From Candidatus Caldarchaeales archaeon (GTDB taxonomy: Archaea > Thermoproteota > Nitrososphaeria_A > Caldarchaeales > Calditenuaceae), in NCBI GenBank assembly GCA_039630085.1, contig JBCNVM010000001.1, forward strand, positions 30,768-94,767: a stretch of 64,000 nucleotides of DNA, given 5' to 3'. Made by a program: the position numbers and the translations under genes. The notes under the pieces are model-generated. The model was not told where the DNA came from. It did no database searches and saw nothing but the letters and a program-made list of their open reading frames with translations. Shown here piece by piece: positions 1 to 64,000 of this stretch (the first letter of the stretch is position 1; each line of letters begins with the position of its first letter).

Positions 1-46
1 GGGCAGGTGGGCTGAGACGGTCCTCGTCAGGCCGAACTACGTCAGG

Positions 47-376
47 ATGAAGAAGTCCCCCGAGGCCTTCAGGGAGCTCCCGGAGAGAGTGGTCGTTCCG
101 GAGACTGCAGTGAACCCGGTCAAGCACCTCCCGGAGGTCGTCAAGAGGATCCTCTTCACCGACAGGCCCAGCGATTACTACGTGAGAGGCCTCGCGGTCG
201 ACGAGTGGAGGTTCAACGGCGTCACCCCGAACCCGATCCAGTACGGCGACGAGTCCCTCGGCGACTGGCCGATGGTCTCGTGGATCGGCGCCGGTCAGGC
301 CTACTTCTTCAACCCCGTGAGGATCGTGAAGACCGGGAAGACCGCGAAGATGTCCGCGCACCAGATCGTGTGGTGA
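47..376 (+). CDS. hypothetical protein; may be the C-terminal end of a gene that starts upstream of the window
   Basis: ORF track 109 aa with protein-like composition. The frame stays open from nt 2 to the first ATG at 47. No family recognised. Confidence 0.4.
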   Translation: MKKSPEAFRELPERVVVPETAVNPVKHLPEVVKRILFTDRPSDYYVRGLAVDEWRFNGVTPNPIQYGDESLGDWPMVSWIGAGQAYFFNPVRIVKTGKTAKMSAHQIVW

Positions 377-408
377 CTCACCCGTAACAGAAATCCGGTG
401 ACCTGTTT

Positions 409-936
409 TTGCTGGATTCCTTTGAGAGGGCGAACCTCTACGTCTCTGTCTTCTCGCTCCTCCAGAGCTTGGCGGAGGGCTCCGACCCGCCCGTTGAGGT
501 TAGGGAGCTCCTAGAGGCCTTGGGGTTAGAGGTGCCAGAGTTCGACAGGGAGGCGGCGAGGGAGCTGGGACGGGTCACGGCGAGGGACGTCCGTGCGGAC
601 GTGCCCGGGGGGCTCAGGAGACACCTCCACCTCCACGTGAAGTCCTTTGCGGAGCGGACGGGGTACGAGGTCCCCGAGCCGGCGGACGGACTGATCAACA
701 TGGCGGCACTCGCGGCGAGGCTCGCGATGGACGCCTTCGCGGCCGAGCCCGAGGACGTGAAGAGGTCCGAGGAGCTGGAGCGGGCGCTGATGAGGTTCCT
801 ACAGACCCACATGCTGCCGGCCCTCGAAAGCCTGAGCGTCCCGGACGCGGGCCTGAGGAGGCTGATCGGTGAGGTCGTCGCATTGATCAGGGCTGACGTG
901 GAAGACCTGAAGGCGAAGTTCGCGGCGCAGAGCTAG
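409..936 (+). CDS. hypothetical protein (175 aa, acidic, helical-looking)
   Basis: ORF track; TTG start at 409; host-like GC3-rich codon usage; no recognisable motif. Confidence 0.45.
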   Translation: MLDSFERANLYVSVFSLLQSLAEGSDPPVEVRELLEALGLEVPEFDREAARELGRVTARDVRADVPGGLRRHLHLHVKSFAERTGYEVPEPADGLINMAALAARLAMDAFAAEPEDVKRSEELERALMRFLQTHMLPALESLSVPDAGLRRLIGEVVALIRADVEDLKAKFAAQS

Positions 937-941
937 ATTGA

Positions 942-1039
942 TGGACCGGGCGGGACTCGAACCCGCGACCTCTCCCGGGCGAGCTCTGTGCCCGCCACCC
1001 GGGTGCAAACCGGGCGATCTGCCGCTGATCTACCGGCCC
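942..1039 (-). tRNA. tRNA-Ala(UGC) with a ~26-nt intervening sequence downstream of the anticodon arm
   Basis: Minus-strand read: GGGCCGG-TA-GATC..GATC-G-CCCGG-TTTGCAC-CCGGG-[~26 nt]-..GGTC-GCGGG-TTCGAGT-CCCGC-CCGGTCC-A. The G3:U70 alanine identity pair is present. Total 98 nt; CCA is not encoded. Confidence 0.85.
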
Positions 1040-1089
1040 TCGGACCGGACTTCATGAGCTCTCAATTTAGGTTTCGCGAACCGCAGCCC

Positions 1090-2532
1090 TCACGAGTGCC
1101 TCCTCAGGTACCTCTCGATCAGGAACTTACTCTTCAGGGACTCCTCGGACATCCTCCTCACCTTCCCGTAGATCCTCGACTCGGCGAAGGGCCTGTCGAA
1201 GGCGCCGAAGCACCAGCTTATCCCAAGGTAGCTGTTCGGGTCGACGCCGTCGAGCGCGTACCTGTCGTTGAGGTAGACGGCGTACTCGAACGCGGTCCTG
1301 GGGTCCTCGGTCCACTCGATCAGCCTCTTGCACCAGTACATCCGCATGTAGTTGTGGATCTTCCCGGTCCTCAGGAGCTCCCTCTGGGCCGCGTTCCAGT
1401 ACCTGTCGTGAGTCTGGGCTCTCTCCAGCTCCTCGAGACTGTAAACGTGCTCGCGCCTGTCTGAGGCGTGCTCCTCGAGCGTCCCCCTCGCCCAAGCGGG
1501 GAGGCCCTCGAACTTCCCGAAATCGGGGTTGTGGACCGCCGCGTTCCTAGCGAGCTCCCTCCAGACTACTAGCTCGTCGATAAGCCTGCTCACGTTGGCG
1601 TCGTCCGGACCGAAGGACTTCAGGGCCTCCCGGAGCACTTGGACCGGCGAGATCATCCCCCACCTGAGGTAAGGGCTGAGCTCCGACGTCGCGTCCGCGC
1701 CGGGGTCAGACCTCTTCTCCGCGTAGAACTTCAGCCTTTCCCGCACGAAGACGTCGAGCCGCCGCAGAGCTTCGTCCTCGCCGCCGACGTAGTAGTCGAC
1801 CGGAGGGACGGTCACGTCAATGTCCAGCCCGTTAAGGTAGCCCTCGACCGAGTCCTCGTCCCAGCTCGCGACGTCCATATCCAGAGAGGGCACCTTGATC
1901 TCTAGCTGGGGGACATCCTCTAGGAAGCTCTGGAGGTTCTTCAAGATCTTCGGCCTTATGGTCCTCGCGTAAGGCTCGGCCTTCGTGGACGCGACTCCGA
2001 CCGGGACTACGACATCTCCCTCGACCATCGCGACCGGTGACTCGGCCCCCTCGACCGCTTCCCTCAGGAACCTCCTCTGGTGCGGGAGGTAGGGCGAATC
2101 CAGCACGACCATGCACGACTCCTCGATCAGGGGGACGAAGTCGGAGTTCCTCCTGACCACCAGCTTGATCCCCCTTCGGGCGAGGGAGCTCCTGAGCTTG
2201 ATCATCCCCTCGAGCATGAACCTGAACCTCCTCAGGTTGGGGTGGGGCTTCCTCTCGATCAGCGGGAACACGACCAGCAGGGGCCTCCGGAGCCCATTGG
2301 CTGCGTAGACCGCGTACTCCAGCGCGTAGTTGTGAACAGACCTGTGGGAGGCGTACATCAGGTACGTCACGAACTCGCCCCGTGCCCCTCCTTCACCCGG
2401 CTTGAGCGAGTGGACCCGCTCCGGCCTGATGAAGCTCGGAGGAGGCAGCACGCGAGTCACTCGGAGCCTCCGCAATAAATCCACGACTCGTGCGCTGAGC
2501 TTGAATTCGGCGGAATAGAACGCAGAGCGCAT
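1090..2532 (-). CDS. phr: deoxyribodipyrimidine (CPD) photolyase, class II
   Basis: 480 aa. The C-terminal block YWNAAQRELLRTGKIHNYMRMYWCKRLIEW...SYLGISWCFG and the N-terminal alpha/beta domain are typical of class II photolyases. Confidence 0.9.
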   Translation of the reverse strand: MRSAFYSAEFKLSARVVDLLRRLRVTRVLPPPSFIRPERVHSLKPGEGGARGEFVTYLMYASHRSVHNYALEYAVYAANGLRRPLLVVFPLIERKPHPNLRRFRFMLEGMIKLRSSLARRGIKLVVRRNSDFVPLIEESCMVVLDSPYLPHQRRFLREAVEGAESPVAMVEGDVVVPVGVASTKAEPYARTIRPKILKNLQSFLEDVPQLEIKVPSLDMDVASWDEDSVEGYLNGLDIDVTVPPVDYYVGGEDEALRRLDVFVRERLKFYAEKRSDPGADATSELSPYLRWGMISPVQVLREALKSFGPDDANVSRLIDELVVWRELARNAAVHNPDFGKFEGLPAWARGTLEEHASDRREHVYSLEELERAQTHDRYWNAAQRELLRTGKIHNYMRMYWCKRLIEWTEDPRTAFEYAVYLNDRYALDGVDPNSYLGISWCFGAFDRPFAESRIYGKVRRMSEESLKSKFLIERYLRRHS

Positions 2533-2712
2533 GACTTCCTTAAGAGGAAAATTGTTAGTTTTTGCTATTCGTCGGTTCTGAGCACAACACTTTTGATTGA
2601 ATAATTATGACTGGTCAGGTACAAATCATGTATGACGTGAACGTAGAACTCCTTCGGACTTTTGTTGTCAACGAGTCTTGCCAATAATTATCACTGAGGA
2701 ATAGCGATACCA

Positions 2713-3543
2713 TTATACGATATAAGCAAGCTCGCCGCTTTTGAACTTCTTCCTTATCAGTTCTTTATCACAGATGTTCGAAATCACCTCACCAACTGAG
2801 TTATAAAGATTATAAGTCGTCATTAGCTGAACAAACCTAAAGCGAGATCTTACCGCGTTTAACACATCGTTGGAAAATGGTGAGTCCCTTTCACGAGGTG
2901 GGTGCGACCTAAAGTGGTTAACCATCAGTATGGGTACAAGATTATCCTCACCTGTTTCGTCTAACTTTCTAAGGTAATGATCTACAACCTGTCTAAGATC
3001 ACGTATGTTTGCCCATCTTTCCAACCCTTTCACTTCAATTATTGCAAAATAGTCCCCATCTCTGACTTCGAGATCGTGGATACCTTCTATTTCTGTAGGT
3101 TCAACTTTAAAACCTAAAAAATCTAGAGTGAAAGCTACAGCATCAACAAGTTCATAACCACTGGATGTTAAAAGAAGTTCGAATTTTTCATAGATTTCGA
3201 GCTCGCGATTTAACTTCTTTATTTGATCTTCTAAATTCTTCTTTTGTGGAAAAGAGTATTCTGATATCCACGTTGGTCTTGTAGATTTTTTAGAAAGATT
3301 TTCAACCATATACGCTGGTGCTACCAGTTTAAGTTTTCTTCGTTGATCAAAAACTACTTTTAGCCTAGATTCATTTATTAGATGATTTACATAACGAAGT
3401 ACCTCATTACGTGTCATATCGCCCTTCAAGTTCTCGTGGATCATTGGTATAGTACAAAATTTTTTATATTTATCAATGTATTCTTCTATAATATTATAAA
3501 TTTTATCAGCCTTCTGCGGGTCTATTTCTTTGCGTTTTGGCAT
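2713..3543 (-). CDS. wHTH / coiled-coil / Mrr-like restriction-endonuclease-fold (PD-(D/E)xK) protein
   Basis: 276 aa. N-terminal winged-helix-like segment (TRNEVLRYVNHLINESRLKVV). Heptad-like middle (LEDQIKKLNRELEIYEKFE). C-terminal YELVDAVAFTLDFLGFKV..GIHDLEV..YFAIIEVKG resembles the Mrr_cat D...ExK core. Confidence 0.6.
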   Translation of the reverse strand: MPKRKEIDPQKADKIYNIIEEYIDKYKKFCTIPMIHENLKGDMTRNEVLRYVNHLINESRLKVVFDQRRKLKLVAPAYMVENLSKKSTRPTWISEYSFPQKKNLEDQIKKLNRELEIYEKFELLLTSSGYELVDAVAFTLDFLGFKVEPTEIEGIHDLEVRDGDYFAIIEVKGLERWANIRDLRQVVDHYLRKLDETGEDNLVPILMVNHFRSHPPRERDSPFSNDVLNAVRSRFRFVQLMTTYNLYNSVGEVISNICDKELIRKKFKSGELAYIV

Positions 3544-3573
3544 GGCTATTGTTCAACTTTAATTTTCCTTTGA

Positions 3574-3861
3574 TTACTTTGGGTTTTTTTTCGCGATTAG
3601 TTTCCTTCCTCGTCTTGCCCTAGTTAATGCTACATTTACAGTATTGTTGGTAGTCCCTAATATTTTCGCTATCTCCTTAGGTGTTAGCCCCAATCGAGAG
3701 AGGAGTTCGATTTTCTCTTGTTGATTGAACTCCATAGGAAGAGAAATAGCTAGCAAACTTATGATTGTATTTAATCTAATTGTTAGTTCTTGGAATTCGA
3801 CCTTGAGCATCTCAGTTAATTCAATTGATTTCGTGACCTTTTCCACCTTCATCGAGCTCAC
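3574..3861 (-). CDS. small HTH DNA-binding protein (island gene)
   Basis: 95 aa; C-terminal HTH LSRLGLTPKEIAKILGTTNNTVNVALTRARR followed by a basic tail; AT-rich codon usage. Confidence 0.55.
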   Translation of the reverse strand: MSSMKVEKVTKSIELTEMLKVEFQELTIRLNTIISLLAISLPMEFNQQEKIELLSRLGLTPKEIAKILGTTNNTVNVALTRARRGRKLIAKKNPK

Positions 3862-4261
3862 CCTTTAGACTGAAGTTATCTCTAAGTGAGTATTCCTTCA
3901 TCTTAAGCTTTTGTGTTTTTCGGTTCTTCTTTAAATTTGAGATGTTAATACCTAACTCCTCTAATTTAAATAATGACCTCTCTTTACGTCCCTCACTTAT
4001 CGCTAATCGGTTCTCCACAAATTTTTTCACCCATCCCGTCACAGTGCGCCTTGGAATGCCAGTCATTTTAGAGATTTCAAGGTCTGAACGGTTACCGTCA
4101 AGATTGTTGTAAACTACGGCTTTTTCATAAGTGTCAATCACCTTCTTGGCGTTGTCGGAAACGATTGAAGCTGCAATTATGCGAGTATATACTAGTAACT
4201 GATTGAGAGCTTCCTCTATTCTCTTCTCGGAATTTTTCCCCTGTTTGTCCGATCTCTTCAT
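3821..4261 (-). CDS. HTH DNA-binding protein (island gene; transposase/resolvase-type HTH)
   Basis: 146 aa; HTH SDLEISKMTGIPRRTVTGWVKKF. Its layout (N-terminal helix then HTH) parallels the 95-aa neighbour. It overlaps the next gene by 41 nt. Confidence 0.55.
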   Translation of the reverse strand: MKRSDKQGKNSEKRIEEALNQLLVYTRIIAASIVSDNAKKVIDTYEKAVVYNNLDGNRSDLEISKMTGIPRRTVTGWVKKFVENRLAISEGRKERSLFKLEELGINISNLKKNRKTQKLKMKEYSLRDNFSLKGELDEGGKGHEIN

Positions 4262-4378
4262 GCTCTTTCGTTACTTGATATTTCTCACTTTCAACGTTTT
4301 TGTTGACCAATTGATTAGAGCCCGCATTTACAATACATCAAAGACACTAAAATCATAGAGGGCATCTACGATATAGTT

Positions 4379-4406
4379 GTGCAATTTTATCTTTAAATAA
4401 TTGCAC
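4379..4406. repeat. perfect 8-bp inverted repeat GTGCAATT-N12-AATTGCAC upstream of the island cassette
   Basis: Read directly: 4379-4386 gtgcaatt and 4399-4406 aattgcac. It lies ~120 nt upstream of the start at 4261. Confidence 0.6.
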
Positions 4407-4596
4407 TAACACATTGAGATATAGTCGATTTTTCATTACAAACAGTATTTGGCCATTAGATATCAAAAGTATTTGGTCGAATAAAGTTGATATGTATCTG
4501 CCGTCCGCGTTCCGTGTCTTAATTAAGTCTCTATGCGAGGTCTTAGGTTTCATTAACTACCTCACTTCCCGTTTGGACACCAATTAAAACGTGGCA

Positions 4597-4671
4597 TGCC
4601 CCGGCCGGGATTTGAACCCGGGTCTCGGGCTCGAGAGGCCCGCATACTTGACCGGGCTATACTACCGGGGC
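4597..4671 (-). tRNA. tRNA-Glu(CUC)
   Basis: Minus-strand read: GCCCCGG-TA-GTAT..GTAT-G-CGGGC-CTCTCGA-GCCCG-AGAC-CCGGG-TTCAAAT-CCCGG-CCGGGGC-A. 75 nt; CCA not encoded. Confidence 0.9.
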
Positions 4672-4832
4672 CTCCGCAGACTTTGTGATCAGTGTCATCT
4701 ATTAGCGCTTTCCTTCCCTGGGTACGTCCAGTTCACCCCGGGACTGAACAGGGGCGCGTGAAGCTAACGGGGCGACGAAGGTGCATCAGGGAAAGAGGGC
4801 GGACGTTCAGGTCGCGGAGCTCGGCTATCTGC

Positions 4833-5996
4833 TCACCCGGCCCTGATCTCGACGACGTCGCCGTCGGAGAGGACGTGGTCCGGACCGACCCTCTGGCCTT
4901 GGACCTTGACCGACCTTCCCCAGACCCTCGCGTACCTGAAGCCCCTCGCGAGGTCCTTGTGGATCAGCTCCGCCAGCTCGATGACCGTCGCGCCCTCGGG
5001 CAGTAGGATCGGCCTGTTCGAGACGACTCCGTCCTTCTGGGTGTAGACTCTGACCAGCGTCAGCGCGCCGAAGACCGCCTCCTTAAGCTCCTCGATCGAG
5101 CGGGGGTCTTTCACGGAGGTGGACACAACCCTCAGTCCCGTGCGGTCCTCCAGCTCCTCGGAGAGCTCTCTGGCCCTCGCGGCGCCGACGAGGTCGGACC
5201 TGTTGAGGGCGACCAGGGCCCTCCTGTAGACCGGCTGGACGATCACCTGCTCCTCGATCTCGTCGAGGGTCGCCTCCCCGATCACCTTCACGACCGCTGA
5301 GCTGTAGCCGTAGGACCTCAGGAGCTCGACGACCTCATCGGCCCTGCAGTGGATCTTCCCCAGAACGACCAGCCTTATCCCGCCGCCGTCGGTCCTCTGT
5401 ACCTTGACGTCGCACCTAGGCCTCCTCAGGGAGATCCCGTGGTCCTCGAGGAGGGACCTGACCGCCTCGAGCTGCGCGAACGGGTCCGAGGCCGCGTCGA
5501 CGACGATCAGGATCAGGTCGCTGTTCCTCGCCACCGAGACGGACCTCCTCGCGAAGGCGGTGGGCCGGAGGTCTTCGGTGAGGACCGGAGGCAGGTCGAC
5601 CACTTGGACCTCCGCGTCCCTGATCAGCGCCATTCCGGGGTAGGGCCTAGTGGTGGTGAGCGGGTAATCGGCGACCGGAGACTTCGCGTTGGTGAGGGCG
5701 TTGAGGAGCGAGGACTTCCCGGAGTTCGCGGGGCCGATGAGCGCCACCTGCGCCCACCCCTCCTTCTCGACGGAGAACTCGTCCCTTCCCCCGGACCTCC
5801 TCGACCTCCTCTCCTCGAGCTCGGACCTGAGTTCCGCAAGCCTCTTTCTTAGCTGCCTCCTCAGCTTCTCCGTGCCCTTGTGGTCCGGTATCAGGCCGAT
5901 CGCCTCCTCGAGCCTCGCGATCTTCTCCTCGATCGTCCTGGCCGAGGAGTACTCCGCGAGCTTCGCCCTCGCCTCCGCCGGGAGGTTCGTGGGCAT
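4833..5996 (-). CDS. DRG/Obg-family GTP-binding protein with a C-terminal TGS domain
   Basis: 387 aa; P-loop GPANSGKSS; G-domain followed by a TGS-like C-terminus (VRVYTQKDG...GDVVEI). Confidence 0.85.
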   Translation of the reverse strand: MPTNLPAEARAKLAEYSSARTIEEKIARLEEAIGLIPDHKGTEKLRRQLRKRLAELRSELEERRSRRSGGRDEFSVEKEGWAQVALIGPANSGKSSLLNALTNAKSPVADYPLTTTRPYPGMALIRDAEVQVVDLPPVLTEDLRPTAFARRSVSVARNSDLILIVVDAASDPFAQLEAVRSLLEDHGISLRRPRCDVKVQRTDGGGIRLVVLGKIHCRADEVVELLRSYGYSSAVVKVIGEATLDEIEEQVIVQPVYRRALVALNRSDLVGAARARELSEELEDRTGLRVVSTSVKDPRSIEELKEAVFGALTLVRVYTQKDGVVSNRPILLPEGATVIELAELIHKDLARGFRYARVWGRSVKVQGQRVGPDHVLSDGDVVEIRAG

Positions 5997-6065
5997 CCGG
6001 TGACCGAGGACGACTCCGCGATTTATCCACGTTGCGCGGGTCGAGCCTGAACGAACCGGCTCAAG

Positions 6066-6073
6066 CTTTTAAG
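6066..6073 (+). promoter_or_regulatory. TATA-like box (CTTTTAAG) for the elf1-rps10 unit
   Basis: AT-rich octamer centred ~28 nt upstream of the TTG start at 6098, implying a leaderless or near-leaderless mRNA. Confidence 0.45.
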
Positions 6074-6097
6074 AAACTCGGGGAGTGATGGCGCGGA

Positions 6098-6505
6098 TTG
6101 GGCAGGCGGAGAAGGAAGATCATCAAGAGGACGCCCAAGCCGTTCCCCAAGGTCTTCTACTGCCCTCTGTGCAACCAGCAGGCGGTCACGGTCGTGAACG
6201 TCAGCGGCTACGTCGCGAGGGTGAGCTGCGGCAACTGCGGCGTCTCGCACGACGTCCCCTGGTACAGGAGCTCGATGCCAGTCGACGCCTACTCCATCTG
6301 GTACGACGTCGTGATGGGCAGGGTCACGGAGGAGGAGGTCGCCCGTAAAATCGAGAGGCTGAAGGCGGTCCATGAGGTGGTCCTAGAGGAGGCCGGAGAG
6401 CTGGCCGAGGAGGTGCCGGTCGAGCCGGTCGAGGATGCCGCAACGGTTGATAAGTCGGACGAGGGCGAGGTGGTCCCGGAAGATGAAGCAGGTCGTCAGG
6501 ATTAA
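6098..6505 (+). CDS. elf1: Elf1-type zinc-ribbon transcription elongation factor homologue with an acidic C-terminal extension
   Basis: MGRRRRKIIKR...FYCPLCN...VSCGNCG...PVDAYSIWYD matches the Elf1 basic N-terminus, the CxxC...CxxC ribbon and the PVDVYSxWxD motif. Confidence 0.8.
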   Translation: MGRRRRKIIKRTPKPFPKVFYCPLCNQQAVTVVNVSGYVARVSCGNCGVSHDVPWYRSSMPVDAYSIWYDVVMGRVTEEEVARKIERLKAVHEVVLEEAGELAEEVPVEPVEDAATVDKSDEGEVVPEDEAGRQD

Positions 6506-6797
6506 GCTGGCGTCGACGGACCTCGAGAGATTGGAGAGCCTCTGTAAGGAGATCAAGGAGATCGCGACGAGGAGCGGTGCGAAGGTGAGGGGACCCACCC
6601 CGCTGCCCACCACCAAGCTCGTGCTTCCGGTCAGGAAGAGCCCCTGCGGCGAGGGGACGAAGACATGGAGGAAGTGGGAGATGAGGGTCCACAAGCGGCT
6701 GATGGACCTCACTATCACAGACCCGCGTGTAATGAGGGAGATAATGAGGATCCAAGTCCCTGAAACTATAGCGATCGAGATGCGGGTTAAAGGCTGA
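6483..6797 (+). CDS. rps10: 30S ribosomal protein S10
   Basis: From the internal ATG at 6483: MKQVVRIKLAS...GPTPLPTTKL...KSPCGEGTKTWRKWEMRVHKRL...RIQVP. It overlaps the elf1 3' end by 23 nt. Confidence 0.93.
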   Translation: MKQVVRIKLASTDLERLESLCKEIKEIATRSGAKVRGPTPLPTTKLVLPVRKSPCGEGTKTWRKWEMRVHKRLMDLTITDPRVMREIMRIQVPETIAIEMRVKG

Positions 6798-6810
6798 AGG
6801 TCCCGGGCTT

Positions 6811-8109
6811 CTACTTCCCTAACTTCGTTATCTCCCTGACGATCCCTGCTCCTATGGTCATCCCCATGTCCCTTAGCGCGAACCTCCCGAGCTGCGGGAA
6901 CTCGCTGTAGGGCTCGAGGGCCACGGGCTTGAGGGGTTGCAGCTTGACCATCGCGGCGTCGCCGGTCCTGAGGAACTGCGGGTTCTTCTCGACGACCTGG
7001 CCGGTCCTCGGGTCGATCTTCGCCTCCAGCTCCGCGAACCTGACTGCAGTCTGGGCCGTGTGGATGTGCATGACCGGGGTGTAGCCAACTGCTATCGCGG
7101 TCGGGTGGTTGATGATGATCACCTGGGCCCTGAACTCCTCAGCCACCTTGCAGGGGTTGTCCGAGTGACTGACGACCATCCCGCGGGCGAGCTGCGTCTT
7201 GTCGACGCCCTTGAGGTTGAAACCGATGTTGTCGCCGGGGACCGCCTGAGGGAGCGGCGTGTGGTGCATCTCTATGCTCTTGACCTCCGCCCTGATTCCG
7301 CCGGGCATGATCACGACCTGGTCGCCGGGCTTTAGGACGCCGGTCTCGACCCTGCCTACCGGTACGGTGCCTACCCCCTTGATCGAGTAGACGGCTTGGA
7401 TCGGGATCCTGAGCGGCTTGTCGACCGGCTTCGGAGGCTCTTGGAAGGCGTCGAGGGCCTCGAGGAAGGTCGGCCCGGTGTACCAAGGCATGTTCTTGCT
7501 CCTCTCGACGAGGTTGTCGCCCGTCCACCCGGAGACCGGGATGAAGTTGACCTTGGAGGGGTCGATGCCTATCTGCCTCATGAGCGCGGAGACACCCTGC
7601 TTCACCTCCTCGTACCTCTCCTTGGACCAGTTGACGGTCGGGTCGTCCATCTTGTTGATCAGCACTAGGATCTGCCTTATGCCGAGCATGTAGGCGAGGA
7701 AGAGGTGCTCCCTGGCCTGACCGCCGGGCGCGATCGCGACCTCGTACTCGCCCTTCTTCGCGGAGACCACGAGCACCGCCGCGTCGGCCTGGGAGGCTCC
7801 GGTGATCATGTTCTTGACGAAGTCCCTGTGGCCCGGCGCATCGATGATGGTGAAGAAGTTCTTCTTCGTCTCGAACTTCTGGAAGCTCAGCGTGATCGTC
7901 AGCCCCCTCTCCCTCTCCTCCTTGATCGTGTCCATGATGAACGCGTAGAGGAAGGTCTCCTTACCCAGCCTCTTCGCCTCCTCCTCGAGTTGCTTCAGCT
8001 GCCTCTCGTCGACCGCGCCGTTCAGCACCAGGAAGTGGCCCAACGTCGTCGACTTCCCGTGGTCGACGTGCCCTATCACGATCATGTTGATGTGCGGCTT
8101 TCCGGACAT
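6811..8109 (-). CDS. tuf: translation elongation factor aEF-1 alpha
   Basis: 432 aa; GHVDHGKST, DAPGHRDF and NKMD motifs; full-length similarity to the EF-1alpha/EF-Tu family. Confidence 0.97.
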   Translation of the reverse strand: MSGKPHINMIVIGHVDHGKSTTLGHFLVLNGAVDERQLKQLEEEAKRLGKETFLYAFIMDTIKEERERGLTITLSFQKFETKKNFFTIIDAPGHRDFVKNMITGASQADAAVLVVSAKKGEYEVAIAPGGQAREHLFLAYMLGIRQILVLINKMDDPTVNWSKERYEEVKQGVSALMRQIGIDPSKVNFIPVSGWTGDNLVERSKNMPWYTGPTFLEALDAFQEPPKPVDKPLRIPIQAVYSIKGVGTVPVGRVETGVLKPGDQVVIMPGGIRAEVKSIEMHHTPLPQAVPGDNIGFNLKGVDKTQLARGMVVSHSDNPCKVAEEFRAQVIIINHPTAIAVGYTPVMHIHTAQTAVRFAELEAKIDPRTGQVVEKNPQFLRTGDAAMVKLQPLKPVALEPYSEFPQLGRFALRDMGMTIGAGIVREITKLGK

Positions 8110-8229
8110 CCTCGCTCGGAGTTCTGAACCTACGTGCCGTATTTAAAATTCTTCCCCGGGAGCTGAGCGGAGCTCAGGTCTCGGAGCGCGCACGTCGGGT
8201 GACCGGATGAGCGGAACCGGCCAGCGGGC

Positions 8230-8787
8230 TCACCTAGAGGCCAGCGCGACCCTCTCCTGCTCGATCTTCTTCTTGACCGCGTAGCTCTTGACGTCGTTCG
8301 ACGCGGCAGCGATGATCTCGTCTGCGAGCGCCTCGTCTATTGTCTTTGCGGACCTGAAGGAGCTAGCCCTCGCGCCCTCCGCCATCCACCTCAGGGCCAG
8401 GTCGAGCCTCCTCTGGGGAGAGATGTCGACGGCCTTGAAGTAGGTGATGCCTCCGTAGGTGACCCGCGTCGTGTCCTCCCTGGGAGCCGCGTTCTCGATC
8501 GCCCTGACTAATACCTGAATCGGGTTCTCACCGGTCCTCAGCTGAATGATGTGGAGCGCGTTCTTCACCGCGAGCAGGGCCTTCTGCTTCTTCCCTCCGT
8601 TCTTGCCGGGCCTCATCAGCATGTTCGCGAGCCTCTCGACGACGTTCACGTTCGCCTTCCCGAACCTCCTGTGCTCGTGCCGGCCGCCGCTGTGGGGGAG
8701 GACCACGGGCTTCAGGTTGATGTACGCTCGAAGCCCCGGGTCCCTGACCTCGACGCCGCTGACGTCCCACTGGTCGAAGACCTTCAT
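8230..8787 (-). CDS. rps7: 30S ribosomal protein S7
   Basis: 185 aa; ...[20 protein letters not shown]...[12 protein letters not shown]... is typical archaeal S7. Confidence 0.93.
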
Positions 8788-8906
8788 CGTCCGTCGTGAG
8801 CAGCCGCCGCAACAATTTAAGCGTGGTCTCCCGGAGGGCCTGACGTCCGGACCGCGAGTGCGGGCGATTACGGTTATAAAAGGGGCGTTCGGATTGTGAC
8901 AGCGGG

Positions 8907-9362
8907 TTGTTGGAGCGGAAGTCTGCGGGGGCGGTGATATTCAACGACAGCATCGGAGACCGGTACTACCTGTTGCTCCTCTACAGCGCTGGGCACTGGG
9001 ACTTCCCCAAGGGCGGGATCGAGGAGGGCGAGACCGAGGTCGAGGCGGTGGTCAGGGAGGTCTACGAGGAGACCGGGATAAGGGAGATGCAGTTGATAGA
9101 CGGGTTCAGGCAGACGATCCAGTACTCCTACAGGAGCCAGCAGGGAGAGGTGAGGAAGAGCGTGGTCTTCTACCTCGCGAAGACCGCGACGTTCGACGTC
9201 AGGCTCAGCCACGAGCACAAGGGCTACGCGTGGCTGAAGTACGAGGACGCGATCGACCAGCTCACGTACAACACCGCGAAGTCGGTGCTGAGGGTCGCCG
9301 ACGTCTTCCTGAACGGCCTGAGGAGGTCGAGCCAAGAGGGCAAAATTAAGGCCCTGAGGTAG
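8907..9362 (+). CDS. NUDIX hydrolase
   Basis: Nudix box [32 protein letters not shown] box at 8874-8881 precedes the TTG start. Confidence 0.85.
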
Positions 9363-9368
9363 GCGCGC

Positions 9369-11096
9369 TTGACGGGCAGGATCGCGGTCCTGACGCTACT
9401 CGCAGCCCTGATCTTCGCCAGCTTCGGGACCGTCGTCGGGGAGGAACATCAGCTCGAGCTGGAGGTCGTCGACGCCACGGGAAGGCCCGTGTCCGGTGTC
9501 GAGCTGGCGCTGATCGACGGAGGGGTGAGGAGGGCCTTCAGGACGACCGACGCTGGTCTCGCGGTCTTCAGGGCCCTCCAAGCCGGGACCTACCTCGCCC
9601 AGCTCCAGGTGGACGGGGTTCTGGTCCTCAACGAGACGGTCTCCGTGCCTCACGAGGGTAGGCCTAGGCTCGTGGCCAAGGTCGCGCCGCTGAGCCTAGT
9701 CGTCCTCGACGCCGACGGCCTCCCCGTGAAGGGCCTGACGGTCAGAGTGGCGGCCGGCGCGGGAAGGGTCGTAAGGGAGGCGGTGACCGGGGAGGCGGGG
9801 ACCGTCACGTACAGCAACCTCCCGCTGTCGGAGCTCCCTGCCGTGGGCGTATACACCGTCTCGATCAGGGTCCAGGGAGTTACGGCCGAACTGGGGACCC
9901 TGAGGCACGACCTATCCAGGGAGCGCTACGAGTTCGCCGGCCCCTTCGCGACGGTCCGGATAAGGGTCGTCGACTTGGCGGGCAACCCCCTCCCCGACGG
10001 CTCGGTCACGCTCCTCGCCGGCCGGGTGACCTACAGGGCGGGCATCGAGGAGGGCAACGCCGAGCTAAGGGGCGTCCTGACCTCCGACGTCGCCGGGATG
10101 TACGGCATCTCGGTCTTCAGGCTCTACGGGAGGAACCGCGTCAACGTCACGCTGCTCGACACGTCGCTGGAACTGGTCAGGTCGACCAACCTGACCCTCG
10201 TTGCCAACGCTCTGGACCTCGAGGTCAGGGCACTGGCCGACGGCCAGGACCCGATAGCGAGTGCGCGGGTGTCCGTGATCTCCGCGAGGGGCGAGCTGGA
10301 CTCCGGGGTCACCGACTCCGAGGGGAGGGCGAAGTTCAGGGCCCTGCCCGCCTCTCAGGCGGCTGAGGTCGGGGACTTGAGGCTGAGCCTCAGCCTCGGC
10401 GGGCGTTCCCTCCTTAACGTCACGCACAGGTTGACCCTCGAGGGCACCTCGCTCAGGCTCGCGGCAAGGAGGGTGGAGCTAATGGTAAGCTTGGTCGCCG
10501 CCGACGGGTCCCCGCTCGCGGGAGCGCTGGTCCAAACAACCGAACCCGGCACTGGCAGGAGGATCAACGCGACGTCGGACCGTTCCGGCATCGCACGTGT
10601 CAAGGCCCTGCCGGTCCCGCTGAGGGTTTCCGTCTTTTACGAGGGGGTTGTGGTCCACGCCGCGGACCTCGACCCCTCTAAGGGGACGGCCGAAGTCAGG
10701 GTCTCAGGCGCGAGGATACCTGTGACGGTCGAGGTGAGGGACTGGCTCGGCGCGAAGTCGCCCGGCTTGACTCTGAGGGCCCATCAGTCGGGCAGGGAGG
10801 TCGCTGTCCAGAGGACGGACGGCTCGTTCTCGCTGGTCGTCCCCGTGAAGGGGAGCCTGGCTCTGGAGGTTTACCTCGACGGCCGCCTGATCGAGAAGAG
10901 GGTTCTGGCGGTGACCGCGCCTTCCCACGAGGTCCTGGTGGTTAGCGGGCTCTTCGCCGGCGGCGGCCTGATGGGGCCGGAGGCGATAGGGCTGGCCTTC
11001 TCGGCGACGGTCTCCACGGCGATGATCGCGGCCGGGGTCTCCTTGGTCCTGAGGGCCCGGAGGCGGACGTCTGCGGCTCAGGCGAGGGCTTCGTAG
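9369..11096 (+). CDS. secreted/anchored surface protein with at least 5 carboxypeptidase-regulatory-like (prealbumin-fold) repeats
   Basis: N-terminal signal/TM (IAVLTLLAALIFASFG). Recurring VVDxxGxPvxGaxVxl...TDxxGxaxFxxLpxGxY units. Several NxS/T sequons. C-terminal TM plus a basic tail. Confidence 0.7.
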   Translation: MTGRIAVLTLLAALIFASFGTVVGEEHQLELEVVDATGRPVSGVELALIDGGVRRAFRTTDAGLAVFRALQAGTYLAQLQVDGVLVLNETVSVPHEGRPRLVAKVAPLSLVVLDADGLPVKGLTVRVAAGAGRVVREAVTGEAGTVTYSNLPLSELPAVGVYTVSIRVQGVTAELGTLRHDLSRERYEFAGPFATVRIRVVDLAGNPLPDGSVTLLAGRVTYRAGIEEGNAELRGVLTSDVAGMYGISVFRLYGRNRVNVTLLDTSLELVRSTNLTLVANALDLEVRALADGQDPIASARVSVISARGELDSGVTDSEGRAKFRALPASQAAEVGDLRLSLSLGGRSLLNVTHRLTLEGTSLRLAARRVELMVSLVAADGSPLAGALVQTTEPGTGRRINATSDRSGIARVKALPVPLRVSVFYEGVVVHAADLDPSKGTAEVRVSGARIPVTVEVRDWLGAKSPGLTLRAHQSGREVAVQRTDGSFSLVVPVKGSLALEVYLDGRLIEKRVLAVTAPSHEVLVVSGLFAGGGLMGPEAIGLAFSATVSTAMIAAGVSLVLRARRRTSAAQARAS

Positions 11097-11998
11097 AGCC
11101 TCAGGTAGGACTTGGTCACCCTCCGGTAGTCGAGGTCCTTCACGATCTCCCTGCCCCTCCTGATCAGCCTGTCCCTGGCCGACTCCAGCTCCCCGAATGC
11201 CTCCACCCACCTCTCAGGGACGGGGTCGGTCAGCAGCACCGCGTCCTCGAAGGGCTCGAAGGCCGGGATCCTGTTCGCGATGACCGGGCACCCCGAGGCC
11301 CAGGCCTCCAGCAGGACGCTCGGCATCCCCTCCCAACTCGACGTGATCATCAGGCAGACCGCGGACTTCATATGGGATATCACCTCCCTCCAGGGCGCGA
11401 CCCGTTCAACGCCGAAGGCGACGTGCCTGACCCCGAGCCTCCTCACCACCTCCTTGAAGAGGCGGTAGTTCTTGATCGGGTCGTTCCTCCCTACGAAGAG
11501 GACGCAGCTCTCCTCGGCGGGCTCGACCTCCTCGATCGCCCGGACGTCGGTCATGTTGGGTATCCAGGTCCAACCCCTCCTGTCGGCTTCGTAACGCATC
11601 ACGGTCGTGAGGGCACCAACGCGTCCCCGCATCGCCCTGATCCCGAACCAGAGCGCGTCCGCGACCGGCCCGTACTTCATCCTGAACTCGGCCTCTCCGC
11701 CGTGCACGGTGACCACGCCCCTCTCCGCGAAGGCGAGCGATGCCAGCAGCTTCGGCGAGTGGACGTGCACCACATCGAACCCCCTCACCCTCAGCGACGC
11801 CCCGACCGAGAAGGTGAGCGACTTGAGCTTCGGGACTCCCAGCGCCCACGCGTTGCCCGCGTGCACCGCGACGGCGTTCACCCCTTCCTCCCTCAGCCCC
11901 CTGTGGAGCAGTTGGACGTGCCTGCCGGATCCGCTCGCGCCGCCGTAGGTGTAGTTGACCAGAGCGACCCTCAACCCTTCGCCGACGGTGCGTTCCAA
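11078..11998 (-). CDS. glycosyltransferase, GT4/group 1 family
   Basis: 306 aa; GT-B-like N-terminus (GGASGSGRHV) and C-terminal ...TSSWEGMPSVLLEAWASGCPVIA (EX7E-type region). Confidence 0.75.
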   Translation of the reverse strand: MERTVGEGLRVALVNYTYGGASGSGRHVQLLHRGLREEGVNAVAVHAGNAWALGVPKLKSLTFSVGASLRVRGFDVVHVHSPKLLASLAFAERGVVTVHGGEAEFRMKYGPVADALWFGIRAMRGRVGALTTVMRYEADRRGWTWIPNMTDVRAIEEVEPAEESCVLFVGRNDPIKNYRLFKEVVRRLGVRHVAFGVERVAPWREVISHMKSAVCLMITSSWEGMPSVLLEAWASGCPVIANRIPAFEPFEDAVLLTDPVPERWVEAFGELESARDRLIRRGREIVKDLDYRRVTKSYLRLYEALA

Positions 11999-12033
11999 CG
12001 TTTAATAGGTGAACCCGTGTCCGGACCGCAGAG

Positions 12034-12459
12034 ATGTCGGCCGAGGCGCAGGCGCAGCAGCCGAAGAGGGAGGAGAAGCTCGTCTGGGGGGTCGTCCACA
12101 TCTATTCCTCCTACAACAACGTCGTCGTCCACGTGACTGACCTGACCGGCTCGGAGACGTTCGCGAGGGCCTCCGGGGGGATGTTCGTGACCGGGGGGAG
12201 GATGGAGGCCTCGCCCTACGCGGCGATGAGGGCCGCGAGCTTCGCGATGGAGGTCGCGAAGTCGAAGGGCATCAACGCGGTCCACATCAAGGTCAGGGCG
12301 CCGGGAGGCGTGAAGTCGAAGACCCCGGGTCCCGGGACGCAGGCCGCGATAAGGGCGATCGCCAGGTCCGGCCTCCTAATCGGGAGGATCGAGGACGTCA
12401 CGCCCACGTCCCACGACAGCGTCAGGAAGAAGGGGGGCAGGAGGGGAAGGCGGGTCTAG
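12034..12459 (+). CDS. rps11: 30S ribosomal protein S11
   Basis: 141 aa; [19 protein letters not shown]...PYAAM...RAPGG...[10 protein letters not shown]...I.DVTP. Confidence 0.93.
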
Positions 12460-12510
12460 GCCCCGGGATTTAAATACAGGTTAAAATCCTCGAGCGCGGT
12501 TGCTCCGAAT

Positions 12511-13005
12511 GTGAAGAGGCTCTACCTTGCGGTCTTGGCGGTCGTGATCGCGGTCGTCGCGGGCGTCGGTGTGGTCTTCGGCGTCGGGTCGGTGCCAGTC
12601 GCGGAGGACGTGGCCGCGCGACACGGCACGAAGGCCGGAGCCATCTTCCTGAACCTCAGGAACAACGGCTTCTTAGCCGACTGCGTCGTGGGCGTCGAGG
12701 TCTACGGCGAGACCAAGGACGGCAAGAGGGTCGATCTCCAGTCGGAGCTCCACACGACCGTCATGGAGGGCAACGTGATGAAGATGGTTAAGGTGGACAG
12801 GGTCTGCGTCGGGCCCTTCAGCGTCGTCAGAATGAGGGGCGCCGAGGGAGAGGGCTACCACGTGATGGTCTTCGGCGAGATCGAGAAGGTCGACATGTAC
12901 CACGTCTACCTGAAGTTCCAGAGCGGCAAGGTCCTCCACTTCCACGTGAAGGCTCCGACCGCGACCGGTCACACCGACCACGGCATGGGACACAAGCACG
13001 GCTGA
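12511..13005 (+). CDS. PCu(A)C-like copper chaperone (DUF461-like) with a signal anchor and His-rich tail
   Basis: N-terminal TM; HTTVMEGNVMKM and GYHVMVFG resemble the H/M copper-binding motifs of PCuAC; C-terminal HTDHGMGHKHG. Confidence 0.55.
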   Translation: MKRLYLAVLAVVIAVVAGVGVVFGVGSVPVAEDVAARHGTKAGAIFLNLRNNGFLADCVVGVEVYGETKDGKRVDLQSELHTTVMEGNVMKMVKVDRVCVGPFSVVRMRGAEGEGYHVMVFGEIEKVDMYHVYLKFQSGKVLHFHVKAPTATGHTDHGMGHKHG

Positions 13006-13071
13006 CCCATCCCCTCGAGTTAACTCTCTAAGGGTAAGCTTATTTATTGTTCTTGGACTTCGTGAGACGAA

Positions 13072-14853
13072 ATGGGGAGGATCCTGGAGGAGCTCTCAAA
13101 CCGGTCATCGAGGAGGCTCGGGTACTGGGCCGACCTCAGGGCCAGGCGGGAGGAGAGGAGGAACAGGTCGCCGATGTTTAGGGAAGAGGCGCTCGAGAGG
13201 TTGAGGACCCTCCAGTCGTTATGGGAGAAGAAGTATCAGGAGAGCGTCTGCGCGATGCCGGAGAGGAAGAGGTCCTTCGAGACGACCTCGGGAATCGAGG
13301 TCAAGCCGCTCTACACGCCGCTGGACGTCAGCTGGCTCGACTACGAGACCGACCTCGGCTTCCCGGGCGAGTACCCCTACACGAGGGGAGTTTACACGTC
13401 GATGTACAGGTCCAAGGTCTGGACGATGCGGATGTTCGCGGGCTTCGGGACCCCCGAGGACACCAACAGGCGGTTCAAGTTCCTGCTGGATCACGGCGAG
13501 ACCGGCCTGAGCCTGGCCTTCGACATGCCGACCCTCTACGGCTACGACCCCGACAGCCCGAGGGCCGAGGGCGAGGTGGGGAAGTGCGGCGTCTCGGTCG
13601 CGACCGTGAAGGACATGGAGGTGATCTTCGAGGGCATTCCACTGGACAAGGTCAGCGTCTCCATGACGATCAACGCGCCTGCGGCTGTCCTCCTCGCGAT
13701 GCTGGTCGTCGTCGCGGAGAGGCAGGGCGTGCCGATGCGCGCGCTCAGCGGAACTACGCAGACCGACATACTGAAGGAATTCATCGCCCAGAAGGAGTGG
13801 GCCTTCACGCCCGAGGCCCACCTCCGGATCATCAGGGACATGATGGAGTTCTGCACCGAGAACATGCCCAAGTGGCACTACGTCAGCGTCAGCGGGTACC
13901 ACATAAGGGAGGCCGGGGCCAGCGCGGCCCAGGAGCTGAGCTTCACCCTGATGGACGGGTTCACCTACGTCGATCTTGGAATATCCTCCGGCCTGAAGCC
14001 CGACGAGTTCCTCCCGCGCTTCTCGTTCTTCTTCAACTCCACGATGAACTTCTTCGAGGAGATCGCGAAGTTCAGGGCCTCAAGGAAGATCTGGGCCACC
14101 GTGATGAGGGAGTTCTACGGCGTCCGGAATCCGAGGGCCCTCACCCTTAGGTTCCACACGCAGAACTCCGGTGCCTCGCTGACGTGGCAGCAGCCGCTGA
14201 ACAACATCATCAGGACAACGATCGAGGCCCTCGCCGCGGTCCTAGGCGGGACCCAGTCTCTCCACACCAACTCCTACGACGAGGCTTGGGCCCTTCCGTC
14301 CGAGGAGGCGGTCCTCGTGGCCCTCAGGACCCAGCAGATAATCGCAGAGGAGACCGACATCCCCGACACGATCGACCCGCTCGCGGGCTCCTACTTCGTC
14401 GAGTGGCTGACGGACCAGATGGTCGAGAAGGCCCTCGACTACTTCTACAAGATCGACGAGCTCGGAGGGATGGTGAGGGCGATCGAGACGGGATACGTCC
14501 AGAGGGAGATACACGAGGTCGCATACAGGACGCAGCTGGCGGTCGAGCGGGGCGAGTCCGTGATAGTCGGCGTCAACAAGTACGTCATCCCCGATGAGAA
14601 GCCGATCAGATACCTCAGGATCGACGAGAGGGTGAGGGACGTTCAGGTCGCGAGGCTGGAGGAGGTCAAGAGGACGAGGGACAGGGAGAGGGTGGCGAGG
14701 GCCCTCGACCAGCTCAGGTGGGCCTTCGAGCACGAGGACGTCAACGTGATGCCCTACATCATCGAGGCGGTCAGGTCCCACGCGACGCTGGAGGAGATAA
14801 TGAACGTCGGCCGCGAGGTCTTCGGGACCTGGAAGGAGCCCCAGATCATCTGA
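13072..14853 (+). CDS. methylmalonyl-CoA mutase, large (catalytic) subunit
   Basis: 593 aa; characteristic blocks EYPYTRG, WTMRMFAGFGT, GLSLAFDMPT, RFHTQNSG. A TTATTTATT TATA box lies ~28 nt upstream. Confidence 0.93.
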   Translation: MGRILEELSNRSSRRLGYWADLRARREERRNRSPMFREEALERLRTLQSLWEKKYQESVCAMPERKRSFETTSGIEVKPLYTPLDVSWLDYETDLGFPGEYPYTRGVYTSMYRSKVWTMRMFAGFGTPEDTNRRFKFLLDHGETGLSLAFDMPTLYGYDPDSPRAEGEVGKCGVSVATVKDMEVIFEGIPLDKVSVSMTINAPAAVLLAMLVVVAERQGVPMRALSGTTQTDILKEFIAQKEWAFTPEAHLRIIRDMMEFCTENMPKWHYVSVSGYHIREAGASAAQELSFTLMDGFTYVDLGISSGLKPDEFLPRFSFFFNSTMNFFEEIAKFRASRKIWATVMREFYGVRNPRALTLRFHTQNSGASLTWQQPLNNIIRTTIEALAAVLGGTQSLHTNSYDEAWALPSEEAVLVALRTQQIIAEETDIPDTIDPLAGSYFVEWLTDQMVEKALDYFYKIDELGGMVRAIETGYVQREIHEVAYRTQLAVERGESVIVGVNKYVIPDEKPIRYLRIDERVRDVQVARLEEVKRTRDRERVARALDQLRWAFEHEDVNVMPYIIEAVRSHATLEEIMNVGREVFGTWKEPQII

Positions 14854-14871
14854 GCCGGCGCCGATTCCCCT

Positions 14872-15309
14872 TCAGCCCGCCTCCTTCCACCTCTCCCTTC
14901 TCACCCTTTCGACGATGTGGTTGATGATCACGTCCAGCGGCGTGCCCGGCCCGAAGTTCCCGGAGATCCCCTCGCTCTCCAAGATGGGCCTGTCCTCCGG
15001 CGGTATGATGCCACCCCCGACGACGATCTTGTCCCCCGCTCCCCTCTCCCTCAGGAGCCTCGCGACCCTGATGAAGTTGGGGATGTGGTCGGCGTTGTGG
15101 AGGCTCAGCGCCACCACGTCGACGTCCTCCTGTATCGCGATCTCCACCACCTCCTCGGGGCTCCGGAGTATGCCGCCGTAGACTACCTCCATCCCCGCGT
15201 CCCTGAAGGCCCTCGCCAGTATCAGCAGGCCCCTGTCGTGGCCGTCGAGCCCCGGCTTCGCGAGGAGTATCCTGATCCTCCGAACGCCCCTCTGGGCCTG
15301 CTCGGTCAT
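14872..15309 (-). CDS. methylmalonyl-CoA mutase, B12-binding small subunit
   Basis: 145 aa; cobalamin-binding DxHxxG motif (GLDGHDRG) and a Rossmann-like fold. Convergent with the large subunit gene. Confidence 0.9.
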   Translation of the reverse strand: MTEQAQRGVRRIRILLAKPGLDGHDRGLLILARAFRDAGMEVVYGGILRSPEEVVEIAIQEDVDVVALSLHNADHIPNFIRVARLLRERGAGDKIVVGGGIIPPEDRPILESEGISGNFGPGTPLDVIINHIVERVRRERWKEAG

Positions 15310-15407
15310 CCCGGGTTCTAGCCGGGAAGCCTCGGGTAATTAGAGTTCGCCGGCCGGTCTGAGGGGGTTCGGTTCTTTTACCGGCCCCTTCCCCGATAAC
15401 CCGGTCG

Positions 15408-16223
15408 GTGGGGTTGGTCCTGAACTACGGCGACAGGGTGCTCCTCCTCACCGAGAGGGGCAACAGGTACCTCGTGACGCTCAAGCGGGGCGAGAGGTTG
15501 CATTCGGAGGACGGAGTCGTGAGCCACGACTCGCTGATCGGACTCGAGCACGGCGACGTCGTCGAGTCCAGCACCGGCGTTAGGGCCGCGGTCCTTTACC
15601 CGACCGTCTACGAGCTCTTGGCCTCGATGCCCCGCAGGACCCAGATCGTCTACCCGAAGGACCTCGGGATGATCGCGTTCCTCGCCGACGCAAGGCCGGG
15701 TTCCAGGATCGTCGAGGGCGGAACCGGGAGCGGCGTGCTCGCGCTCTACCTCGCGACCCGCGTCAGCCCCGGCGGCCTGGTGGTCAGCTACGATCTCTCC
15801 GACGAGAGGTTCCCCGTGATAGAGCGGACGGCCGAGAGGCTCGGCGTGAGGCAGGCCCTGGCGCTGAGGAAGGGAGACCTCGCGGAGCCCGAGGAGAGGG
15901 ACGTGGACGCGTTCGTCGCCGACGTCCCGGAGCCTTGGGGCGTCGTCGGGGGCGCGGTGAAGGCCCTGAGGGGAGGGGGGACCTTCGTCGCGATCGTCCC
16001 CTCGGTGAACCAGCTCGAGAGGACGGTCTCGGCGATGAGGGCTTCGGGCATCGTCGACTACTTCGTGGGCGAGCTGATGATAAGGCCGTGGAGGGTCAGG
16101 GTCGGCGCGACGAGGCCGGTCCACGTTACGCGGGGCCACACGGTCTTCATCGCGTCCGGCCGGAAGGTCAACGCGGGGGACGTCTCGTCCTGGAACCTGA
16201 AGCTGCCCCTAGGGTTCAGGTGA
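15408..16223 (+). CDS. trmI: tRNA (adenine-N1)-methyltransferase TrmI (Gcd14 family)
   Basis: 271 aa; N-terminal beta domain, RTQIVYPKDLG and SAM motif VEGGTGSG. Confidence 0.85.
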   Translation: MGLVLNYGDRVLLLTERGNRYLVTLKRGERLHSEDGVVSHDSLIGLEHGDVVESSTGVRAAVLYPTVYELLASMPRRTQIVYPKDLGMIAFLADARPGSRIVEGGTGSGVLALYLATRVSPGGLVVSYDLSDERFPVIERTAERLGVRQALALRKGDLAEPEERDVDAFVADVPEPWGVVGGAVKALRGGGTFVAIVPSVNQLERTVSAMRASGIVDYFVGELMIRPWRVRVGATRPVHVTRGHTVFIASGRKVNAGDVSSWNLKLPLGFR

Positions 16224-16824
16224 CCCTGAGGCTGGACTCGAGGAGGTTGAGGTACTCGATCAGCCTGGAGGAGAGCTCCTGGGCGTGCTGGAACGGATAG
16301 GACTGCGGGTATCTGCAGGACATCTTGACGTAGTAGCACTTGGCGTAGGACGCAGCGGCTATCGCGGCCATCTCGCTTAACCTCTGGTGCTCCTCTATCT
16401 CCTCGAGGGGCTCGAGGCCCCGCCTCCTCGAGACGTCCTCGTCCCTGCTCCTCCTCTCGAGGATGTCCTCGGGCCTGAAGTCAAGAAAGACCACCGCGTG
16501 GGGCCTGATCGCCTCCAGCAGGTCCGGAGGGAGACCCGGGTAGTAACCGAAGGGCGACTTGATGAGGGAGTGGGTGTCCACGAGGACCTTTCCGTCCATC
16601 GCGCCTATCCTCCTCGCGGCCTCGAGCTGGACGACCCTGTACTCCTCGACCGGGATGGCCCTCCTCATCTCGTCCCTTGAGCTCAGGTTGTACCTGGTCT
16701 TCGCGATCTCGAACATCACGTCGCCGAGGTTCGTCACCACGACCTCCGGGGCCTTCTCCCTCACCATCCTGAGGATCGTCGTCTTGCCAGATCCTGGGAC
16801 CGCAGTCACGATGACCCGCACCAT
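16216..16824 (-). CDS. adkA: archaeal-type adenylate kinase
   Basis: 202 aa; P-loop VPGSGKTT; length and layout match archaeal AdkA. Confidence 0.8.
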   Translation of the reverse strand: MVRVIVTAVPGSGKTTILRMVREKAPEVVVTNLGDVMFEIAKTRYNLSSRDEMRRAIPVEEYRVVQLEAARRIGAMDGKVLVDTHSLIKSPFGYYPGLPPDLLEAIRPHAVVFLDFRPEDILERRSRDEDVSRRRGLEPLEEIEEHQRLSEMAAIAAASYAKCYYVKMSCRYPQSYPFQHAQELSSRLIEYLNLLESSLRVT

Positions 16825-16861
16825 AACCGCGGAATGTCCTGCGAGCGGGCGCCTAATTGAG

Positions 16862-17101
16862 CTATACCCTGCCGATGCGGAGCTCCGGGAAGAGGGACCT
16901 GGCCGCCTCGATGACGTCCTCCCTCCTCACGGTCCTCCTGCCCGCGGACGCGGCAACCTCGATCGCCCTCGCGCTGATCTTCATCCCTATCAGCTCCAGT
17001 ATCGCCCTCAGCTCCTCCGCGGCCTCCTCGCTGACCCTGACGGCCCCTGCCCTCTTCAGCATCCTGTGGACAGGGGCCATCGAGAGCTCCCGCATCCCCA
17101 T
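16862..17101 (-). CDS. archaeal histone (HMf-type histone fold)
   Basis: 79 aa; ...APVHRMLKRAGAVRVSEEAAEELRAILE...ARAIEVAASAGRRTVRREDV... matches the archaeal histone pattern. Confidence 0.88.
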   Translation of the reverse strand: MGMRELSMAPVHRMLKRAGAVRVSEEAAEELRAILELIGMKISARAIEVAASAGRRTVRREDVIEAARSLFPELRIGRV

Positions 17102-17139
17102 CGACTCTACCGCGCAGCGGGCTATAGCGTTTCACGGCG

Positions 17140-17550
17140 CCCGGGATCCGCGAGCTCGAGGGGTTCGGGGTCGTCCCGAGGAAGTTCCGTTCGATGGCAT
17201 GGGCCGCCCTCTACGCCGGGGGACGATCAGAATGGGATCCGGACATGTTGATGTCGAGGAGCTCGGGTTCCGGCGATCGACGCGGACGGCAGATCGGCTC
17301 CCGGCGTTCGGGGCCTCATCTTTGGGGCTACGAATCAAAGAGCGACTCAGTGCGCGAGTCGGTGGCGGAGACTGAAGGCAGTGGTCAAGCCCTCGTCCCG
17401 TACGGCTACCGCGTCTGTCCAGGACGACGTTGTCTGCGGAGCTTGGACCACGGCGACTCCGCCTCAGTGGGCCGCGCGCACTCCTGAGAAGATGAAAGCC
17501 GCTGTGACGTCGAGCGCTTGAGCCGTTTCTCCCGAGCAGGGAGAAGCTCA
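17140..17550 (+). ncRNA. candidate structured non-coding RNA, family unverified; weak RNase P-like motifs
   Basis: A ~450-bp GC-rich gap whose only ORFs are R/S/G/P-rich and implausible. GAGGAAGTTCC at 17178-17188 resembles CR-I; AGATGAAAG at 17490-17498 resembles CR-IV. A 12-bp interrupted hairpin lies at 17519-17550. No CR-V (ACAGAA..GGCTTA) was found. Confidence 0.3.
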
Positions 17551-17584
17551 GCATTTATTCCGAGGTCACGGGATCGAACTTCGG

Positions 17585-19309
17585 ATGAACCCCGAGGACA
17601 TCCGCCAGCTGGTCTACAAGTGGGCCCTCAAGAACGCGCACGACCACGGCGGGTCGGCACAGGACAAGGCTGTGATCTCTAAGGTGATCGCGGAGAGGCC
17701 GGAGCTGAAGGCCTCGATATCCGCGCTCTTGGAGCTGGTGAGGGAGGTCGTAGGGCAGGTCAACTCGATGACGCCCGACGCGATCGCGCAGGCCCTCTCG
17801 GAGCTGGCCCCCGAGCTCCTGGTCGAGAGGAAGGTCGAGGCCAAGAGGAGGCTTCCCCCGCTCCCGAACGCCGTCCCGGGGAACGTGGTGACGAGGCTGC
17901 CGCCGGAGCCGAGCGGTTACATGCACATCGGCCACGCGCTCAGCGGGCTTCTCAACTACCTCTACAAGGAGATGTACGGAGGGAAGGTCTGGCTCAGGTT
18001 CGAGGACACGGACCCGAGGAAGGTGAGGCCGGAGTACTACGACAGCTACAGGGACGGGTACAGGTGGGCCGGGATAAGGTGGGACCACGAGAAGTGCAAC
18101 AGCGACGACATGGAGCTCTTCTATCACTACGCGGTCAAGCTGATCGAATCAGGGAGGGCCTACGCCTGCGCGTGCAGCCGCGAGACCATGAAGAGGCTGA
18201 GGTCCGAGGGCGTCCCCTGCGAGCACAGGGCCCAGCCCGCCGAGGTCAACGCGGAGCTCTGGGAGGGGATGCTGGAGGGCAGGTTCTCCGAAGGCGAGGT
18301 CTCGCTGCGGCTCGTCGGAGACATGGCTTCGGCGAACACGACCCTGAGGGACCCCGTGATCATGAGAATCGTAGAGTCGCCGCACCCGTTGAAGGGCGAC
18401 AGGTACAGGGTCTGGCCTACCTACGACTTCGCGGTCAGCATAGAGGACGCGATATGCGGGGTCACCCACGTTCTCCGGACATCGGAGTTCATGCTCAGGG
18501 ACGAGCTCCAGAACCTGATAAGACAGTACCTCTCGATGCCCAACCCGACCTACGTCGAGTACGAGAGGTTCGAGTTCGAGGGGACGCCCGTCTCGAGGAG
18601 GGAGATCAGGTCGCTCATCGAGAGGGGCGTGGTCTCGGGATGGGACGACCCGAGGCTCGCGACGATCGCCTCGATCAGGAGGAGGGGGATAGTCCCGGAG
18701 GCGCTGAAGGAGTTCGTCGAGAGGTACGTCGCCTTGACGCAGAGCAGGAAGGTCTACTCCTGGGACCTCCTCTACGCGATCAACAGGAGGATGATCGACG
18801 ACCGGGCGCCGAGGATGTTCTTCGTCAAGGACCCCGTGAGGCTCAGGCTGGAGGGCCCGGGCACCCTCAAGGTCGATGTGCCCCTGCACCCGAGCGGGAG
18901 GCTCGGGCAGAGGAGGCTGAGGGTCTCGGGGGAGGTCTACGTCCCCGCGGAGGACGTCAGGGCCGTCGGTCCCGGGGGCGCGCTCAGGCTGAAGTTCCTC
19001 GGCAACGTGACGCTGAGGTCAGTCTCCGACGGCGACGCGGTGGGGGTCCTCGAGGCCGCACCGCCGTTACCGGGCCTTAGAGTGATCCAGTGGGTGCCGG
19101 TAGAGGAGGCCGTGAACGTGAGGGTTCTGATCCCGGGACCGCTCCTTAACCCGGACGGATCCCTGAACGACTCGAGCTTGGAGGTCGTCGAGGGCGTCGC
19201 CGAGAGAGCCGTGACCTCGCTGGATGTGGATATGCACGTCCAGTTCGAAAGGTTCGGGTACTGCGTTAGGGACAGGTCACCCAACGCCTTCGTGATGGCT
19301 CACCGCTGA
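17585..19309 (+). CDS. gltX: glutamyl-tRNA synthetase (archaeal type)
   Basis: 574 aa; class I HIGH region PEPSGYMHIGHA; archaeal/eukaryotic-type catalytic and anticodon-binding domains. Confidence 0.93.
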   Translation: MNPEDIRQLVYKWALKNAHDHGGSAQDKAVISKVIAERPELKASISALLELVREVVGQVNSMTPDAIAQALSELAPELLVERKVEAKRRLPPLPNAVPGNVVTRLPPEPSGYMHIGHALSGLLNYLYKEMYGGKVWLRFEDTDPRKVRPEYYDSYRDGYRWAGIRWDHEKCNSDDMELFYHYAVKLIESGRAYACACSRETMKRLRSEGVPCEHRAQPAEVNAELWEGMLEGRFSEGEVSLRLVGDMASANTTLRDPVIMRIVESPHPLKGDRYRVWPTYDFAVSIEDAICGVTHVLRTSEFMLRDELQNLIRQYLSMPNPTYVEYERFEFEGTPVSRREIRSLIERGVVSGWDDPRLATIASIRRRGIVPEALKEFVERYVALTQSRKVYSWDLLYAINRRMIDDRAPRMFFVKDPVRLRLEGPGTLKVDVPLHPSGRLGQRRLRVSGEVYVPAEDVRAVGPGGALRLKFLGNVTLRSVSDGDAVGVLEAAPPLPGLRVIQWVPVEEAVNVRVLIPGPLLNPDGSLNDSSLEVVEGVAERAVTSLDVDMHVQFERFGYCVRDRSPNAFVMAHR

Positions 19310-19428
19310 CGCCTCTTCCTCACGAACTGCTCGTGTCCCCTCGGACAGACGACGTAGTAGTGGTCACCTCTGTCCTCCTCGTGGACCGACTCGACCTCGA
19401 CCCTGCAGATCAGGCACTCGAACCTCAA
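19300..19428 (-). CDS. small zinc-ribbon-like protein (42 aa); not in the ORF track
   Basis: My translation: TTG start 12 nt after the stop of the upstream 131-aa gene, giving MRFECLICRVEVESVHEEDRGDHYYVVCPRGHEQFVRKRRQR (CxxC...CxxxH, basic tail). It overlaps the gltX 3' end by 10 nt, convergently. Confidence 0.4.
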   Translation of the reverse strand: MRFECLICRVEVESVHEEDRGDHYYVVCPRGHEQFVRKRRQR

Positions 19429-19439
19429 GCGCTCCCACC

Positions 19440-19835
19440 TCAGGGGGGCCTCTGGAACGCGAGCTTGCCCCCCTCCATGACCAGCTCGTACTCCTCGTTA
19501 ACCTCGAACTTCACCCCGAGCCTCTCGTACTCCTCCTCGGTCAGGTAGAGGACCATCTTGGGGATCACCCTGTCCCTCTGGACCGGCATCAGGCCCATCC
19601 ACTGGAGCTGCGTGAGGAGCGACTGGAAGATCTGCTGGGCGACGACGACCTCCTCCGCGGCGTAGACGCCCCTCGAGGAGGGAGCTGGCCTGACCTCGAC
19701 CAGCTCGATCACCTTGCCGGGCCTCCCGGTGTCCGGGTCGCTGTAGGAGGAGACCCTGAAGACCCTGACCCGAACCCTCACGGGCGGACGGATGGCTCCG
19801 AGGTGATAAGTCTGACCTCGGACAGGGTACCACAC
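19440..19835 (-). CDS. hypothetical protein (131 aa)
   Basis: ORF track; protein-like composition; no family recognised. Confidence 0.55.
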   Translation of the reverse strand: MWYPVRGQTYHLGAIRPPVRVRVRVFRVSSYSDPDTGRPGKVIELVEVRPAPSSRGVYAAEEVVVAQQIFQSLLTQLQWMGLMPVQRDRVIPKMVLYLTEEEYERLGVKFEVNEEYELVMEGGKLAFQRPP

Positions 19836-19863
19836 CGTTAAATCGGTCCCGGAGGGACGTTGC

Positions 19864-20283
19864 GTGATGACCGAGAGGACCTTCGTGATGCTGAAGCCGA
19901 GCGCGGTCGAGAGGGGGCTGATCGGCGAGATAATCTCGAGGTTCGAGAGGAAGGGGCTCAGGCTGGTCGCGATGAAGGCCCTGACCCTGTCCAGAGCCCA
20001 GGCGGAGGAGCTCTACTCCGTCCACAGGGGGAAGCACTTCTACGAGGAGCTGGTGAACAGGATGTCCGGGAGGAGGGTCGTGGTCATGGTGCTGGAGGGC
20101 AGGTCGGCGGTCTCCGTCGTCAGGAAGCTCACCGGAGCGACCGATCCCGTGAACGCGGAGCCAGGGACTATAAGGGGGGACCTGGGACTCGACCTGACGG
20201 ACAACCTGGTCCACGCCTCCGACAGCGCGGAGAGCTTCTCCCGGGAGTGCTCGATATTCTTCAGCACCTCCGAGCTTACATGA
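19864..20283 (+). CDS. ndk: nucleoside diphosphate kinase
   Basis: 139 aa; ERTFVMLKP...GLIGEIISRFERKG...GATDP..A.PGTIRGD...N.VHASDS. Confidence 0.95.
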   Translation: MMTERTFVMLKPSAVERGLIGEIISRFERKGLRLVAMKALTLSRAQAEELYSVHRGKHFYEELVNRMSGRRVVVMVLEGRSAVSVVRKLTGATDPVNAEPGTIRGDLGLDLTDNLVHASDSAESFSRECSIFFSTSELT

Positions 20284-20343
20284 TGAAGGACCAATAACAG
20301 TCCTCAAATAAAACTTATCTATCACTATTCCATATCTAAATCG

Positions 20344-21249
20344 GTGGAGAGCGCAGTAGAGAGGGACGAGTACGAATCGGCGTCCGGCGCTCAACCATCC
20401 TTTTTGGACTACCGGTCGGTGCAGTCCTTCCCGGAAGAAACTCGGGAGATCTCGGCCCTCCACGCTTTACGGAGCTCCATGATCACCTATTCTAGGATGC
20501 TGTTCGCGAGGCAGATAGACGGCCGGACCTACCTCGAGCTGATGGCCAACGCCTACGAGCAGATCAGGAGGGTCCTGATGAAGGCCCTCGAGGAGGGGTA
20601 CCCAGAGAGCTTCTTCCGGAGCTACGCGGAGGTCTTCAGCGACCCTGCCGTGACGAAGACGGCCGTCTTTCTCATCTACAACCACAAGTCCTTCGGCCTG
20701 AGCCTCGAGGAGGCCAAGTGGTGCGGCCTGGTGCTTCAGGGCAACGTCGCCGACGCGGGGCCGCCGCCGGTCGGGCGTCCCCAGCCCTCTACGGAAGTGC
20801 GTCCTAAGGTGGAGGGACCTCCGACCATCGACGAGGGGCTTCAGGCCCGGGTCGTTGAAAAGGAGCCAGCGGTCGCTAAGGCTGCGTCCTCCACCACCGG
20901 GACCCCGGGTGCCGCGGTCGAGGTCCAAGACGAATTCACCGAGATCGCGAACGCCCTCCGGGTCGAGAGGGACAGGCTGCCGGAGAGGGAGCGGCACCTC
21001 GTGTATCTGGCCCTGTTAGCGATTTCCTACTGTAGGGGTAAAGTGGACCGGTCGCAGCTGGTTAATCTCGGTAACGAGTATCTGGATAAGGCGGTCGGGC
21101 TCGACGCGATTTACTTGGGTGAGGCGAGGAAGGCCCTGCTCAGAAGGCTGGCCTCGATGCTGAAGGGCAGGAACGTCCCCTCCGCGATTATAGCGGTGTT
21201 CGAGAACCCAGAGATCCTGAGCTCCGGCAGGAGGATCAGGATCCAGTGA
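20344..21249 (+). CDS. hypothetical two-domain protein with a Pro/Ala-rich central linker
   Basis: 301 aa; two helical-looking domains separated by ADAGPPPVGRPQPS...TTGTPGAA; no motif recognised. Confidence 0.5.
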   Translation: MESAVERDEYESASGAQPSFLDYRSVQSFPEETREISALHALRSSMITYSRMLFARQIDGRTYLELMANAYEQIRRVLMKALEEGYPESFFRSYAEVFSDPAVTKTAVFLIYNHKSFGLSLEEAKWCGLVLQGNVADAGPPPVGRPQPSTEVRPKVEGPPTIDEGLQARVVEKEPAVAKAASSTTGTPGAAVEVQDEFTEIANALRVERDRLPERERHLVYLALLAISYCRGKVDRSQLVNLGNEYLDKAVGLDAIYLGEARKALLRRLASMLKGRNVPSAIIAVFENPEILSSGRRIRIQ

Positions 21250-21448
21250 CCCCTCGCTTCTGAATCGCGGCCGTCTTGCCCGCGAGCGTCCACTTGACCT
21301 TCCTCGGGTCCTTCCTGCGCTCGACCATGTAGACCCTGCACCTCCTGCTGCAGAACCAGAGGAGCGTCCCGTCCCTCCTGACGTAGAGCATCCCGACCCC
21401 GTGGGGGAACTGCCTCTCGCAGAAGGCGCACCTGTGCGTCGTCACCAT
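21236..21448 (-). CDS. rpl24e: 50S ribosomal protein L24e
   Basis: From the internal ATG at 21448: MVTTHRCAFCERQFPHGVGMLYVRRDGTLLWFCSRRCRVYM..RKDPRKVKWT. The longer track ORF adds 10 aa that look non-homologous. Confidence 0.9.
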   Translation of the reverse strand: MVTTHRCAFCERQFPHGVGMLYVRRDGTLLWFCSRRCRVYMVERRKDPRKVKWTLAGKTAAIQKRGVTGS

Positions 21449-21571
21449 CTCCTTTCGTGCTGCTTCGCTGGGGCTCAACTTAAAGACCTTGCCGCACGGG
21501 GGACGCCCGAGCGGCGGCGACCCGAAGCATCGGGAACGCCGGAGGACGGAGGGAAACGGTGGTTTGCGGCG

Positions 21572-21659
21572 CGGGCCCGCCGGGACTCGAACCCGGGACC
21601 TTCGGCTTTCCCCGGCCAGATAGAAGGCCGACGCTCTGTCCTGGCTGAGCTACGGGCCC
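21572..21659 (-). tRNA. tRNA-Arg(UCU) with a ~13-nt canonical (37/38) intron
   Basis: Minus-strand read: GGGCCCG-TA-GCTC..AGAGC-G-TCGGC-CTTCTA[TCTGGCCGGGGAA]A-GCCGA-AGGTC-CCGGG-TTCGAGT-CCCGG-CGGGCCC-G. 88 nt. Confidence 0.85.
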
Positions 21660-21725
21660 CACATGACTCACTCGCAGGTGAATATCAAGTGAGCGCAGGA
21701 CCGCTCTGGATGAGTTTTCGCGTCC

Positions 21726-22433
21726 TCAGACGCCGACGGCTAAGAACTTCCTGATCTGCTCTACCTCGGCATCGAACCTGTCGGACGTCGACTCCCAGAC
21801 TATCTTACCTCCGACCATCACGAGGACCCTGTCAGACACCTTCGTCAGGAGCTTGTACCGCGTCCCTTGCTCAACTAGGAGCACCGAGAGCCCCGACTCC
21901 TTCATCGTAGTTATTATTCCGTAAATCCGGTTGGCGATGATGGGACTGACGCCCTCTGTGGGCTCGTCGACCAACAAGATCGAGGGCTTCATGAGGAGGG
22001 CCCTTAGGAGCGCGACTATCTTCCTCTCGCCGCCGCTCAGGGAGTCCGCCCGCCTGTCGAGCAGCGACTTCACCTCGGGATAAATCTCGACCGCCTGGCT
22101 CAGGTCAACCTGCTTCCTCCCCGCGGCGAGCCTGAAGTTGTCGAGCACCGACACGCCGGGGATAAGGCCGGTGTAGTCCGGCACATACGCGACGCCCCTC
22201 GAGGCTATCGCGTGGGTCGGAAGCCGCGAGATGTCGGTCCCGTTCAGGATCACCTTGCCCCTCTTCGCGACCCCGATGTTCATCACCGACTTGAGCAGAG
22301 TGGTCTTCCCCACACCGTTCCTCCCTATCAGGGAGACGACCTCGCCCCTCTGCACGTCGAGGCTGACGTCGAAGAGCACCTGAGCCTTGCCGTAAAAGGC
22401 GTCGAGGTTGCGGACCGAGAGGACCTCGCTCAT
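21726..22433 (-). CDS. livF: branched-chain amino acid ABC transporter, ATP-binding protein LivF
   Basis: 235 aa; Walker A GRNGVGKTT, signature LSGGERK, Walker B LLLVDEP. Confidence 0.9.
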   Translation of the reverse strand: MSEVLSVRNLDAFYGKAQVLFDVSLDVQRGEVVSLIGRNGVGKTTLLKSVMNIGVAKRGKVILNGTDISRLPTHAIASRGVAYVPDYTGLIPGVSVLDNFRLAAGRKQVDLSQAVEIYPEVKSLLDRRADSLSGGERKIVALLRALLMKPSILLVDEPTEGVSPIIANRIYGIITTMKESGLSVLLVEQGTRYKLLTKVSDRVLVMVGGKIVWESTSDRFDAEVEQIRKFLAVGV

Positions 22434-23128
22434 CCCAGATACACCTCCCTCACCCTCGAGTCCGCGGCTATCGCCTGCGGCGCGCCGTCCGCGAGGACCT
22501 CTCCCCGGTGCATCACGACGATCCGACGGGCCAGCGTGAAGACGACGTCCATGTCGTGCTCGACCACGACCAGTGTCACACTCGACGGGAGTGACTGGAG
22601 CAGAGAGACTATTCTCTCCTTCTCGCCGACGTTGAGTCCTGCGGTGGGCTCGTCGAGGAAGAGGACCGAGGGCTTCGAGAGGAGGGCCATCCCCAGCTCG
22701 AGGACCTTCATCAGCCCGTAGGGGAGGAGCGCCGCCCTAGTGGTGAGGTAGTGTTTGAGCCCCAACCCCTCGATGAGCCCCCTCACCTCCCCGGCGTCGG
22801 CTCCCGCCGTAGAGGACGCCACCATCAGGTTCTGCTCGACGGTGAGGGACTTGAAGACGCTCGGGATCTGGAAGGTCCTGTTGAGCCCCTCCTTCACCCT
22901 CTCGTGTGGGCTCTGCCCGGTGATGTCACGGCCGTTGAGGAGGACCTTGCCCTCGTCGGCCCTCAACTGTCCTGTGACGAGGTTGATGAAGGTCGTCTTC
23001 CCTGCGCCGTTTGGGCCGATTATCGCGGTCCTCTCGCCCTCCTCGAAGGAGAGGGAGACCCTGTTGACGGCGACGAACTCGCCGAACCTCTTGACCAGCC
23101 CCTCTGTCCTCAGAACCTCCCTCCCCAT
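22430..23128 (-). CDS. livG: branched-chain amino acid ABC transporter, ATP-binding protein LivG
   Basis: Trimmed to the ATG at 23128 (MGREVLRTEGLVKRFG...). Walker A GPNGAGKTT, Walker B LFLDEP. The upstream part of the track ORF overlaps livM in another frame. Confidence 0.88.
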   Translation of the reverse strand: MGREVLRTEGLVKRFGEFVAVNRVSLSFEEGERTAIIGPNGAGKTTFINLVTGQLRADEGKVLLNGRDITGQSPHERVKEGLNRTFQIPSVFKSLTVEQNLMVASSTAGADAGEVRGLIEGLGLKHYLTTRAALLPYGLMKVLELGMALLSKPSVLFLDEPTAGLNVGEKERIVSLLQSLPSSVTLVVVEHDMDVVFTLARRIVVMHRGEVLADGAPQAIAADSRVREVYLG

Positions 23129-24054
23129 AGCCTCTCCACCAGCCCCAGAATGCCTCCCCTGGCGCCGAGGAGGAGCGCTACTAGAACGATCCCCATGAAG
23201 AGCTGCCAGAACTCCGCGACTCGCGCGGTGACCGTGGTCACTGTCACGAAGACGGCGGCACCCACGGGCGGACCGAGGAAGTATTGAGAGCCTCCGAGGA
23301 GCGTCATGATCAGGGGCTCCGCAGCCATGGTCCAGTACGCGATGTCCGGGGTCACGGTCCTCATCAGGAGGGCGTAGAGGGTTCCCGCGAGGCCGCTGAA
23401 GGCCCCGGAGATCACGAGCCCGGCCAGCTTGTACCTGTAGACGCTCAGCCCGGTGAACTTGAACCTGTCCTCGTTGTCGCCGAGGGCCCTCAGGAGCAGC
23501 CCTAGCCTCGAACTGTCGATCCACCTCAGCAGCAGCACGCTGACCGCGAAGAACAGGAAGAGCATCGGGTAGAAGCTCTCGACCGTCGGCATACTGAAGT
23601 ACGCGGACGCCCTCGGTATCCCCGATATCCCGTCGCTCCCTCCGGTCACGTCCCTCCACTTGATCAGGAGCGAGTAGAAAAGCATCGCGAAGGCGAGCGT
23701 CAGCATCGCGAAGTAGATGCTGGTGTGCCGCAGGGTGAGGGCGCCCACCGCGAGAGCCAGGAGGAGGGCGAGCGCGAGGCCTACTGCCATCCCGACGAGC
23801 ATGTCGGGGACGAACCGCGTCGTGGTCAGGGCCAGACCGTATGCGCCAGCCGCGAAGAAGAGCGAGTGGCCGAAGGAGACGTGCTTGAGGTACCCGAAGA
23901 CCACGTTGTACGCGTTGGCGAATATCGCGAAGATCATGAAGAGGGAGGTCAGGTAGATCAGGAAGCCGTCACGCGTCAGCCCGACGGCGGCCGCTGCCGC
24001 GACCATGAAGATCAGTAGCGCCTCCCGCCTCAACGCTCCCCGAAGATCCCCCAT
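23110..24054 (-). CDS. livM: branched-chain amino acid ABC transporter permease LivM
   Basis: 314 aa polytopic membrane protein of LivM type, positioned between livH and livG. Confidence 0.85.
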   Translation of the reverse strand: MGDLRGALRREALLIFMVAAAAAVGLTRDGFLIYLTSLFMIFAIFANAYNVVFGYLKHVSFGHSLFFAAGAYGLALTTTRFVPDMLVGMAVGLALALLLALAVGALTLRHTSIYFAMLTLAFAMLFYSLLIKWRDVTGGSDGISGIPRASAYFSMPTVESFYPMLFLFFAVSVLLLRWIDSSRLGLLLRALGDNEDRFKFTGLSVYRYKLAGLVISGAFSGLAGTLYALLMRTVTPDIAYWTMAAEPLIMTLLGGSQYFLGPPVGAAVFVTVTTVTARVAEFWQLFMGIVLVALLLGARGGILGLVERLWGGRF

Positions 24055-24890
24055 GGTCTCACCAGCAGCACCACGGTCATGATCACGAAGATGAGGAGGA
24101 TGTCGACCTCAGGGACGAACATGATGAAGAGGCTCTCGGAGACGCCGATGATCATCGACGCGATGAACGCCCCCACGAGATTGCCTAGGCCCGCTACGAC
24201 GACGATGATGAACGCCACGATGATGAGGGAGTCCCCGAGCCCCGGGGCCACGGGTGTGAACGCCACCATGAAGGCACCGCCGAGCCCCGCCAAGAAGCTG
24301 CCCAGCATGAACGTCCTGCTGAAGATCCCTCTGCTGTCTATCCTGAGGGCCTCAGCCATGTGGAGGTCCCTCCAAGTCGCCCTTACCTTCAGCCCCCAGA
24401 AGGTCCTCTCTATCAGGTAGTAGAGCAGGACGAGCGTCGCGAGGGCGAGCGCTATCACCACGAGGTAAAAGAGCGGGAAAGGCCTCGGCCCGATGTAGAC
24501 CGCCGTCGAGAGCTCCCTCGGGAGCGGAAGCGACCTCGACTCAGGACCCCAGATGAACTTGCTCGCGTCGTTGATGATCAGGGTCAGGGCGAAGGTCATG
24601 AGGAGCTGGTAGAGGTTCTCGATCTTGTAAAGGGGCCTCAGAAGGGCGACCTCGCTCGCGAGGCCCACCAGCGCCACCACGGCCGCTGAGCCGAGCACGG
24701 AGAGGGCGAAGTTCCCGGTGATGGAGTGCATGGTGAGGGCCGTGTACCCCCCGAGCACGAAGAAGGTCGCGTGCGCGAAGTTGACGACCCGCGTCACCCC
24801 GAAGATCAGGGTCAGGCCCGACGCGATCAGCCAGTAATACGAGGACCTGAAGAGCCCTGTCAGGGCCTGATAAAAAATGGCGTCGATCAT
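24030..24890 (-). CDS. livH: branched-chain amino acid ABC transporter permease LivH
   Basis: 286 aa polytopic membrane protein with LivH-type layout. Confidence 0.85.
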   Translation of the reverse strand: MIDAIFYQALTGLFRSSYYWLIASGLTLIFGVTRVVNFAHATFFVLGGYTALTMHSITGNFALSVLGSAAVVALVGLASEVALLRPLYKIENLYQLLMTFALTLIINDASKFIWGPESRSLPLPRELSTAVYIGPRPFPLFYLVVIALALATLVLLYYLIERTFWGLKVRATWRDLHMAEALRIDSRGIFSRTFMLGSFLAGLGGAFMVAFTPVAPGLGDSLIIVAFIIVVVAGLGNLVGAFIASMIIGVSESLFIMFVPEVDILLIFVIMTVVLLVRPWGIFGER

Positions 24891-24917
24891 GCGGCATCGT
24901 TCGACCAGTTGGTTGCG

Positions 24918-26291
24918 TCACGAGAACGGAGGCGACCTGTAGTACTCCCACGCCGACCTGGTGACGAGGCTGGTGAGAACCGGAATTTCTCCTCCGGTGT
25001 GCGCGATTTTGCCGTACGGGACGTCGTATATCGCTTGGTGGTCCTCGGGCCTGATCCACCTGGCGCCGGCGGGCGAGATGATGACGCGTCCCTCCGCCTG
25101 CTTGATCAGCGCGTCGATGTCGAAGGTCCCGGCGGACTCCAAGATCGACTTGACGAGGTAGATCGCGGTGTAGGTCGTCTCGGCGGAGTACGGCGGATAC
25201 TTCCCGTACTTGGCCCTGAATGCCCTCACGAAGGCCCTGTTGACCTCGTTGTCGGGGTAGAACCAGACGTACCTTCCCGAGACCCAAGTACCGAGCGGCG
25301 CCGTCGGGTAGTCGGCCCCGAGTTCGTAGACGACGTCTGTCGAGTAGCCCATCGGGTTGATGACCGCCCTCAGCTTATCGTAGGCTCCCAGCGCCTTCAG
25401 CTGCTTGTGCATTGTCGCCGCCTCTAACGCCCAGTTCGACGAGAAGAGGCCCTCCGCGCCCGCGGCGATCACCGCGGAGACGAAGGGACCGAAGTCCGTG
25501 GTCCCGGGACTTCTGTTGAACTGCTCCGCCACGAACTCGACGTCCGGCCTCAGCGCCGAGAGCGTCCTCTTGAAGAAGTCCCAGGAGACGCGGCCGTACT
25601 CGTAGTCCGGGTTGATGCCAGCCCACTTCTTCACCGGGAGGTCCTTGGCAACGTATGCCGCGAGTATTCCGTCCTGGTAGACCGGGACGGAGACCCTGAA
25701 GATCTGCTTGATCTTCTGCTTGTAGACGAGCTCCTCCGTCACCCTGTGAGTCGCGGCGTGGGTCACGATCAGGATCTTGTTCAGCTCCTGCATCAGCGGC
25801 CCGACCCTCATCGCGTTCCCGCTGGAGTCGACGCCCACGAGGAAGTCGACCCTTTCGGCCTCCACGAGCTCCCTGGCCTGTTTGACGACGTCGGCCGCCT
25901 CGTCGCGGATCGAGAGCTCGACCCTGCTGCCGAGGATCCCCCCCGCGGCGTTAATCTCCTCGGCCGCGAGCCTTGCCCCCTGCTCGATGAACGTCCCGTA
26001 AGTCGCCCACGGCCCTGTCCTGATGCCGAGGACTCCTATCTTCACCGTGTCCTTCGGGAGCTTCCTAACTGGCGTGACTTCCCTCGTCACGGTCACGGTC
26101 GTCTCCGGTCCGGGGCGCGTGACCGTGATCGTCCTCTCGCCGCCGGGCGCCGCGACGGTGGTGGTCCGGACCACCTCCCTGACCTCGGGTGACCTCAAGG
26201 CCCAGCCGAGCCCAGCGCCGACAACGACCCCCGCGACCCCACCTGCGAGGGTCGAGAGGAACCCACGCCTAGATATCTCCCCACGAGTCAT
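24918..26291 (-). CDS. ABC transporter substrate-binding protein (Liv/type I periplasmic binding fold) with a twin-arginine signal
   Basis: 457 aa; Tat motif SRRGFLS plus TM, a Thr/Val/Pro-rich linker, then a LivJ/K-like binding domain. First gene of the liv operon. Confidence 0.85.
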   Translation of the reverse strand: MTRGEISRRGFLSTLAGGVAGVVVGAGLGWALRSPEVREVVRTTTVAAPGGERTITVTRPGPETTVTVTREVTPVRKLPKDTVKIGVLGIRTGPWATYGTFIEQGARLAAEEINAAGGILGSRVELSIRDEAADVVKQARELVEAERVDFLVGVDSSGNAMRVGPLMQELNKILIVTHAATHRVTEELVYKQKIKQIFRVSVPVYQDGILAAYVAKDLPVKKWAGINPDYEYGRVSWDFFKRTLSALRPDVEFVAEQFNRSPGTTDFGPFVSAVIAAGAEGLFSSNWALEAATMHKQLKALGAYDKLRAVINPMGYSTDVVYELGADYPTAPLGTWVSGRYVWFYPDNEVNRAFVRAFRAKYGKYPPYSAETTYTAIYLVKSILESAGTFDIDALIKQAEGRVIISPAGARWIRPEDHQAIYDVPYGKIAHTGGEIPVLTSLVTRSAWEYYRSPPFS

Positions 26292-26777
26292 ACGTCTGCT
26301 ACTTCTGATCTCTTAAATTTAAGTTTGATGCGCGAGCATGTAAATTCATCCAATCTGATTTCCATATAACAACGTTATTAAGTGACCGTTGCGAATTAAG
26401 AGTCGCAGATCCCTTCGAAATCGAGGCTCGCGAGGGAGCAGTGGTCGCTCACGTCTCCCGATCCGAGCTGCCGTCGCGGCGATGGGGCCTCGGCGCGGTT
26501 CGGTCCCTTTCTTACGGCTAGCGGTCCGCTGACGTCACCGTCGACTTGAATGGGCTTCCTTCACCTCGCGCTTCCGCTCCCGGCCGAAAAGATCCGAGCT
26601 CCACGCTCGCGGCTCACCGTTCCAGACGCTGAATCCGGCCTCGCCGCGGCCGCACGATCGTCATCAGGAGCAGTCGACAGGACGCTCGCTGAGCCGGTAG
26701 GGACTTGACGCGCGGCTGCTCCAGGTCATCTCGAGCCGTTAGCGCTGGATGTCCCTCCGCTACGCGACCCGTTCAAC

Positions 26778-26785
26778 TTAATATA
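26778..26785 (+). promoter_or_regulatory. TATA box (TTAATATA) upstream of the hyper-acidic mini-ORF
   Basis: The only AT-rich octamer in a GC-rich stretch; centred ~26 nt upstream of the in-frame GTG at 26807. Confidence 0.45.
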
Positions 26786-26806
26786 CGGGGGTCTTGGGTA
26801 GCGGGT

Positions 26807-26929
26807 GTGCTGATCTCGAGGCGGTTTTCGGAAGAGGAAGAAGAGGAATGGGAGGAGTGGGAGGAAGAAGAGGACTTCGAGGAGGAGTGGGAGGAAGAGG
26901 AGTGGGAGGAGGAAGAGGAGGAGTTCTGA
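26807..26929 (+). CDS. candidate 40-aa hyper-acidic Trp/Phe-containing peptide
   Basis: My translation: MLISRRFSEEEEEEWEEWEEEEDFEEEWEEEEWEEEEEEF. GTG start at TATA+26 (leaderless geometry). Encoded by a ~100-nt polypurine tract. A TTATTTT stretch follows the stop. Confidence 0.35.
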   Translation: MLISRRFSEEEEEEWEEWEEEEDFEEEWEEEEWEEEEEEF

Positions 26930-26957
26930 GGACCTCCCAAGGACCTCTCGGACTCTG

Positions 26958-27248
26958 TTATTTTGATGCAGGCGGTTTCACGGCCTCGCCGTCAGCCTGT
27001 CTCTCCTCCAACACGATCGAAGTCTCGACTCCCTTCACGCCGGCGAGGTTCATCACGCGCATCCTGAGGAACCTGTGGAGCTCGTTGATGTCCCTCACCC
27101 TCACCATCGCGATGACGTCGTACTCGCCCGTCACGCTGAAAACCCTCGTCACGTGCGAGCAGGCGCAGAGGCTCGAGACGATCTCTCCGACGCGGTTCGG
27201 CTCAGCGCAAATGTGAACGAAGGCGACGATCGATTGCTTCTCGTCCAA
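26958..27248 (-). CDS. stand-alone Lrp/AsnC ligand-binding (RAM) domain protein
   Basis: 96 aa; AFVHI...V.S...V..V..VTGEYD.I..VRV.D...L..F......AGV..T.T..VL pattern of AsnC_trans_reg. No HTH domain. Confidence 0.75.
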   Translation of the reverse strand: MDEKQSIVAFVHICAEPNRVGEIVSSLCACSHVTRVFSVTGEYDVIAMVRVRDINELHRFLRMRVMNLAGVKGVETSIVLEERQADGEAVKPPASK

Positions 27249-27334
27249 CCCGCTCCCTTCAGGGTATCCCCGACCTAAAAATCATACTAGCGCAGAAGAA
27301 ACTATTTTTTATAGATAATATATGAAATCAAGGG

Positions 27335-28288
27335 TTGCCCCGGTTCCACGAGAGGAGGATCCAGCAGCTCAGGGGGAGCTCCTATGTGGTCACGCTACCG
27401 AAGGAGTGGGTCGAGGAGTCGGGGCTGAGGAAGGGCTCTGCCGTGACCGTGATCGTGGAGAGGGAGCTGCTGAGGATCGTCCCCGCGGGCAGGAGGACCT
27501 CGGTCCAGCTCTCTCTGGACGCGGACCTTCTCGGCGAGCTGGTGGAGGACGCGATGGTGGCCTGCTACGAGGCGGGAGTGTCCTCGGTCAGGGTCCAGAC
27601 GAGGCGCGGCAGGGCAGAGGAGCTGGTCGTGAGGTCGAGGAGGCTGAGGGAGAGGCTCCAGGGCTTGTTCGTGGCCCTCGAGTCGGAGGGCTCGATCGTC
27701 GTCGAGATCTCGGGCGACCCGTTCAGGTCGATCGAGCAGGCCCTTTCGGTATCGCTCCAGTCCCTCGTGAGGGCACTCAGGAGGGCCGAGTCCGACGTCG
27801 GCTCCGGTGGGACCCCGAGCCCCGAGCTCGAGGAGCTGCTCAAGGACTGCTTAGGCTACGCGTCCACCCTGAAGAGGATGGTCTCCCAGATGGTCGCGGT
27901 TCCGGACGAGCAGACCCCGTTCTACGCCGTGTCGGCGCTGACCGAGGCGGCCTCCGACTTGGCCGACCTCGTGAGGGAAATCGAGGAGGCCCTCGGCTCG
28001 GCCGGGGCCGGCGGGCAGGAGCTCCTCGCGATGGCCCATCTGGCCGACGCACTCGAGCAGCTGAGCGCACTGGTCGTTGAACTGAGGAACTCGGTCGTCG
28101 TCGACCAGCTCGCGGACCTAGCGAGGTCCCTGCAGGAGGCCAGGAGGAGGACGGGCGCTAGGTCGCTCTTCAGGCGCGCCGAGGACTTAGTGGGGTCCCT
28201 GATGCGGCTGAACGCGCTGGTCACGGTCGCTTCGGAAGGCAGAGCAGGTCCAGGGCTACATGGACGAGCCTGGCCGAGTACGACTTGA
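27335..28288 (+). CDS. AbrB/SpoVT-domain plus PhoU-like regulator
   Basis: 317 aa; N-terminal RGSSYVVTLPKEWVEESGLRKGSAV (SpoVT-AbrB) followed by helical PhoU-like repeats. A strong AT-rich TATA region lies at 27305-27323. The last ~22 codons overlap the convergent gene. Confidence 0.7.
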   Translation: MPRFHERRIQQLRGSSYVVTLPKEWVEESGLRKGSAVTVIVERELLRIVPAGRRTSVQLSLDADLLGELVEDAMVACYEAGVSSVRVQTRRGRAEELVVRSRRLRERLQGLFVALESEGSIVVEISGDPFRSIEQALSVSLQSLVRALRRAESDVGSGGTPSPELEELLKDCLGYASTLKRMVSQMVAVPDEQTPFYAVSALTEAASDLADLVREIEEALGSAGAGGQELLAMAHLADALEQLSALVVELRNSVVVDQLADLARSLQEARRRTGARSLFRRAEDLVGSLMRLNALVTVASEGRAGPGLHGRAWPSTT

Positions 28289-28997
28289 CCCGCGTGGCCC
28301 TGAGCAGCCTGACTTCGTAACCCCTCCCCCTCGCCGATTTGATGACCTCGGCGCAGTAGTCCTCCTCCGAGCCCCTCTGCACCAGGTCGTGCAGGTGAAT
28401 GACCCCTCCGCCGGGCCTCAGGGCCCTCAGCCCGGCCTCAAGGTAGCTGATCGTCCCGGGGAAGTAGCCCATCACGACCCTGTCGGCGATGCCCTCCAGC
28501 CCCTTCGTGACCTCCCTGCAGTCGCCTCGGTAGGTCCTGACCTTTCCCTCGAGCCCGTTCGCCCTCACGTTCCTTACTAGGTACTCGTAGGCCTCGGGGT
28601 TGAGCTCGATCGCGTGGACCGCCGCTGGCCTTCCGAGGGCCGCGATGGGCAGCGCGAACTGTCCTATCCCAGCGAAGGCGTCGACGACCACCTCCCACTC
28701 TCTAATCATCGCGGCGACCCTGAGCCTCTCGAACTTGTTTCCCAGAGAGAACATCATCCGCTCGACGTCAAGCTCGTAGGCGACTCCGTGCTCGACGTAC
28801 CTCGTGACGACGGGCCTCTCGCCGTAGAGGAGCCTTACCCTCGGGAGCCTCAGCTCGCCTCCCACACCTTCGTACGCCAACACGGCCCTCAGCCGGGGGT
28901 GCCTGTCGAGGAGGTACTCGACGACCTCCTCCGGGTCCTCGCCGCCCCTGAGCCTCACCAGCGCGACGTCGCCCACGAGCTTGTAGCGCGGCCTCAT
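28221..28997 (-). CDS. Met-10+/Trm5/Taw2-family tRNA methyltransferase
   Basis: 258 aa; ...ERMMFSLGNKFERLRVA...VVDAFAGIGQFALPIA... is characteristic of the Trm5/TYW2 class I SAM methyltransferase family. Confidence 0.8.
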   Translation of the reverse strand: MRPRYKLVGDVALVRLRGGEDPEEVVEYLLDRHPRLRAVLAYEGVGGELRLPRVRLLYGERPVVTRYVEHGVAYELDVERMMFSLGNKFERLRVAAMIREWEVVVDAFAGIGQFALPIAALGRPAAVHAIELNPEAYEYLVRNVRANGLEGKVRTYRGDCREVTKGLEGIADRVVMGYFPGTISYLEAGLRALRPGGGVIHLHDLVQRGSEEDYCAEVIKSARGRGYEVRLLRATRVKSYSARLVHVALDLLCLPKRP

Positions 28998-30157
28998 GCT
29001 CCCCGCAGCGCCCTCAGCCTCCCCACGACCTCGCCCCGGCCGTTGCGCTCAGCCGCGAGCTCCGCGTACCTCCGGATCGTGTTGAATTCGAGATCGAGGG
29101 CCCTCCTGACCGCCTCCCTCAGCGTCTCGGGCGAGAGCTCCACGAGGTCGAGGACGACTGCCGCGCCCCTCTCCGAGAGCGACTCGGCGTTCCCCAGCTG
29201 CTCCGAGTGGTTCGGAGTCGGCACCAGCACCAACCTGCACCCGAACGCGAGCGCCTTCGAGACGGTCGAGTGCCCGGCCCTCGAGATGACGACGTCGGCG
29301 GCCGCGATCGCGACGTTCTCGTCGGGAAGCCAGGAGACGAGGAGGTGCCTCCCGCGCCTCTCCCGACGGTCAGACCCGAGCTCCCCCAGCGAGAAGACGA
29401 GCTGGTACTCCGACAGGGCGTCGAGGGACCTGATCAGCCTCTCCCTGAGCGCCCTCCTCTCGGACTCGGGGCCCGTGTTCAATACCAGCACGAGGGGCTC
29501 GTCGGGACTGAAGCCCAGCGCCTCTTTGGCCTCCCTCCTCCCCGGGAGCTCGGAGGGGTACCTGTCGAGGACGGGGCCGACGTAGGCGACCTTATCCTGC
29601 TCCACCTCCCTGAAGAAGAGGTTCCTCCGAGAGATCGTGAGGGGCGGAGGGTAGTCGGCGATGAGCACCTCGTCGGCCAGCGACCAGACCCTAGCCACGA
29701 CGTCAGCGAAGGCGTTCGTCAAGGAGGACGCGGTCCGGTGCCTCTCGGACCGGACGACTACCCTGAACTGGTTGAGGAGGACCGCGACCGGAAGGCCCAT
29801 CGCCTTCGCAGCCAGGACGGTCGACCCCCTCGTCTCGGAGAGGACGACCTCGGCGCCGAACGCGTCCATGACCGCCATCTCCTGCACGACCTGCATCGCG
29901 ACCCTCAGGGGCAGCGCCGTACCCCTGATGAGGGACCACCTGACGCTGACGCCCCCGTCCGGGGACCTCCCGTAGTCGACCCGCTGCACGCCGACGACGT
30001 TTATGCCTCTCGACCTCAGGTAGCTGAGGCCCTCCGCGTAGCTGGTCGCGACGACCTCGTCGCCGCGCCTCGCGAGATCCTCGATCACGGCCTTCGCCCT
30101 CGCCGCGTGACCGAACCCTATCCCGCAGACGCCCACGTGGACCCTCAAACGCCGCAC
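28994..30157 (-). CDS. MurG/GT28-like (GT-B) glycosyltransferase
   Basis: 387 aa; N-terminal G-loop CGIGFGHAARA and C-terminal VISRAGHSTVSKALAFGCRLVLVPTPNHSEQLGNA (GT28 C-terminal motif). Confidence 0.75.
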   Translation of the reverse strand: MRRLRVHVGVCGIGFGHAARAKAVIEDLARRGDEVVATSYAEGLSYLRSRGINVVGVQRVDYGRSPDGGVSVRWSLIRGTALPLRVAMQVVQEMAVMDAFGAEVVLSETRGSTVLAAKAMGLPVAVLLNQFRVVVRSERHRTASSLTNAFADVVARVWSLADEVLIADYPPPLTISRRNLFFREVEQDKVAYVGPVLDRYPSELPGRREAKEALGFSPDEPLVLVLNTGPESERRALRERLIRSLDALSEYQLVFSLGELGSDRRERRGRHLLVSWLPDENVAIAAADVVISRAGHSTVSKALAFGCRLVLVPTPNHSEQLGNAESLSERGAAVVLDLVELSPETLREAVRRALDLEFNTIRRYAELAAERNGRGEVVGRLRALRGA

Positions 30158-30786
30158 CCGGCCCCCGTTGCCGGCCTGTCAAGCCTCAGCCTCCTCACCG
30201 GGCCCCGGGGACGCTCCTCGACGTAGAGCTCGGCCTCGAACCTGTAGACTCTTGACCCAGGGTGCAGGTATGTCGTGGGAGGGAGTCCCGCCTTGAGGCA
30301 GACGTTGACTAGGAACTCCTCTGCGTCCCACCCCTGCTCGACGGCAACTTGTGGCAGCAGGAGCCCCGAGGCCTCCTTCCACTCGATCAGGAGCCCGTGC
30401 CTCCCGACCTCGACCTCGTCCGGCATCCTCCTCCTGTCGTCGACCCTTATCTGCTCCAAGGGCGTGAGGACGCTGAGCTCGAGCACTGACCTGTCCAGCT
30501 CGTCGACCTCTAGGGGCGGGAAGCGGGGGTCGAGGAGGGCCGCGGCGATAGCCGCTCTAACGGTCAGCACTTCCAGCCTGTCGACCGGCCTGGGGTAGCC
30601 TATGCAGCCCCTCAGCGCCATCTCGGGGTACGTGTAGACCGTCACGAAGACCCCCCTCCTCACCTCCTCCGCGAAGACCTCTGGGATCTGGACCTCCTCT
30701 GGGTCCGCGCCCCTGAGGACCGACTCGATGGCGGCCCTAGCCGCTGAGATCAGCCTCGCGGCCGCCTCCTCGCCGATCTCGCCCAT
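30145..30786 (-). CDS. AMMECR1 domain protein
   Basis: 213 aa; RGVFVT...LRGCIGYP...DPRFPP...LE.SVL.P...GLLLPQVA motifs. Confidence 0.88.
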   Translation of the reverse strand: MGEIGEEAAARLISAARAAIESVLRGADPEEVQIPEVFAEEVRRGVFVTVYTYPEMALRGCIGYPRPVDRLEVLTVRAAIAAALLDPRFPPLEVDELDRSVLELSVLTPLEQIRVDDRRRMPDEVEVGRHGLLIEWKEASGLLLPQVAVEQGWDAEEFLVNVCLKAGLPPTTYLHPGSRVYRFEAELYVEERPRGPVRRLRLDRPATGAGCGV

Positions 30787-30818
30787 CGGGCCTCCGTCCG
30801 CCGCCGAGCCTTTTACCC

Positions 30819-31337
30819 TTAACCAGTCTCCGAAGCCCTAGTCCTCGAGGCGTCCCGCGACCTCTTGAGCGCGAGCCTCCTCGCGGACTCGAGCGTCCTC
30901 TCTATCCTCGGCCAGTGGCTCCCCTCCCAGTACCTCTGGCCGCAGCTCGCGCAGACGTAGTGGCGCCCGTCGCCCTCCTCGATCAGCTCGCCGTTGCAGA
31001 GCGAGCACCTCGTCGCCTCGGGCTCGAAGAACTCCTCGATGTCCAGCCCGAACTCCCTCGAGACCTCCTCCGCGATGGCCGCCAGCTGCCTCTCAACGTC
31101 CTCGAGGGGGACGAGGACGGACCTAACTCCCCTCTTGACCGCGAGCCTGTGAAGCTCCACGTCCGAAGTCACGAGGACCCTCCCGGAGCCCTCGGCCTCA
31201 AGGAGGAGCCGGTCGTCGTCGGACCTCGCGTAGACCGAGTCGTACCCGAGGAGCCTCAGCCATCTGGCGAGCTTGCCGTGCATCGAGTCCGCGATGAACT
31301 TGGGCCTCTCACCCGACCGTCTCCCTTCCGGACTCAA
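30819..31337 (-). CDS. Mut7-C RNase domain (DUF82) protein: PIN-like fold plus zinc ribbon
   Basis: 172 aa; FIADSMHGKLARWLRLLGYD...TSD..L, then RCSLCNG...CASCGQRYWEGSHW. Confidence 0.8.
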   Translation of the reverse strand: MSPEGRRSGERPKFIADSMHGKLARWLRLLGYDSVYARSDDDRLLLEAEGSGRVLVTSDVELHRLAVKRGVRSVLVPLEDVERQLAAIAEEVSREFGLDIEEFFEPEATRCSLCNGELIEEGDGRHYVCASCGQRYWEGSHWPRIERTLESARRLALKRSRDASRTRASETG

Positions 31338-31881
31338 GCCTGCACTCCTCGCAGAGGAAGTTGTCGTCGATCCGGAGCAGCATGTCGCTCCACTCGCCGC
31401 AGGAGTCGCAGTAGCCCTCGTAGTAGGGCTCGGGCCTCCTGGAAATCCCTCTGATCCTCAGCTGCTCCTTGACGATCTCGATGATGTCCGGCGTGAACTT
31501 CAGGATGTCCTTCATGCTGATGATCCCCGCTATCCTGCCCCTGTACGCGACGACCAGCCTGCTCACGTTGAGCTTGTTCATCGTCCTCAGGGCCTCCTCT
31601 ATCGTCTCCTCCGGGCTGACGGTGATTATGGGGCTCGACATCACGTCCCTCAGTTTGACCCCGCTGGGCTTGAGGTCCCTCGCAACAACCTTCTCTACGA
31701 GGTCCCTCTTCGTGACGATCCCGACCGGCGCGTTCCCCCTCATTACCAGCACGCTGCTGATCCTGTACTTGGCCATCTGCTGCGCCGCTTCCGCGGCCGT
31801 CGCCTCCTCGCTGAGCTCGATGACCGGACTCGACATCACGTCCCTGACCAGTATCTCGCCTGTCAGCGGCGTCTCCTTCAA
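31309..31881 (-). CDS. CBS-pair protein with a C-terminal zinc ribbon
   Basis: 190 aa; two CBS repeats (VRDVMSSPVIEL.. and LRDVMSSPIITV..) followed by CDSCGEWS...FLCEEC. TTG start with its own TTTATT box ~30 nt upstream. Confidence 0.8.
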   Translation of the reverse strand: MKETPLTGEILVRDVMSSPVIELSEEATAAEAAQQMAKYRISSVLVMRGNAPVGIVTKRDLVEKVVARDLKPSGVKLRDVMSSPIITVSPEETIEEALRTMNKLNVSRLVVAYRGRIAGIISMKDILKFTPDIIEIVKEQLRIRGISRRPEPYYEGYCDSCGEWSDMLLRIDDNFLCEECRLESGRETVG

Positions 31882-31947
31882 CCCGACCGTACAGGGAGTC
31901 CGGTGTCAATAAACTTTGGCTCACTCGAGCGTCCTCGAGGAACCCGC

Positions 31948-33222
31948 TCACTCGAACTCCTTCTGCGGGTTGATCCGGCTGAAGAGGGCCCTAAGCCTCC
32001 TGAGGTCGATCCCTTTCCTCAGCAGCTCGGCCTCCACCTCCTCCACGAACTCCCTGCTCAGCGCCCTCGGGAACGAGACCAGCTCGTCGACCAAGTCGAG
32101 CGCCAAGGGCAGCCCCGTAGCGGGGTTGAAGGTCTCGAGGGCATACGTGATCGCGAGGTCCTTCAGGTCTCTCGGAGCGGTCCTCGGGAGCTCGATGCAG
32201 ACCGGCGGCTGGGACTCCACGGTCCTCACGAAGACCCTCTCCGTAGAGCCTATGAGCCTCACCAGCTGCTCTCGCCTCTCCGCGCGCCCCTCCTTGACCC
32301 TTTCGGGTATGAGGTCCGACTCGAGCTGGACCCTGAACCGCCTCTCCGCGATCGCCAGGTCCCTCTTCAGTGCCTCCCCGTGGGCCTCGCCGCTCCGCTC
32401 GTCGAGCATGCTCCTGAGCAGGGAGTAGACCTCGTGAGGCCGGTCGAAGACCGAGGAGTACTCGACAACGTCGCCGGGAGAGGTGACCAGCATGAGGATC
32501 GACCTGTCCGTGAGCCCCAACATCCTGTCGGGCCCGAACCTGTAGCCCACGTATCCGTCGAGCGCGGAGGTCGCGATCCTCTTCACGACACCGAGGGCCC
32601 TACCGGACCCGATCAGCTCCTCCGTCATCCCGACCAGCTCGTCAATAAGCTCGTGGACGAACCAGAACCGCCTGTGGGTGAAGGGGTCCAGCCAGTCGAG
32701 CCTCTGCTCCTTCACCCTACTACATCCGGCCCTGAACCCGAAGAAGCTCCCATCTAAGACCACGTAGTCCGCCCTCTCGAGGGCCCTGAGCGCCATCCTC
32801 CTCTCGAGGTATACGGTCACGAGGTCCAGCTTCTTCAGGAACTCCTCCCTGCTGTCGTCGGACCGACCCCTCAGCGCCTCGCCCACGAAGTACTCGCCGT
32901 CCTCGAGAGCCTCCATCCCGCGGAAGAGCTTAGAGCCCGCCGCCGAGAGGCCGTACTTCAGCCCGATCCTCTCGTCGATCGAGGGGCTGTCGGATCCGTC
33001 CACGACTGCGAAGACCGAGTCCCTCCACTCGACCCTGCGCGGCCCGCGCTTGGCGCCGCCGACGACCTCCTCGAAAGGCTCCAAGAACCGAGGGTCGAGG
33101 GACCTGATCGCCTGCAGGATGCGCGCGGCCTCCTCCCTCGCCAACTCGTAGAACCTCTCCTGAAGCGGCCTCGGGATCCTCAGGACCGCGGGTATCTCCT
33201 CAGGCTCCACGCGCACGCTCAT
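31948..33222 (-). CDS. nurA: NurA-family 5'-3' nuclease
   Basis: 424 aa; NurA hallmarks FAVVDGS, YVVLDGSFFG, GVVKRIATS. It overlaps the herA 3' end by 23 nt. Confidence 0.8.
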   Translation of the reverse strand: MSVRVEPEEIPAVLRIPRPLQERFYELAREEAARILQAIRSLDPRFLEPFEEVVGGAKRGPRRVEWRDSVFAVVDGSDSPSIDERIGLKYGLSAAGSKLFRGMEALEDGEYFVGEALRGRSDDSREEFLKKLDLVTVYLERRMALRALERADYVVLDGSFFGFRAGCSRVKEQRLDWLDPFTHRRFWFVHELIDELVGMTEELIGSGRALGVVKRIATSALDGYVGYRFGPDRMLGLTDRSILMLVTSPGDVVEYSSVFDRPHEVYSLLRSMLDERSGEAHGEALKRDLAIAERRFRVQLESDLIPERVKEGRAERREQLVRLIGSTERVFVRTVESQPPVCIELPRTAPRDLKDLAITYALETFNPATGLPLALDLVDELVSFPRALSREFVEEVEAELLRKGIDLRRLRALFSRINPQKEFE

Positions 33223-34699
33223 CCTCCGGTATCTCGAAGGTGATCAGCAGCGGCACCGGGGACGGGTTGAGCTTCCCGATCAGGAAGAAGTGGCCCTCGG
33301 GAAGCCTCAGGAGCTGGTCGCTGGAGACGTAAGAGGTCGCGAAGTACTTCTCCGCCTCCGGCGCGTCGAGCGGGTGTATCCTACCTACGAAGAGGGTGTT
33401 CAGGTTCCTCCGGACGGCCGCGTTTATCCCGATCTCTCCAGCGATGCCCTGTGAGATCAGCGTCAGGGCGAGCTTGTAGGACCTCCCCAGCGCGGCGAGC
33501 TCCGTCAGCGTCTTCGTGGTCCTCTCCTCGAGCCCCTTCGGCTGCCAGGGGCAGTACTGGGGAGCCTCGTCGATCACCAGCGCCACGTTGAGCTTCTGCT
33601 TATTCTCCATCATCCTCTTCAGGTACCTCGCGATCGAGAGGAAGACGCTCAGCTTCTGCTCCTTCGCGCCGTAGCTCAGGTCCAGGACCAGCAGGTGCTC
33701 CCTCCTGAGCCTCTCCATGATCTCGCTCGGCTTCATCTTCCCCATCACGGGCTTCAGGTGCTGCGGGTCGAGGTTGTTGAAGGCCCTCCTCGCCTTCCTG
33801 AGGTAGGTGACTCCCCACTTTGATACCTTCCCGCCCTGCTCCAGGTTGTCCTCCGTGATCACCTGCTCCATGCCCTCCAGTAGTCTCTCCTTCGTCTCGA
33901 GTTCGTCCTCGCCCTTCCAATCGTAGGTCGCTATCACCTCCCCGAGGTAGAGCTCGAGCCGCTTCCCGATGTCGCCGCCCCCGAAGTAGTTCAGCGCAGA
34001 CGTCAGGTAGTCAACGATCGCCTCGTCGTCTAGCTCGACGTCTCCCATGTTCAGGACCTTCTCGGGGTAATGGGGCGCGTAATCGGAGCCCTTCCAGTCG
34101 AGGATCAGGACGTCGTAGCCGTTCCTGAGCAGCATCGGCACGACCTGGTGCCTGCAGAGGAAGGACTTCCCCGACCCCGTGACCCCGAAGATCCCGATAT
34201 GTGAGGAGATGTACTCCGCCTGGACCGGGACCTCCCACGTCCTGTACCCGGTCGCGTAGTAGCCGAGCCGCTGCTCCGAAGAGGAGAGGAACCTCATCGG
34301 GTTGAACCTCTCGTTGAACCGGTAGACCTTCGAGCCCGGCGCTATGATAGTCGCGTTCTGCACGATCTTCCCGCTGGTCACGTCCCCGATCGCCACCAGC
34401 CTGAAGGCGTAGTACTCCTTCGCGGTGCTTGTCGTTCCTCCCCTCCTGGCGTAGGCGATCCCCGGCGTGTACCCGGAGGTCCTGAGCGAGTCGTTGACCC
34501 CGAAACCGCCCCTGCACACCGCGAGGACCCTGTTGCCGTTCCTGTTGTCGATGAGGACCAGCGACTCGTTCGTCACGACCTTCTCCATTCCCTCGTAGAG
34601 GACGACCAGGCTCTCGTTCTCCTTAGAACCGCTCGCGACGACTCCGATCTCCTCGAGGCTCCCGGTCAGCCTCTCGAGGTCCAAGGTCTCCTGCTCCAT
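33200..34699 (-). CDS. herA: HerA-type hexameric ATPase/helicase (HAS-barrel plus FtsK/HerA P-loop)
   Basis: 499 aa; N-terminal barrel (VASGS...VLAVCRG), Walker A GVTGSGKS, Walker B ALVIDEAPQY. Confidence 0.85.
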   Translation of the reverse strand: MEQETLDLERLTGSLEEIGVVASGSKENESLVVLYEGMEKVVTNESLVLIDNRNGNRVLAVCRGGFGVNDSLRTSGYTPGIAYARRGGTTSTAKEYYAFRLVAIGDVTSGKIVQNATIIAPGSKVYRFNERFNPMRFLSSSEQRLGYYATGYRTWEVPVQAEYISSHIGIFGVTGSGKSFLCRHQVVPMLLRNGYDVLILDWKGSDYAPHYPEKVLNMGDVELDDEAIVDYLTSALNYFGGGDIGKRLELYLGEVIATYDWKGEDELETKERLLEGMEQVITEDNLEQGGKVSKWGVTYLRKARRAFNNLDPQHLKPVMGKMKPSEIMERLRREHLLVLDLSYGAKEQKLSVFLSIARYLKRMMENKQKLNVALVIDEAPQYCPWQPKGLEERTTKTLTELAALGRSYKLALTLISQGIAGEIGINAAVRRNLNTLFVGRIHPLDAPEAEKYFATSYVSSDQLLRLPEGHFFLIGKLNPSPVPLLITFEIPEDERARGA

Positions 34700-34741
34700 C
34701 CTCCCCGGACAGGTCGCGAACCGATAATAAGCTTAGATCCG

Positions 34742-34755
34742 GTCGGATATCCGAC
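34742..34755. promoter_or_regulatory. perfect 14-bp palindrome GTCGGATATCCGAC between the divergent herA and lysK/argE promoters
   Basis: Read directly. It is flanked by TATA-like boxes at ~34721-34732 (herA side) and ~34769-34779 (lysK side), each ~28 nt from its start codon. Confidence 0.55.
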
Positions 34756-34801
34756 GCCTTAGGGTGCCGGTTAATAACGACCGCCGGGACATACCCCCGG
34801 G

Positions 34802-35845
34802 TTGAACGTCGACGAGGTGCTGGTGGAGCTCCTGCGGGTCTACACGCCTAGCGGCCAGGAGGCGGCGCTGGAGCCGTTGATGAGGAGGCTCCAGAGGGAG
34901 CTGGGCTACGACGAGCTCGAGGTCGACTCGGCGGGGAACTACCTCTTCGCGAAGGGGAGCGGCGAGAGGACGATACTGTTCGCGGGCCACGTCGACACGG
35001 TGCCCGGCATGCTCGAGGTGGTGAGGAGGGGCGACAGGATCAAGGGAAGGGGAGCGGTGGACGCGAAGGGCCCGTTCGCGGCGATGCTCTTCGCGGGGTC
35101 GAAGGCCGCCGTGCGGAGGGGCTTCAGGCTCGTGGTGGGAGGACTGGTCGACGAGGAGGGCGAGGGCTCCGGCGCGAAGGCACTCCTCAACTCGGGCTTC
35201 AGGGCCGATCACATCGTCATCGGAGAGCCCACCGGGACCACGGGGGTCGCGATCAGCTACCGGGGCAGCGTAACCCTCGCGCTCACCAGCAGGGGGAGGG
35301 GAGGCCACAGCTCGGCCCCTTACATGGGCGACTCGGCCCTCGACAGACTCCTCGACGCGATAGAGACGATAAGGTCCGTGTTCAACGGGAGGAGTTACGA
35401 CGAGCCGACCTCCGCGGTCACCGTGATCAGAGCCGGGGACTGGCCGACGAGGCTCCCCGAGCACGCGGAGGCCGTTGTGAACATCCGGTTCCCGCCCACG
35501 GTCGAGACCCGCTCGATACTCGAGAGGGTTGAGGCGATCTGCTCGCTCTACGACTGCTCCTTCACCGTGAGGGACGTCACCGAGCCCTTCCAGACCAGCG
35601 TCTCCCAGCCGGTCCCCAGATCCCTCATCAGGTCGATGCTCAAGCTGGGAGTCAGGCCGAGGGTCGTGAAGAAGACGGGGAGCAGCGATATGAACGTCCT
35701 CTGGAAGCTGACGATGAGCATCTCCGCCTGCGGCCCGGGCAACTCGCTCCTCGCCCACACCTCCGAGGAGGAGGTCAGCGTCTCGGACCTCGAGCTGGCC
35801 TCGAGGATCTACGCTGGAGCCGCGGAGGACCTCCAGTCCAGATGA
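34802..35845 (+). CDS. M20-family deacylase: [LysW]-lysine/ornithine hydrolase LysK or acetylornithine deacetylase ArgE
   Basis: 347 aa; ...YTPSGQE...LFAGHVDTVPG...GRGAVDAKG...DEEG...; size typical of archaeal LysK. Confidence 0.8.
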   Translation: MNVDEVLVELLRVYTPSGQEAALEPLMRRLQRELGYDELEVDSAGNYLFAKGSGERTILFAGHVDTVPGMLEVVRRGDRIKGRGAVDAKGPFAAMLFAGSKAAVRRGFRLVVGGLVDEEGEGSGAKALLNSGFRADHIVIGEPTGTTGVAISYRGSVTLALTSRGRGGHSSAPYMGDSALDRLLDAIETIRSVFNGRSYDEPTSAVTVIRAGDWPTRLPEHAEAVVNIRFPPTVETRSILERVEAICSLYDCSFTVRDVTEPFQTSVSQPVPRSLIRSMLKLGVRPRVVKKTGSSDMNVLWKLTMSISACGPGNSLLAHTSEEEVSVSDLELASRIYAGAAEDLQSR

Positions 35846-35854
35846 TCCCGTCGC

Positions 35855-37279
35855 TCAGGGCCCTCTGAGGAGCCTCTCCCTCGTCCTCGCCATATACCCG
35901 AGGGTCTCCTCGGCCCAGGCCCTCAGCTCCCTGGCCTCCCCCGCGAGCTCCGCGCAGGCCCTCTTGACCTCCTCCGGGTGTGACGATCCGATCGCCCTGT
36001 AGGCCCTGAGCGCGCGTCCGGGATCGAGGAAGCCCCTCAGCATCTCGAGCGACTCCTCGTCGAGCCCCAGTGCCCTCCCCTCGGAGACCACGCGACCGAA
36101 GTCCGCGCCCGAGACGACGAGCCTCGAGAGCCTCGCGGCTATGCCGTGGGCACTCCTGAACCCCATCTTGCCCCTGAGCGCCAGCGCCGCCGCGAACTCG
36201 GTCAGCCCCGAGACCGGGTGGACCGCCTCCCTCGCCCTCTCCGTGACCGAGATCCCCGAGAACATCCCCCTCATGACCCTCAGCGTCTCGAGGACCGACC
36301 TCGACGCCGGCCATAGGTGCCTCGTCGACTCCTGGAGGTCGAGGACGTAGCCGCCGAGCCTGCGGTCGACCGTCGCCACGAACCCCACCATCCCCGCGAG
36401 GGCCTTCGGGGAGCAGGTCCTCGCGACCTCCGCCACGACCGGGTTCCTCTTGTGGGGCATGACGCTGCTGGTGGAGCAGTACTCGTCCCCGATCTCGACG
36501 AGTCCCATGCCGACGTACCTCACCACCTCCTCCGCGAGGTCCGACAGCGCGACAGAGAGCCTGCAGAGCGCGCCGAGATACGTTATCGCGAAGTCCCTAG
36601 AAGAGCTGGCCTCGAGGGCGTTTACGGCGACGCGCCTGAACCCTAGGAGCTCCGAGAGGAGGACGCGGTCGTGGGGGACGGAGGTCCCGCCGACCGGCCC
36701 GGCTCCGAGCGGCGACTCGGCGATGTCGTCGTAGAGGGACTTGAGGACCTTCAGGGACTTCAGGAGCCTTGAGGCGTGGGAGCTCAGGACGAAACCGAAC
36801 GTCCCGGGAGCCGCTACCTGCTCGTGGGTGAAGAGCGGGAAGAGGGTCTCCGCGTGGGTTAGGGCCTTCGCGACCAGCTCCTCCGCGAGCCTCGCTCCCT
36901 CCCCGACGATCTCGGCGACGTAACGCATCAGCCTCAGCCTTATCGCCGCCGCGACCGCGTCGTTCCTGCTCTTCCCCAGGGCCAGGTTCTCTCCTGCCTC
37001 CGGTGCCAGAGCCTTGAGGTGCTCCTCGATGACCATGTGGACGTCCTCGAGCCTGTGGTCGGTCATGGGGAGCGCCGACGGTTCCGCCCTCCTTAGCGCG
37101 TCCAGGGCCCTCTCGAGCGTCTCCCGTCCTATCACGCCCATCCTCTCGAGGGAGACCAGGTGTGCCGCGTTGACCATCACGACCTCGTCGAAGATCTCCG
37201 GGTCGACGTCGAGGGACGAGATGTACCTCGCGACCTCCTCGGGCATCTCCGCCTCCAGTCGTCCGGACCTGAACGACAC
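35855..37279 (-). CDS. argH: argininosuccinate lyase
   Basis: Fumarate-lyase superfamily signature GSSVMPHKRNP. N-terminus trimmed to the in-frame GTG at 37279 (MSFRSGRLE...), because the longer track ORF runs antisense through the Sm gene. Confidence 0.88.
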   Translation of the reverse strand: MSFRSGRLEAEMPEEVARYISSLDVDPEIFDEVVMVNAAHLVSLERMGVIGRETLERALDALRRAEPSALPMTDHRLEDVHMVIEEHLKALAPEAGENLALGKSRNDAVAAAIRLRLMRYVAEIVGEGARLAEELVAKALTHAETLFPLFTHEQVAAPGTFGFVLSSHASRLLKSLKVLKSLYDDIAESPLGAGPVGGTSVPHDRVLLSELLGFRRVAVNALEASSSRDFAITYLGALCRLSVALSDLAEEVVRYVGMGLVEIGDEYCSTSSVMPHKRNPVVAEVARTCSPKALAGMVGFVATVDRRLGGYVLDLQESTRHLWPASRSVLETLRVMRGMFSGISVTERAREAVHPVSGLTEFAAALALRGKMGFRSAHGIAARLSRLVVSGADFGRVVSEGRALGLDEESLEMLRGFLDPGRALRAYRAIGSSHPEEVKRACAELAGEARELRAWAEETLGYMARTRERLLRGP

Positions 37280-37378
37280 GGCCCTTCGGGGACCGAGCCC
37301 GTTATCACCGTTTTCCCGTCCCGTCCTCTGTTGCCAGCAGATTAATATGGACCGTTCAGGCGAAGACCGTGTGCGGAC

Positions 37379-37627
37379 ATGTCGGCCGACATCACGCTGA
37401 AGCTCCTGAACAGGAGCCTCGGGAACCAGGTGCTGATCAAGCTGAGGAGCGGCAGGATGATAAGGGGGGTCCTGATAGGCTTCGATCAGCACATGAACGT
37501 CGTCCTGAACCCCGCGGAGGAGGTCAACCAAGACGGGAGCGCGAACAGGCTGGGCACGGTCATCCTGAGGGGCGACAACATCGTGATGATCTCCCCCGGC
37601 CAGCTGAGGGAGGATGAGCAGAGGTGA
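37379..37627 (+). CDS. Sm-like archaeal protein (SmAP/LSm)
   Basis: 82 aa; Sm1/Sm2 motifs: VLIKLRSGRMIRGVLIGFDQHMNVVL...ILRGDNIVMI. Confidence 0.92.
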   Translation: MSADITLKLLNRSLGNQVLIKLRSGRMIRGVLIGFDQHMNVVLNPAEEVNQDGSANRLGTVILRGDNIVMISPGQLREDEQR

Positions 37628-37797
37628 CGAAGGGAACCCCCTCGATGGGGAAGTTCAAGACGCCGACGCACGCGAGGTGCCGGAGGTGCGGAAGGAGGTC
37701 CTTCCACTACAGGTCGAGGAGGTGCGCGCACTGCGGCTTCCCCGACCCGAAGTGGAGGAAGTACAGGTGGACGAATAGCCTGAAGGAGAGGACGTAA
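37624..37797 (+). CDS. rpl37e: 50S ribosomal protein L37e (57 aa; below the ORF-track cutoff)
   Basis: My translation from the GTG at 37624, which overlaps the Sm stop as GTGA: MTKGTPSMGKFKTPTHARCRRCGRRSFHYRSRRCAHCGFPDPKWRKYRW.... This matches the L37e zinc-ribbon consensus and the classic Sm-L37e operon. Confidence 0.9.
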   Translation: MTKGTPSMGKFKTPTHARCRRCGRRSFHYRSRRCAHCGFPDPKWRKYRWTNSLKERT

Positions 37798-37802
37798 TCG
37801 CC

Positions 37803-38387
37803 TCAGAGCCTCGCAAGCTCCTCCAACAGCTCCAGGACCTTCCTCCCGCTCTCCGTGAGCCTGTAGGTCCTACCCCGCTCGTCGACCAGCTCTATCAGCC
37901 CATACTTGCCCAAGACCTCGACGTGCCTGTCGACGGTCTTCCAGTCCATCCCCAGCTCCTCCGCGAGCTGGTTCCTGTTCATGGGCTCGTTCAGCCTCTT
38001 GAGGATCTCGACCCTAGTCCTCGCGCCCTTCATCCTGACCAGCAGCCTGAAGACGTCGTAGTCGAAGTAACTCCTCGTCCAGACCCTCCTCACGTAACCC
38101 TTGAACGCCACCATCCCCGCGAAGGCCGCCCACGTGCCTGCCGCGCCGACCAGCAGGGCCGGAGACGGTCCGGACGCGACCAAGGCCCCCTCCCTCCCGA
38201 ACGCCCTCGCGACTCCTGCTTCGTCCCGCCTCTCCTCCCCCTCCCGCTCCGGGACTTGAGCGGGCTGCTGCGGAGGCCAAGACGTGACCAGCAGCAGGCT
38301 GAGGGCTACCGCCGCGACGGCCAGCGCTACCGTCGCATAATCGTACCACCTGCTCGTCACCGCGACGACCGCCCTCTCCACCCTCAA
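37803..38387 (-). CDS. membrane-anchored winged-helix (ArsR-like) transcriptional regulator
   Basis: 194 aa; two N-terminal hydrophobic segments, then RTRVEILKRLNEPMNRNQLAEELGMDWKTVDRHVEVLGKYGLIE. Confidence 0.7.
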   Translation of the reverse strand: MRVERAVVAVTSRWYDYATVALAVAAVALSLLLVTSWPPQQPAQVPEREGEERRDEAGVARAFGREGALVASGPSPALLVGAAGTWAAFAGMVAFKGYVRRVWTRSYFDYDVFRLLVRMKGARTRVEILKRLNEPMNRNQLAEELGMDWKTVDRHVEVLGKYGLIELVDERGRTYRLTESGRKVLELLEELARL

Positions 38388-38410
38388 CCCCGATCTCCTG
38401 ACACGTCGGT

Positions 38411-38440
38411 GAATATTTCTGAATTTTCCCGAATTTCATA
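38411..38440. promoter_or_regulatory. three tandem 10-bp repeats (GAATATTTCT / GAATTTTCCC / GAATTTCATA) in a divergent promoter region
   Basis: Read directly. Exact 10-bp phasing, starting 24 nt upstream of the regulator start at 38387. Confidence 0.5.
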
Positions 38441-38494
38441 GCAACTGTAACGCTCTGGCAAAAGTAGACATATACACTGCGCGGTAGTTTAGTC

Positions 38495-39259
38495 GTGAGC
38501 GGTGGGACCGGATTGAGCAGGGCATTAGACCTAGCGCTGATCGCTGCGATAGTGGTGCTCGCGTTCGGACTGGTGGTGCTGGCGTCGGGCGACAGGACCG
38601 TGCAGGTGGTCTCGAGGAACGAAGGCAAGGACTACACGATTACGGTCACGGGCTCGGCCTCGGCGAGGGTCGTCCCCGATGAGGCCAGGGTAATCGTGGG
38701 AGTCGTGGCTAAGGCGCAGAGCGCGTCGGAGGCGATGGGGCTCGCTTCGGAGGCGGCGAACAGGGTGATCTCGGCGCTGACCAGATTGGGGCTCAGAGAG
38801 GGGGACCTCAAGACCGTCAGACTCCACGTCGGGCCCTACTACGACTGCAGCTCCGGCCGGTGCGTGCAGAGCGGTTACGTCGCGAACAACATGATCGAGG
38901 TGACGCTGAGGGGCGCTTTCGTGGGCAGAGCGGGCGAGGTACTCGACGCGGCCGTGAACGCGGGAGCGAACGAGATCTTCGGCGTGAGTTTCTACGTCTC
39001 CAAGGAGATGAGGAGCCAAATGGCGAAGGACCTGCTAAGGGCTGCGGTCTCGGACGCCCGCGCGAAGGCCGAGCAGGTCGCGAGGGAGCTCGGGCTCAGG
39101 GTAGTGGGCGTTTCATGGGTAAGCGTGGACCTCCAAGAGCCGCTCCCGCAGGCCGTCCCCGCCGAGGGGGTGCGCGCCGCTCCGGAGACAGTGCCCGTGA
39201 TGCCCGGCGAGCAGGAGTTCAGGGTGACGGTCTCGGTATCCTTCAGAATCGGCGACTAG
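38495..39259 (+). CDS. SIMPL-domain (DUF541) exported protein
   Basis: 254 aa; N-terminal TM; ITVTGSASARVVPDEARV...; C-terminal ...PGEQEFRVTVSVSF is typical of the SIMPL family. Confidence 0.75.
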   Translation: MSGGTGLSRALDLALIAAIVVLAFGLVVLASGDRTVQVVSRNEGKDYTITVTGSASARVVPDEARVIVGVVAKAQSASEAMGLASEAANRVISALTRLGLREGDLKTVRLHVGPYYDCSSGRCVQSGYVANNMIEVTLRGAFVGRAGEVLDAAVNAGANEIFGVSFYVSKEMRSQMAKDLLRAAVSDARAKAEQVARELGLRVVGVSWVSVDLQEPLPQAVPAEGVRAAPETVPVMPGEQEFRVTVSVSFRIGD

Positions 39260-41973
39260 GAGCTCAAGAGCTTCCTCAACACGTAGTTCAGAATTCCTCC
39301 GTTTCTGTAGTACTCGACCTCAATCGGGGTGTCGAGCCTCGCTATCGCGTTGAACTCGATGACCGAACCGTCGGCCTTCTTAGCCCTTACCAACAGCCTC
39401 TTCCTCGGGTGAAGGCCCTCGGAGATCCCGAGGACGTCGATGGTCTCGGTCCCGTCGAGCCCCAAGCTCTTCCAGCTCTGGCCTTGCTCGAACTGGAGCG
39501 GAAGGACCCCCATTCCGACGAGGTTGCTCCTGTGGATCCTCTCGAAGCTCTCGGCGATCACGACCTTCACCCCGAGCAGATGGACGCCCTTAGCCGCCCA
39601 GTCCCTCGAGCTGCCGGTTCCGTACTGTTTGCCCGCGAGGACCAAGAGCGGCACCCCCTCGTCCCTGTACCTCATTGCGGCCTCGTAAACGCTCGTCACC
39701 TCTCCGGTCGGGAGGTATTTGGTCCACCAGCCCTCCCTCCCGGGGACCAGGAGGTTCTTCAGCCTCACGTTCGCGAACGTGCCCCTCATCATCACCTCGT
39801 GGTTGCCCCTCCTCGCGCCGTAGGTGTTGAAGTCGTCGGGCGTCACCCCGAGGGACCTCAGGTACTCTCCGGCGGGGCTCCCGGGCAGTATCGCTCCGGC
39901 GGGCGAGATGTGGTCGGTCGTGATCCTGTCGCCGAGCAGGACGAGGACTCTGGCTCCGACGATGTCCTCGGGTTCCTTAGGCTTCAGCGAGAAGCCCTCG
40001 AAGAAGGGCGGCTCCCTGATGTATGTCGAGCTCGGGTCCCACTCGAAGACCTCGCCGGTCGGGGCCTCGAGCGCCCTCCACCTCTCGTCGCCCCTGAAGA
40101 CGTCCGCGTACTTCCTCCTGAAGAGCTCGGGGCTGACGGACCTCTCTATCACGTCCGCGATCTCCCTCATCGAGGGCCAGATGTCCCTCAGGTAGACCGG
40201 CTTCCCCTCCCCGTCGAGGGCCAGAGGCTCCTCCGTGACGTCGATGTCGACCCTGCCCGCTATCGCGTACGCCACGACCAGCATCGGAGAGGCCAGGAAG
40301 TTGCCCCTGACCTGCGGGTGAATCCTTCCCTCGAAGTTCCTGTTGCCGCTCAGGACGGAGAACGTGATCAGGTTGTGCCTCTCGATCGCCTCCGCGACCG
40401 GCTGGGGCAGAGGGCCGCTGTTCCCGATGCAGGTGGTGCACCCGTAGCCCACCAGCGTGAACCCCAGTTTCTCGAGGTACCGGTAGAGCCCAGTCTCTCT
40501 GAGGTACTCCATGACGACCTGGGACCCAGGCGCGAGACTCGTCTTGACGTAAGCGGGGACCGAAAGCCCCCTCTCGACGGCCTTCTTCGCGAGGAGCCCG
40601 GCGCCGACCATCACGGTAGGGTTGGAGGTGTTGGTGCAGCTCGTGATCGCCGCGATCACCAACGACCCGTCCCTGAGCTCATGGGTCTGCCCGTTCAGCG
40701 TCACCTTGACGGAGACCGCTCCGGCAGTCCCCGCGCCCCCTTCGCCCTCCCACCTGTTGACGCCAACCTCCTGCGCCGCGAGGCCCCTGCTCCTCCTGAC
40801 GTACTCCGTGACGATCCTCTTCAGCCGTTTGATGTCCAGCCTGTCCTCGGGGTTCGCGGGCCCCGCGAGGCTCGGCTCCACGCCCGAGAGGTCCAGCTCG
40901 ACGACCTCGGTGTACGCCCCCCTCCACTCGTAGTCCTCCAGGAACAGCCTCTGCACCCTCGCGTAGGCCTCGACGAGCCTCACCCTCTCCTCGCTCCTCC
41001 CGGTCAGCCTGAGGTAGGAGAGCGTGTGACCGTCGATCGGGAAGAAGCCCACCGTCGCTCCGTACTCGGGGGCCATGTTCGCGACCGTCGCCCTGTCGGG
41101 GACCGTGATGTTCCTGAGGCCCGGCCCGAAGAACTCGACGAACTTCCCCACCACGTCGTTCTTCCTGAGGAGCTCCGTCACCGTGAGGACGAGGTCCGTC
41201 GCGGTCACGCCCTCCCTCAGCTCCCCGACCAGCCTCACGCCCACGACCTCGGGCACCGTCATGTAGTAGGGCTGGCCGAGCATCACGGCCTCCGCCTCTA
41301 TCCCGCCAACTCCCCACCCGAGGACCCCGAGGCCGTTTACCATCGGCGTGTGCGAGTCGGTGCCGAGGACCGTGTCTGGGAAGGCGACCCTGAACCCGTC
41401 CTGGACCCTGTCGTCGACGACGGTCGCTAGGTACTCGAGGTTCACCTGGTGGACGATCCCTGTTCCCGGAGGGACGACCTGGAAGTTCGAGAAGGCGTTC
41501 TGGGCCCACTTCAGCAGCTGGTATCTCTCCCTGTTCCTCTCGTACTCGAGCTCGAGGTTGAGGGCGAAGGCGTCGGCCCTCCTGAAGAAGTCGACCTGGA
41601 TCGAGTGGTCGACGACCAGGTGGACCGGGACCTGCGGGTTGATCAGCCTCGGATCCCTGTTCAGCCTCTTCGCGACGCCCCTCATGGCCGCGAGGTCTAC
41701 GATCAGCGGGACTCCTGTGAAGTCCTGGAGGAGGACTCTGCTCGGGTAGAAGGGGATCTCCTCGACCGTGCTAGGTCCGGCGCCCCAGTGCCCCACCGCC
41801 CTTACCTCATCCTCGGTGACCACGCCGTTGCCGAGGTGCCTGTAGAGGTTCTCGAGCAGCACCCTGACCGAGAAAGGTAATTTGTCGACGTCCTTCGCGA
41901 GCCCGACCTCCTCGAGCTCCCTCAGAGGGTAGTACCTGAACTTCCCAAAGGGAAGGCCCAGCTCCCCCGGCAT
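39256..41973 (-). CDS. acnA: aconitate hydratase (AcnA/IRP type)
   Basis: 905 aa; full-length aconitase blocks, e.g. GTDSHTPM, ITSCTNTSNP, GCTTCIGNSG, and the swivel domain. Confidence 0.96.
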   Translation of the reverse strand: MPGELGLPFGKFRYYPLRELEEVGLAKDVDKLPFSVRVLLENLYRHLGNGVVTEDEVRAVGHWGAGPSTVEEIPFYPSRVLLQDFTGVPLIVDLAAMRGVAKRLNRDPRLINPQVPVHLVVDHSIQVDFFRRADAFALNLELEYERNRERYQLLKWAQNAFSNFQVVPPGTGIVHQVNLEYLATVVDDRVQDGFRVAFPDTVLGTDSHTPMVNGLGVLGWGVGGIEAEAVMLGQPYYMTVPEVVGVRLVGELREGVTATDLVLTVTELLRKNDVVGKFVEFFGPGLRNITVPDRATVANMAPEYGATVGFFPIDGHTLSYLRLTGRSEERVRLVEAYARVQRLFLEDYEWRGAYTEVVELDLSGVEPSLAGPANPEDRLDIKRLKRIVTEYVRRSRGLAAQEVGVNRWEGEGGAGTAGAVSVKVTLNGQTHELRDGSLVIAAITSCTNTSNPTVMVGAGLLAKKAVERGLSVPAYVKTSLAPGSQVVMEYLRETGLYRYLEKLGFTLVGYGCTTCIGNSGPLPQPVAEAIERHNLITFSVLSGNRNFEGRIHPQVRGNFLASPMLVVAYAIAGRVDIDVTEEPLALDGEGKPVYLRDIWPSMREIADVIERSVSPELFRRKYADVFRGDERWRALEAPTGEVFEWDPSSTYIREPPFFEGFSLKPKEPEDIVGARVLVLLGDRITTDHISPAGAILPGSPAGEYLRSLGVTPDDFNTYGARRGNHEVMMRGTFANVRLKNLLVPGREGWWTKYLPTGEVTSVYEAAMRYRDEGVPLLVLAGKQYGTGSSRDWAAKGVHLLGVKVVIAESFERIHRSNLVGMGVLPLQFEQGQSWKSLGLDGTETIDVLGISEGLHPRKRLLVRAKKADGSVIEFNAIARLDTPIEVEYYRNGGILNYVLRKLLSS

Positions 41974-42034
41974 CCCGCACCGGTCGCTCAGACGCTCGTT
42001 ATATAAGTTGAGACCCGGAGCGGAGGACGCGAGC

Positions 42035-42643
42035 TCACCTGCGGGCGCAGACGCCGACGAAGTTCCTCAGGACCCTCCTCCCGGTCTCGCCGGACTTCTC
42101 GGGGTGGAACTGAGTGCCGAAGACGTTGCCGGACCCGACGATCGATGGGAACGCGTAGCCGCCGTACTCCGTCGTCGCGAGGACGATCGAGCGGTCCCTA
42201 GGATCGGGCGCGTAGGAGTGGACGAAGTAGACCCAATCGCCCGAGGAGATCCCCTCGAGGAGTTCAGACTCCCTGATGACTCTGAGCCTGTTCCAGCCGA
42301 TGTGCGGGAGCTTCGCCGAGGTCCTCAGCCTCACCACCCTTCCCCCGAAGACCGAGAGCCCCCTCCCCTCTCCCTCCTCGCTCCCCTCGAAGAGCAGCTG
42401 CATCCCGAGGCAGATCCCGAGCGTCGGCGTGCCCGAGCCCACCAGCTCGAGGACCGCGTCCCTCTGGGCCGCGAGGTTGACTGCCCCCTCCGTGAAGTTC
42501 CCGACGCCGGGCAGCACGAGCCCGTCGAGCTCCGCCCGGTCGAGGGACTCGAGCAGCTCGACCTCGGCGCCCAGCCTCCTGAGGGCGCTGACGACGCTGA
42601 AGAGGTTCCCGACGCCGTAGTTCAGGACGCCTATCCTCGGCAA
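42035..42643 (-). CDS. hisH: imidazole glycerol-phosphate synthase, glutaminase subunit HisH
   Basis: 202 aa; IGVLNYGVGNLFSV, GICLGMQLL (Cys nucleophile), YFVHSY, GTQFHPEKS. Confidence 0.88.
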   Translation of the reverse strand: MPRIGVLNYGVGNLFSVVSALRRLGAEVELLESLDRAELDGLVLPGVGNFTEGAVNLAAQRDAVLELVGSGTPTLGICLGMQLLFEGSEEGEGRGLSVFGGRVVRLRTSAKLPHIGWNRLRVIRESELLEGISSGDWVYFVHSYAPDPRDRSIVLATTEYGGYAFPSIVGSGNVFGTQFHPEKSGETGRRVLRNFVGVCARR

Positions 42644-42708
42644 CCTCAGGATCGGGCCCCAGGGGCGCTAAAGAGGTTATTCACGGTTCAAATCCTCCGG
42701 GAGCCGGT

Positions 42709-43146
42709 ATGGATCGGGTGGTCGGGATGAAGGTCGCGACCTACGAGTTCAGGCTCCGGACGAGGGGCGAGGGCGACGTGCTGGACGTCACGGACCGGGT
42801 CGCCGAGGCGGTCTCGAGGTCGGGCGTGAAGGAGGGGATGGCGAACGCCTTCGTCGCGGGCTCGACCGCGGCGGTCTCGACGATGGAGTACGAGCCCGGG
42901 CTGATCGAGGACCTCCCAAGGATGCTGGAGCACGTCGCTCCGAAGTCCGAGGTCTACAAGCACCACCTCCGCTGGGGCGACGACAACGGCCACTCCCACG
43001 TCAGGGCCACGATCATAGGGCCCAGCGTCACGGTCCCGGTCAGCGGCGGGAGGCCTCTGCTCGGGACGTGGCAGCAGGTCGTACTCATCGAGCTCGACAC
43101 GAGGCCGCGGGAGAGGAGACTGATCGTTACGGTCATGGGCGAGTGA
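42709..43146 (+). CDS. YjbQ/UPF0047 family protein (secondary thiamine-phosphate synthase-like)
   Basis: 145 aa; ...DVTD.V...SGVKEGMANAFV.GSTAAV.T.EYEPGL..D......NGHSHVRA...GPS...PV..G...LGTWQ...LIELD. The start may be the ATG at 42727. Confidence 0.85.
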   Translation: MDRVVGMKVATYEFRLRTRGEGDVLDVTDRVAEAVSRSGVKEGMANAFVAGSTAAVSTMEYEPGLIEDLPRMLEHVAPKSEVYKHHLRWGDDNGHSHVRATIIGPSVTVPVSGGRPLLGTWQQVVLIELDTRPRERRLIVTVMGE

Positions 43147-43191
43147 CCAGCGGGAACTCGCCGACCTGCCCGCAGGTGCCAGGTGCTCCGG

Positions 43192-43857
43192 TCAGCCCGT
43201 GAGGGACCTGAGGGCTAGGATCACGGCGAGGGCAGTGGCCGGGACGATCACGTTGTCGTCGACCGGCCCGAACTCGAACCTCTCGACCAGCGAGGCCAGC
43301 AGCCCAGCCACGGCGCCGGGGACGCCGAGGACCGCGAAACCGTACGGAACGCAGAACCCCATCATCGCGAGGTTCCCCATGAAGGCCTTCGTCCTCCTTC
43401 GGTGGAGGGCGTTCCTTACGAAGCCCGTGACGCCGTCGCCCACCGCCATGAACATCACCGGCACTACGGCGAGCCAGAGGTCGTTCAGGAGGAACCCGAC
43501 GAACACGACCGCTCCCCACATCAGTATGAAGTTGACCTCGTACATGTTCTCCTTCACTTGGTACCAATAGAACAGCTTCCCCCTCAGATGTGGGAGAAGG
43601 TTGCCGATCGCCAGCACCGCGACCATCAGCCCGATCATCGTGTAAGACTTGTAGAGATAGGGGACGAGCGCCGCGACAACGCCTCCGGCCAGCACGTGGA
43701 TGACCTTGCGGTTGTAATATACCGCGACGTGGTGCTCCGAGCCCCTCCTCCTCATCGCTTCGTAGGTCCACTTGGTGAGGACCAGTGCGACGAAGAGCAC
43801 CCAACTCAGAAGCACGGCGGTGTAGATAACCTCCTCAACGGAGGGCACTGACAGCAC
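43192..43857 (-). CDS. polytopic membrane protein, CTP-dependent polyprenol/dolichol kinase-like (cytidylyltransferase superfamily)
   Basis: 221 aa, about 6 TM; NRKVIHVLAG, AVGDGVTGFVRN and K..GNLAMM motifs resemble dolichol/phytol kinases. Confidence 0.45.
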   Translation of the reverse strand: MLSVPSVEEVIYTAVLLSWVLFVALVLTKWTYEAMRRRGSEHHVAVYYNRKVIHVLAGGVVAALVPYLYKSYTMIGLMVAVLAIGNLLPHLRGKLFYWYQVKENMYEVNFILMWGAVVFVGFLLNDLWLAVVPVMFMAVGDGVTGFVRNALHRRRTKAFMGNLAMMGFCVPYGFAVLGVPGAVAGLLASLVERFEFGPVDDNVIVPATALAVILALRSLTG

Positions 43858-43905
43858 GAGTTCTCTGTTGTTGGGCTCCGTATAAGGAGTTGCGGGGTTT
43901 CCTCC

Positions 43906-44922
43906 TCAGCCGGTGCCCCTCTCCTGCATCCTCAGCTCGAGGGTCTTCAGGTCGAGTCCAGCCATCGACTTCGTCTCGGAGACCATCCTCTGCGCCTCCG
44001 TGACCACCTCAGGCCTGTCCCAGTAGGTAGTCGCGAGCACGATGGCCTTCGCCCTCTCGAGCGGATCGCTGGACTTGAAGATCCCCGAGCCGACGAAGAT
44101 CCCGTCGCACCCGAGGCCCATCATCAGCGCCGCGTCCGCAGGGGTCGCTATTCCGCCAGCGGCGAAGTTCACTACGGGCAGCCTTCCCAGCCTCGCGGTC
44201 TCGACGACGACCTCGTAGGAGACCCGCATCTCCCTGGCGGCCCTCACGAGCTCCTGCTCGTCGCCCTCCTCGTAGACCGCCCTGATCCTCCTGATCTCGG
44301 CCTTAACGATTCTCATGTGCCTGACTGCCTCGGCGACGTTCCCGGTCCCCGGCTCGCCCTTGGTCCTGATCATCGAGGCTCCCTCCTCGATCCTCCTGAG
44401 GGCCTCGCCGAGGTCCCTGGCTCCGCAGACGAAGGGCGTCGTGAAGTCCCACTTCCAGATGTGCCTCTCCTCGTCTGCAGGCGTCAGCACCTCGGACTCG
44501 TCGATCATGTCGACCCCGACCTCCTCCAACACCTTCGCCTCCCACGTGTGCCCGATCCTGCACTTCGCCATGACCGGTATCGTGACGTGGTCCATGATCT
44601 CCTCGATGACCTTGACCGAGGCCGTCCTCGCGACCCCTCCGGCCTTCCTGACGTCGTAGGGGAGCTTGTCGAGGACCATCACCGCGACCGCGCCGGCGTC
44701 CTCAGCGATCTGCGCCTGCTCGACGGTCGTCACGTCCATCACGACGCCGTGCTTCAGCATGTGCGCGAACCCCCTCTTGACCAGAGTCGTGCCCCTCCTC
44801 ACTAGGGCGCCGTAACCCTCGGAGGTCCTGACGCCCGGCGCCTCCCTCTCGGAGAGGACGAGCGAGATCATTCCTCCGGCGAATGGTCGACCCCACAATA
44901 AGAGTTTACCCGGAACTCTCAC
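43906..44922 (-). CDS. pdxS: pyridoxal 5'-phosphate synthase subunit PdxS
   Basis: [32 protein letters not shown]...[10 protein letters not shown]...[15 protein letters not shown]..., full-length PdxS. The true start is possibly the ATG at 44871. Confidence 0.93.
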
Positions 44923-44925
44923 CGC

Positions 44926-45486
44926 TCAAGTCAGTCCTATCCTCCTCGCCTTCCCCGAGGAGACGAGCGGTCCGGCCAGCTCTCGAGGCAAGGCCGCAAG
45001 GCTTCCCCTCCTGAAGGGCCCCCTCTTCTTGCCAGAGGCGTCGACGAGCGCGGGGACGTCCTCCAGCACGGCCACCGTCACCGTCTCCCTCCTCGCGAAG
45101 CCCCTCGAGAGGTCTAAGGTCCTAGAGCACTCCCCGACGAACTCGGCGTAGTCCTCGAGGAGCGACCTGAGCTCGGAGTAGAGGCTCTGCTCGAACGGGA
45201 GGGCCTCGCCGGGGTCGGAACCGGTCTGTGCGGCCCTGATCAGGATCTTGAGCCTCTCCCTGAGGAGCTCCGAGGTCATCAGCGTGAGGGCCCCGAGCTC
45301 GGCCTCCTTCAACCTGCAAGCGAGGGACCTCCTGTCGGCGACCGTCCTGATCGACTGCCTCAGCTGGGACGCCCTCGACCTGAGCAGGTCGGTCAGCGAC
45401 CGGGGGACGGTCACCAGCGTCGCGCTCTTCCTCTGCTCCTCGAGCGCCTTCAGGAGCGCCTCGTAAACAGTACCGGCCTCGCCCAT
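44926..45486 (-). CDS. GINS subunit (Gins51/Sld5-Psf1-type) candidate
   Basis: 186 aa; helical A-domain plus a small C-terminal B-domain-like segment (VAVLEDVPALVDASGKKRGPFRRGSLAALPRELAGPLVSSGKA). Assignment by pattern only. Confidence 0.5.
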   Translation of the reverse strand: MGEAGTVYEALLKALEEQRKSATLVTVPRSLTDLLRSRASQLRQSIRTVADRRSLACRLKEAELGALTLMTSELLRERLKILIRAAQTGSDPGEALPFEQSLYSELRSLLEDYAEFVGECSRTLDLSRGFARRETVTVAVLEDVPALVDASGKKRGPFRRGSLAALPRELAGPLVSSGKARRIGLT

Positions 45487-45572
45487 TACCTATCGGCGTC
45501 TGAGGGCCGTGATATTATCCTGAATGCCCACGGGCCGGACGAGGTTATCAACCAGGCGCAGCGCTCGCCGGC

Positions 45573-46136
45573 GTGGCAGCGAAGCTGAGGTTCGTCACCT
45601 CCAACGAGGGTAAGTGGCTCGAGGTCTCGAGGCTCCTGTCGTCGATGGGAATCGAGTGCGAGTGGGTCAGGGCAAAACTGACGGAGGTCCAGTCCGACGA
45701 CCTCTCCGAGATAGCACGGAGGTCCGCGGTCGAGGCCTACGGCGAGTTCGGTGGTCCGGTGGCCGTGGAGGACGCGGGGCTCTTCGTTGAAGCGCTGCGG
45801 GGCTTCCCCGGTCCCTACTCCTCCTACGTCTACAGGACGATCGGGGTCGAGGGGCTCCTGAAGTTGATGTCGGGCGTCGAGGACCGGAGCGCGTACTTCC
45901 TATCAGCGGTGGGCTTCGCCGACTCCGACGGGAACGTCGCGGTCTTCACGGGCCGCGTCGACGGGCGGATCGCTCACGCGCCCCGGGGCTCGAGCGGCTT
46001 CGGCTTCGATCCGGTCTTCGTACCCGAGGGAGAGACGAGGACCTTCGCCGAGATGGCGGCCGACGAGAAGAACCTGTACTCCCACAGGGCCAGGGCCTTC
46101 AGGTCGCTGGCGGAGCACCTACTGCGCCGGCGCTGA
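45573..46136 (+). CDS. rdgB: non-canonical purine NTP pyrophosphatase (RdgB/HAM1)
   Basis: 187 aa; FVTSNEGK...EDAGLFVEAL.GFPG.YS......GFGFDP.F.P.G...TFAEM....KN..SHR. Confidence 0.9.
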   Translation: MAAKLRFVTSNEGKWLEVSRLLSSMGIECEWVRAKLTEVQSDDLSEIARRSAVEAYGEFGGPVAVEDAGLFVEALRGFPGPYSSYVYRTIGVEGLLKLMSGVEDRSAYFLSAVGFADSDGNVAVFTGRVDGRIAHAPRGSSGFGFDPVFVPEGETRTFAEMAADEKNLYSHRARAFRSLAEHLLRRR

Positions 46137-46168
46137 TCGCACGGCCACCGACGTTTAGGGCTCGAACA

Positions 46169-47281
46169 TCAGGGCTCCGAATCCATGACGGAGAACCTCG
46201 TGACGTAGAGGCCGTCATCGCCGGGCATGACGTAGATCCTGTCGCTGTAAATGAGCGTGAGCCCGTTGACGAAGTTGTGGAGCTCCTTCGGCGTCATCAG
46301 GTAGTTGTTCTCGAGGAGCGAGAAGGCCGCGGCCAACTCGAGGGCCCTCAGGCCCACGGGCTCCCTCCCTCCTCCCGAGAGCGACCTGAAGGACCTCGAG
46401 AGCTCCTGGAGCACGACCTGCTTCGTGGGGGCCTTCACGTACTTCACGTAGAGCGGCGCGACCGAGGAGAAGAGCGCATCGGTCCCTGAAGACGGCGGGA
46501 ACTCCATCGCCTTCCTGAAGGCATCGGCGTTGGAGAGGAGGAACGGCGTGGCGGCGTACTTCCCCCTTCCGACCTTCTCGACGAGGCCGAGGTCGACCAG
46601 CCACTCGATCCTCGGGGGCGCGATGTGCCTGTACTTCGCGTAGAGGGTGCTCCTGATCCAGTCGGCCTTCCTCCCGTAGCTTTCTCTGATCTCCCTGAAC
46701 TTCATCGCCTCCTCGAGCTTCTGGAGGTATTCGGCCTTCCTCCTCCTACCTGCACTGGACGCGGCGAGCCTAAGGGCCTCCGGGTAGACCTCCTCCATGA
46801 GGTAGTTCATGCCGTCGTTCCTGCTGAACTCCCTCCTCTCCGTCACGAAGTGTATCAGCCTCTTCAGGACCAGGTGGTCCCTGGAGTAGACCGCGTGGAG
46901 CATGAAGAACCTCTCGAAGGGGCTGAGGGAGATGAGGTCCCTGTGGGCAAGCCTCGCGTCGCCCCTGACCAGCGCGACGAACTTCGCGGATGACCTCAGC
47001 GAGACGAAGAGCTTCCCCATCGGCCCTAGCAGTCCGGACCTCGGACTGACGAACCCCAGCTCCTTCGCGAGCGTCACGTAGTTCCTCGCCGTGACAGGGT
47101 TCCTGATCACGCCGGTGGTTTTTGCCTCGGTGGGGCTGGAGAAGGGAGCGTTGGCGGAGATGTTGTTGAGGACAGCGGCGACGTACTCCAGCGAGGCGCT
47201 CCCCTCGAGCGTTGCCGCTACGGCCGCGATGACCCTGAGGTAGCCGAGCCTGCAGACCTCGCCGTGGGTCTCAACGAGCAA
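46169..47281 (-). CDS. hypothetical protein (370 aa) translationally coupled to the upstream DNA methyltransferase
   Basis: The TTG start at 47281 overlaps the methyltransferase stop by 11 nt. Internal wHTH-like wing EWLVDLGLVEKVGRGKYAATP. No nuclease motif recognised. Confidence 0.6.
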   Translation of the reverse strand: MLVETHGEVCRLGYLRVIAAVAATLEGSASLEYVAAVLNNISANAPFSSPTEAKTTGVIRNPVTARNYVTLAKELGFVSPRSGLLGPMGKLFVSLRSSAKFVALVRGDARLAHRDLISLSPFERFFMLHAVYSRDHLVLKRLIHFVTERREFSRNDGMNYLMEEVYPEALRLAASSAGRRRKAEYLQKLEEAMKFREIRESYGRKADWIRSTLYAKYRHIAPPRIEWLVDLGLVEKVGRGKYAATPFLLSNADAFRKAMEFPPSSGTDALFSSVAPLYVKYVKAPTKQVVLQELSRSFRSLSGGGREPVGLRALELAAAFSLLENNYLMTPKELHNFVNGLTLIYSDRIYVMPGDDGLYVTRFSVMDSEP

Positions 47282-48455
47282 CGGCGATCAGCCCGCCGCG
47301 ACCCGCTGCTAGGGGGCGCTCCGCTGCGGCCTCGGGCTTCCTAAGCTCCAGGACCACCTCCCTCCTCACGCCCTGGTCGGCGCCGAGGTACATCAGGTAC
47401 TTCTTCTCCTTGGGGATCTCGTCCGTGATCACCCTCACCGGCTCGAACCCCGTACCCTCAACGACGTCCAGCAAGAGCTCGGCCATGTTGACCGTCTCGC
47501 CCCTCAGCCTCACGACGCCCAACACCAAGAAGCAGGACCCGCCCGGCCTCAGGACCCTGTTGAACTCCCTCAAGAACTCCTCGGCGAAGGAGAGGAACCT
47601 GCTCACCGAGTCCGTGTGGAAGAGCCTCTTGGCCACTTCCCTGTAGTCGTGGCCGAGGAACCAGAGCCTCAGCCAGTTGTCCCATGCGTACGTCTGCATG
47701 TTGAAGTAGGGCGGGGAGGTGACGATCAGGTCGACGGACTCGGGAGGAAGGGGCAGGGAACGGGCGTCGCCGTCGAACGCGATCCCCTTGACCGGGGGCA
47801 GCCCGTCAGCGAGGACCCTCTCGGCGCGCCTCAGAATGCAGTCGGCCACGTTCCTCTCGGGCCTTTTTAGCCCCGAAACCCTGACGGCCTTCTCGACGTA
47901 CCTGGGCGACATAGAGAAGGAGTGGGAGCACTTGACCGAGAGCGAGTCCGAGGAGGATCCGTGAAGTATTCCCAGCATCACCGCCGTCACGAAGTAGTCG
48001 ACGTCCGTCTCGGGCTCGGAGAGCAGCTCCCTCGCGGCCAGTACCTGCCTAAGCGTGCTCCTGCTGTAGAAGACCTGGACTTCCTCCGGAGCGTCGGTGC
48101 CCCGGTAGGACTCGATGAAGCTCCTGTTCCTCCAAACCCAATCGACGACCTCCTCAAACCTCACGGGCCTGATCTTCGCCCTCGTGAGCACGTAGGCCTC
48201 CGGCGCGAGGTCGTTGCCCAGACCGATCCGTCCCGCGAGGCAGGCCTCGAGCGGCGCGGTGCCCTTCCCGGAGAACGGGTCGAGAACCACCGCACCCGGC
48301 CTCGAGAACCTCTCGACGAAGAACCTCGCGAGTGCTGGCGGGAATGAGCCTGTCCTTGAGCAGAGCGAGTGCAGCGAGTGGCCGTCTGACCTCCTCGCGC
48401 CCTTCCAAGTCCCCTCAAGCTCCCAAGCGGAGACGCACTCGACCTGCCGGAGCAT
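47271..48455 (-). CDS. N4-cytosine/N6-adenine DNA methyltransferase (N-4/N-6 methylase family) with motif I preceding motif IV
   Basis: 394 aa; GSFPPALARFFVERFSRPGAVVLDPFSGKGT (HPxxKP-like plus FxGxG) near residue 40-66; DLIVTSPPYF (motif IV) near residue 235; RVLRPGGSCFLVLG after it. Confidence 0.8.
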   Translation of the reverse strand: MLRQVECVSAWELEGTWKGARRSDGHSLHSLCSRTGSFPPALARFFVERFSRPGAVVLDPFSGKGTAPLEACLAGRIGLGNDLAPEAYVLTRAKIRPVRFEEVVDWVWRNRSFIESYRGTDAPEEVQVFYSRSTLRQVLAARELLSEPETDVDYFVTAVMLGILHGSSSDSLSVKCSHSFSMSPRYVEKAVRVSGLKRPERNVADCILRRAERVLADGLPPVKGIAFDGDARSLPLPPESVDLIVTSPPYFNMQTYAWDNWLRLWFLGHDYREVAKRLFHTDSVSRFLSFAEEFLREFNRVLRPGGSCFLVLGVVRLRGETVNMAELLLDVVEGTGFEPVRVITDEIPKEKKYLMYLGADQGVRREVVLELRKPEAAAERPLAAGRGGLIAVAR

Positions 48456-48518
48456 CGTCGACGTGCCTTGGCCAGAGACCTCCTATAACGCTGATGTGTA
48501 ATCGTTCGCGACAACATA

Positions 48519-48572
48519 TTTTGAGAATCCGTGAGGAATCGACGAAGAACTTCCCCGTTATGTTTGAGAATC
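48519..48572. repeat. two copies of TTTGAGAATC (10/10) about 43 bp apart, upstream of the methyltransferase gene
   Basis: Read directly: 48520-48529 and 48563-48572. They lie 65-117 nt upstream of the start at 48455. Confidence 0.55.
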
Positions 48573-48604
48573 GTCCTACCGCTCTCCCATGTATTACTAT
48601 GAGA

Positions 48605-51169
48605 TCACCGGCGAGGAACTCTGCGCTTACGCAGAGATATCGCGATACCCGCTGCGACGGCTGCGAGGGACGCCCAGAGGGCCGCTTGGATCGCGACCTC
48701 GAGGGGTATCGGTGAGCCGAGGAACGCGATGAACGGGACGCTTATCGAAGCCTCTCCCTGGGCGGTCATCGTGAACCTTCGGCCGTCGACTATCACCACG
48801 ACCTCGAAGGGGGCATGGAGGGCTGGGAGGCCCGGGAAGCGCGCGGTGCCCGTCAGGTCGGTAGTCGCGGTCCCGTACGTCAGGCCGGACTTGAGGACGT
48901 AGACCCTCGCGCCGGGGAGGGGCGACCCGAGCTGGTCCGAGACCCTCACCGTCAGCGAGGTCTGGGGGACGCTGATCGATATCGGCGCTCCGGCGTGGGA
49001 GATCCTGCCCTTCGCGACCTCGAGGCCGCGGGCGTCGACGACGCTGTAACCGTACTCGCCGAACGGCAGCGTCGATGTCCTCGAAGGCACTCCGGCCCTC
49101 AGGGGCATCGCTAGTCTCGAGCCCGCGAACTCTAGGATCAACGCCCCGTCCAACCTCGAGCCGTCCTCCCAGACCACGATCACGGAGATGTCTCCGACCG
49201 GCAGGGCGAGGTCCGCGGCCGGCCAGACCTCCGAAGCCCGGAGGCTCCGCGAGAGGAGGTGAAAGGTAGCGTTCATGGCCCTGAACGACACGTCGAGCCT
49301 CAGCTCCACGTCCGGCACGCCGACCAGCCTCACCGATGTCCCGTTTCCGGAGCTGACGGCGTCGAGGTAGGTCACGCGCCAGGAGACGTTCAAGGGCCTG
49401 GACGAGGCGTCGAGGAACCTGAGCTCGACGTCGTAGACCCTGGTCCTGAGCTGAACGACCACATCGGACGTCAGACTGATCACGGACTCGTGGACCACGA
49501 CCCCCTTGTAAACGACAGAGACGGCGTGGCTTCCTCCGGGGAAGAGGTCGAAGGAGATCTCCCCCGTCCTCAGGGTGATCTCCCTGCCGAGGGCCCTCAG
49601 CGCGGCGTCCCTCAGCGGCCTGCCGTCCTGGGTGACCAAGCCGATCGAGAGCCTGTAGAGCGGGAACGAGAAGGTCACGCTGCGTCCCGGCACGGCCTCC
49701 GCCTCCCTCACGTGGACCGTCCCCAGCGAGTCGTTGACGCTCGCCCGCACCTTGTAAGCCACGACCGGCAGCTGGAGGAGCTCAGCTCGGCCGTCCCTCG
49801 AGGCGACGGCGGTGAACGTCCTGCCCCGAGGGTCAGTGAGGCTCACGGTCGCCGCCAGCGGCCTCCCCATGCCGTCGGTCACGGTCACAGAGATGTCGTC
49901 GAGCGCTGAGGTCAAGGTCACTGAGGGCGGCAGCCTGCCGTAGGTCGGGTGGTAGCCGACGTACCTGGTGACCCTTCCGACCTCGAAGCCCATCACCTCC
50001 AGCGATGCCGTGTAGTTCCCCGTCGGGACCAGGCGGAACTCCGCGGTGCCGTTGAAGACCCTCGCCTCCGATGGAACGGTGATCGCCGCGAACACAATCT
50101 CGATGGGCGTCAGCCTCGCGACTCCCTCCTTGACCGGCCTGCCCTTCGCGTCGACGGCGCTCAGCCTGAGCGTGTAGAGCTCGGTCCTGATGGACCCTGA
50201 CCTCGCGAGTTCGAGGGCCGTTGCGTCGAAGACCGAAACCGGTATTGGGTCTGGTGCGTAGGGCGTCTTGAAGAGGACTGTGACGCTGTAGACGAACCTT
50301 TCTGGCAGCCTAGTGAACGCGACGTATCCTTCTCCGTCCGAGGAGAGCCTCAGCGAGTATTGAGCGTAGACGTGGGCCTGCAGCCTGACCTCGGCCCCCG
50401 CGAGCGGCATCCTCCCCTCGTTGTCGAGGAGCCTCAGCCTGAAGGTCCTGAACGGCGCCACCTCGAGGTCCCCGACGACCCGGACCTCGGGCAGACCGAA
50501 AGGCCTCCCGAACGTGTAAGTGGTTCCCCCGACCGTGGCGTCCACCTCCACGTTCGGCCTGCTGTTACCGAGGAGCTCTGTGGGGAGGTCCGCAGGGACT
50601 CGGAACTCGAACCTCAGGTCGAGCCTGAAGGCGGAGGTCGAGCCGGTCGCGATGTAGCCCGGGACGTCGAAGGACAGGAGCGACCTCTCCACGGCCCTCT
50701 CCGCGTAGAGTGCCCTTCCGAGGCCGGGCCACGGGAACCAGACCCTAACGGCCTTCACGTGGACAGACCTCCCGACGCAGACTCCTCTGACGACCAGCGT
50801 GTAGTCCGAGACGGGAATCGCGCCGACCATCCTGGTCGCGTTGACCGAGAAGGTGTAGTTGAGGACGAGGTTCTGCTGCTTCAGGTAGTCCAGCCGGCCC
50901 TTGAGCTCCTCGAGTTGGGCGTCGGTCAGGTTCCTGAGGAAGGCGTGGGTCGCGTACGTGAACTTCACCGAGGGCGTCCTCGATGCGCAGTCGAGGTTGA
51001 ACAGGGACGCTTCGATGGTGCCGGACTCGCCGGGGTAAAGCGGCCCTCCAGAGACCTGGACCAGGAAGTCCCAATTAGGCTGGGAGTGAGCTGGCTCCGG
51101 CGCCACCGAGACCAGTACGAGGACGAGGGTCAAGAGGGACGTCGCCAGCGACAGCGCCCTCAGATGCAT
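48605..51169 (-). CDS. large secreted/anchored surface protein with many carboxypeptidase-regulatory-like repeats
   Basis: Trimmed to the ATG at 51169 (MHLRALSLATSLLTLVLVLVSVAP = signal peptide). Recurring ..D..GRPL.ga.V.l units, numerous NxS/T sequons, C-terminal TM plus RKRRVPRR. The upstream 113 codons of the track ORF overlap the OCD gene. Confidence 0.75.
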   Translation of the reverse strand: MHLRALSLATSLLTLVLVLVSVAPEPAHSQPNWDFLVQVSGGPLYPGESGTIEASLFNLDCASRTPSVKFTYATHAFLRNLTDAQLEELKGRLDYLKQQNLVLNYTFSVNATRMVGAIPVSDYTLVVRGVCVGRSVHVKAVRVWFPWPGLGRALYAERAVERSLLSFDVPGYIATGSTSAFRLDLRFEFRVPADLPTELLGNSRPNVEVDATVGGTTYTFGRPFGLPEVRVVGDLEVAPFRTFRLRLLDNEGRMPLAGAEVRLQAHVYAQYSLRLSSDGEGYVAFTRLPERFVYSVTVLFKTPYAPDPIPVSVFDATALELARSGSIRTELYTLRLSAVDAKGRPVKEGVARLTPIEIVFAAITVPSEARVFNGTAEFRLVPTGNYTASLEVMGFEVGRVTRYVGYHPTYGRLPPSVTLTSALDDISVTVTDGMGRPLAATVSLTDPRGRTFTAVASRDGRAELLQLPVVAYKVRASVNDSLGTVHVREAEAVPGRSVTFSFPLYRLSIGLVTQDGRPLRDAALRALGREITLRTGEISFDLFPGGSHAVSVVYKGVVVHESVISLTSDVVVQLRTRVYDVELRFLDASSRPLNVSWRVTYLDAVSSGNGTSVRLVGVPDVELRLDVSFRAMNATFHLLSRSLRASEVWPAADLALPVGDISVIVVWEDGSRLDGALILEFAGSRLAMPLRAGVPSRTSTLPFGEYGYSVVDARGLEVAKGRISHAGAPISISVPQTSLTVRVSDQLGSPLPGARVYVLKSGLTYGTATTDLTGTARFPGLPALHAPFEVVVIVDGRRFTMTAQGEASISVPFIAFLGSPIPLEVAIQAALWASLAAVAAGIAISLRKRRVPRR

Positions 51170-51183
51170 CCTACCCGACCGAC

Positions 51184-52140
51184 TCAACCCCCGCTCATCC
51201 TCTTGAGCAACAGGGCCGCGACCGCGGCATCCTGGACCGCGAGGCCCACGCTCTTGAAGACGGTGACCTCGTCTTCGTTCTCCCTCCCGGGCCTGATCCC
51301 AGCGACGACCTCCCCGAGCTCGGCGTGGACGTCCTCCCACCTCATCAGACCCTTTTGAACCGCCTGGATGACGTCCCCGGCCTCGGCCTTCGCGGCCTCC
51401 CTCGAGTCGACCACGACCTTTGAGGATGCGACCAGCTCGGCCTCGAGCTCGGCCATCTGCGGCGTGAAGGCCCCGATCGCGGAGATGTGGGTCCCGGGCT
51501 TGACCCACTCCGCCTTGAGGAAAGGCTCCGAAGAAGTGGTGGCGGTGATGATGACGTCGCTCCCGGCCGCGAGGCGCCTGACCCCGTCCGCGACCTCCAC
51601 GTCGAGCCCGTACCTCCCCGAGGCCTCCTCCCCGAGCTCGACCGCCCTAGACCTGACGACGTCGTGGAGGAACAGCTTCTCGACCCTCATCACCTCGAGC
51701 GCCGCCCTTAGCTGCCACCTCGCCTGGTATCCGCACCCGACGATGCCGAGCGCCCCCTCCCTCGTCCTCGAGAGGTGCTTGATCGAGACGGCCGTCGCCG
51801 CGCCGGTCCTCATCCCCGTCGCAGCCCTCGCGTCCGCTAAGACCTTCGGCTCGCCGGTCGTGGGGTCGGAGATGAGGAGGGAGGCGAAGATGGTCGGGAG
51901 GCCCCTCGAGGGGTTCGCGGGGTAGACGGTGACGTACTTCACCGAGAAGACGCCCATCTCGGGGAGGTAACAGGGCATGAGGAGGATGGTGCCTCCATGC
52001 TCCCTGACCGGCACGTGGACCCTCTGGGGCATCAGGGCCCTCCCGGTGCTGTAGAGCGCGAAAGCCCGCTCGACGGCCTCGATCACTTCCCTCATGCTCA
52101 GGGCCCGCTCGACTTCCTCGTCGCCCAGTAACCTGACCAA
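51184..52140 (-). CDS. ornithine cyclodeaminase/mu-crystallin family protein (possibly archaeal alanine dehydrogenase)
   Basis: 318 aa; NAD-binding GIVGCGYQA and overall OCD_Mu_crystallin pattern. Confidence 0.85.
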   Translation of the reverse strand: MVRLLGDEEVERALSMREVIEAVERAFALYSTGRALMPQRVHVPVREHGGTILLMPCYLPEMGVFSVKYVTVYPANPSRGLPTIFASLLISDPTTGEPKVLADARAATGMRTGAATAVSIKHLSRTREGALGIVGCGYQARWQLRAALEVMRVEKLFLHDVVRSRAVELGEEASGRYGLDVEVADGVRRLAAGSDVIITATTSSEPFLKAEWVKPGTHISAIGAFTPQMAELEAELVASSKVVVDSREAAKAEAGDVIQAVQKGLMRWEDVHAELGEVVAGIRPGRENEDEVTVFKSVGLAVQDAAVAALLLKRMSGG

Positions 52141-52196
52141 GCCGCGGGTGATCGTTCGGCTCGAGATTTATCAGTGTTCCGAGGGCCTCACGGGCG

Positions 52197-52988
52197 ATGA
52201 GGGTGATCGGCTTCCTCTCCGATTACGGGCTGAGGGACCCATACGTGGGGGAGGTGAAGGCGGTCGTCCTCAGGCACTGCCCCGACGCGACGGTCGTCGA
52301 CGTCACGCACGAAGTCGAGCCGTTCAACGTACTGCAGGGCGCCTTCCTGCTCCACCTCGCCTACAGGCACTTCCCCATGGGCTCGGTGTTCCTAGCGGTC
52401 GTCGACCCCGGAGTGGGCACGGAGCGGAGGGGAGTGGCCATCAGGACTAGGAACCACTGGTTCGTCGGGCCCGACAACGGCCTCCTCTACCCGGCCGCGT
52501 CGGAGGACGGGATCGAGGCATGTTACGCGATACCGCCCGAGAGATACCCAAGGTCCGGGGGCGAGACCTTCCACGGGAGGGACGTCTTCGCGCCGGTCGC
52601 GGGCTCGCTGGCTGCCGGGAGGCTCCCCGACCTCGTTCCCGTCGAACCGATGACCCTCGCGGCGCTGGAGCTGCCTCACCCCACTGTCACGGACGACGAG
52701 CTGAGGGCCGTCGTCCTCCACGTGGACCGGTTCGGGAACTGCGTGACCAACGTAGGGCTGGGCTCGCTGCCCGGCTGGATGGAGCTGGGCTCGAGGTACC
52801 TCGTCGAGGCTAAGGGCAGGACCGTAGATGCGGCCTTCGTCAGGGCCTACGGTTTCGCAGGGCCCGGCGAGTTCCTTCTGACCTTCGGGGGCACAGGATA
52901 TCTGGAGCTCTCGGTGAACAGGGGTAACGCCGCCGCTGAACTAGGGATCGGGCCCGGAAGCGAGATCATGGTGCTCAGAAGGGGGTGA
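52197..52988 (+). CDS. SAM hydroxide adenosyltransferase / SAM hydrolase (DUF62, chlorinase-fluorinase family)
   Basis: 263 aa; FLSDYGLRDPYVGEVKAV......VVDVTHEV..FNV..GAF.L......P.GSVFLAVVDPGVGTERR. Confidence 0.88.
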   Translation: MRVIGFLSDYGLRDPYVGEVKAVVLRHCPDATVVDVTHEVEPFNVLQGAFLLHLAYRHFPMGSVFLAVVDPGVGTERRGVAIRTRNHWFVGPDNGLLYPAASEDGIEACYAIPPERYPRSGGETFHGRDVFAPVAGSLAAGRLPDLVPVEPMTLAALELPHPTVTDDELRAVVLHVDRFGNCVTNVGLGSLPGWMELGSRYLVEAKGRTVDAAFVRAYGFAGPGEFLLTFGGTGYLELSVNRGNAAAELGIGPGSEIMVLRRG

Positions 52989-52994
52989 GTCGGC

Positions 52995-54788
52995 TCAGGC
53001 GAGGATCTCAGGCCTGAGGGCCGATATCGCGGCCTTGGCCTCCTGCTCGAGGGCCTCGACCTTCTCGACCTCCTCGTTCCTGAACTCGGCCTTGGCCCTG
53101 ACGATCCTCGTGATGATCGGGAGCTGTCTGATCTTGATCAGCGGGACGCCCTTCCTCAGGACTTCCTCCGCGTGCCTGTGGAACGTGACGAAGAGCCTCA
53201 TCAGCGCGTACTGCTTCCTCGGCGAGCAGTAGGAGTCGACCTCGTCGAAGGCGCTCTGCTGGAGGAAACCCTCCCTGATCATCCTGCCCACGTCTAAGAT
53301 CAGCTTCTCCTCGTCAGCCAGCGACTCGGGCCCGAGGAGCCTCACGAGCTCCAGCAGCTCCTCCTCCCTCCTCAGGAGCCTGTAGACGTAGGCCCTCAGC
53401 TCGAACCAGTCCTCGCTGACGCTCTTCCCCCACCAGTCCTTGACGGTCCCGACGTAGCCGGAGTAGGACATCATCCAGTTGATCGCGGGGTAGTGTCTGG
53501 TGTAGGCGAGGTTCGGGTCGAGCGCCCAGAAGGTCCTCACGAACCTGAGCGTGTGCGTCGTGACGGGCTCGGTGAAGTCGCCGCCCGGAGGCGAGACCGC
53601 TCCCACGAGCGTCATGCTCCCGACCCTCTCGGGCCTCCCCAGTACCTCGACGCGCCCGGCCCTCTCGTAGAACTCGGCGAGCCTGCTGGCCAGGTAGCTG
53701 GGATACCCCTCCTCCGCGGGCATCTCCTCCAGCCTTCCGCTGATCTCCCTGAGGGCCTCGGCCCACCTGCTCGTCGAGTCGGCCACCAGCAGGACATCGT
53801 AGCCCATGTCCCTGTAGAACTCGGCGATGGTCGCGCCGGTGTAGATGCTCGCCTCCCTCGCGGCGACGGGCATGTTGCTGGTGTTCGCGATCAGCACGGT
53901 CCTCTCCATCAGCGGCCTCCCGGTGTAGGGGTCCTTGAGGTGCGGGAACTCGGTGAGGACCTCTGCCTCCTCGTTCCCCCTCTCGCCGCAACCTATGTGT
54001 AGGATCACCTTGGCGTCGCTCCACTTCGCGAGCTGGTGGAGCGTGACCGTCTTGCCGGTCCCGAAGGCCCCCGGTATGCACCCGGTCCCTCCCTTCGCCA
54101 TCGGGAAGAGGACGTCGAGGACCCTCTGTCCCGTGATCAGTGGCACGACGGGGTCCAGCCTCCTCCTGAACGGCCTCGGGGTCCTGACGGGCCACTCGTG
54201 GGCCATCCTCACCCTCTCGACGCCGTCCTTCGTCCTCACCTCCGCGATTACCTCGTCGACCGCGTAGTCCCCCTCAGGTGCCACCTCCTGGACCGTCCCC
54301 CTCGGCCCGTCGGGCGGGACCATCACTCTCGTCGTTACCAGCGGCGTCTCCTGGACCTCTCCGATCACGGTCCCTGGCTCGACCTCCTCGCCCCTCTTGA
54401 CCGTCGGGACGAAGCGCCACTTCTTCTCCCGGGGGACGGCCGGGACGTCGACGCCCCTCCTGACGAAGGGCCCGACCCTCTCCGCGATCCTGTCGAGGGG
54501 CCTCTGGATGCCGTCGTAGACGCTCCCGATCATCCCCGGACCGAGGGTTACCGAGAGCGGTGCGCCCGTCCCCTCCACCGGTTCGCCCGGCGAGAGGCCC
54601 GACGTGTTCTCGTAGACCTGGATGAACGCGACGTCGCCCGTGAGCTTGATCACCTCCCCCACGAGCTTCTCCTTCCCGACCCGGACGACCTCGTACATCT
54701 TCGCGCCCATCATGCCGTCGGCCTTCACGGCCGGGCCCGCGATCCAGACGATCCTCCCCTTTACCGGCATCTCGAGGTGCCTGCTCAC
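52995..54788 (-). CDS. atpA: A-type (A1Ao) ATP synthase catalytic subunit A
   Basis: 597 aa; Walker A GAFGTGKT and full-length similarity to A/V-ATPase A subunits. No other atp genes are adjacent. Confidence 0.96.
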
Positions 54789-54864
54789 GGCTCTCTAAAA
54801 AGGATCTTCCCCGGACCGGCTTCTCCCCGCACCGCTAAATCGGGGCCGGAGCCGCTCGGGCCGG

Positions 54865-55557
54865 ATGTCGTTCGAGCTGCTGAGGTCGAGGCTGGACGAG
54901 CTCACCTCGAGGTTCCCCGAGCTCGGGGAGCTCTGCGACCGCTGCCTCTCCTCGAGGAGGTGGGGAGGGAGCGCGGTCCTGATGGTGGTCGACGCGGCCT
55001 TCACCTCGATCGGGCTGAGCTACTTCAGGTCCGTCGTGCCAGCGGTCGCAAGAATCAAGCGGGAGCTGCTCGACCGGGGAGTCCTGACCTCCCTCGAGGA
55101 GCTCGCGGAGGTCGACGTGGACTCCGTCAGGGGTTGCTGGAGGAACAGGAGGTCGTGGGAGGTGGCGAGGGGCGTCGCGGCCAGGCTGATCGAGCTCGAG
55201 GGCGACGACGTCTCGAGGCTGAGGCGCTGGGCCTCCTCCGCGACGCTGGAGGGCTGGAAGGTAGACCCGATAGGTTCGGTGAAGGGGGTCGGACTCGTGA
55301 CCTACCAGTACCTCAGGATGATGGGGGGCGTCGACACATCCATGCCCGACAGGGTCGTCAAGCGGGTGGTCAACGGCCTCCTGAGCGAGTGCGGGTTCGA
55401 GCCGGTCGAGGACGACGTCGAGTTCGTCAGGACTGTCGAGCGGATCTCGAGGGCCACGGGGTACAGGGCGGTCGAGCTGACGTGGTTCACGTGGCTCCTC
55501 CACGAGACCGAGCTGATGAGGAGGCCATCCTACAGGGAGGTCGTACACCTGATCTGA
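54865..55557 (+). CDS. hypothetical protein with a helix-hairpin-helix-like element
   Basis: 230 aa; SVKGVGLVTYQYLRMMGGVDTSMPDRVVKR resembles the HhH-GPD motif region of DNA glycosylases. No catalytic residues are assignable. Confidence 0.5.
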   Translation: MSFELLRSRLDELTSRFPELGELCDRCLSSRRWGGSAVLMVVDAAFTSIGLSYFRSVVPAVARIKRELLDRGVLTSLEELAEVDVDSVRGCWRNRRSWEVARGVAARLIELEGDDVSRLRRWASSATLEGWKVDPIGSVKGVGLVTYQYLRMMGGVDTSMPDRVVKRVVNGLLSECGFEPVEDDVEFVRTVERISRATGYRAVELTWFTWLLHETELMRRPSYREVVHLI

Positions 55558-55564
55558 GCCCGCG

Positions 55565-55954
55565 TCAGTACACGTACCCGAGGAGCTTCCCTCCCAGCCC
55601 CTTCTGCTTCGCCTCCCTGTGCGACATCACGCCCTGGTTCGTGGTCACCACCAGGATCCCCACGTCCCTGCTCGGGAGGAAGCGCTTCTCGAACTCCTCA
55701 TAGCCGTCCTTGCTCACGCTGTACCTCGGCCTTATCGGTCCGGCCCTGTTGATCCTTCCGAGGAGTTGGATCACGACCTTCCCTCCCCTGCCGTCCTCGA
55801 TGTACTCGAAGGCCCCGACGTACCCGTTCCTCTGGAGCGTCTTGAGGACCTCGACCACCAGCTTCGAGTACTTGTGGACGCACTCCTTGTTCCTGGCCAT
55901 CTCGTTGTTGTAGAGCTTCGTGAAGAGCCCGCTGACCCAGTCGAACGTCGCCAT
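55565..55954 (-). CDS. rps8: 30S ribosomal protein S8
   Basis: 129 aa; ...[36 protein letters not shown]......VVTT.QGVMSH.EA...[11 protein letters not shown]. Confidence 0.93.
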
Positions 55955-56171
55955 CTCCTTCCCTCCGCCGCGCCGTCCCTCCTAAAATACATGGGACCTA
56001 TACCATCAGGGATTCGGCCTGGCGGCCACCGACGCACATCCGGCCAACCCCTAAAGCGGTTGAGGTGTAACGCACTCGCCACGCTTGACGCGGTAGAGGA
56101 GGGCACGACCGTATGGGACATCGGCGAAGAGTCAGCGCTCAAGGCCACGTCGAGACGAGAGCCGTAATACA

Positions 56172-56256
56172 TGCGGGGGGTGGGATTCGAACCCACGAAC
56201 CCCTACGGGACAGGGCCCTCAACCCTGCGCCTTTGACCAGGCTTGGCTACCCCCGC
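56172..56256 (-). tRNA. tRNA-Leu(GAG), class II with a long variable arm
   Basis: Minus-strand read: GCGGGGG-TA-GCC..GGC-G-CAGGG-TTGAGGG-CCCTG-TCCCGTAGGGGTTC-GTGGG-TTCGAAT-CCCAC-CCCCCGC-A. 85 nt. Confidence 0.9.
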
Positions 56257-56366
56257 TTCCCCGTCTCACCGAGCGAATTCCGAGCCGTCCTATTAGCCTT
56301 AATCCCAAGATATTGGGCCGCGATACGATTCGGAAGGAATAAAGCAGTGGCGGTCGGATCGGCGGC

Positions 56367-58148
56367 GTGGGACCGCTCGAGCGGATCGAGAGGGTGCTCA
56401 GGACGCCGGACCTCGTCCTCCTGGACCTCTCGAGGGACGGCGAACGCGCCTTGGTCCTCTCTAACCTCAGCGGCTCGTATCAGCTCTGGGCCTTCGGTGT
56501 GAGGGACGGTAGCGCGAAGCAGGTCACGCACGGAGACCAGAGGGTAACCCATGCGGCGATCGCTCCCGACTCGAGGACGGTAGCCTTCGCGAGGGACTTC
56601 GGCGGCGCCGAGCGGCACCAGCTCTTCGTCGCATCGCTCGAGGGGGAATCGGAGGAGGTCCAGGTCTCCGAGTTCGAGGAGCTGAGGGTCTCGGGCCTCG
56701 CGTGGTCGCCAGAAATGAAAGAGCTGGCCGTGACCGGGAGCACCAGCAGGTCAAACGTCCTGATGGCACACGACCTCCGGTCGCGCAGGTCCGAGGTCCT
56801 CTTCGCGTCCAAGGGGTGGGTCTTCTCGCCCGCGTGGCACGAGAGGAGGGGAGTCATCGCGGCCTCCGCGGTCACCACGGAGGCGCCGAGGTCCTCGGAG
56901 CTCGTGTTCGTCCACGTCGACGAGGGCAGGGCCGAGGTCTTCACGCCGAAGCCCGGGAGCGAGAACGCCGGACCCCGTTGGCATCCCAGCGATCCGAAGG
57001 TCCTCTTCAGGACCAACTGCACCGGCGAGTACGACATCGCGGTCCACGACCTCGGGTCCGGGTCCACGCAGCTCCTCGGGCTCTCGGGGCACGGCGTCGA
57101 CTTCCCCGTCTTCGGCTGGCTCGGCGACGGAGGTGACGTCTGGTTCGCCGCGAGGAGGAGGGGCAGGACGAGGCTCTACGTCAGGAGGCGCGACGGCTCT
57201 GTCGATGAGCTCCCAACCCCCGAGGGGACGGTGAGCGGCGTCTCGTTCGACGGCTCGGGCTCGATCGGGGCGTTCTCCTGGTCTTCGCTCTCGAGGCCTC
57301 CCGCGCTGTTCAGGCTCGACGCGAGGACGCGCTCCTTCTCCGAGGTCTACTCCGTCCGCGTGCCAGAGGGGGTGGAGCTGGGCAGGGCCGAGTTCGTGAC
57401 CTACAGGTCCTTCGACGGCCTCGAGGTGCCCGCCTTCCTCTTGCTCCACGGGGGCCTCAGGGACAGGAGGGCCTGCGTCGTCTGGGCGCACGGGGGTCCG
57501 TGGTGGGAGGTCGCTGACGAGTGGAACGCGGCGATTCAGGCGATCTCGGCAGCGGGCTTCCACGTCCTCTGCCCCAACTTCAGGGGTAGCACGGGGTACG
57601 GCGCGGAGTTCGAGCGGATGAACGTCGGCGACCCCGGCGGCGGCGACCTGATGGACGTGCTCCACGGCGTCGAGTTCCTCCGGAGCGAGGGCCTCCTCGA
57701 CGACGACAGGGTCGCGATCGTCGGCGCGAGCTACGGCGGCTTCATGACCTTCCTCGCCATGGTCAAGCACCCGGAGGTATGGAGGGCCGGCGCGGCGATA
57801 GTCGGCGTCACCGACTGGGAGGAGATGTACAGGCTCTCGGACGCGGCCTTCAGGAACTTCATCGAGCAGCTGCTCGGGAAGCCCGAGGAGAGGCCCGAGC
57901 TCTTCAGGGACAGGTCCCCGATCAGCTTCGTCCACCGGATAAGGGCTCCCATATTGGTCTGGCACAGGGCCAACGACAGCAGGTGTCCGCTCCAGCCGGT
58001 GGCTAAGTTCGTGGAGAGGCTGAGGGAGCTCGGGAGGCCGCACGAGTTCCACGTCGTGGAGGGCGAGGGGCACGGGCACCAGCGGCTCGAGAACTTCGTG
58101 AGACAGTACAGGGCCGTCGTTGACTTCCTCCTCAGGCACCTAGCGTGA
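56367..58148 (+). CDS. S9-family serine peptidase (acylaminoacyl-peptidase/prolyl oligopeptidase type)
   Basis: 593 aa; N-terminal beta-propeller-like region plus a C-terminal alpha/beta hydrolase with nucleophile motif GASYGG and downstream D/H. Confidence 0.88.
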   Translation: MGPLERIERVLRTPDLVLLDLSRDGERALVLSNLSGSYQLWAFGVRDGSAKQVTHGDQRVTHAAIAPDSRTVAFARDFGGAERHQLFVASLEGESEEVQVSEFEELRVSGLAWSPEMKELAVTGSTSRSNVLMAHDLRSRRSEVLFASKGWVFSPAWHERRGVIAASAVTTEAPRSSELVFVHVDEGRAEVFTPKPGSENAGPRWHPSDPKVLFRTNCTGEYDIAVHDLGSGSTQLLGLSGHGVDFPVFGWLGDGGDVWFAARRRGRTRLYVRRRDGSVDELPTPEGTVSGVSFDGSGSIGAFSWSSLSRPPALFRLDARTRSFSEVYSVRVPEGVELGRAEFVTYRSFDGLEVPAFLLLHGGLRDRRACVVWAHGGPWWEVADEWNAAIQAISAAGFHVLCPNFRGSTGYGAEFERMNVGDPGGGDLMDVLHGVEFLRSEGLLDDDRVAIVGASYGGFMTFLAMVKHPEVWRAGAAIVGVTDWEEMYRLSDAAFRNFIEQLLGKPEERPELFRDRSPISFVHRIRAPILVWHRANDSRCPLQPVAKFVERLRELGRPHEFHVVEGEGHGHQRLENFVRQYRAVVDFLLRHLA

Positions 58149-58216
58149 GGTACCCCGAATATTTCTCGAGGTCAGGGAAAAATAAAAGAACCTAGGCTGC
58201 ACCCGATTGGCAGAGC

Positions 58217-61200
58217 ATGTACGCCCTCCCGCCGATCTACGAGCCGGCCAAGGTCGAGGAGGAGGTGGCGAGGTTCTGGAGGGAGAACGACGTGATCAAG
58301 AAGTTCCTCGAGCTGAACAAGGGAGGGCCCGTCTTCTCGTTCCTGGAGGGGCCTCCTACGGTCAACGGGTACATGCACGTCGGGCACGCGAGGGGCAGGG
58401 TCTGCAAGGACGTGGTCCTGAGGTTCAAGGCGATGCAGGGGTTCTACGTCTGGAAGAGGGCCGGTTGGGACTGTCAGGGCCTCCCGACGGAGATCGAGGT
58501 CGAGAAGGCGCTAGGGATCAGGTCGAAGAAGGACGTCGAGGCGATCGGGATGGAGAGGTTCGTCGGGGAGGCGAACAAGCTGGTCGACCACTACATCGGT
58601 CACTGGAGGGCCGACTCGGAGAGGCTCGGGCTCTGGCTCGACTACGACACCGCCTATGAGACCAGAAGCGAGCGCTACATGGAGCACGTCTGGTACCTCC
58701 TCAAAAAGGCCCACGAGGAGGGCGACCTGGTCGTCAGCTACAAGGTCGTCCCCTTCTGCCCCAGGTGCGAGACCCCCCTCTCCTCCCACGAGGTCTCCCA
58801 AGGCTACGAGGAGGTCGAGGACTTCTCCCTGTACGTCCTCTTCCCCATCGAGTCCAGGCCCGGGACCTATGCGGTAATCTGGACGACGACCCCCTGGACG
58901 CTTCTGGCCAACGAGGCGATAGCCGTCAGCGGAGACGAGGTCTACGTCGAGGTCAGCACCGACCGGGGCAATCTGATCGTCGCGGAGAAGCTGCTCGACC
59001 AGGTCAGGAGCAACGCGAGGCTCGGGACCGTGGACGTGGTGAGGAGGTTCCCGGGCTCCGAGCTCGAGGGCCTGAGGTACGTCCACCCGTTCGCGGAGGA
59101 GGTCAGGGTCCACGGCCAGCACCAGCATCCGGCACACTCGATACTCACGGCCGAGTTCGTCTCGATGGAGGAGGGCACCGGGCTCGTCCACATCGCGCCC
59201 GGCCACGGCCCCGAGGACTTCGAGCTCGGGAAGAGGCACGGGCTGCCGGTCTTCTGCCCGATCGCCACCAACGGCGCCTTTACGGACGATGTCGGGCCCT
59301 TCTCCGGGAGGGACCACAGGGAGTCCGCGGAGGACGTCATCCGGCTCCTCTCGAGGAAGGGGCTCCTGCTCCACAGGGGGACGGTCATCCACAACTACCC
59401 TCACTGCTGGAGGTGCGGGACGCCGCTCGTCTACCTGGCGAGCAGGCAGTGGTTTCTCAAGGTCGACAGGATAAAGAGGCTGATGCTCGAGGAGAACAGC
59501 AGGGTCAGGTGGGTCCCCGCCTGGGCCGGCTCCGCGAGGTTCAGGGAGTGGCTCGAGAACGCCGAGGACTGGTGCATCTCGAGGACCAAGGTCTGGGGAA
59601 CCCCGCTGAACGTCTGGACCTGCGAGTCCTGCGGCTCGAGGAGGGTCGTCGGGTCTAAGGCCGAGATCGAGAGGGATGCGATCGAGTTCCCGAGGCCGCT
59701 AAGGCTCCACAGGCCGTGGGTCGACGCGGTCGTCTTCAGGTGCGAGAGGTGCGGGGGGATGATGAGGAGGGAGCCCTTCGTCCTGGACACCTGGCTCGAC
59801 TCGGGCGTCGCCCACTTCGCGAGCGTCGACTACCTCTCGAACCCCACCCTCTTCAACAGGCTCTCCCCCTACGACTTCATCACCGAGGCGATCGACCAGA
59901 CCCGCGGTTGGTTCTACACGCTCCTCTTCACATCCGCCCTCCTCTTCGGCAGGTCGCCCTTCAAGTCGGTCCTGACCCAGAACCACGTCCTCGACAAGGA
60001 GGGGAAGAAGATGTCCAAGAGCAGGGGGAACGTGATCTGGGCCAGAGAGTCGTTCGAGAGGTTCGGGGTCGACAACCTTCGCCTCTACCTGCTCGTCAAG
60101 TCGCAGGTCTGGGAGACGATGAACTTCGACCCGGACGAGGTCAGGCAGGTCCAAGCAAACCTCAACGTCCTCTGGAACGTCGTCTCCTTCGCGAAGACCT
60201 ACTTCGAGCTGGACAAGTACGACCCGGAGAGGGAGGGGTATGACGCCTACGAGAGGTTCGCGGAGCCCGAGGACAGGTGGATAGTCTCGAGGGTCAACTC
60301 GCTGATAAGGTCGGTCACTTCGTCGATAGAGAGGTACGAGCTCACGGACGCCGCGAGGGCGCTGCTGAGGTTCGCGACCGACGAGCTGAGCAGGAGGTAC
60401 ATCAGGGCTGTCAGGAGGAGGTTCTGGGAGGAGACCAGGTCCCCGAAGAAGATCGCCTCCTACGCCGCGACCTACTACGTGCTGGTCAGGTATCTGACGA
60501 TGCTCTCGGCCTTCGCGCCCTACGTCGCCGAGTACCTCTACCAGCGCCTGCGGACGAAGTCGATGCCGGAGAGCGTCTCTCTAATGAAGTGGCCGAGGGT
60601 CGAGCCGGAGAAGGTCGACCAGGAGCTGGAGGACGCGATGGAGGTCGTCGACGACGTCATCTCCGCCTCCCTCAGCGCGAGGCAGAGGGCCGGGTACAAG
60701 CTGAGGTGGCCCGTATCGAGGGTCGTTGTGTCGCCGAACTCGCCGAGGACGAGGGACTCGATCCTTAAGCTCTCCGACTACCTCGCGAGGATGACCAACG
60801 CGATGCGCGTCGAGGTGCTTGAGGTCAGCGAGTCTCCGAGGGAGGCGTGGAAGGAGCTGGAGCCGGTCCTGAGCGAGCTGGGGCCCGCGGCGGGCAGGAG
60901 GCTCAACGACGTCGTGGCCGCCCTCAGGTCCTCCAAGCCCGTCGAGGTGATCGAGGCGCTCAACGCCAACGGCGAGTGCGTCCTCAACCTCCCCGACGGG
61001 TCCGTCTTCGTCCTCAGGCCCGAACACGTGCAGGTCGTCGAGAGGTTGCCGGACTGGCTCAAGTCATCGAGCGGGAGGTTCGCGACCGTCTACGTCGACG
61101 TGAGGACCGACCAAGTCCTGAAGTCGATGGCTTTCGCCAACGAGGTGATCAGGCGGGTCCAAGTGATGAGGAAGGAGCTGAGCCTGGAGCTGACCGAGGT

Positions 61201-61411
61201 CGTCGACTGCAGCGTCTACGTCTCCGACCCCCTCAAGGCCGAAGGCCTCAGGTCCCTCGCCGAACACATCGAGGAGGAGACGAGGACCAGGCTGGAGCTC
61301 GCGGGCGCGCCTCCCTCCGAGGGGGAGTTCGAGAGGGTGAGCGAGTGGGACGTGGAGGGCGCCAAGCTCGTCATCGGGCTGGTGAGAAGGAGAGGCGTTG
61401 GAGCTGGCTAG
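58217..61411 (+). CDS. ileS: isoleucyl-tRNA synthetase
   Basis: 1064 aa; HIGH region PPTVNGYMHVGHA, KMSKS (KKMSKSRGN), editing domain and zinc-binding cysteines. Confidence 0.96.
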   Translation: MYALPPIYEPAKVEEEVARFWRENDVIKKFLELNKGGPVFSFLEGPPTVNGYMHVGHARGRVCKDVVLRFKAMQGFYVWKRAGWDCQGLPTEIEVEKALGIRSKKDVEAIGMERFVGEANKLVDHYIGHWRADSERLGLWLDYDTAYETRSERYMEHVWYLLKKAHEEGDLVVSYKVVPFCPRCETPLSSHEVSQGYEEVEDFSLYVLFPIESRPGTYAVIWTTTPWTLLANEAIAVSGDEVYVEVSTDRGNLIVAEKLLDQVRSNARLGTVDVVRRFPGSELEGLRYVHPFAEEVRVHGQHQHPAHSILTAEFVSMEEGTGLVHIAPGHGPEDFELGKRHGLPVFCPIATNGAFTDDVGPFSGRDHRESAEDVIRLLSRKGLLLHRGTVIHNYPHCWRCGTPLVYLASRQWFLKVDRIKRLMLEENSRVRWVPAWAGSARFREWLENAEDWCISRTKVWGTPLNVWTCESCGSRRVVGSKAEIERDAIEFPRPLRLHRPWVDAVVFRCERCGGMMRREPFVLDTWLDSGVAHFASVDYLSNPTLFNRLSPYDFITEAIDQTRGWFYTLLFTSALLFGRSPFKSVLTQNHVLDKEGKKMSKSRGNVIWARESFERFGVDNLRLYLLVKSQVWETMNFDPDEVRQVQANLNVLWNVVSFAKTYFELDKYDPEREGYDAYERFAEPEDRWIVSRVNSLIRSVTSSIERYELTDAARALLRFATDELSRRYIRAVRRRFWEETRSPKKIASYAATYYVLVRYLTMLSAFAPYVAEYLYQRLRTKSMPESVSLMKWPRVEPEKVDQELEDAMEVVDDVISASLSARQRAGYKLRWPVSRVVVSPNSPRTRDSILKLSDYLARMTNAMRVEVLEVSESPREAWKELEPVLSELGPAAGRRLNDVVAALRSSKPVEVIEALNANGECVLNLPDGSVFVLRPEHVQVVERLPDWLKSSSGRFATVYVDVRTDQVLKSMAFANEVIRRVQVMRKELSLELTEVVDCSVYVSDPLKAEGLRSLAEHIEEETRTRLELAGAPPSEGEFERVSEWDVEGAKLVIGLVRRRGVGAG

Positions 61412-62297
61412 GACCCTGAGGGCGGTCGAGGAGCTCTCCGACAGGCACTTCAACGTCCTCCGGGCGATCGAGCGGAGCTCGCTGAGGGGTTCCGCGACCC
61501 TCCCCGAGGCGATCTCGAGGGCCCTCGGTCTCTCGGGGGACTACGTCGCGAGGCTGCTGGGGGATCTCCACGGGGCCTCGCTGATCTGGGCTCCCCGCGG
61601 GAGGAAGCAGGGATACGTCCTGAACTACGCCGGCCTCGACGCCCTCGCCCTCAGGACGATGTTGAGGAGGGGCATCCTGGCCTCGGTCGGCGGAGCGCTC
61701 GGGGTCGGGAAGGAGGCCGACGTCTACGAGGCGGTCACGCCAGAGGGCGAGCGGGTCTCCCTGAAGCTGTACAGAGCCGGTCGAGCCAGCATGACCAAGT
61801 ACAGAAGGACGAGGGGGCTTCCCTCCGAGCTCGGGAGCTATTTAGCCGCCTCGGTGAGGTTTGCGGCTGACGAAGTCCGTGCCCTGAGGACCCTGAGCGC
61901 AGCAGGGCTCCCGGTCCCGAGCCCGGTCTACAGGAACAGGCACGCGGTCGTCGCCCAGCTGATCGAGGGCCGCCTGCTGGTGAAGGCCAGATCGGTCCAG
62001 AGGCCTCCCGAGCTGATCCTCGAGGAGCTCCTGAAGTCCATCAGGGACGCCTACGAGGCCGGGGTCATTCACCGGGACCTCAGCGCCTACAACGTGATGG
62101 TCGACCAGGAGGGGAGGCCTTGGATAATAGACTGGCCGCAGTGGGTCGGCAGGGACCACCCCAACGCGCAGCTCTGCCTCAGGAGGGACGTCCAGAACGT
62201 CGTCGACTTCTTCGTGAGGCGCTACCACCTCGCGGTCCCTTCGAATATGGTCGAGGACTTCCTGAGTTCCGTCCTGCAGTCGGGCGCCCCGCAGTAG
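61398..62297 (+). CDS. rio2: RIO-type serine/threonine kinase, Rio2 (N-terminal wHTH plus RIO domain)
   Basis: 299 aa; wHTH region, GVGKEADVY, LKLYR, IHRDLSAYNVMV, IDWPQ. It overlaps the ileS 3' end by 14 nt. Confidence 0.88.
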   Translation: MELARTLRAVEELSDRHFNVLRAIERSSLRGSATLPEAISRALGLSGDYVARLLGDLHGASLIWAPRGRKQGYVLNYAGLDALALRTMLRRGILASVGGALGVGKEADVYEAVTPEGERVSLKLYRAGRASMTKYRRTRGLPSELGSYLAASVRFAADEVRALRTLSAAGLPVPSPVYRNRHAVVAQLIEGRLLVKARSVQRPPELILEELLKSIRDAYEAGVIHRDLSAYNVMVDQEGRPWIIDWPQWVGRDHPNAQLCLRRDVQNVVDFFVRRYHLAVPSNMVEDFLSSVLQSGAPQ

Positions 62298-62359
62298 GAC
62301 TGAAGTGCCCGATCGGAAATAATGTTATAAATACGGACGGGCCGGAGTGGGGGGCAAGC

Positions 62360-63025
62360 ATGCCGTCAAAGATCACCGTCGGGCTCGTGCTCTCCGTTCT
62401 GGGCCTCGGCGTCGCCCTCGCCCCGACCCTCATCTACCTGCTCGCGCTGGGGACGCCGATAGGTGACGCCCTCGCGGTCGAGGTTATCCCCTCGGTCCCC
62501 GTCTACCTCATCCTGTCGATGGCTGGCGTTCCTCCGTCGCTCGTAGGAGCTTATACGTTCAGGAAGGGCGTCAGGGAGCTAGTCGCCTCGCAGGTCCTCG
62601 AGTCGAGGCTCGCCGAGGCGGAGAGGGCAGCGCCTCCGACGGGGGCAGTCCAGGGGGCGTCGGCACCGGCGGTCGGGCCCCAGCGGTCCCGGCGGGCGGC
62701 TGCCGGACGGGCGTCGGCCCCGAGTCCCTCGGCGGAGTCGGTACCGGCGGTTAGGCAGAGCAACCCGGGCCCTCAAATCTCCGTGACTCCCGCAACCCGG
62801 CAGTTCTCCGTGAAGACGAGGAGCGAGTGGAAGGTCTGCCCCCAGTGCGGACAGAGCGCGGAGCTCGAGGCTGACTCGTGCGGTTACTGCGGGTACGGCT
62901 TCCCCAGGTCCCACGTCGAATCGTGTCCGGTCTGCGGCGCGCCGCTCAGCTACGCGAGGCGGATCTCCGGAAACCTCTACGCTTGCGGCATCTGCTTCAG
63001 CGAGCTCGTAAAGGTCGCGTCCTGA
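62360..63025 (+). CDS. membrane protein with a low-complexity linker and a C-terminal double zinc ribbon
   Basis: Trimmed to the ATG at 62360: two TM helices, an Ala/Pro/Ser-rich linker, then CPQCG...CGYCG...CPVCG...CGIC. Confidence 0.6.
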   Translation: MPSKITVGLVLSVLGLGVALAPTLIYLLALGTPIGDALAVEVIPSVPVYLILSMAGVPPSLVGAYTFRKGVRELVASQVLESRLAEAERAAPPTGAVQGASAPAVGPQRSRRAAAGRASAPSPSAESVPAVRQSNPGPQISVTPATRQFSVKTRSEWKVCPQCGQSAELEADSCGYCGYGFPRSHVESCPVCGAPLSYARRISGNLYACGICFSELVKVAS

Positions 63026-63098
63026 CCTCGCGTCCCTCGCTCCGCGACGGAAATACACTTATGAGGATCTGGCGGGCAACTGCGTTTGAGAAGGGAGG

Positions 63099-63338
63099 TT
63101 GTCGTTGCAGAGCGGAAGGCCGATCGAGGTGCTCAGGAACTCGGTCAACAGGGAGGTGCGCGTGGTTCTGAAGAACGAGGCGGAGTACGTCGGGAGGCTG
63201 ATCGAGGTCGACGCGTACATGAACCTGGTCCTAGAGAGGGTCGAGGAGTACGTCAACGGGAACCGAAGGGCCTCCTACCCGCACCTCCTGATACGCGGCA
63301 ATAACGTCGTGTACGTCGCCGTCGTCGATTCCCTCTGA
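63099..63338 (+). CDS. second Sm-like archaeal protein (SmAP paralogue)
   Basis: 79 aa; VRVVLKNEAEYVGRLIEVDAYMNLVLE...LIRGNNVVYV (Sm1/Sm2). TTG start preceded by GGGAGG. Confidence 0.85.
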   Translation: MSLQSGRPIEVLRNSVNREVRVVLKNEAEYVGRLIEVDAYMNLVLERVEEYVNGNRRASYPHLLIRGNNVVYVAVVDSL

Positions 63339-63397
63339 CCGTTCGGTCGATGAGGGGTAGATCAAAATAGGAGCTGTCTCGGGGAGAGCGCGTAGAG

Positions 63398-64000
63398 ATG
63401 ACGATGTCAGGCCGCAACGTCGTCCTCGAGGAGGTCAAGTCGCTACCGGTTCACAGAAGGGACGCGGAGATTGTCGAGAGGAAGGGGCTGGGCCACCCGG
63501 ACTTCATCATTGACTCGGTCTGCGAGGCGTCGAGCGTGAAGCTCTCGAAGTACTACCTCGAGCGGTTCAACAGGATACTCCACCACAACCTCGACAAGGG
63601 CCTCCTCGTCGGGGGGAGGTCGGCCCCGAGGTTCGGGGGAGGCGAGCTCCTTGAGCCGATACTGATCGTCGTCGCGGGGAGAGCCACGACCCGGGTCAGC
63701 AAGGGCGGCAACAACGAGGAGATACCCGTGGGGGAGATCATTTTGGAGGCGGGAAGGGAGTTCGTGAGGAGGAACTTCAGGTTCCTCGACCCCGACAGGC
63801 ACATCATCTTCGACTACAAGGTGAAGCCCGGGAGCATCGACCTCGTGAGCGTCGTCGAGGCCCGCGAGGAGGTCCCTCTCGCCAACGACACCTCCTTCGG
63901 CGTCGGGTTCGCGCCCTTCACGCCCCTCGAGAGACTGGTCTTCACGACCGAGAGGACGATCAACTCCAAGGAGTTCAAGTCGAGGATCAAGGAGAGCGGG
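63398..64000 (+). CDS. archaeal-type S-adenosylmethionine synthetase, 3'-truncated by the window edge
   Basis: My translation: MTMSGRNVVLEEV...ERKGLGHPDFIIDSVCEA...HHNLDKGLLVGG...ANDTSFGVGFAP. Not in the ORF track because no stop is reached. Confidence 0.88.
   Translation, partial: MTMSGRNVVLEEVKSLPVHRRDAEIVERKGLGHPDFIIDSVCEASSVKLSKYYLERFNRILHHNLDKGLLVGGRSAPRFGGGELLEPILIVVAGRATTRVSKGGNNEEIPVGEIILEAGREFVRRNFRFLDPDRHIIFDYKVKPGSIDLVSVVEAREEVPLANDTSFGVGFAPFTPLERLVFTTERTINSKEFKSRIKESG

Follow-up and report, generated by a model that had tools for sequence, protein, structure and literature searches.

How a stretch of AT-rich DNA some 2 kb long came to lie between phr and the 3' end of a tRNA-Glu gene in an otherwise GC-rich archaeal chromosome is the question raised by this locus, which belongs to a MAG of the Calditenuaceae (Caldarchaeales/"Aigarchaeota"), a hot-spring archaeon. 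The whole stretch of DNA analysed, 64,000 nucleotides, is referred to below as the window. The native genes around the island and the borders discussed first are as follows.

1090..2451, minus strand: phr (photolyase), native; Pfam DNA_photolyase; start GTG 2451-2449, 453 aa
2475..2486, minus strand: TATA-like box TTTAT (2479-2475) with upstream BRE-like bases; invariant columns T82-T86 of alignment A6
2489..2531: left junction zone, about 58% G+C by eye
2489-4596: replaced segment as delimited by homology; the blastn match to the closest relative, L001, ends at 2488 and restarts at 4597
2532..4596: AT-rich foreign island (composition change-points at 2531 and 4589)
4597..4671, minus strand: tRNA-Glu(CUC), native, intact, intronless (ARAGORN; Rfam 62.8 bits); aligned to L001, L004 and L045
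4833..5996, minus strand: drg (developmentally regulated GTPase, TGS domain), native; Pfam TGS and MMR_HSR1

Composition and borders of the island

The abrupt change in composition that the first-pass annotation had estimated by eye is borne out by calculation. From 2533 to 4596 the G+C content is 36.8%, vs. 64.8% in the remaining 62 kb. The mean over 500-nt windows that lie clear of the island is 0.648, with an sd of 0.027 and a minimum of 0.562; all windows below 0.50 fall in or overlap the island, which is the only sub-50% stretch in the 64 kb, and maximum-likelihood change-points of composition are placed at 2531 and 4589. The tetranucleotide distance of the island lies 36 sd off the native distribution (z = 36). 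GC3 is 0.31-0.43 in the island ORFs as against 0.82-0.92 in phr, drg, EF-1alpha and a 120-aa ORF at 6435-6797, and the K/N/I-rich character that had been ascribed to the island proteins is seen in an F/Y/N/I/K content of 0.29-0.34, compared with 0.14-0.24 in native comparison genes. (The 120-aa ORF looks S10-like by eye.) No second copy of the island is present in the window.

Homology to L001 breaks off at 2488/2489 and again at 4596/4597 in blastn comparison, and in the alignments to L001, L004 and L045 the right break coincides with the last base of tRNA-Glu (4597/4596), so that the 3' end of the tRNA gene itself forms the right border. The edge had originally been placed about 40 nt past that end; the AT-rich DNA actually begins 0-8 nt from it. 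On the left, the segment from 2489 to 2531 gives no alignment to L001 and aligns weakly to the intergenic spacer between phr and a short-chain dehydrogenase (SDR) gene in L004 and L045; it is probably a remnant of the native spacer.

The left border had been thought to abut the start codon of phr, at ATG 2532, and the phr promoter had accordingly been assigned to foreign DNA. Position 2532 is merely the start of the longest possible ORF, and the relatives conserve another one: GTG 2451-2449 is invariant in the window, L001, L004 and L045, and the phr protein of L004 is also 453 aa long. The TTTAT box lies about 24-28 nt upstream of this GTG, within the stretch of blastn homology ending at 2488, and the DNA holding it and the BRE-like bases is homologous to all three relatives. 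The usual archaeal TATA geometry is -26, which suggests that these bases are the phr core promoter; the phr mRNA is probably leaderless. Neither the start nor the promoter can thus be placed where the first-pass annotation had them, since the conserved TATA box (2475-2479) and GTG 2451 both sit in native DNA.

An SDR gene replaced

Using drg as a synteny anchor, 66 related loci were retrieved, among which a low-GC stretch is seen in L019 alone, 7-8 kb from its drg. The closest relative, L001 (Drg 93% identical at the amino acid level, flanks 85-89% identical at the nucleotide level), is without the island, which is also missing from L004 and L045, whose flanks are conserved. In these latter two the slot is filled by an intact 291-aa SDR gene, which takes up all the space between the tRNA 3' end and a point 89 nt short of phr; its start codon in L004, 89 nt upstream of the phr GTG, corresponds to about window position 2540. 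L001 carries a 5'-truncated SDR pseudogene in which residues 115-291 are kept, and no SDR homologue is found anywhere in the 64-kb window. The slot between tRNA-Glu and phr ancestrally held an SDR gene, and the island took its place; with an intact SDR in L004 and L045 and a truncated one in L001, the event was a recent replacement and did not fill a vacant site. The alignment with related genomes that had been proposed in search of an empty site thus did find the island absent, but in each case the site is occupied by the SDR gene or its remnant.

As had been suggested at the outset, the island was acquired horizontally, and recently, from a source of low G+C. It is absent from L001, L004 and L045, its genes are unameliorated, and their relatives occur solely on contigs of 33-50% G+C from other samples. 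Relatives with the same AT-rich genes at this locus, which would have pointed to an ancestral island, were looked for; this is not the case, and the acquisition reading survives.

The island operon and its predicted nuclease

The island is organized as follows, in the order of transcription.

4262..4596, minus strand: AT-rich non-coding leader, 335 bp, between the tRNA 3' end and ORF-B
3821..4261, minus strand: ORF-B, 146 aa; HTH_23/HTH_28-like small DNA-binding protein (predicted)
3574..3861, minus strand: ORF-C, 92-95 aa (start ATG 3852 or GTG 3861); putative small regulator with a sigma-70 region-4/Tfx-like HTH
2713..3543, minus strand: ORF-D, 276 aa; in the model, a winged helix at the N-terminus leads through a long coiled-coil helix to a PD-(D/E)xK nuclease domain at the C-terminus
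2533..2712, minus strand: AT-rich non-coding tail, 180 bp, downstream of ORF-D

The two genes for small HTH proteins and that for the putative nuclease are co-directional, and ORF-B overlaps ORF-C by 32-41 nt, for which reason the three are read as one predicted operon; the leader presumably holds its promoter or operator. (A doubtful ORF of 66 aa, without relatives, lies within the leader at 4353-4553.) No Rfam match was obtained in the non-coding parts of the island, and the tail shows no similarity to the non-coding DNA of L067, a contig that carries an ORF-D homologue. ORF-B matches Pfam HTH_23 at 2.9e-4, under the gathering score, and shares 63% identity with the gene immediately preceding that homologue in L067. 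ORF-C matches Sigma70_r4_2 over the gathering score (6.1e-08), with weak NCBIfam matches to sigma70-ECF and Tfx, and gives just a marginal HTH match in PADLOC; for ORF-D, ORF-B and the 66-aa ORF there is no defence-system match in PADLOC-DB v2. No methyltransferase is encoded in the island, and the genes on both flanks are native.

The AlphaFold2 model of ORF-D, with a mean pLDDT of 95.8, has a core of the form alpha-beta-beta-beta-alpha-beta (H129-142, E146-149, E158-162, E165-173, H180-197, E202-209), in which D157 starts beta-2 and E170-x-K172 lies in beta-3 (HDLEV...IIEVKG). Across 53 sequences D157 and E170 are at least 90% conserved; at position 172 the consensus is K, which ORF-D has, and one family member, P0006, has T in its place. 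Foldseek matches include FokI, N.BspD6I, Hjc, AF1548 and HindIII as well as viral 'restriction endonuclease' models, the best full-length ones being FokI and N.BspD6I at 12-15% sequence identity. Fold and catalytic motif together place the modelled ORF-D in the PD-(D/E)xK superfamily, with a FokI- or Mrr-like architecture and predicted metal-dependent DNA cleavage. The family is unnamed: there is no match in Pfam, PHROGs, NCBIfam or PADLOC (Mrr_cat and Mrr_N of Pfam included), the PDB sequence profile gives weak wHTH and Hjc matches and nothing more, and cluster look-ups return 'hypothetical protein' throughout. A distant relative, P0136, does reach Pfam Mrr_cat, at 21.4 bits. The family counts 583 representatives at E<=1e-3, and with its 276 aa ORF-D appears to be full length, homologues having 273-277 aa.

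The winged helix and single PD-(D/E)xK cleavage domain of the ORF-D model recall FokI (type IIS) and Mrr (type IV). FokI, however, has three recognition subdomains where the ORF-D model shows a single winged helix with a long coiled-coil linker, and ORF-D is partnered by HTH regulators, with no adjacent methyltransferase; type II and IIS restriction-modification systems in general have a cognate methyltransferase. Small HTH genes upstream of a nuclease and co-transcribed with it are also found in controller (C-protein) type II restriction cassettes and in HTH-toxin pairs, but the HTH proteins of the island are sigma-r4/Tfx-like and HTH_23-like, not of the Xre type, and a methylase is again lacking.

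The linkage of B-, C- and D-like genes is recurrent. By tblastn, B- and/or C-like genes adjoin the D homologue in L067, L068, L070, L071, L074, L076 and L077/78, that is, on every retrieved contig with a D homologue of the same architecture (~270 aa), L072, L073 and L075 being too short. ORF-C homologues adjoin it in L068, L070 and L076, and B-like genes flank it in L071, L074, L076, L077 and L078. The layout varies, with one to three B or C genes before or after D, and no conserved ends or non-coding DNA are shared between copies. The D homologues of L074 and L077 sit in local low-GC dips; PHROG scans found no integrase among their neighbours. Apart from the island's own contig, no module-bearing contig shows a tRNA. 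In L076 (JGI 3300033143), an archaeal contig of 33% G+C with at least 6 kb and at least 16 ORFs, C-, D- and B-like genes (45%, 30% and 31% identity, respectively) form a single co-directional block among ORFans. A tyrosine integrase of 389 aa (PHROG_1, 1.7e-15; XerA/XerC matches in the PDB) follows the D homologue about 1.4 kb downstream, and at least 3.3 kb of genes lie upstream of the module; the composition does not contrast with that of its host. Longer relatives sharing the nuclease domain occur in TA or R-M islets, next to RHH-PIN in L081 and to DndB, R.MjaI and an N6_N4 MTase in L083.

Word-indexed protein searches found very few relatives, and a scan of JGI metagenomes two contigs of about 1 kb only. 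The search of virus and plasmid collections proposed earlier gave no relative among IMG/VR viral contigs, one weak match among GenBank phages, and four weak matches among PLSDB plasmids, the latter to the nuclease domain in hypothetical proteins whose context is uninformative.

Recombination signatures and the origin of the island

The earlier report of no tyrosine recombinase and no split int(N)/int(C) holds: Pfam, PHROGs, NCBIfam and PADLOC reveal no recombinase domain in any of the four ORFs of the island, the ORFs at the borders (the 66-aa ORFan and ORF-D) have no integrase similarity, and the unoccupied DNA, just 180 + 335 bp, is too small for a recombinase gene. So does that of no copy of the tRNA 3' half at the left border, where a degenerate att site had been thought worth seeking. 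The tRNA, taken on both strands, was compared by Smith-Waterman with the left border, the entire island and the side facing phr; no repeat derived from it emerged at the left border or within the island, where scores did not exceed those of shuffled sequence. The tRNA 3' half and its flank (4575-4665) share no 6-mer or longer word with 2440-2720, and a seed-7 repeat search was also empty. Comparison of k-mers between 4575-4680 and 2440-2720 yielded one candidate, GCCTCCGCA, shared by the tRNA 5' flank and 2466-2474; about 7% of shuffles reach 9 nt, and a 13-nt repeat with 12/13 matching covers the same place. It was rejected as an att site because the 'element' would then have to include both the conserved tRNA and the TATA box of phr. 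The GCATG found at both composition borders (2529-2533 and 4594-4598) is 5 nt long and within chance, at an estimated probability of about 0.1; nor do the relatives conserve the TG that follows the tRNA. As for an insertion sequence or transposon, no convincing terminal inverted repeats were found (the best pairs, 12-17 nt at 76-92%, are not terminal), no target-site duplication was found, and the similarity to IS630/IS3 N-termini is weak, sub-threshold and confined to the HTH.

The best explanation, to which we give about even weight for and against, is that the island is the stump left by a low-GC integrative element of the tyrosine-recombinase kind (a cryptic plasmid or virus-like element). 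Such an element would have integrated at the 3' end of tRNA-Glu(CUC) after the split from the nearest sequenced relative; one or more later deletions would then have taken the integrase end, the distal att repeat and the already decaying SDR gene, halting just upstream of the phr core promoter and leaving the tRNA on the other side intact. What remained would be a single intact co-directional operon of two regulators, ORF-B and ORF-C, and the ORF-D endonuclease. The operon most likely serves as a self-regulated DNA-targeting module, in which the HTH proteins would control expression and ORF-D, acting like Mrr or FokI, would cleave DNA that is foreign or modified. A role in defence, exclusion or addiction may be envisaged, and would explain why these genes survived undamaged when the remainder of the element disappeared; as the lone nuclease has no methyltransferase or other partner, its defence role is putative.

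The right border exactly at the tRNA 3' end, where archaeal integrases usually insert their elements, the presence of the module near a tyrosine integrase in L076 and the low-GC dips around the D homologues of L074 and L077 argue for this origin. Cryptic integrated elements (CIE), described in Thaumarchaeota and Ca. Caldiarchaeum by Krupovic et al. 2019 (PMC6563490), are as small as 2.6 kb and carry ORFans, HTH proteins and restriction-type nucleases; 57% of them lie in tRNA genes, all but one of those at the 3' end, and their att sites can be very short, some elements having no recognisable att and being thought inactivated (PMC6563490). The island resembles them in phylum-level host group, small size, position at a tRNA 3' end and content of HTH and nuclease genes, along with its deviant composition and its absence from close relatives. 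It differs in lacking the two features that define CIE, an integrase and direct repeats on either side, and in having replaced a host gene. Elements of the SSV type with a 'suicidal integrase' (PMC7253208) become fixed at archaeal tRNA genes and decay in place, but they leave split int(N)/int(C) and att repeats at their borders, both of which the island lacks. The L076 element shares the co-directional block of C-, D- and B-like genes, but it is larger and has its integrase, and its integration site lies outside the contig; if the parent of the island was organized in the same way, a second deletion would be needed on the tRNA side, ending precisely at the tRNA. It also counts against this origin that the other module-bearing contigs show no tRNA and that IMG/VR viral contigs gave no relative. 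With no integrase, no int fragment and no att, even a short one, the case for the route is one of position and analogy. The analysis shows that the island is foreign and recent, that it replaced the SDR gene, where its borders lie, what fold and catalytic motif ORF-D has in the model and that B-, C- and D-like genes recur together; we infer integrase-mediated entry, later deletion and a defence-type function.

A rather unlikely alternative is that the SDR pseudogene was overwritten directly, in one step and with no integrase, by homology-facilitated illegitimate recombination, the donor DNA being that of a virus, a plasmid or another archaeon's chromosome, with tRNA-Glu as sole homologous anchor and an illegitimate join at the opposite end. 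A single event would then cover the lost SDR, the lack of att and integrase and the border exactly at the tRNA end; tRNA-Glu, of which 96% is identical in the window and L004, could plausibly serve as an anchor between lineages, and the left join falls in neutral sequence that stops short of the phr core promoter. The donor, however, must have carried the module immediately downstream of its own tRNA-Glu, which itself implies an integrated element there, and no donor sequence so arranged, nor any tRNA on the related contigs, has been found; moreover, the 3' half of the tRNA is identical to that of L001 with no donor-type substitutions, so that the tRNA bears no positive trace of recombination. 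We regard as improbable an autonomous, recombinase-free cassette, whose FokI-like ORF-D would open the chromosome by a conserved gene, here the tRNA-Glu 3' end, for host repair to copy the cassette in and overwrite adjacent DNA in a homing-like, nuclease-driven replacement. Its compact and intact form with non-coding DNA on both sides, the predicted fusion of a sequence-reading winged helix to a FokI-like cleavage domain, and the recurrence of the gene set in unrelated contexts and low-GC dips would all fit; but the copies have no conserved ends or non-coding DNA and vary in gene number and order, the lack of terminal repeats, target-site duplication and a second copy in the window speaks against it, the module of L076 is cargo of a larger integrase-bearing element, and the association with a tRNA is seen nowhere else.

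The two remaining readings have been rejected. That low-GC DNA of another organism was joined at the conserved tRNA in assembly or binning is very improbable: tRNA genes are classic points of chimeric joining and the island is known solely from the host MAG and one short Logan contig, but the native flanks are in syntenic order and orientation, so that two chimeric joins would be needed, one of them in non-repetitive DNA upstream of phr, and that independently assembled contig (L069, 2222 bp, equal to window 4630..2409 at 100% identity) crosses both junctions, taking in the whole island with 34 nt of the tRNA at one end and 124 nt of phr at the other. An ancestral AT-rich locus under selection, for instance a regulatory or defence locus that the family has conserved, can scarcely be credited at all; it has the intact genes and nothing else in its favour, and is refuted by the three closest relatives, which have the SDR gene or its remnant at the site and no AT-rich DNA.

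The locus thus provides a clean, datable horizontal transfer into a poorly known hot-spring lineage, the Calditenuaceae, with before and after states preserved among relatives -- intact SDR, SDR pseudogene, foreign DNA -- and borders defined to within a few nucleotides. The stump of an integrated element is an ordinary kind of event, and the island itself opens no new mechanism; as such a stump, it would indicate that a tRNA-linked islet can shed all of its integration machinery and yet keep a small nuclease operon. Were the autonomous cassette the true reading, the at least 583 unnamed relatives would make up a novel class of archaeal cassettes, selfish or defensive, that are driven by their nuclease. 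The predicted wHTH-PD-(D/E)xK family, widespread and unnamed, is with its conserved HTH partners a candidate archaeal defence, exclusion or addiction module.

Composition of the island and state of the site in relatives

G+C content is 36.8% over positions 2533-4596, between phr (photolyase) and tRNA-Glu(CUC), as against 64.8% in the remaining 62 kb of the window; the abrupt AT-rich island noticed by eye in the first-pass annotation is real and was placed at the right coordinates, with GC3 and tetranucleotide deviation in agreement. The 500-nt windows outside it have a mean G+C of 0.648 (sd 0.027, minimum 0.562), all windows with G+C < 0.50 lie within or overlap it, and a two-change-point likelihood fit sets the composition borders at 2531 and 4589. 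GC3 is 0.31-0.43 in the island ORFs and 0.82-0.92 in phr, the flanking GTPase gene drg, EF-1alpha and a 120-aa ORF at 6435-6797 (S10-like by eye); the F/Y/N/I/K fraction rises from 0.14-0.24 in native proteins to 0.29-0.34 in those of the island, whose tetranucleotide profile lies 36 sd from native 2-kb tiles. Logan contig L069 (2222 bp, from run SRR28200751), which was assembled independently, agrees with window 4630..2409 at 100% identity, from 34 nt of the tRNA across the entire island to 124 nt of phr; the flanks on either side are native and syntenic, and an assembly artefact is unlikely.

The features concerned are:

4597-4671, minus strand: tRNA-Glu(CUC) (ARAGORN; Rfam 62.8 bits)
4262-4596: 335 bp of non-coding DNA, holding a doubtful 66-aa ORFan
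3821-4261, minus strand: ORF-B, 146 aa, sub-threshold HTH_23/HTH_28 match
3574-3852 or 3861, minus strand: ORF-C, 92-95 aa, Sigma70_r4_2 HTH above the Pfam gathering score
2713-3543, minus strand: ORF-D, 276 aa, predicted winged helix-turn-helix plus PD-(D/E)xK endonuclease
2533-2712: 180 bp of non-coding DNA

The host genome belongs to the Calditenuaceae (Caldarchaeales, 'Aigarchaeota'). Sixty-six loci were fetched with the drg protein from one-genome-per-species contigs, the nearest being L001 (JAVQSZ010000001; Drg 93% aa; locus G+C 63.7%), followed by L004 and L045 (Drg 81%) and by Ca. Calditenuis (Drg 71-72%). None of the profiled relatives (L001-L006, L011, L045) has an AT-rich stretch downstream of drg; of the 66 loci, L019 alone includes windows that fall over 0.15 short of the locus mean, in a stretch 7-8 kb from its drg. 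By blastn, window 1-2488 matches L001 14535-12076 (85%) and window 4597-12000 matches L001 11421-3982 (89%), while 2489-4596 (2108 bp) occupies the place of 654 unrelated GC-rich bp.

Between tRNA-Glu and phr, L004 and L045 have an intact short-chain dehydrogenase (SDR) gene of 291 aa, which runs on the opposite strand and fills this slot; its stop codon is 2 nt from the tRNA 3' end and its start 89 nt from that of phr. Used as a tblastn query, the SDR protein from this slot matches L045 over its full length (95% identity) and L001 over residues 115-291 only (76%, split into short ORFs); it has no homologue anywhere in the 64-kb window. From this distribution, the ancestral order was drg - tRNA-Glu - SDR - phr, with an SDR gene that was decaying in the clade of L001 and the window and that AT-rich DNA has wholly replaced in the latter. 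An ancestral AT-rich locus is refuted, since close relatives hold SDR or its remnant at the site. The first-pass annotation had suggested looking for an empty site in relatives; the island is absent from them, but the site is not empty, and the event was a replacement rather than an insertion.

Borders, phr promoter and tRNA genes

Homology to all three relatives stops at the 3' terminal base of tRNA-Glu, which ends at 4597, so that AT-rich DNA begins essentially at its last base and not ~40 nt beyond, as had been thought. On the left, homology to L001 stops at 2488. The segment 2489-2531 keeps a high G+C and can be aligned, weakly, with the SDR-phr spacer of L004 and L045, and the L004 SDR start maps to about window 2540; from these alignments the true left junction lies within 2489-2531, and the divergent native spacer seems to have been largely kept.

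The phr promoter had been assigned to foreign DNA on the strength of ATG 2532, which is no more than the 5'-most start codon in that reading frame. A GTG at 2451-2449, invariant in a four-genome alignment, yields a 453-aa protein as in L004, and an invariant TTTAT box (2479-2475), preceded by conserved purine-rich bases, lies 24-28 nt upstream of it. This is the archaeal BRE/TATA promoter geometry for a leaderless mRNA, and the box with its upstream bases is a putative promoter of that kind. As the box lies within the block homologous to L001, the phr core promoter appears to be native, with foreign DNA ending just upstream.

Neither the left border nor the island holds a tRNA-derived direct repeat: local (Smith-Waterman) alignments of the tRNA, which the first-pass annotation had envisaged as a way to a degenerate att site, scored no better than shuffles. 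The tRNA 3' half and flank share no k-mer of at least 6 nt with 2440-2720, and the island has no detected terminal inverted repeats. Positions 2462-2474, in the phr 5' region, and 4666-4678, the tRNA-Glu 5' flank and first bases, form a direct repeat of 13 nt (12/13; exact core GCCTCCGCA), which is weaker in L001. As an att site this 9/13-nt repeat was rejected as chance (~7% of shuffles give a 9-mer), and conserved native features would fall inside the 'element'. The pentamer GCATG, at 2529-2533 and 4594-4598 (the right copy overlapping the last tRNA bases), is the only repeat placed at both island edges and is too short for significance.

Several tRNA observations lie outside this question. 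Just downstream of phr is tRNA-Ala(UGC) (942-1039, minus; Rfam 55 bits, missed by ARAGORN), orthologous to L001 13528-13601 and L004 13816-13887. After the 3' strand of its anticodon stem it carries a 26-nt insertion, GTGGCGGGCACAGAGCTCGCCCGGGA, which is absent from both orthologues and looks like an intron at a non-canonical position. In the L001 tRNA-Glu(CUC) (11327-11423) the anticodon stem is altered and a 20-nt intron occupies the canonical 37/38 position; the tRNA-Glu(CUC) of the window (4597-4671), L004 and L045 has no intron. Together these differences show that tRNA introns have been gained or lost between genomes only ~11-15% diverged. Positions 21571-21659 (minus), called 'tRNA-???' with a 4-nt anticodon by ARAGORN and a full tRNA by Rfam (59.9 bits, 88 nt), are probably another intron-containing tRNA. 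Contig L069 breaks inside the tRNA (4630) and inside phr (2409) and not at the island junctions. These break points are a hint that the sample contains strain variants or a paralogous tRNA; nothing in them indicates an island-free variant with the same junction k-mers.

Island genes and their recurrence elsewhere

All island ORFs read in the direction of the tRNA, drg and phr, on the minus strand. The island has no integrase, in agreement with the first-pass annotation, and no transposase catalytic domain or methyltransferase, and its 335 and 180 bp of non-coding DNA have no Rfam match. ORF-C is weakly similar to ECF sigma region 4 and archaeal Tfx regulators. A palindrome, GCAATT-N12-AATTGC (4380-4403, by eye), in the minus-strand ORF-B leader may serve the HTH proteins as an operator.

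ORF-D has no match in Pfam, PHROGs, NCBIfam or PADLOC. When 1.84 billion cluster representatives were searched exhaustively with HMMER, 583 relatives reached E <= 1e-3, five of them E <= 1e-30; the family members looked up are annotated only as 'hypothetical protein'. In the very confident AlphaFold2 model of ORF-D (53-sequence alignment; mean pLDDT 95.8, pTM 0.82), residues 9-76 form a winged helix, residues 99-126 a long helix, and residues 129-209 and beyond an alpha-beta-beta-beta-alpha-beta domain. In Foldseek searches of the PDB, FokI and the nickase N.BspD6I rank first for the full length, Hjc resolvases, AF1548 and HindIII are found with the C-terminal domain, and MarR and LexA winged helices with the N-terminal one. 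A viral model library returned models named 'restriction endonuclease' and 'Mrr domain', and one distant family member reaches Pfam Mrr_cat. D157, at the start of beta-2, and E170-x-K172, in beta-3, are conserved. Fold, ranking and motif point to a winged-helix PD-(D/E)xK endonuclease of FokI/Mrr-like architecture from an undescribed family. By fold and motif ORF-D is a member of that superfamily, but it cannot be assigned to Mrr, to FokI or to a defence family described so far.

The island proteins were compared by tblastn with contigs bearing ORF-D homologues that have this ~270-aa architecture. Wherever the contig extends far enough to reveal what lies beside it, the D homologue has B- and/or C-like genes as neighbours (L072, L073 and L075 are too short):

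L067 (33% G+C): B (63% identity) and D (52%)
L068: C and D
L070: three C-like genes and D
L071 (37% G+C): two B-like genes and D
L074: B-like gene and D
L076 (33% G+C): two C-like genes, D and a B-like gene
L077/L078: D, an HTH gene, a weak HEPN protein and two B-like genes

On L074 and L077 the module lies within a local low-G+C dip. L076 is clearly archaeal, as L31e, S19e, Cbf5/TruB and a class II aaRS adjoin; there the module is part of a series of at least 16 ORFans, all in one direction, after which comes a tyrosine integrase of 389 aa (PHROG_1 at 1.7e-15; XerA/XerC in the PDB). Nuclease-domain relatives of ~400 aa occupy toxin-antitoxin or restriction islets, as on L083, with DndB, R.MjaI and an N6/N4 methyltransferase, and on archaeal L081 (GCA_041643395.1, 3604-5625), where a 394-aa relative and an RHH-PIN pair lie between RNase P p30 and aIF5A. 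The L081 block is another small islet amid housekeeping genes. The L077 5279-8438/L078 49-3208 block, which falls in a dip of low G+C flanked by AFOR and esterase genes, may be an enlarged form of the module to which an RNase-type effector has been added: after the ORF-D homologue come a small sigma-r4-like HTH protein, a 270-273-aa protein that weakly matches HEPN_Swt1, and two ORF-B-like genes. The contigs with the module or nuclease relatives carry no tRNA. Virus and plasmid collections had been named as a place to look for kin of the island, and IMG/VR gave no relative.

Origin of the islet

We are highly confident that the island is recent foreign DNA, as the first-pass annotation had proposed in naming a low-GC source: it is absent from L001, and its operon is unameliorated. 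The 3' end of tRNA genes is a standard archaeal integration target. Thaumarchaeal and Caldiarchaeum elements have 57% of their integrations in tRNA genes, with a single exception at the 3' end, and show att sites down to 8 bp and sizes down to 2.6 kb (PMC6563490). The route we favour, with middling confidence, is that the B/C/D module arrived in a low-GC integrative element, which inserted at the 3' end of tRNA-Glu, and that a deletion, its extent bounded by selection on the phr promoter and the tRNA, then removed the SDR pseudogene next to it together with the distal copy of att and the side bearing the integrase. The analysis establishes the foreign origin, the timing with respect to L001, the loss of SDR to the island, the borders, the ORF-D fold with its catalytic motif and the linkage of the genes, whereas entry by way of an integrase, the subsequent deletion and the function are inferred.

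A less probable alternative is illegitimate recombination in one step, homology-facilitated and with the conserved tRNA as its anchor, since a single event would account for the missing att, integrase and SDR gene at once; its cost is a donor carrying the module right after its own tRNA-Glu. An autonomous, nuclease-driven cassette is improbable, given that gene order varies among copies, that their ends are not conserved and that the L076 context includes an integrase, and an assembly chimera is more improbable still, the island being contained whole in an independent contig.

Under the favoured route of integration and deletion, the remaining intact operon is probably a self-regulated DNA-cutting module serving defence, exclusion or addiction. 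The island works like a cryptic integrated element and probably derives from one, but it lacks both features that define such elements, an integrase and att repeats, and is best filed as a relic genomic islet. It is thus of a known kind, a tRNA-linked, horizontally acquired islet, and its interest lies in a nuclease and HTH module that has no name and in the unusually well-resolved history of its site.

Follow-up and report, generated by a model that had tools for sequence, protein, structure and literature searches.

The stretch of DNA analysed, here called the window, is 64 kb long and contains one single low-GC stretch, an island of 2064 bp (2533–4596, no strand assigned) that was delimited from the GC profile together with a comparison to the related genome L009. 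The GC content is ~36% in the island, with a local range of 0.33–0.43 in the GC profile, compared to ~63% for the window. On one side the island borders a photolyase gene (1090–2532). Its right-hand breakpoint, located against L009, is the 3' end of a tRNA-Glu(CTC) gene on the minus strand (4597–4671; ARAGORN, Rfam tRNA 62.8 bits), beyond which a gene for a Drg-like GTPase is found (4833–5996). A first-pass annotation of the sequence had described the region as foreign in composition and tRNA-adjacent, and both statements hold.

An ORF scan of the island identified three ORFs on the minus strand, encoding proteins of 146 aa (type A; 3821–4261), 95 aa (type B; 3574–3861, with a GTG start followed three codons later by an ATG) and 276 aa (the effector; 2713–3543). 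The 146-aa and 95-aa ORFs share 41 nt, and 30 nt lie between the latter and the 276-aa ORF, a tight packing that indicates a single operon and agrees with the first-pass annotation, where three co-directional, overlapping or closely spaced genes were said to fill the island. Since each of the three ORFs has conserved homologues elsewhere they are regarded as real genes and not as chance reading frames. Another ORF of 66 aa (4353–4553) gave no family match and was dropped as a gene. Upstream of the operon lies an AT-rich non-coding leader of 335 bp (4262–4596, minus strand), which matches no Rfam family and shows ordinary folding (z = 0.05). The leader contains a perfect palindrome, GTGCAATT-N12-AATTGCAC, at position 4379–4406, enclosing a TATA-like TTTAAA, and from its sequence this region is a candidate promoter that may also serve as operator.

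When related genomes containing the GTPase gene were fetched (L009, L012 and L053), the order GTPase, tRNA-Glu, X, photolyase was found to be kept in the Calditenuaceae relatives. By this comparison the host is a hot-spring archaeon of the Calditenuaceae (Caldarchaeales). Slot X consists of an intact short-chain dehydrogenase (SDR) gene in L012 and L053, of a shortened and decayed SDR copy in L009, the closest relative (93% protein and ~87% DNA identity), and of the 2064-bp low-GC island in the window, where no SDR remnant was found. The homology to L009 ends at position 4597, the tRNA 3' end, and picks up again near 2490. The SDR gene in the same slot of the sister genomes identifies the island as a recent import, horizontally acquired and of foreign origin, and the GC content is also low (33%) in L001, the island's closest relative elsewhere. 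That low-GC DNA of another organism had been mis-joined into the contig is scarcely credible, even though the contig is metagenome-assembled and the change in GC abrupt, since the synteny runs on at both sides of the island. Both flanks keep the order and orientation of the three related genomes, whereas a chimera normally ends a contig and is not found inside conserved synteny, and one breakpoint is situated exactly at the 3' end of a tRNA gene, a classic integration point.

The island itself contains no integrase ORF, and a repeat search revealed neither att repeats nor terminal inverted repeats, nor a second copy of the tRNA end, so that the two features of a tRNA-targeting integrative element, an integrase and att repeats copying the tRNA 3' end, are both missing. 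In the archaeal chromosome L081 a tyrosine integrase adjoins a homologous gene cluster; as the island has none, it is read as a remnant, a stranded piece left by an archaeal integrative element, which would have used the 3' end of tRNA-Glu as its entry point and taken the place of the SDR gene. It could be argued that such a piece, left behind by deletion of the rest of the element, is an inert relic, unexpressed or non-functional in a host of 63% GC, and the absence of integrase and att site, the strongly foreign composition and the loss of the neighbouring SDR gene all fit this explanation. However, the three reading frames are intact and of full length compared to their homologues, and the catalytic residues described below are preserved, which makes an inert relic very improbable.

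The full-length AlphaFold model of the 276-aa protein (pLDDT 82) consists of three parts. The N-terminal part (residues 9–86; 3286–3519, minus strand) is a winged helix with the secondary structure H-H-H-strand-strand in the AF2 model, and it matches the winged helices of LexA, AraR, Z-alpha and MarR when the family profile is compared with the PDB and those of MarR, Fur and ScpA according to Foldseek. The model continues with a central helix of 28 residues (residues 99–126; 3166–3249, minus strand) carrying heptad-spaced hydrophobic residues, with an invariant W92 ahead of it and an FE.LL motif at its end; W92, E122, L124 and L125 are conserved across 36 short forms of the protein. This helix is presumed to be a dimerisation coiled coil. 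Both the winged-helix N-terminus and the heptad-repeat middle that had been proposed from the sequence could accordingly be recognised in the structural data.

The C-terminal part (residues 129–270; 2734–3159, minus strand) was identified as a restriction endonuclease (REase) fold from a domain model and Foldseek. This model, made from the C-terminal 157 residues with an alignment of 56 sequences, has a pLDDT of 96.5 and the topology alpha-beta-beta-beta-alpha-beta. Foldseek against the PDB gave AF1548, N.BspD6I, FokI, Hjc, EndoMS/NucS and HindIII as top matches, with a probability of up to 1.00, and Cdn1, Hna, LmuA and McrC as further best matches; the top matches are all PD-(D/E)xK nucleases, as are most among the 50 matches listed. 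The TMq to PDB entries peaks at 0.59 (FokI), and in BFVD the domain matches viral proteins named 'Restriction endonuclease' (TMq 0.58–0.63). The C-terminal motifs pointed out in the first-pass annotation are present in the protein, and in the model D157 (codon 3073–3075, minus strand) opens strand 2 while E170-V-K172 is situated within strand 3 (E170, 3034–3036; K172, 3028–3030). All three residues are intact in the window protein and invariant among its close relatives. Over 36 to 56 relatives the D and E are conserved to at least 90%, and the lysine of the ExK motif is replaced in about one quarter of the distant short-form relatives. With this core fold and D...(D/E)xK on strands 2 and 3 the domain, as modelled, belongs to the PD-(D/E)xK superfamily. 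A structure search had been named as the way in which a nuclease assignment might fail, and it instead returned a nuclease fold with the D, E and K in place.

The same segment had earlier been likened to the catalytic core of Mrr and the whole protein to the Mrr order of domains. As to the core, the PD-(D/E)xK fold and the triad stand, but Mrr is only the nearest relative, as the window protein shows no match to Mrr_cat (PF04471) at E <= 1; as to the order, a winged helix does precede the REase domain, but Mrr_N is not matched even though a winged helix is present. When 56 relatives were scanned singly, Mrr_cat was the commonest weak Pfam match (12 out of 56, best E 3.3e-4), with NOV_C and NERD next. 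Since these Mrr_cat matches are sub-threshold, the nuclease domain is considered a distant relative of the Mrr-type clade and not a member of it by the Pfam criterion.

No match to the 276-aa protein was found in Pfam, NCBIfam, PADLOC or PDB sequences, and PHROGs gave two weak sub-threshold matches, both to families of unknown function. The effector family profile matched only winged helices in the PDB, apart from a spurious match to Pcc1. In PADLOC-DB 2.0, which had been suggested as a check for a known defence system, neither the nuclease nor type A has a match, and type B only a stray HTH match. Nine further family members were likewise without PADLOC matches, and one longer relative, P0039, gave only a stray and weak HicA-like match (E 0.011), located in the extension at its N-terminus.

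Homologues of the 276-aa protein elsewhere show 52% and 45% identity. A word-indexed protein search gave only two and then eight relatives, and the family became visible only by an exhaustive profile search, which at E <= 1e-3 revealed 1695 representatives at 50% identity from both archaea and bacteria. Where named by their source, the relatives are called 'hypothetical protein'. A metagenome scan with a five-sequence alignment added 4 loci, while no nuclease relatives could be confirmed in a scan of IMG/VR with two alignments or in a scan of the species-genome collection with the nuclease alignment, and tblastn of a haloarchaeal-type member against plasmids gave no match. The family members differ in length. 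The short forms (~270 aa) share the winged helix, the forms of ~400 aa share only linker, coiled coil and nuclease and have unrelated, unannotated N-terminal domains, and the forms of ~570–600 aa are similar to the latter with a C-terminal extension beyond the nuclease domain. The longer forms are solitary genes in the four contexts seen. Two of these are plasmids, namely a phage-plasmid of Pantoea, where the gene is surrounded by phage genes, and a plasmid of Synechocystis. In an archaeon the gene lies next to an RHH-PIN pair with housekeeping genes on both sides, and in Aliarcobacter the surrounding region, which also encodes an HNH nuclease and a KAP NTPase, consists mostly of unannotated genes.

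The two small proteins of the operon both consist of an amphipathic N-terminal helix followed by one HTH, the layout given in the first-pass annotation. In the 146-aa type A protein the HTH is winged (DG..S..EI....TV..W) and followed by a C-terminal SL.ELGI motif. Pfam gave only sub-threshold matches (HTH_23/28/29), while a profile of the type A family (alignment A7, 21 members from 9 loci) matched the winged helices of MarR/Lrp/ArsR in the PDB, and the protein is 51% identical (E 4e-42) to its neighbour-gene counterpart in L001. The type A HTHs also weakly resemble the N-terminal HTHs of transposases; the transposon reading prompted by these matches was set aside, as there are neither terminal repeats nor a target duplication. 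The 95-aa type B protein contains a sigma-70 region 4-like HTH (Sigma70_r4_2 at 6.1e-8, above the gathering score) and matches a neighbour of the nuclease gene in L002 (E 2e-11), and homologues of it lie next to the nuclease gene in L002, L003, L005, L006 and L081. Judged by their sequences, types A and B are two distinct unannotated HTH families.

A scan of every ORF in the related loci with the type A and type B profiles showed that the nuclease gene (N) is directly flanked or overlapped by genes of one or both types in about ten independent loci, the window included. With a strand change written as a double slash, the gene order is A, N in L001 and L079; B, N in L002; A, A, B, N in L006; A // A, A, A, N in L075; A-like, B, A // A, N, A in L003/4 and L005, where the A-like match is weak and in L003/4 undetected; B, A, A, B, B, N, A and then an HTH-HEPN protein in L081; and N, A, HEPN protein, A, A, A in L082/83. 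The profiles were built without L079, L081 and L082 and the neighbours in these loci still match them with E values of 1e-10 to 1e-24. The number of HTH genes per locus varies from one to six, from two families, and neighbouring genes often overlap by 8–20 nt. A small upstream DNA-binding gene overlapping or abutting the nuclease gene, as in the layout of type II toxin-antitoxin (TA) systems, was found in ten loci, the window being one of them. Two more small B-like ORFs flank the nuclease gene of L081 when the locus is inspected by eye, not by profile.

The co-occurrence asked about in the first-pass annotation was therefore seen, with homologues sitting together with HTH genes in every locus having flanking sequence. 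The HTH-HEPN (Swt1-like) protein, a second effector, is part of the same clusters in L081 and L082, where the HEPN proteins match HEPN_Swt1 (4e-9) and one another (5e-12). No methyltransferase was found in the island or in any of the related loci when ORFs and Pfam matches were examined, which together with the linkage of the HTH genes to the nuclease sustains the earlier picture of two HTH partners and no methyltransferase. CoCoNuT/McrBC systems were rejected, as neither a GTPase of the McrB/C type nor nuclease genes in tandem were found in any locus. From the recurrent sets of A, B and N genes the cassette of the window represents the minimal form (A, B, N) of a module, and this module is carried by integrative and mobile elements. 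The census of neighbourhoods is small, as most contexts are short contigs and IMG/VR and the species-genome collection contributed no nuclease relatives. Since archaeal mobile elements in general often carry small HTH genes, part of the linkage could be a shared element backbone and not a matter of function.

The location on such elements raises the question of whether the genes take part in element housekeeping, with the nuclease working in recombination, excision or replication in a manner similar to Hjc, XisH or TnsA and the HTH proteins being transcription regulators. Hjc and XisH are indeed found among the structural matches, an integrase is located beside the L081 cluster and the type A HTHs are weakly transposase-like. 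This role is nevertheless unlikely: the Hjc matches are weaker than those to FokI and the Mrr-like proteins, the island is without terminal repeats or target duplication, the longer relatives are solitary on chromosomes or plasmids with no element around them, and the co-occurrence with a HEPN RNase fits a replication role poorly.

Comparison with known systems gives several partial likenesses. With Mrr and Mrr_cat proteins, including AF1548 (structure 1Y88), the effector shares an N-terminal winged helix, a PD-(D/E)xK domain and the lack of a methyltransferase, but it differs in having a coiled-coil helix between the domains and in being tied, as a gene, to arrays of small HTH genes. The 6mA-dependent type IV enzymes DpnI, FcyTI and Psp4BI are likewise built from a single winged helix and a PD-(D/E)xK domain, and methyltransferase genes are rarely found near fusions of this type (PMC11037411). 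In these enzymes, however, the order is reversed, with the PD-(D/E)xK domain preceding the winged helix, no sequence link between their winged helices and the effector was detected, and unlike the cassette they are without HTH partner genes.

These likenesses bear on the possibility that the effector is a solitary Mrr or winged-helix-fusion type IV enzyme reading a modified base, with the HTH genes as mere regulators of the element. The Mrr-like order of domains, the absent methyltransferase, Mrr_cat as the nearest Pfam family among the relatives and AF1548 as the top structural match all agree with it, and winged-helix-nuclease fusions are proven 6mA-dependent enzymes (PMC11037411). We regard this possibility as unlikely, since the window protein itself matches neither Mrr_cat nor Mrr_N, DpnI-type winged helices are absent among the PDB profile matches, and the nuclease gene is tightly and widely coupled with one to six HTH paralogues and a HEPN effector. 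We know of no type IV enzyme of which such HTH/HEPN coupling is a feature.

The cleavage domains of the type IIS enzymes FokI and N.BspD6I show the highest TM-scores to the nuclease domain, 0.55–0.59, at a sequence identity of merely 13–15%. In FokI, too, winged-helix-type recognition modules are joined to a separate non-specific cleavage domain, and that domain works as a dimer. FokI, however, has three recognition subdomains in one chain and a companion methyltransferase, whereas here the additional HTHs are separate proteins and a methyltransferase is lacking; the missing cognate methyltransferase also sets the cassette apart from type II restriction-modification systems with a C (controller) protein. 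It is conceivable, but doubtful to the point of being quite improbable, that the HTH paralogues are exchangeable DNA-recognition subunits docking by their N-terminal helices onto the coiled coil of the effector. If this were true, the module would be a modular, sequence-directed nuclease of several subunits, a FokI split into parts, with HTH-HEPN as an alternative effector, and would stand for a class of defence or exclusion systems that has so far gone unrecognised and is spread by archaeal mobile elements.

Another set of likenesses is shared with type II TA and abortive infection (Abi) systems (PMC3710099), in which a nuclease gene is preceded by small DNA-binding genes in translational coupling with it, effectors of the HEPN and REase types replace each other or occur side by side, and carriage by mobile elements is found. 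The swapping of HEPN and Mrr-type REase effectors has been described as a hallmark of Abi and defence systems (PMC3710099). The cassette differs from these in its varying number of HTH genes from two families, in an effector that has its own DNA-binding domain, and in that the PADLOC models were unmatched save for the stray HicA-like match.

Taken as a whole, the cassette is most probably a conflict module of mobile elements, in which dedicated HTH partners would control a putative DNA endonuclease that acts as a dimer, a reading to which we assign a probability of about 0.55. According to this reading the 276-aa effector would bind DNA by its winged helix and be paired by the coiled-coil helix, and the Mrr/FokI-like PD-(D/E)xK domain would cut the DNA. 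Nuclease domains such as that of FokI need dimerisation to cut both strands. Types A and B, made from the same translationally coupled operon, would restrain the nuclease either by repression of the operon, by stoichiometric binding of the effector through their N-terminal helices in an antitoxin-like or adaptor-like manner, or by both. The outcome would be a role in defence or addiction, where the element or its host is protected or stabilised by the destruction of competing DNA or by the killing of cells that lose the module.

To our knowledge few archaeal defence or addiction systems have been described, and most of the known ones are carried over from bacterial models. The combination of winged helix, coiled coil and REase with arrays of HTH genes from two small families, with or without HTH-HEPN, was not found described in the libraries and literature searched. 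It may overlap with the PD-(D/E)xK arCOGs that the 2014 'dark matter' survey linked to plasmid-like elements.

For the host, the island is evidence that foreign DNA was recently taken up at a tRNA hotspot, at the cost of an SDR gene. If the module is a regulated nuclease system it would be a new architecture among the conflict systems of mobile elements and would make available a compact cleavage domain, acting as a dimer, of thermophilic lineages. The HTH paralogues, which are arrayed in varying number around the nuclease gene, further raise the question of whether the specificity or the control of a nuclease can be split among separate small proteins.

When comparing the low-GC island with the sister Calditenuaceae loci, it was found that the island (window 2533-4596) takes the position held in these genomes by a gene for a short-chain dehydrogenase (SDR; L009 9422-10075 and L012 9321-10110). 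The SDR gene is intact in L012 and in a further sister locus, L053, and already decayed in L009, the closest relative. Since the island replaces a gene that is itself found in both states, the slot next to tRNA-Glu looks, from the sequence comparison, like a hotspot of gene turnover. The first ~13 codons of the photolyase ORF (window 2493-2532) do not align to the closest relative, and the region upstream of this ORF is now held by the foreign island; the insertion may have supplied the photolyase gene with a new start and promoter. Elsewhere in the window (21571-21659, minus strand) ARAGORN called a tRNA with a four-base anticodon and no assigned identity, which may be an intron-containing archaeal tRNA.

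When analysing the leader of the island operon two repeats appeared. A perfect palindrome, GTGCAATT-N12-AATTGCAC (window 4379-4406), encloses a TATA-like TTTAAA that is situated 131 nt upstream of the first ATG of the operon, and near it lies the direct repeat AGTATTTGG (window 4443-4476) with a spacing of 24 nt. The palindrome and the direct repeat may each serve as an operator for the HTH proteins.

Among the relatives of the 276-aa nuclease, those of ~400 aa and ~570-600 aa (P0013, P0014, P0100, P0106 and similar proteins) carry large N-terminal domains instead of the winged helix, for which no match was found in Pfam or PADLOC, and the longest also have a C-terminal extension beyond the nuclease domain. 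These extra domains could be the sensor domains of single-gene defence proteins.

Further genes were found near nuclease homologues. In L002 the ORF directly downstream of the homologue (1107-1502) gave no match in Pfam or PHROG and has a PD-(D/E)xK-like motif of its own (PDIIVH ... VIEVKK); it may encode a second nuclease, unrelated to the first. A haloarchaeal-type cluster in L003 is adjoined by an acidic protein of 361 aa (2623-3708, minus strand) with no family match, the C-terminal third of which, on inspection by eye only, resembles an alpha/beta domain of the nucleotide-binding or TIR-like kind. The HTH-array clusters of L081 and L082 hold, together with the REase effector, a protein of 262 aa (L081 5335-6123) and 273 aa (L082 6838-7659), respectively, each with an N-terminal HTH and a Swt1-like HEPN domain (R-x4-H motif). 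This shared location suggests that the module also exists in a two-effector version, REase plus HTH-HEPN.
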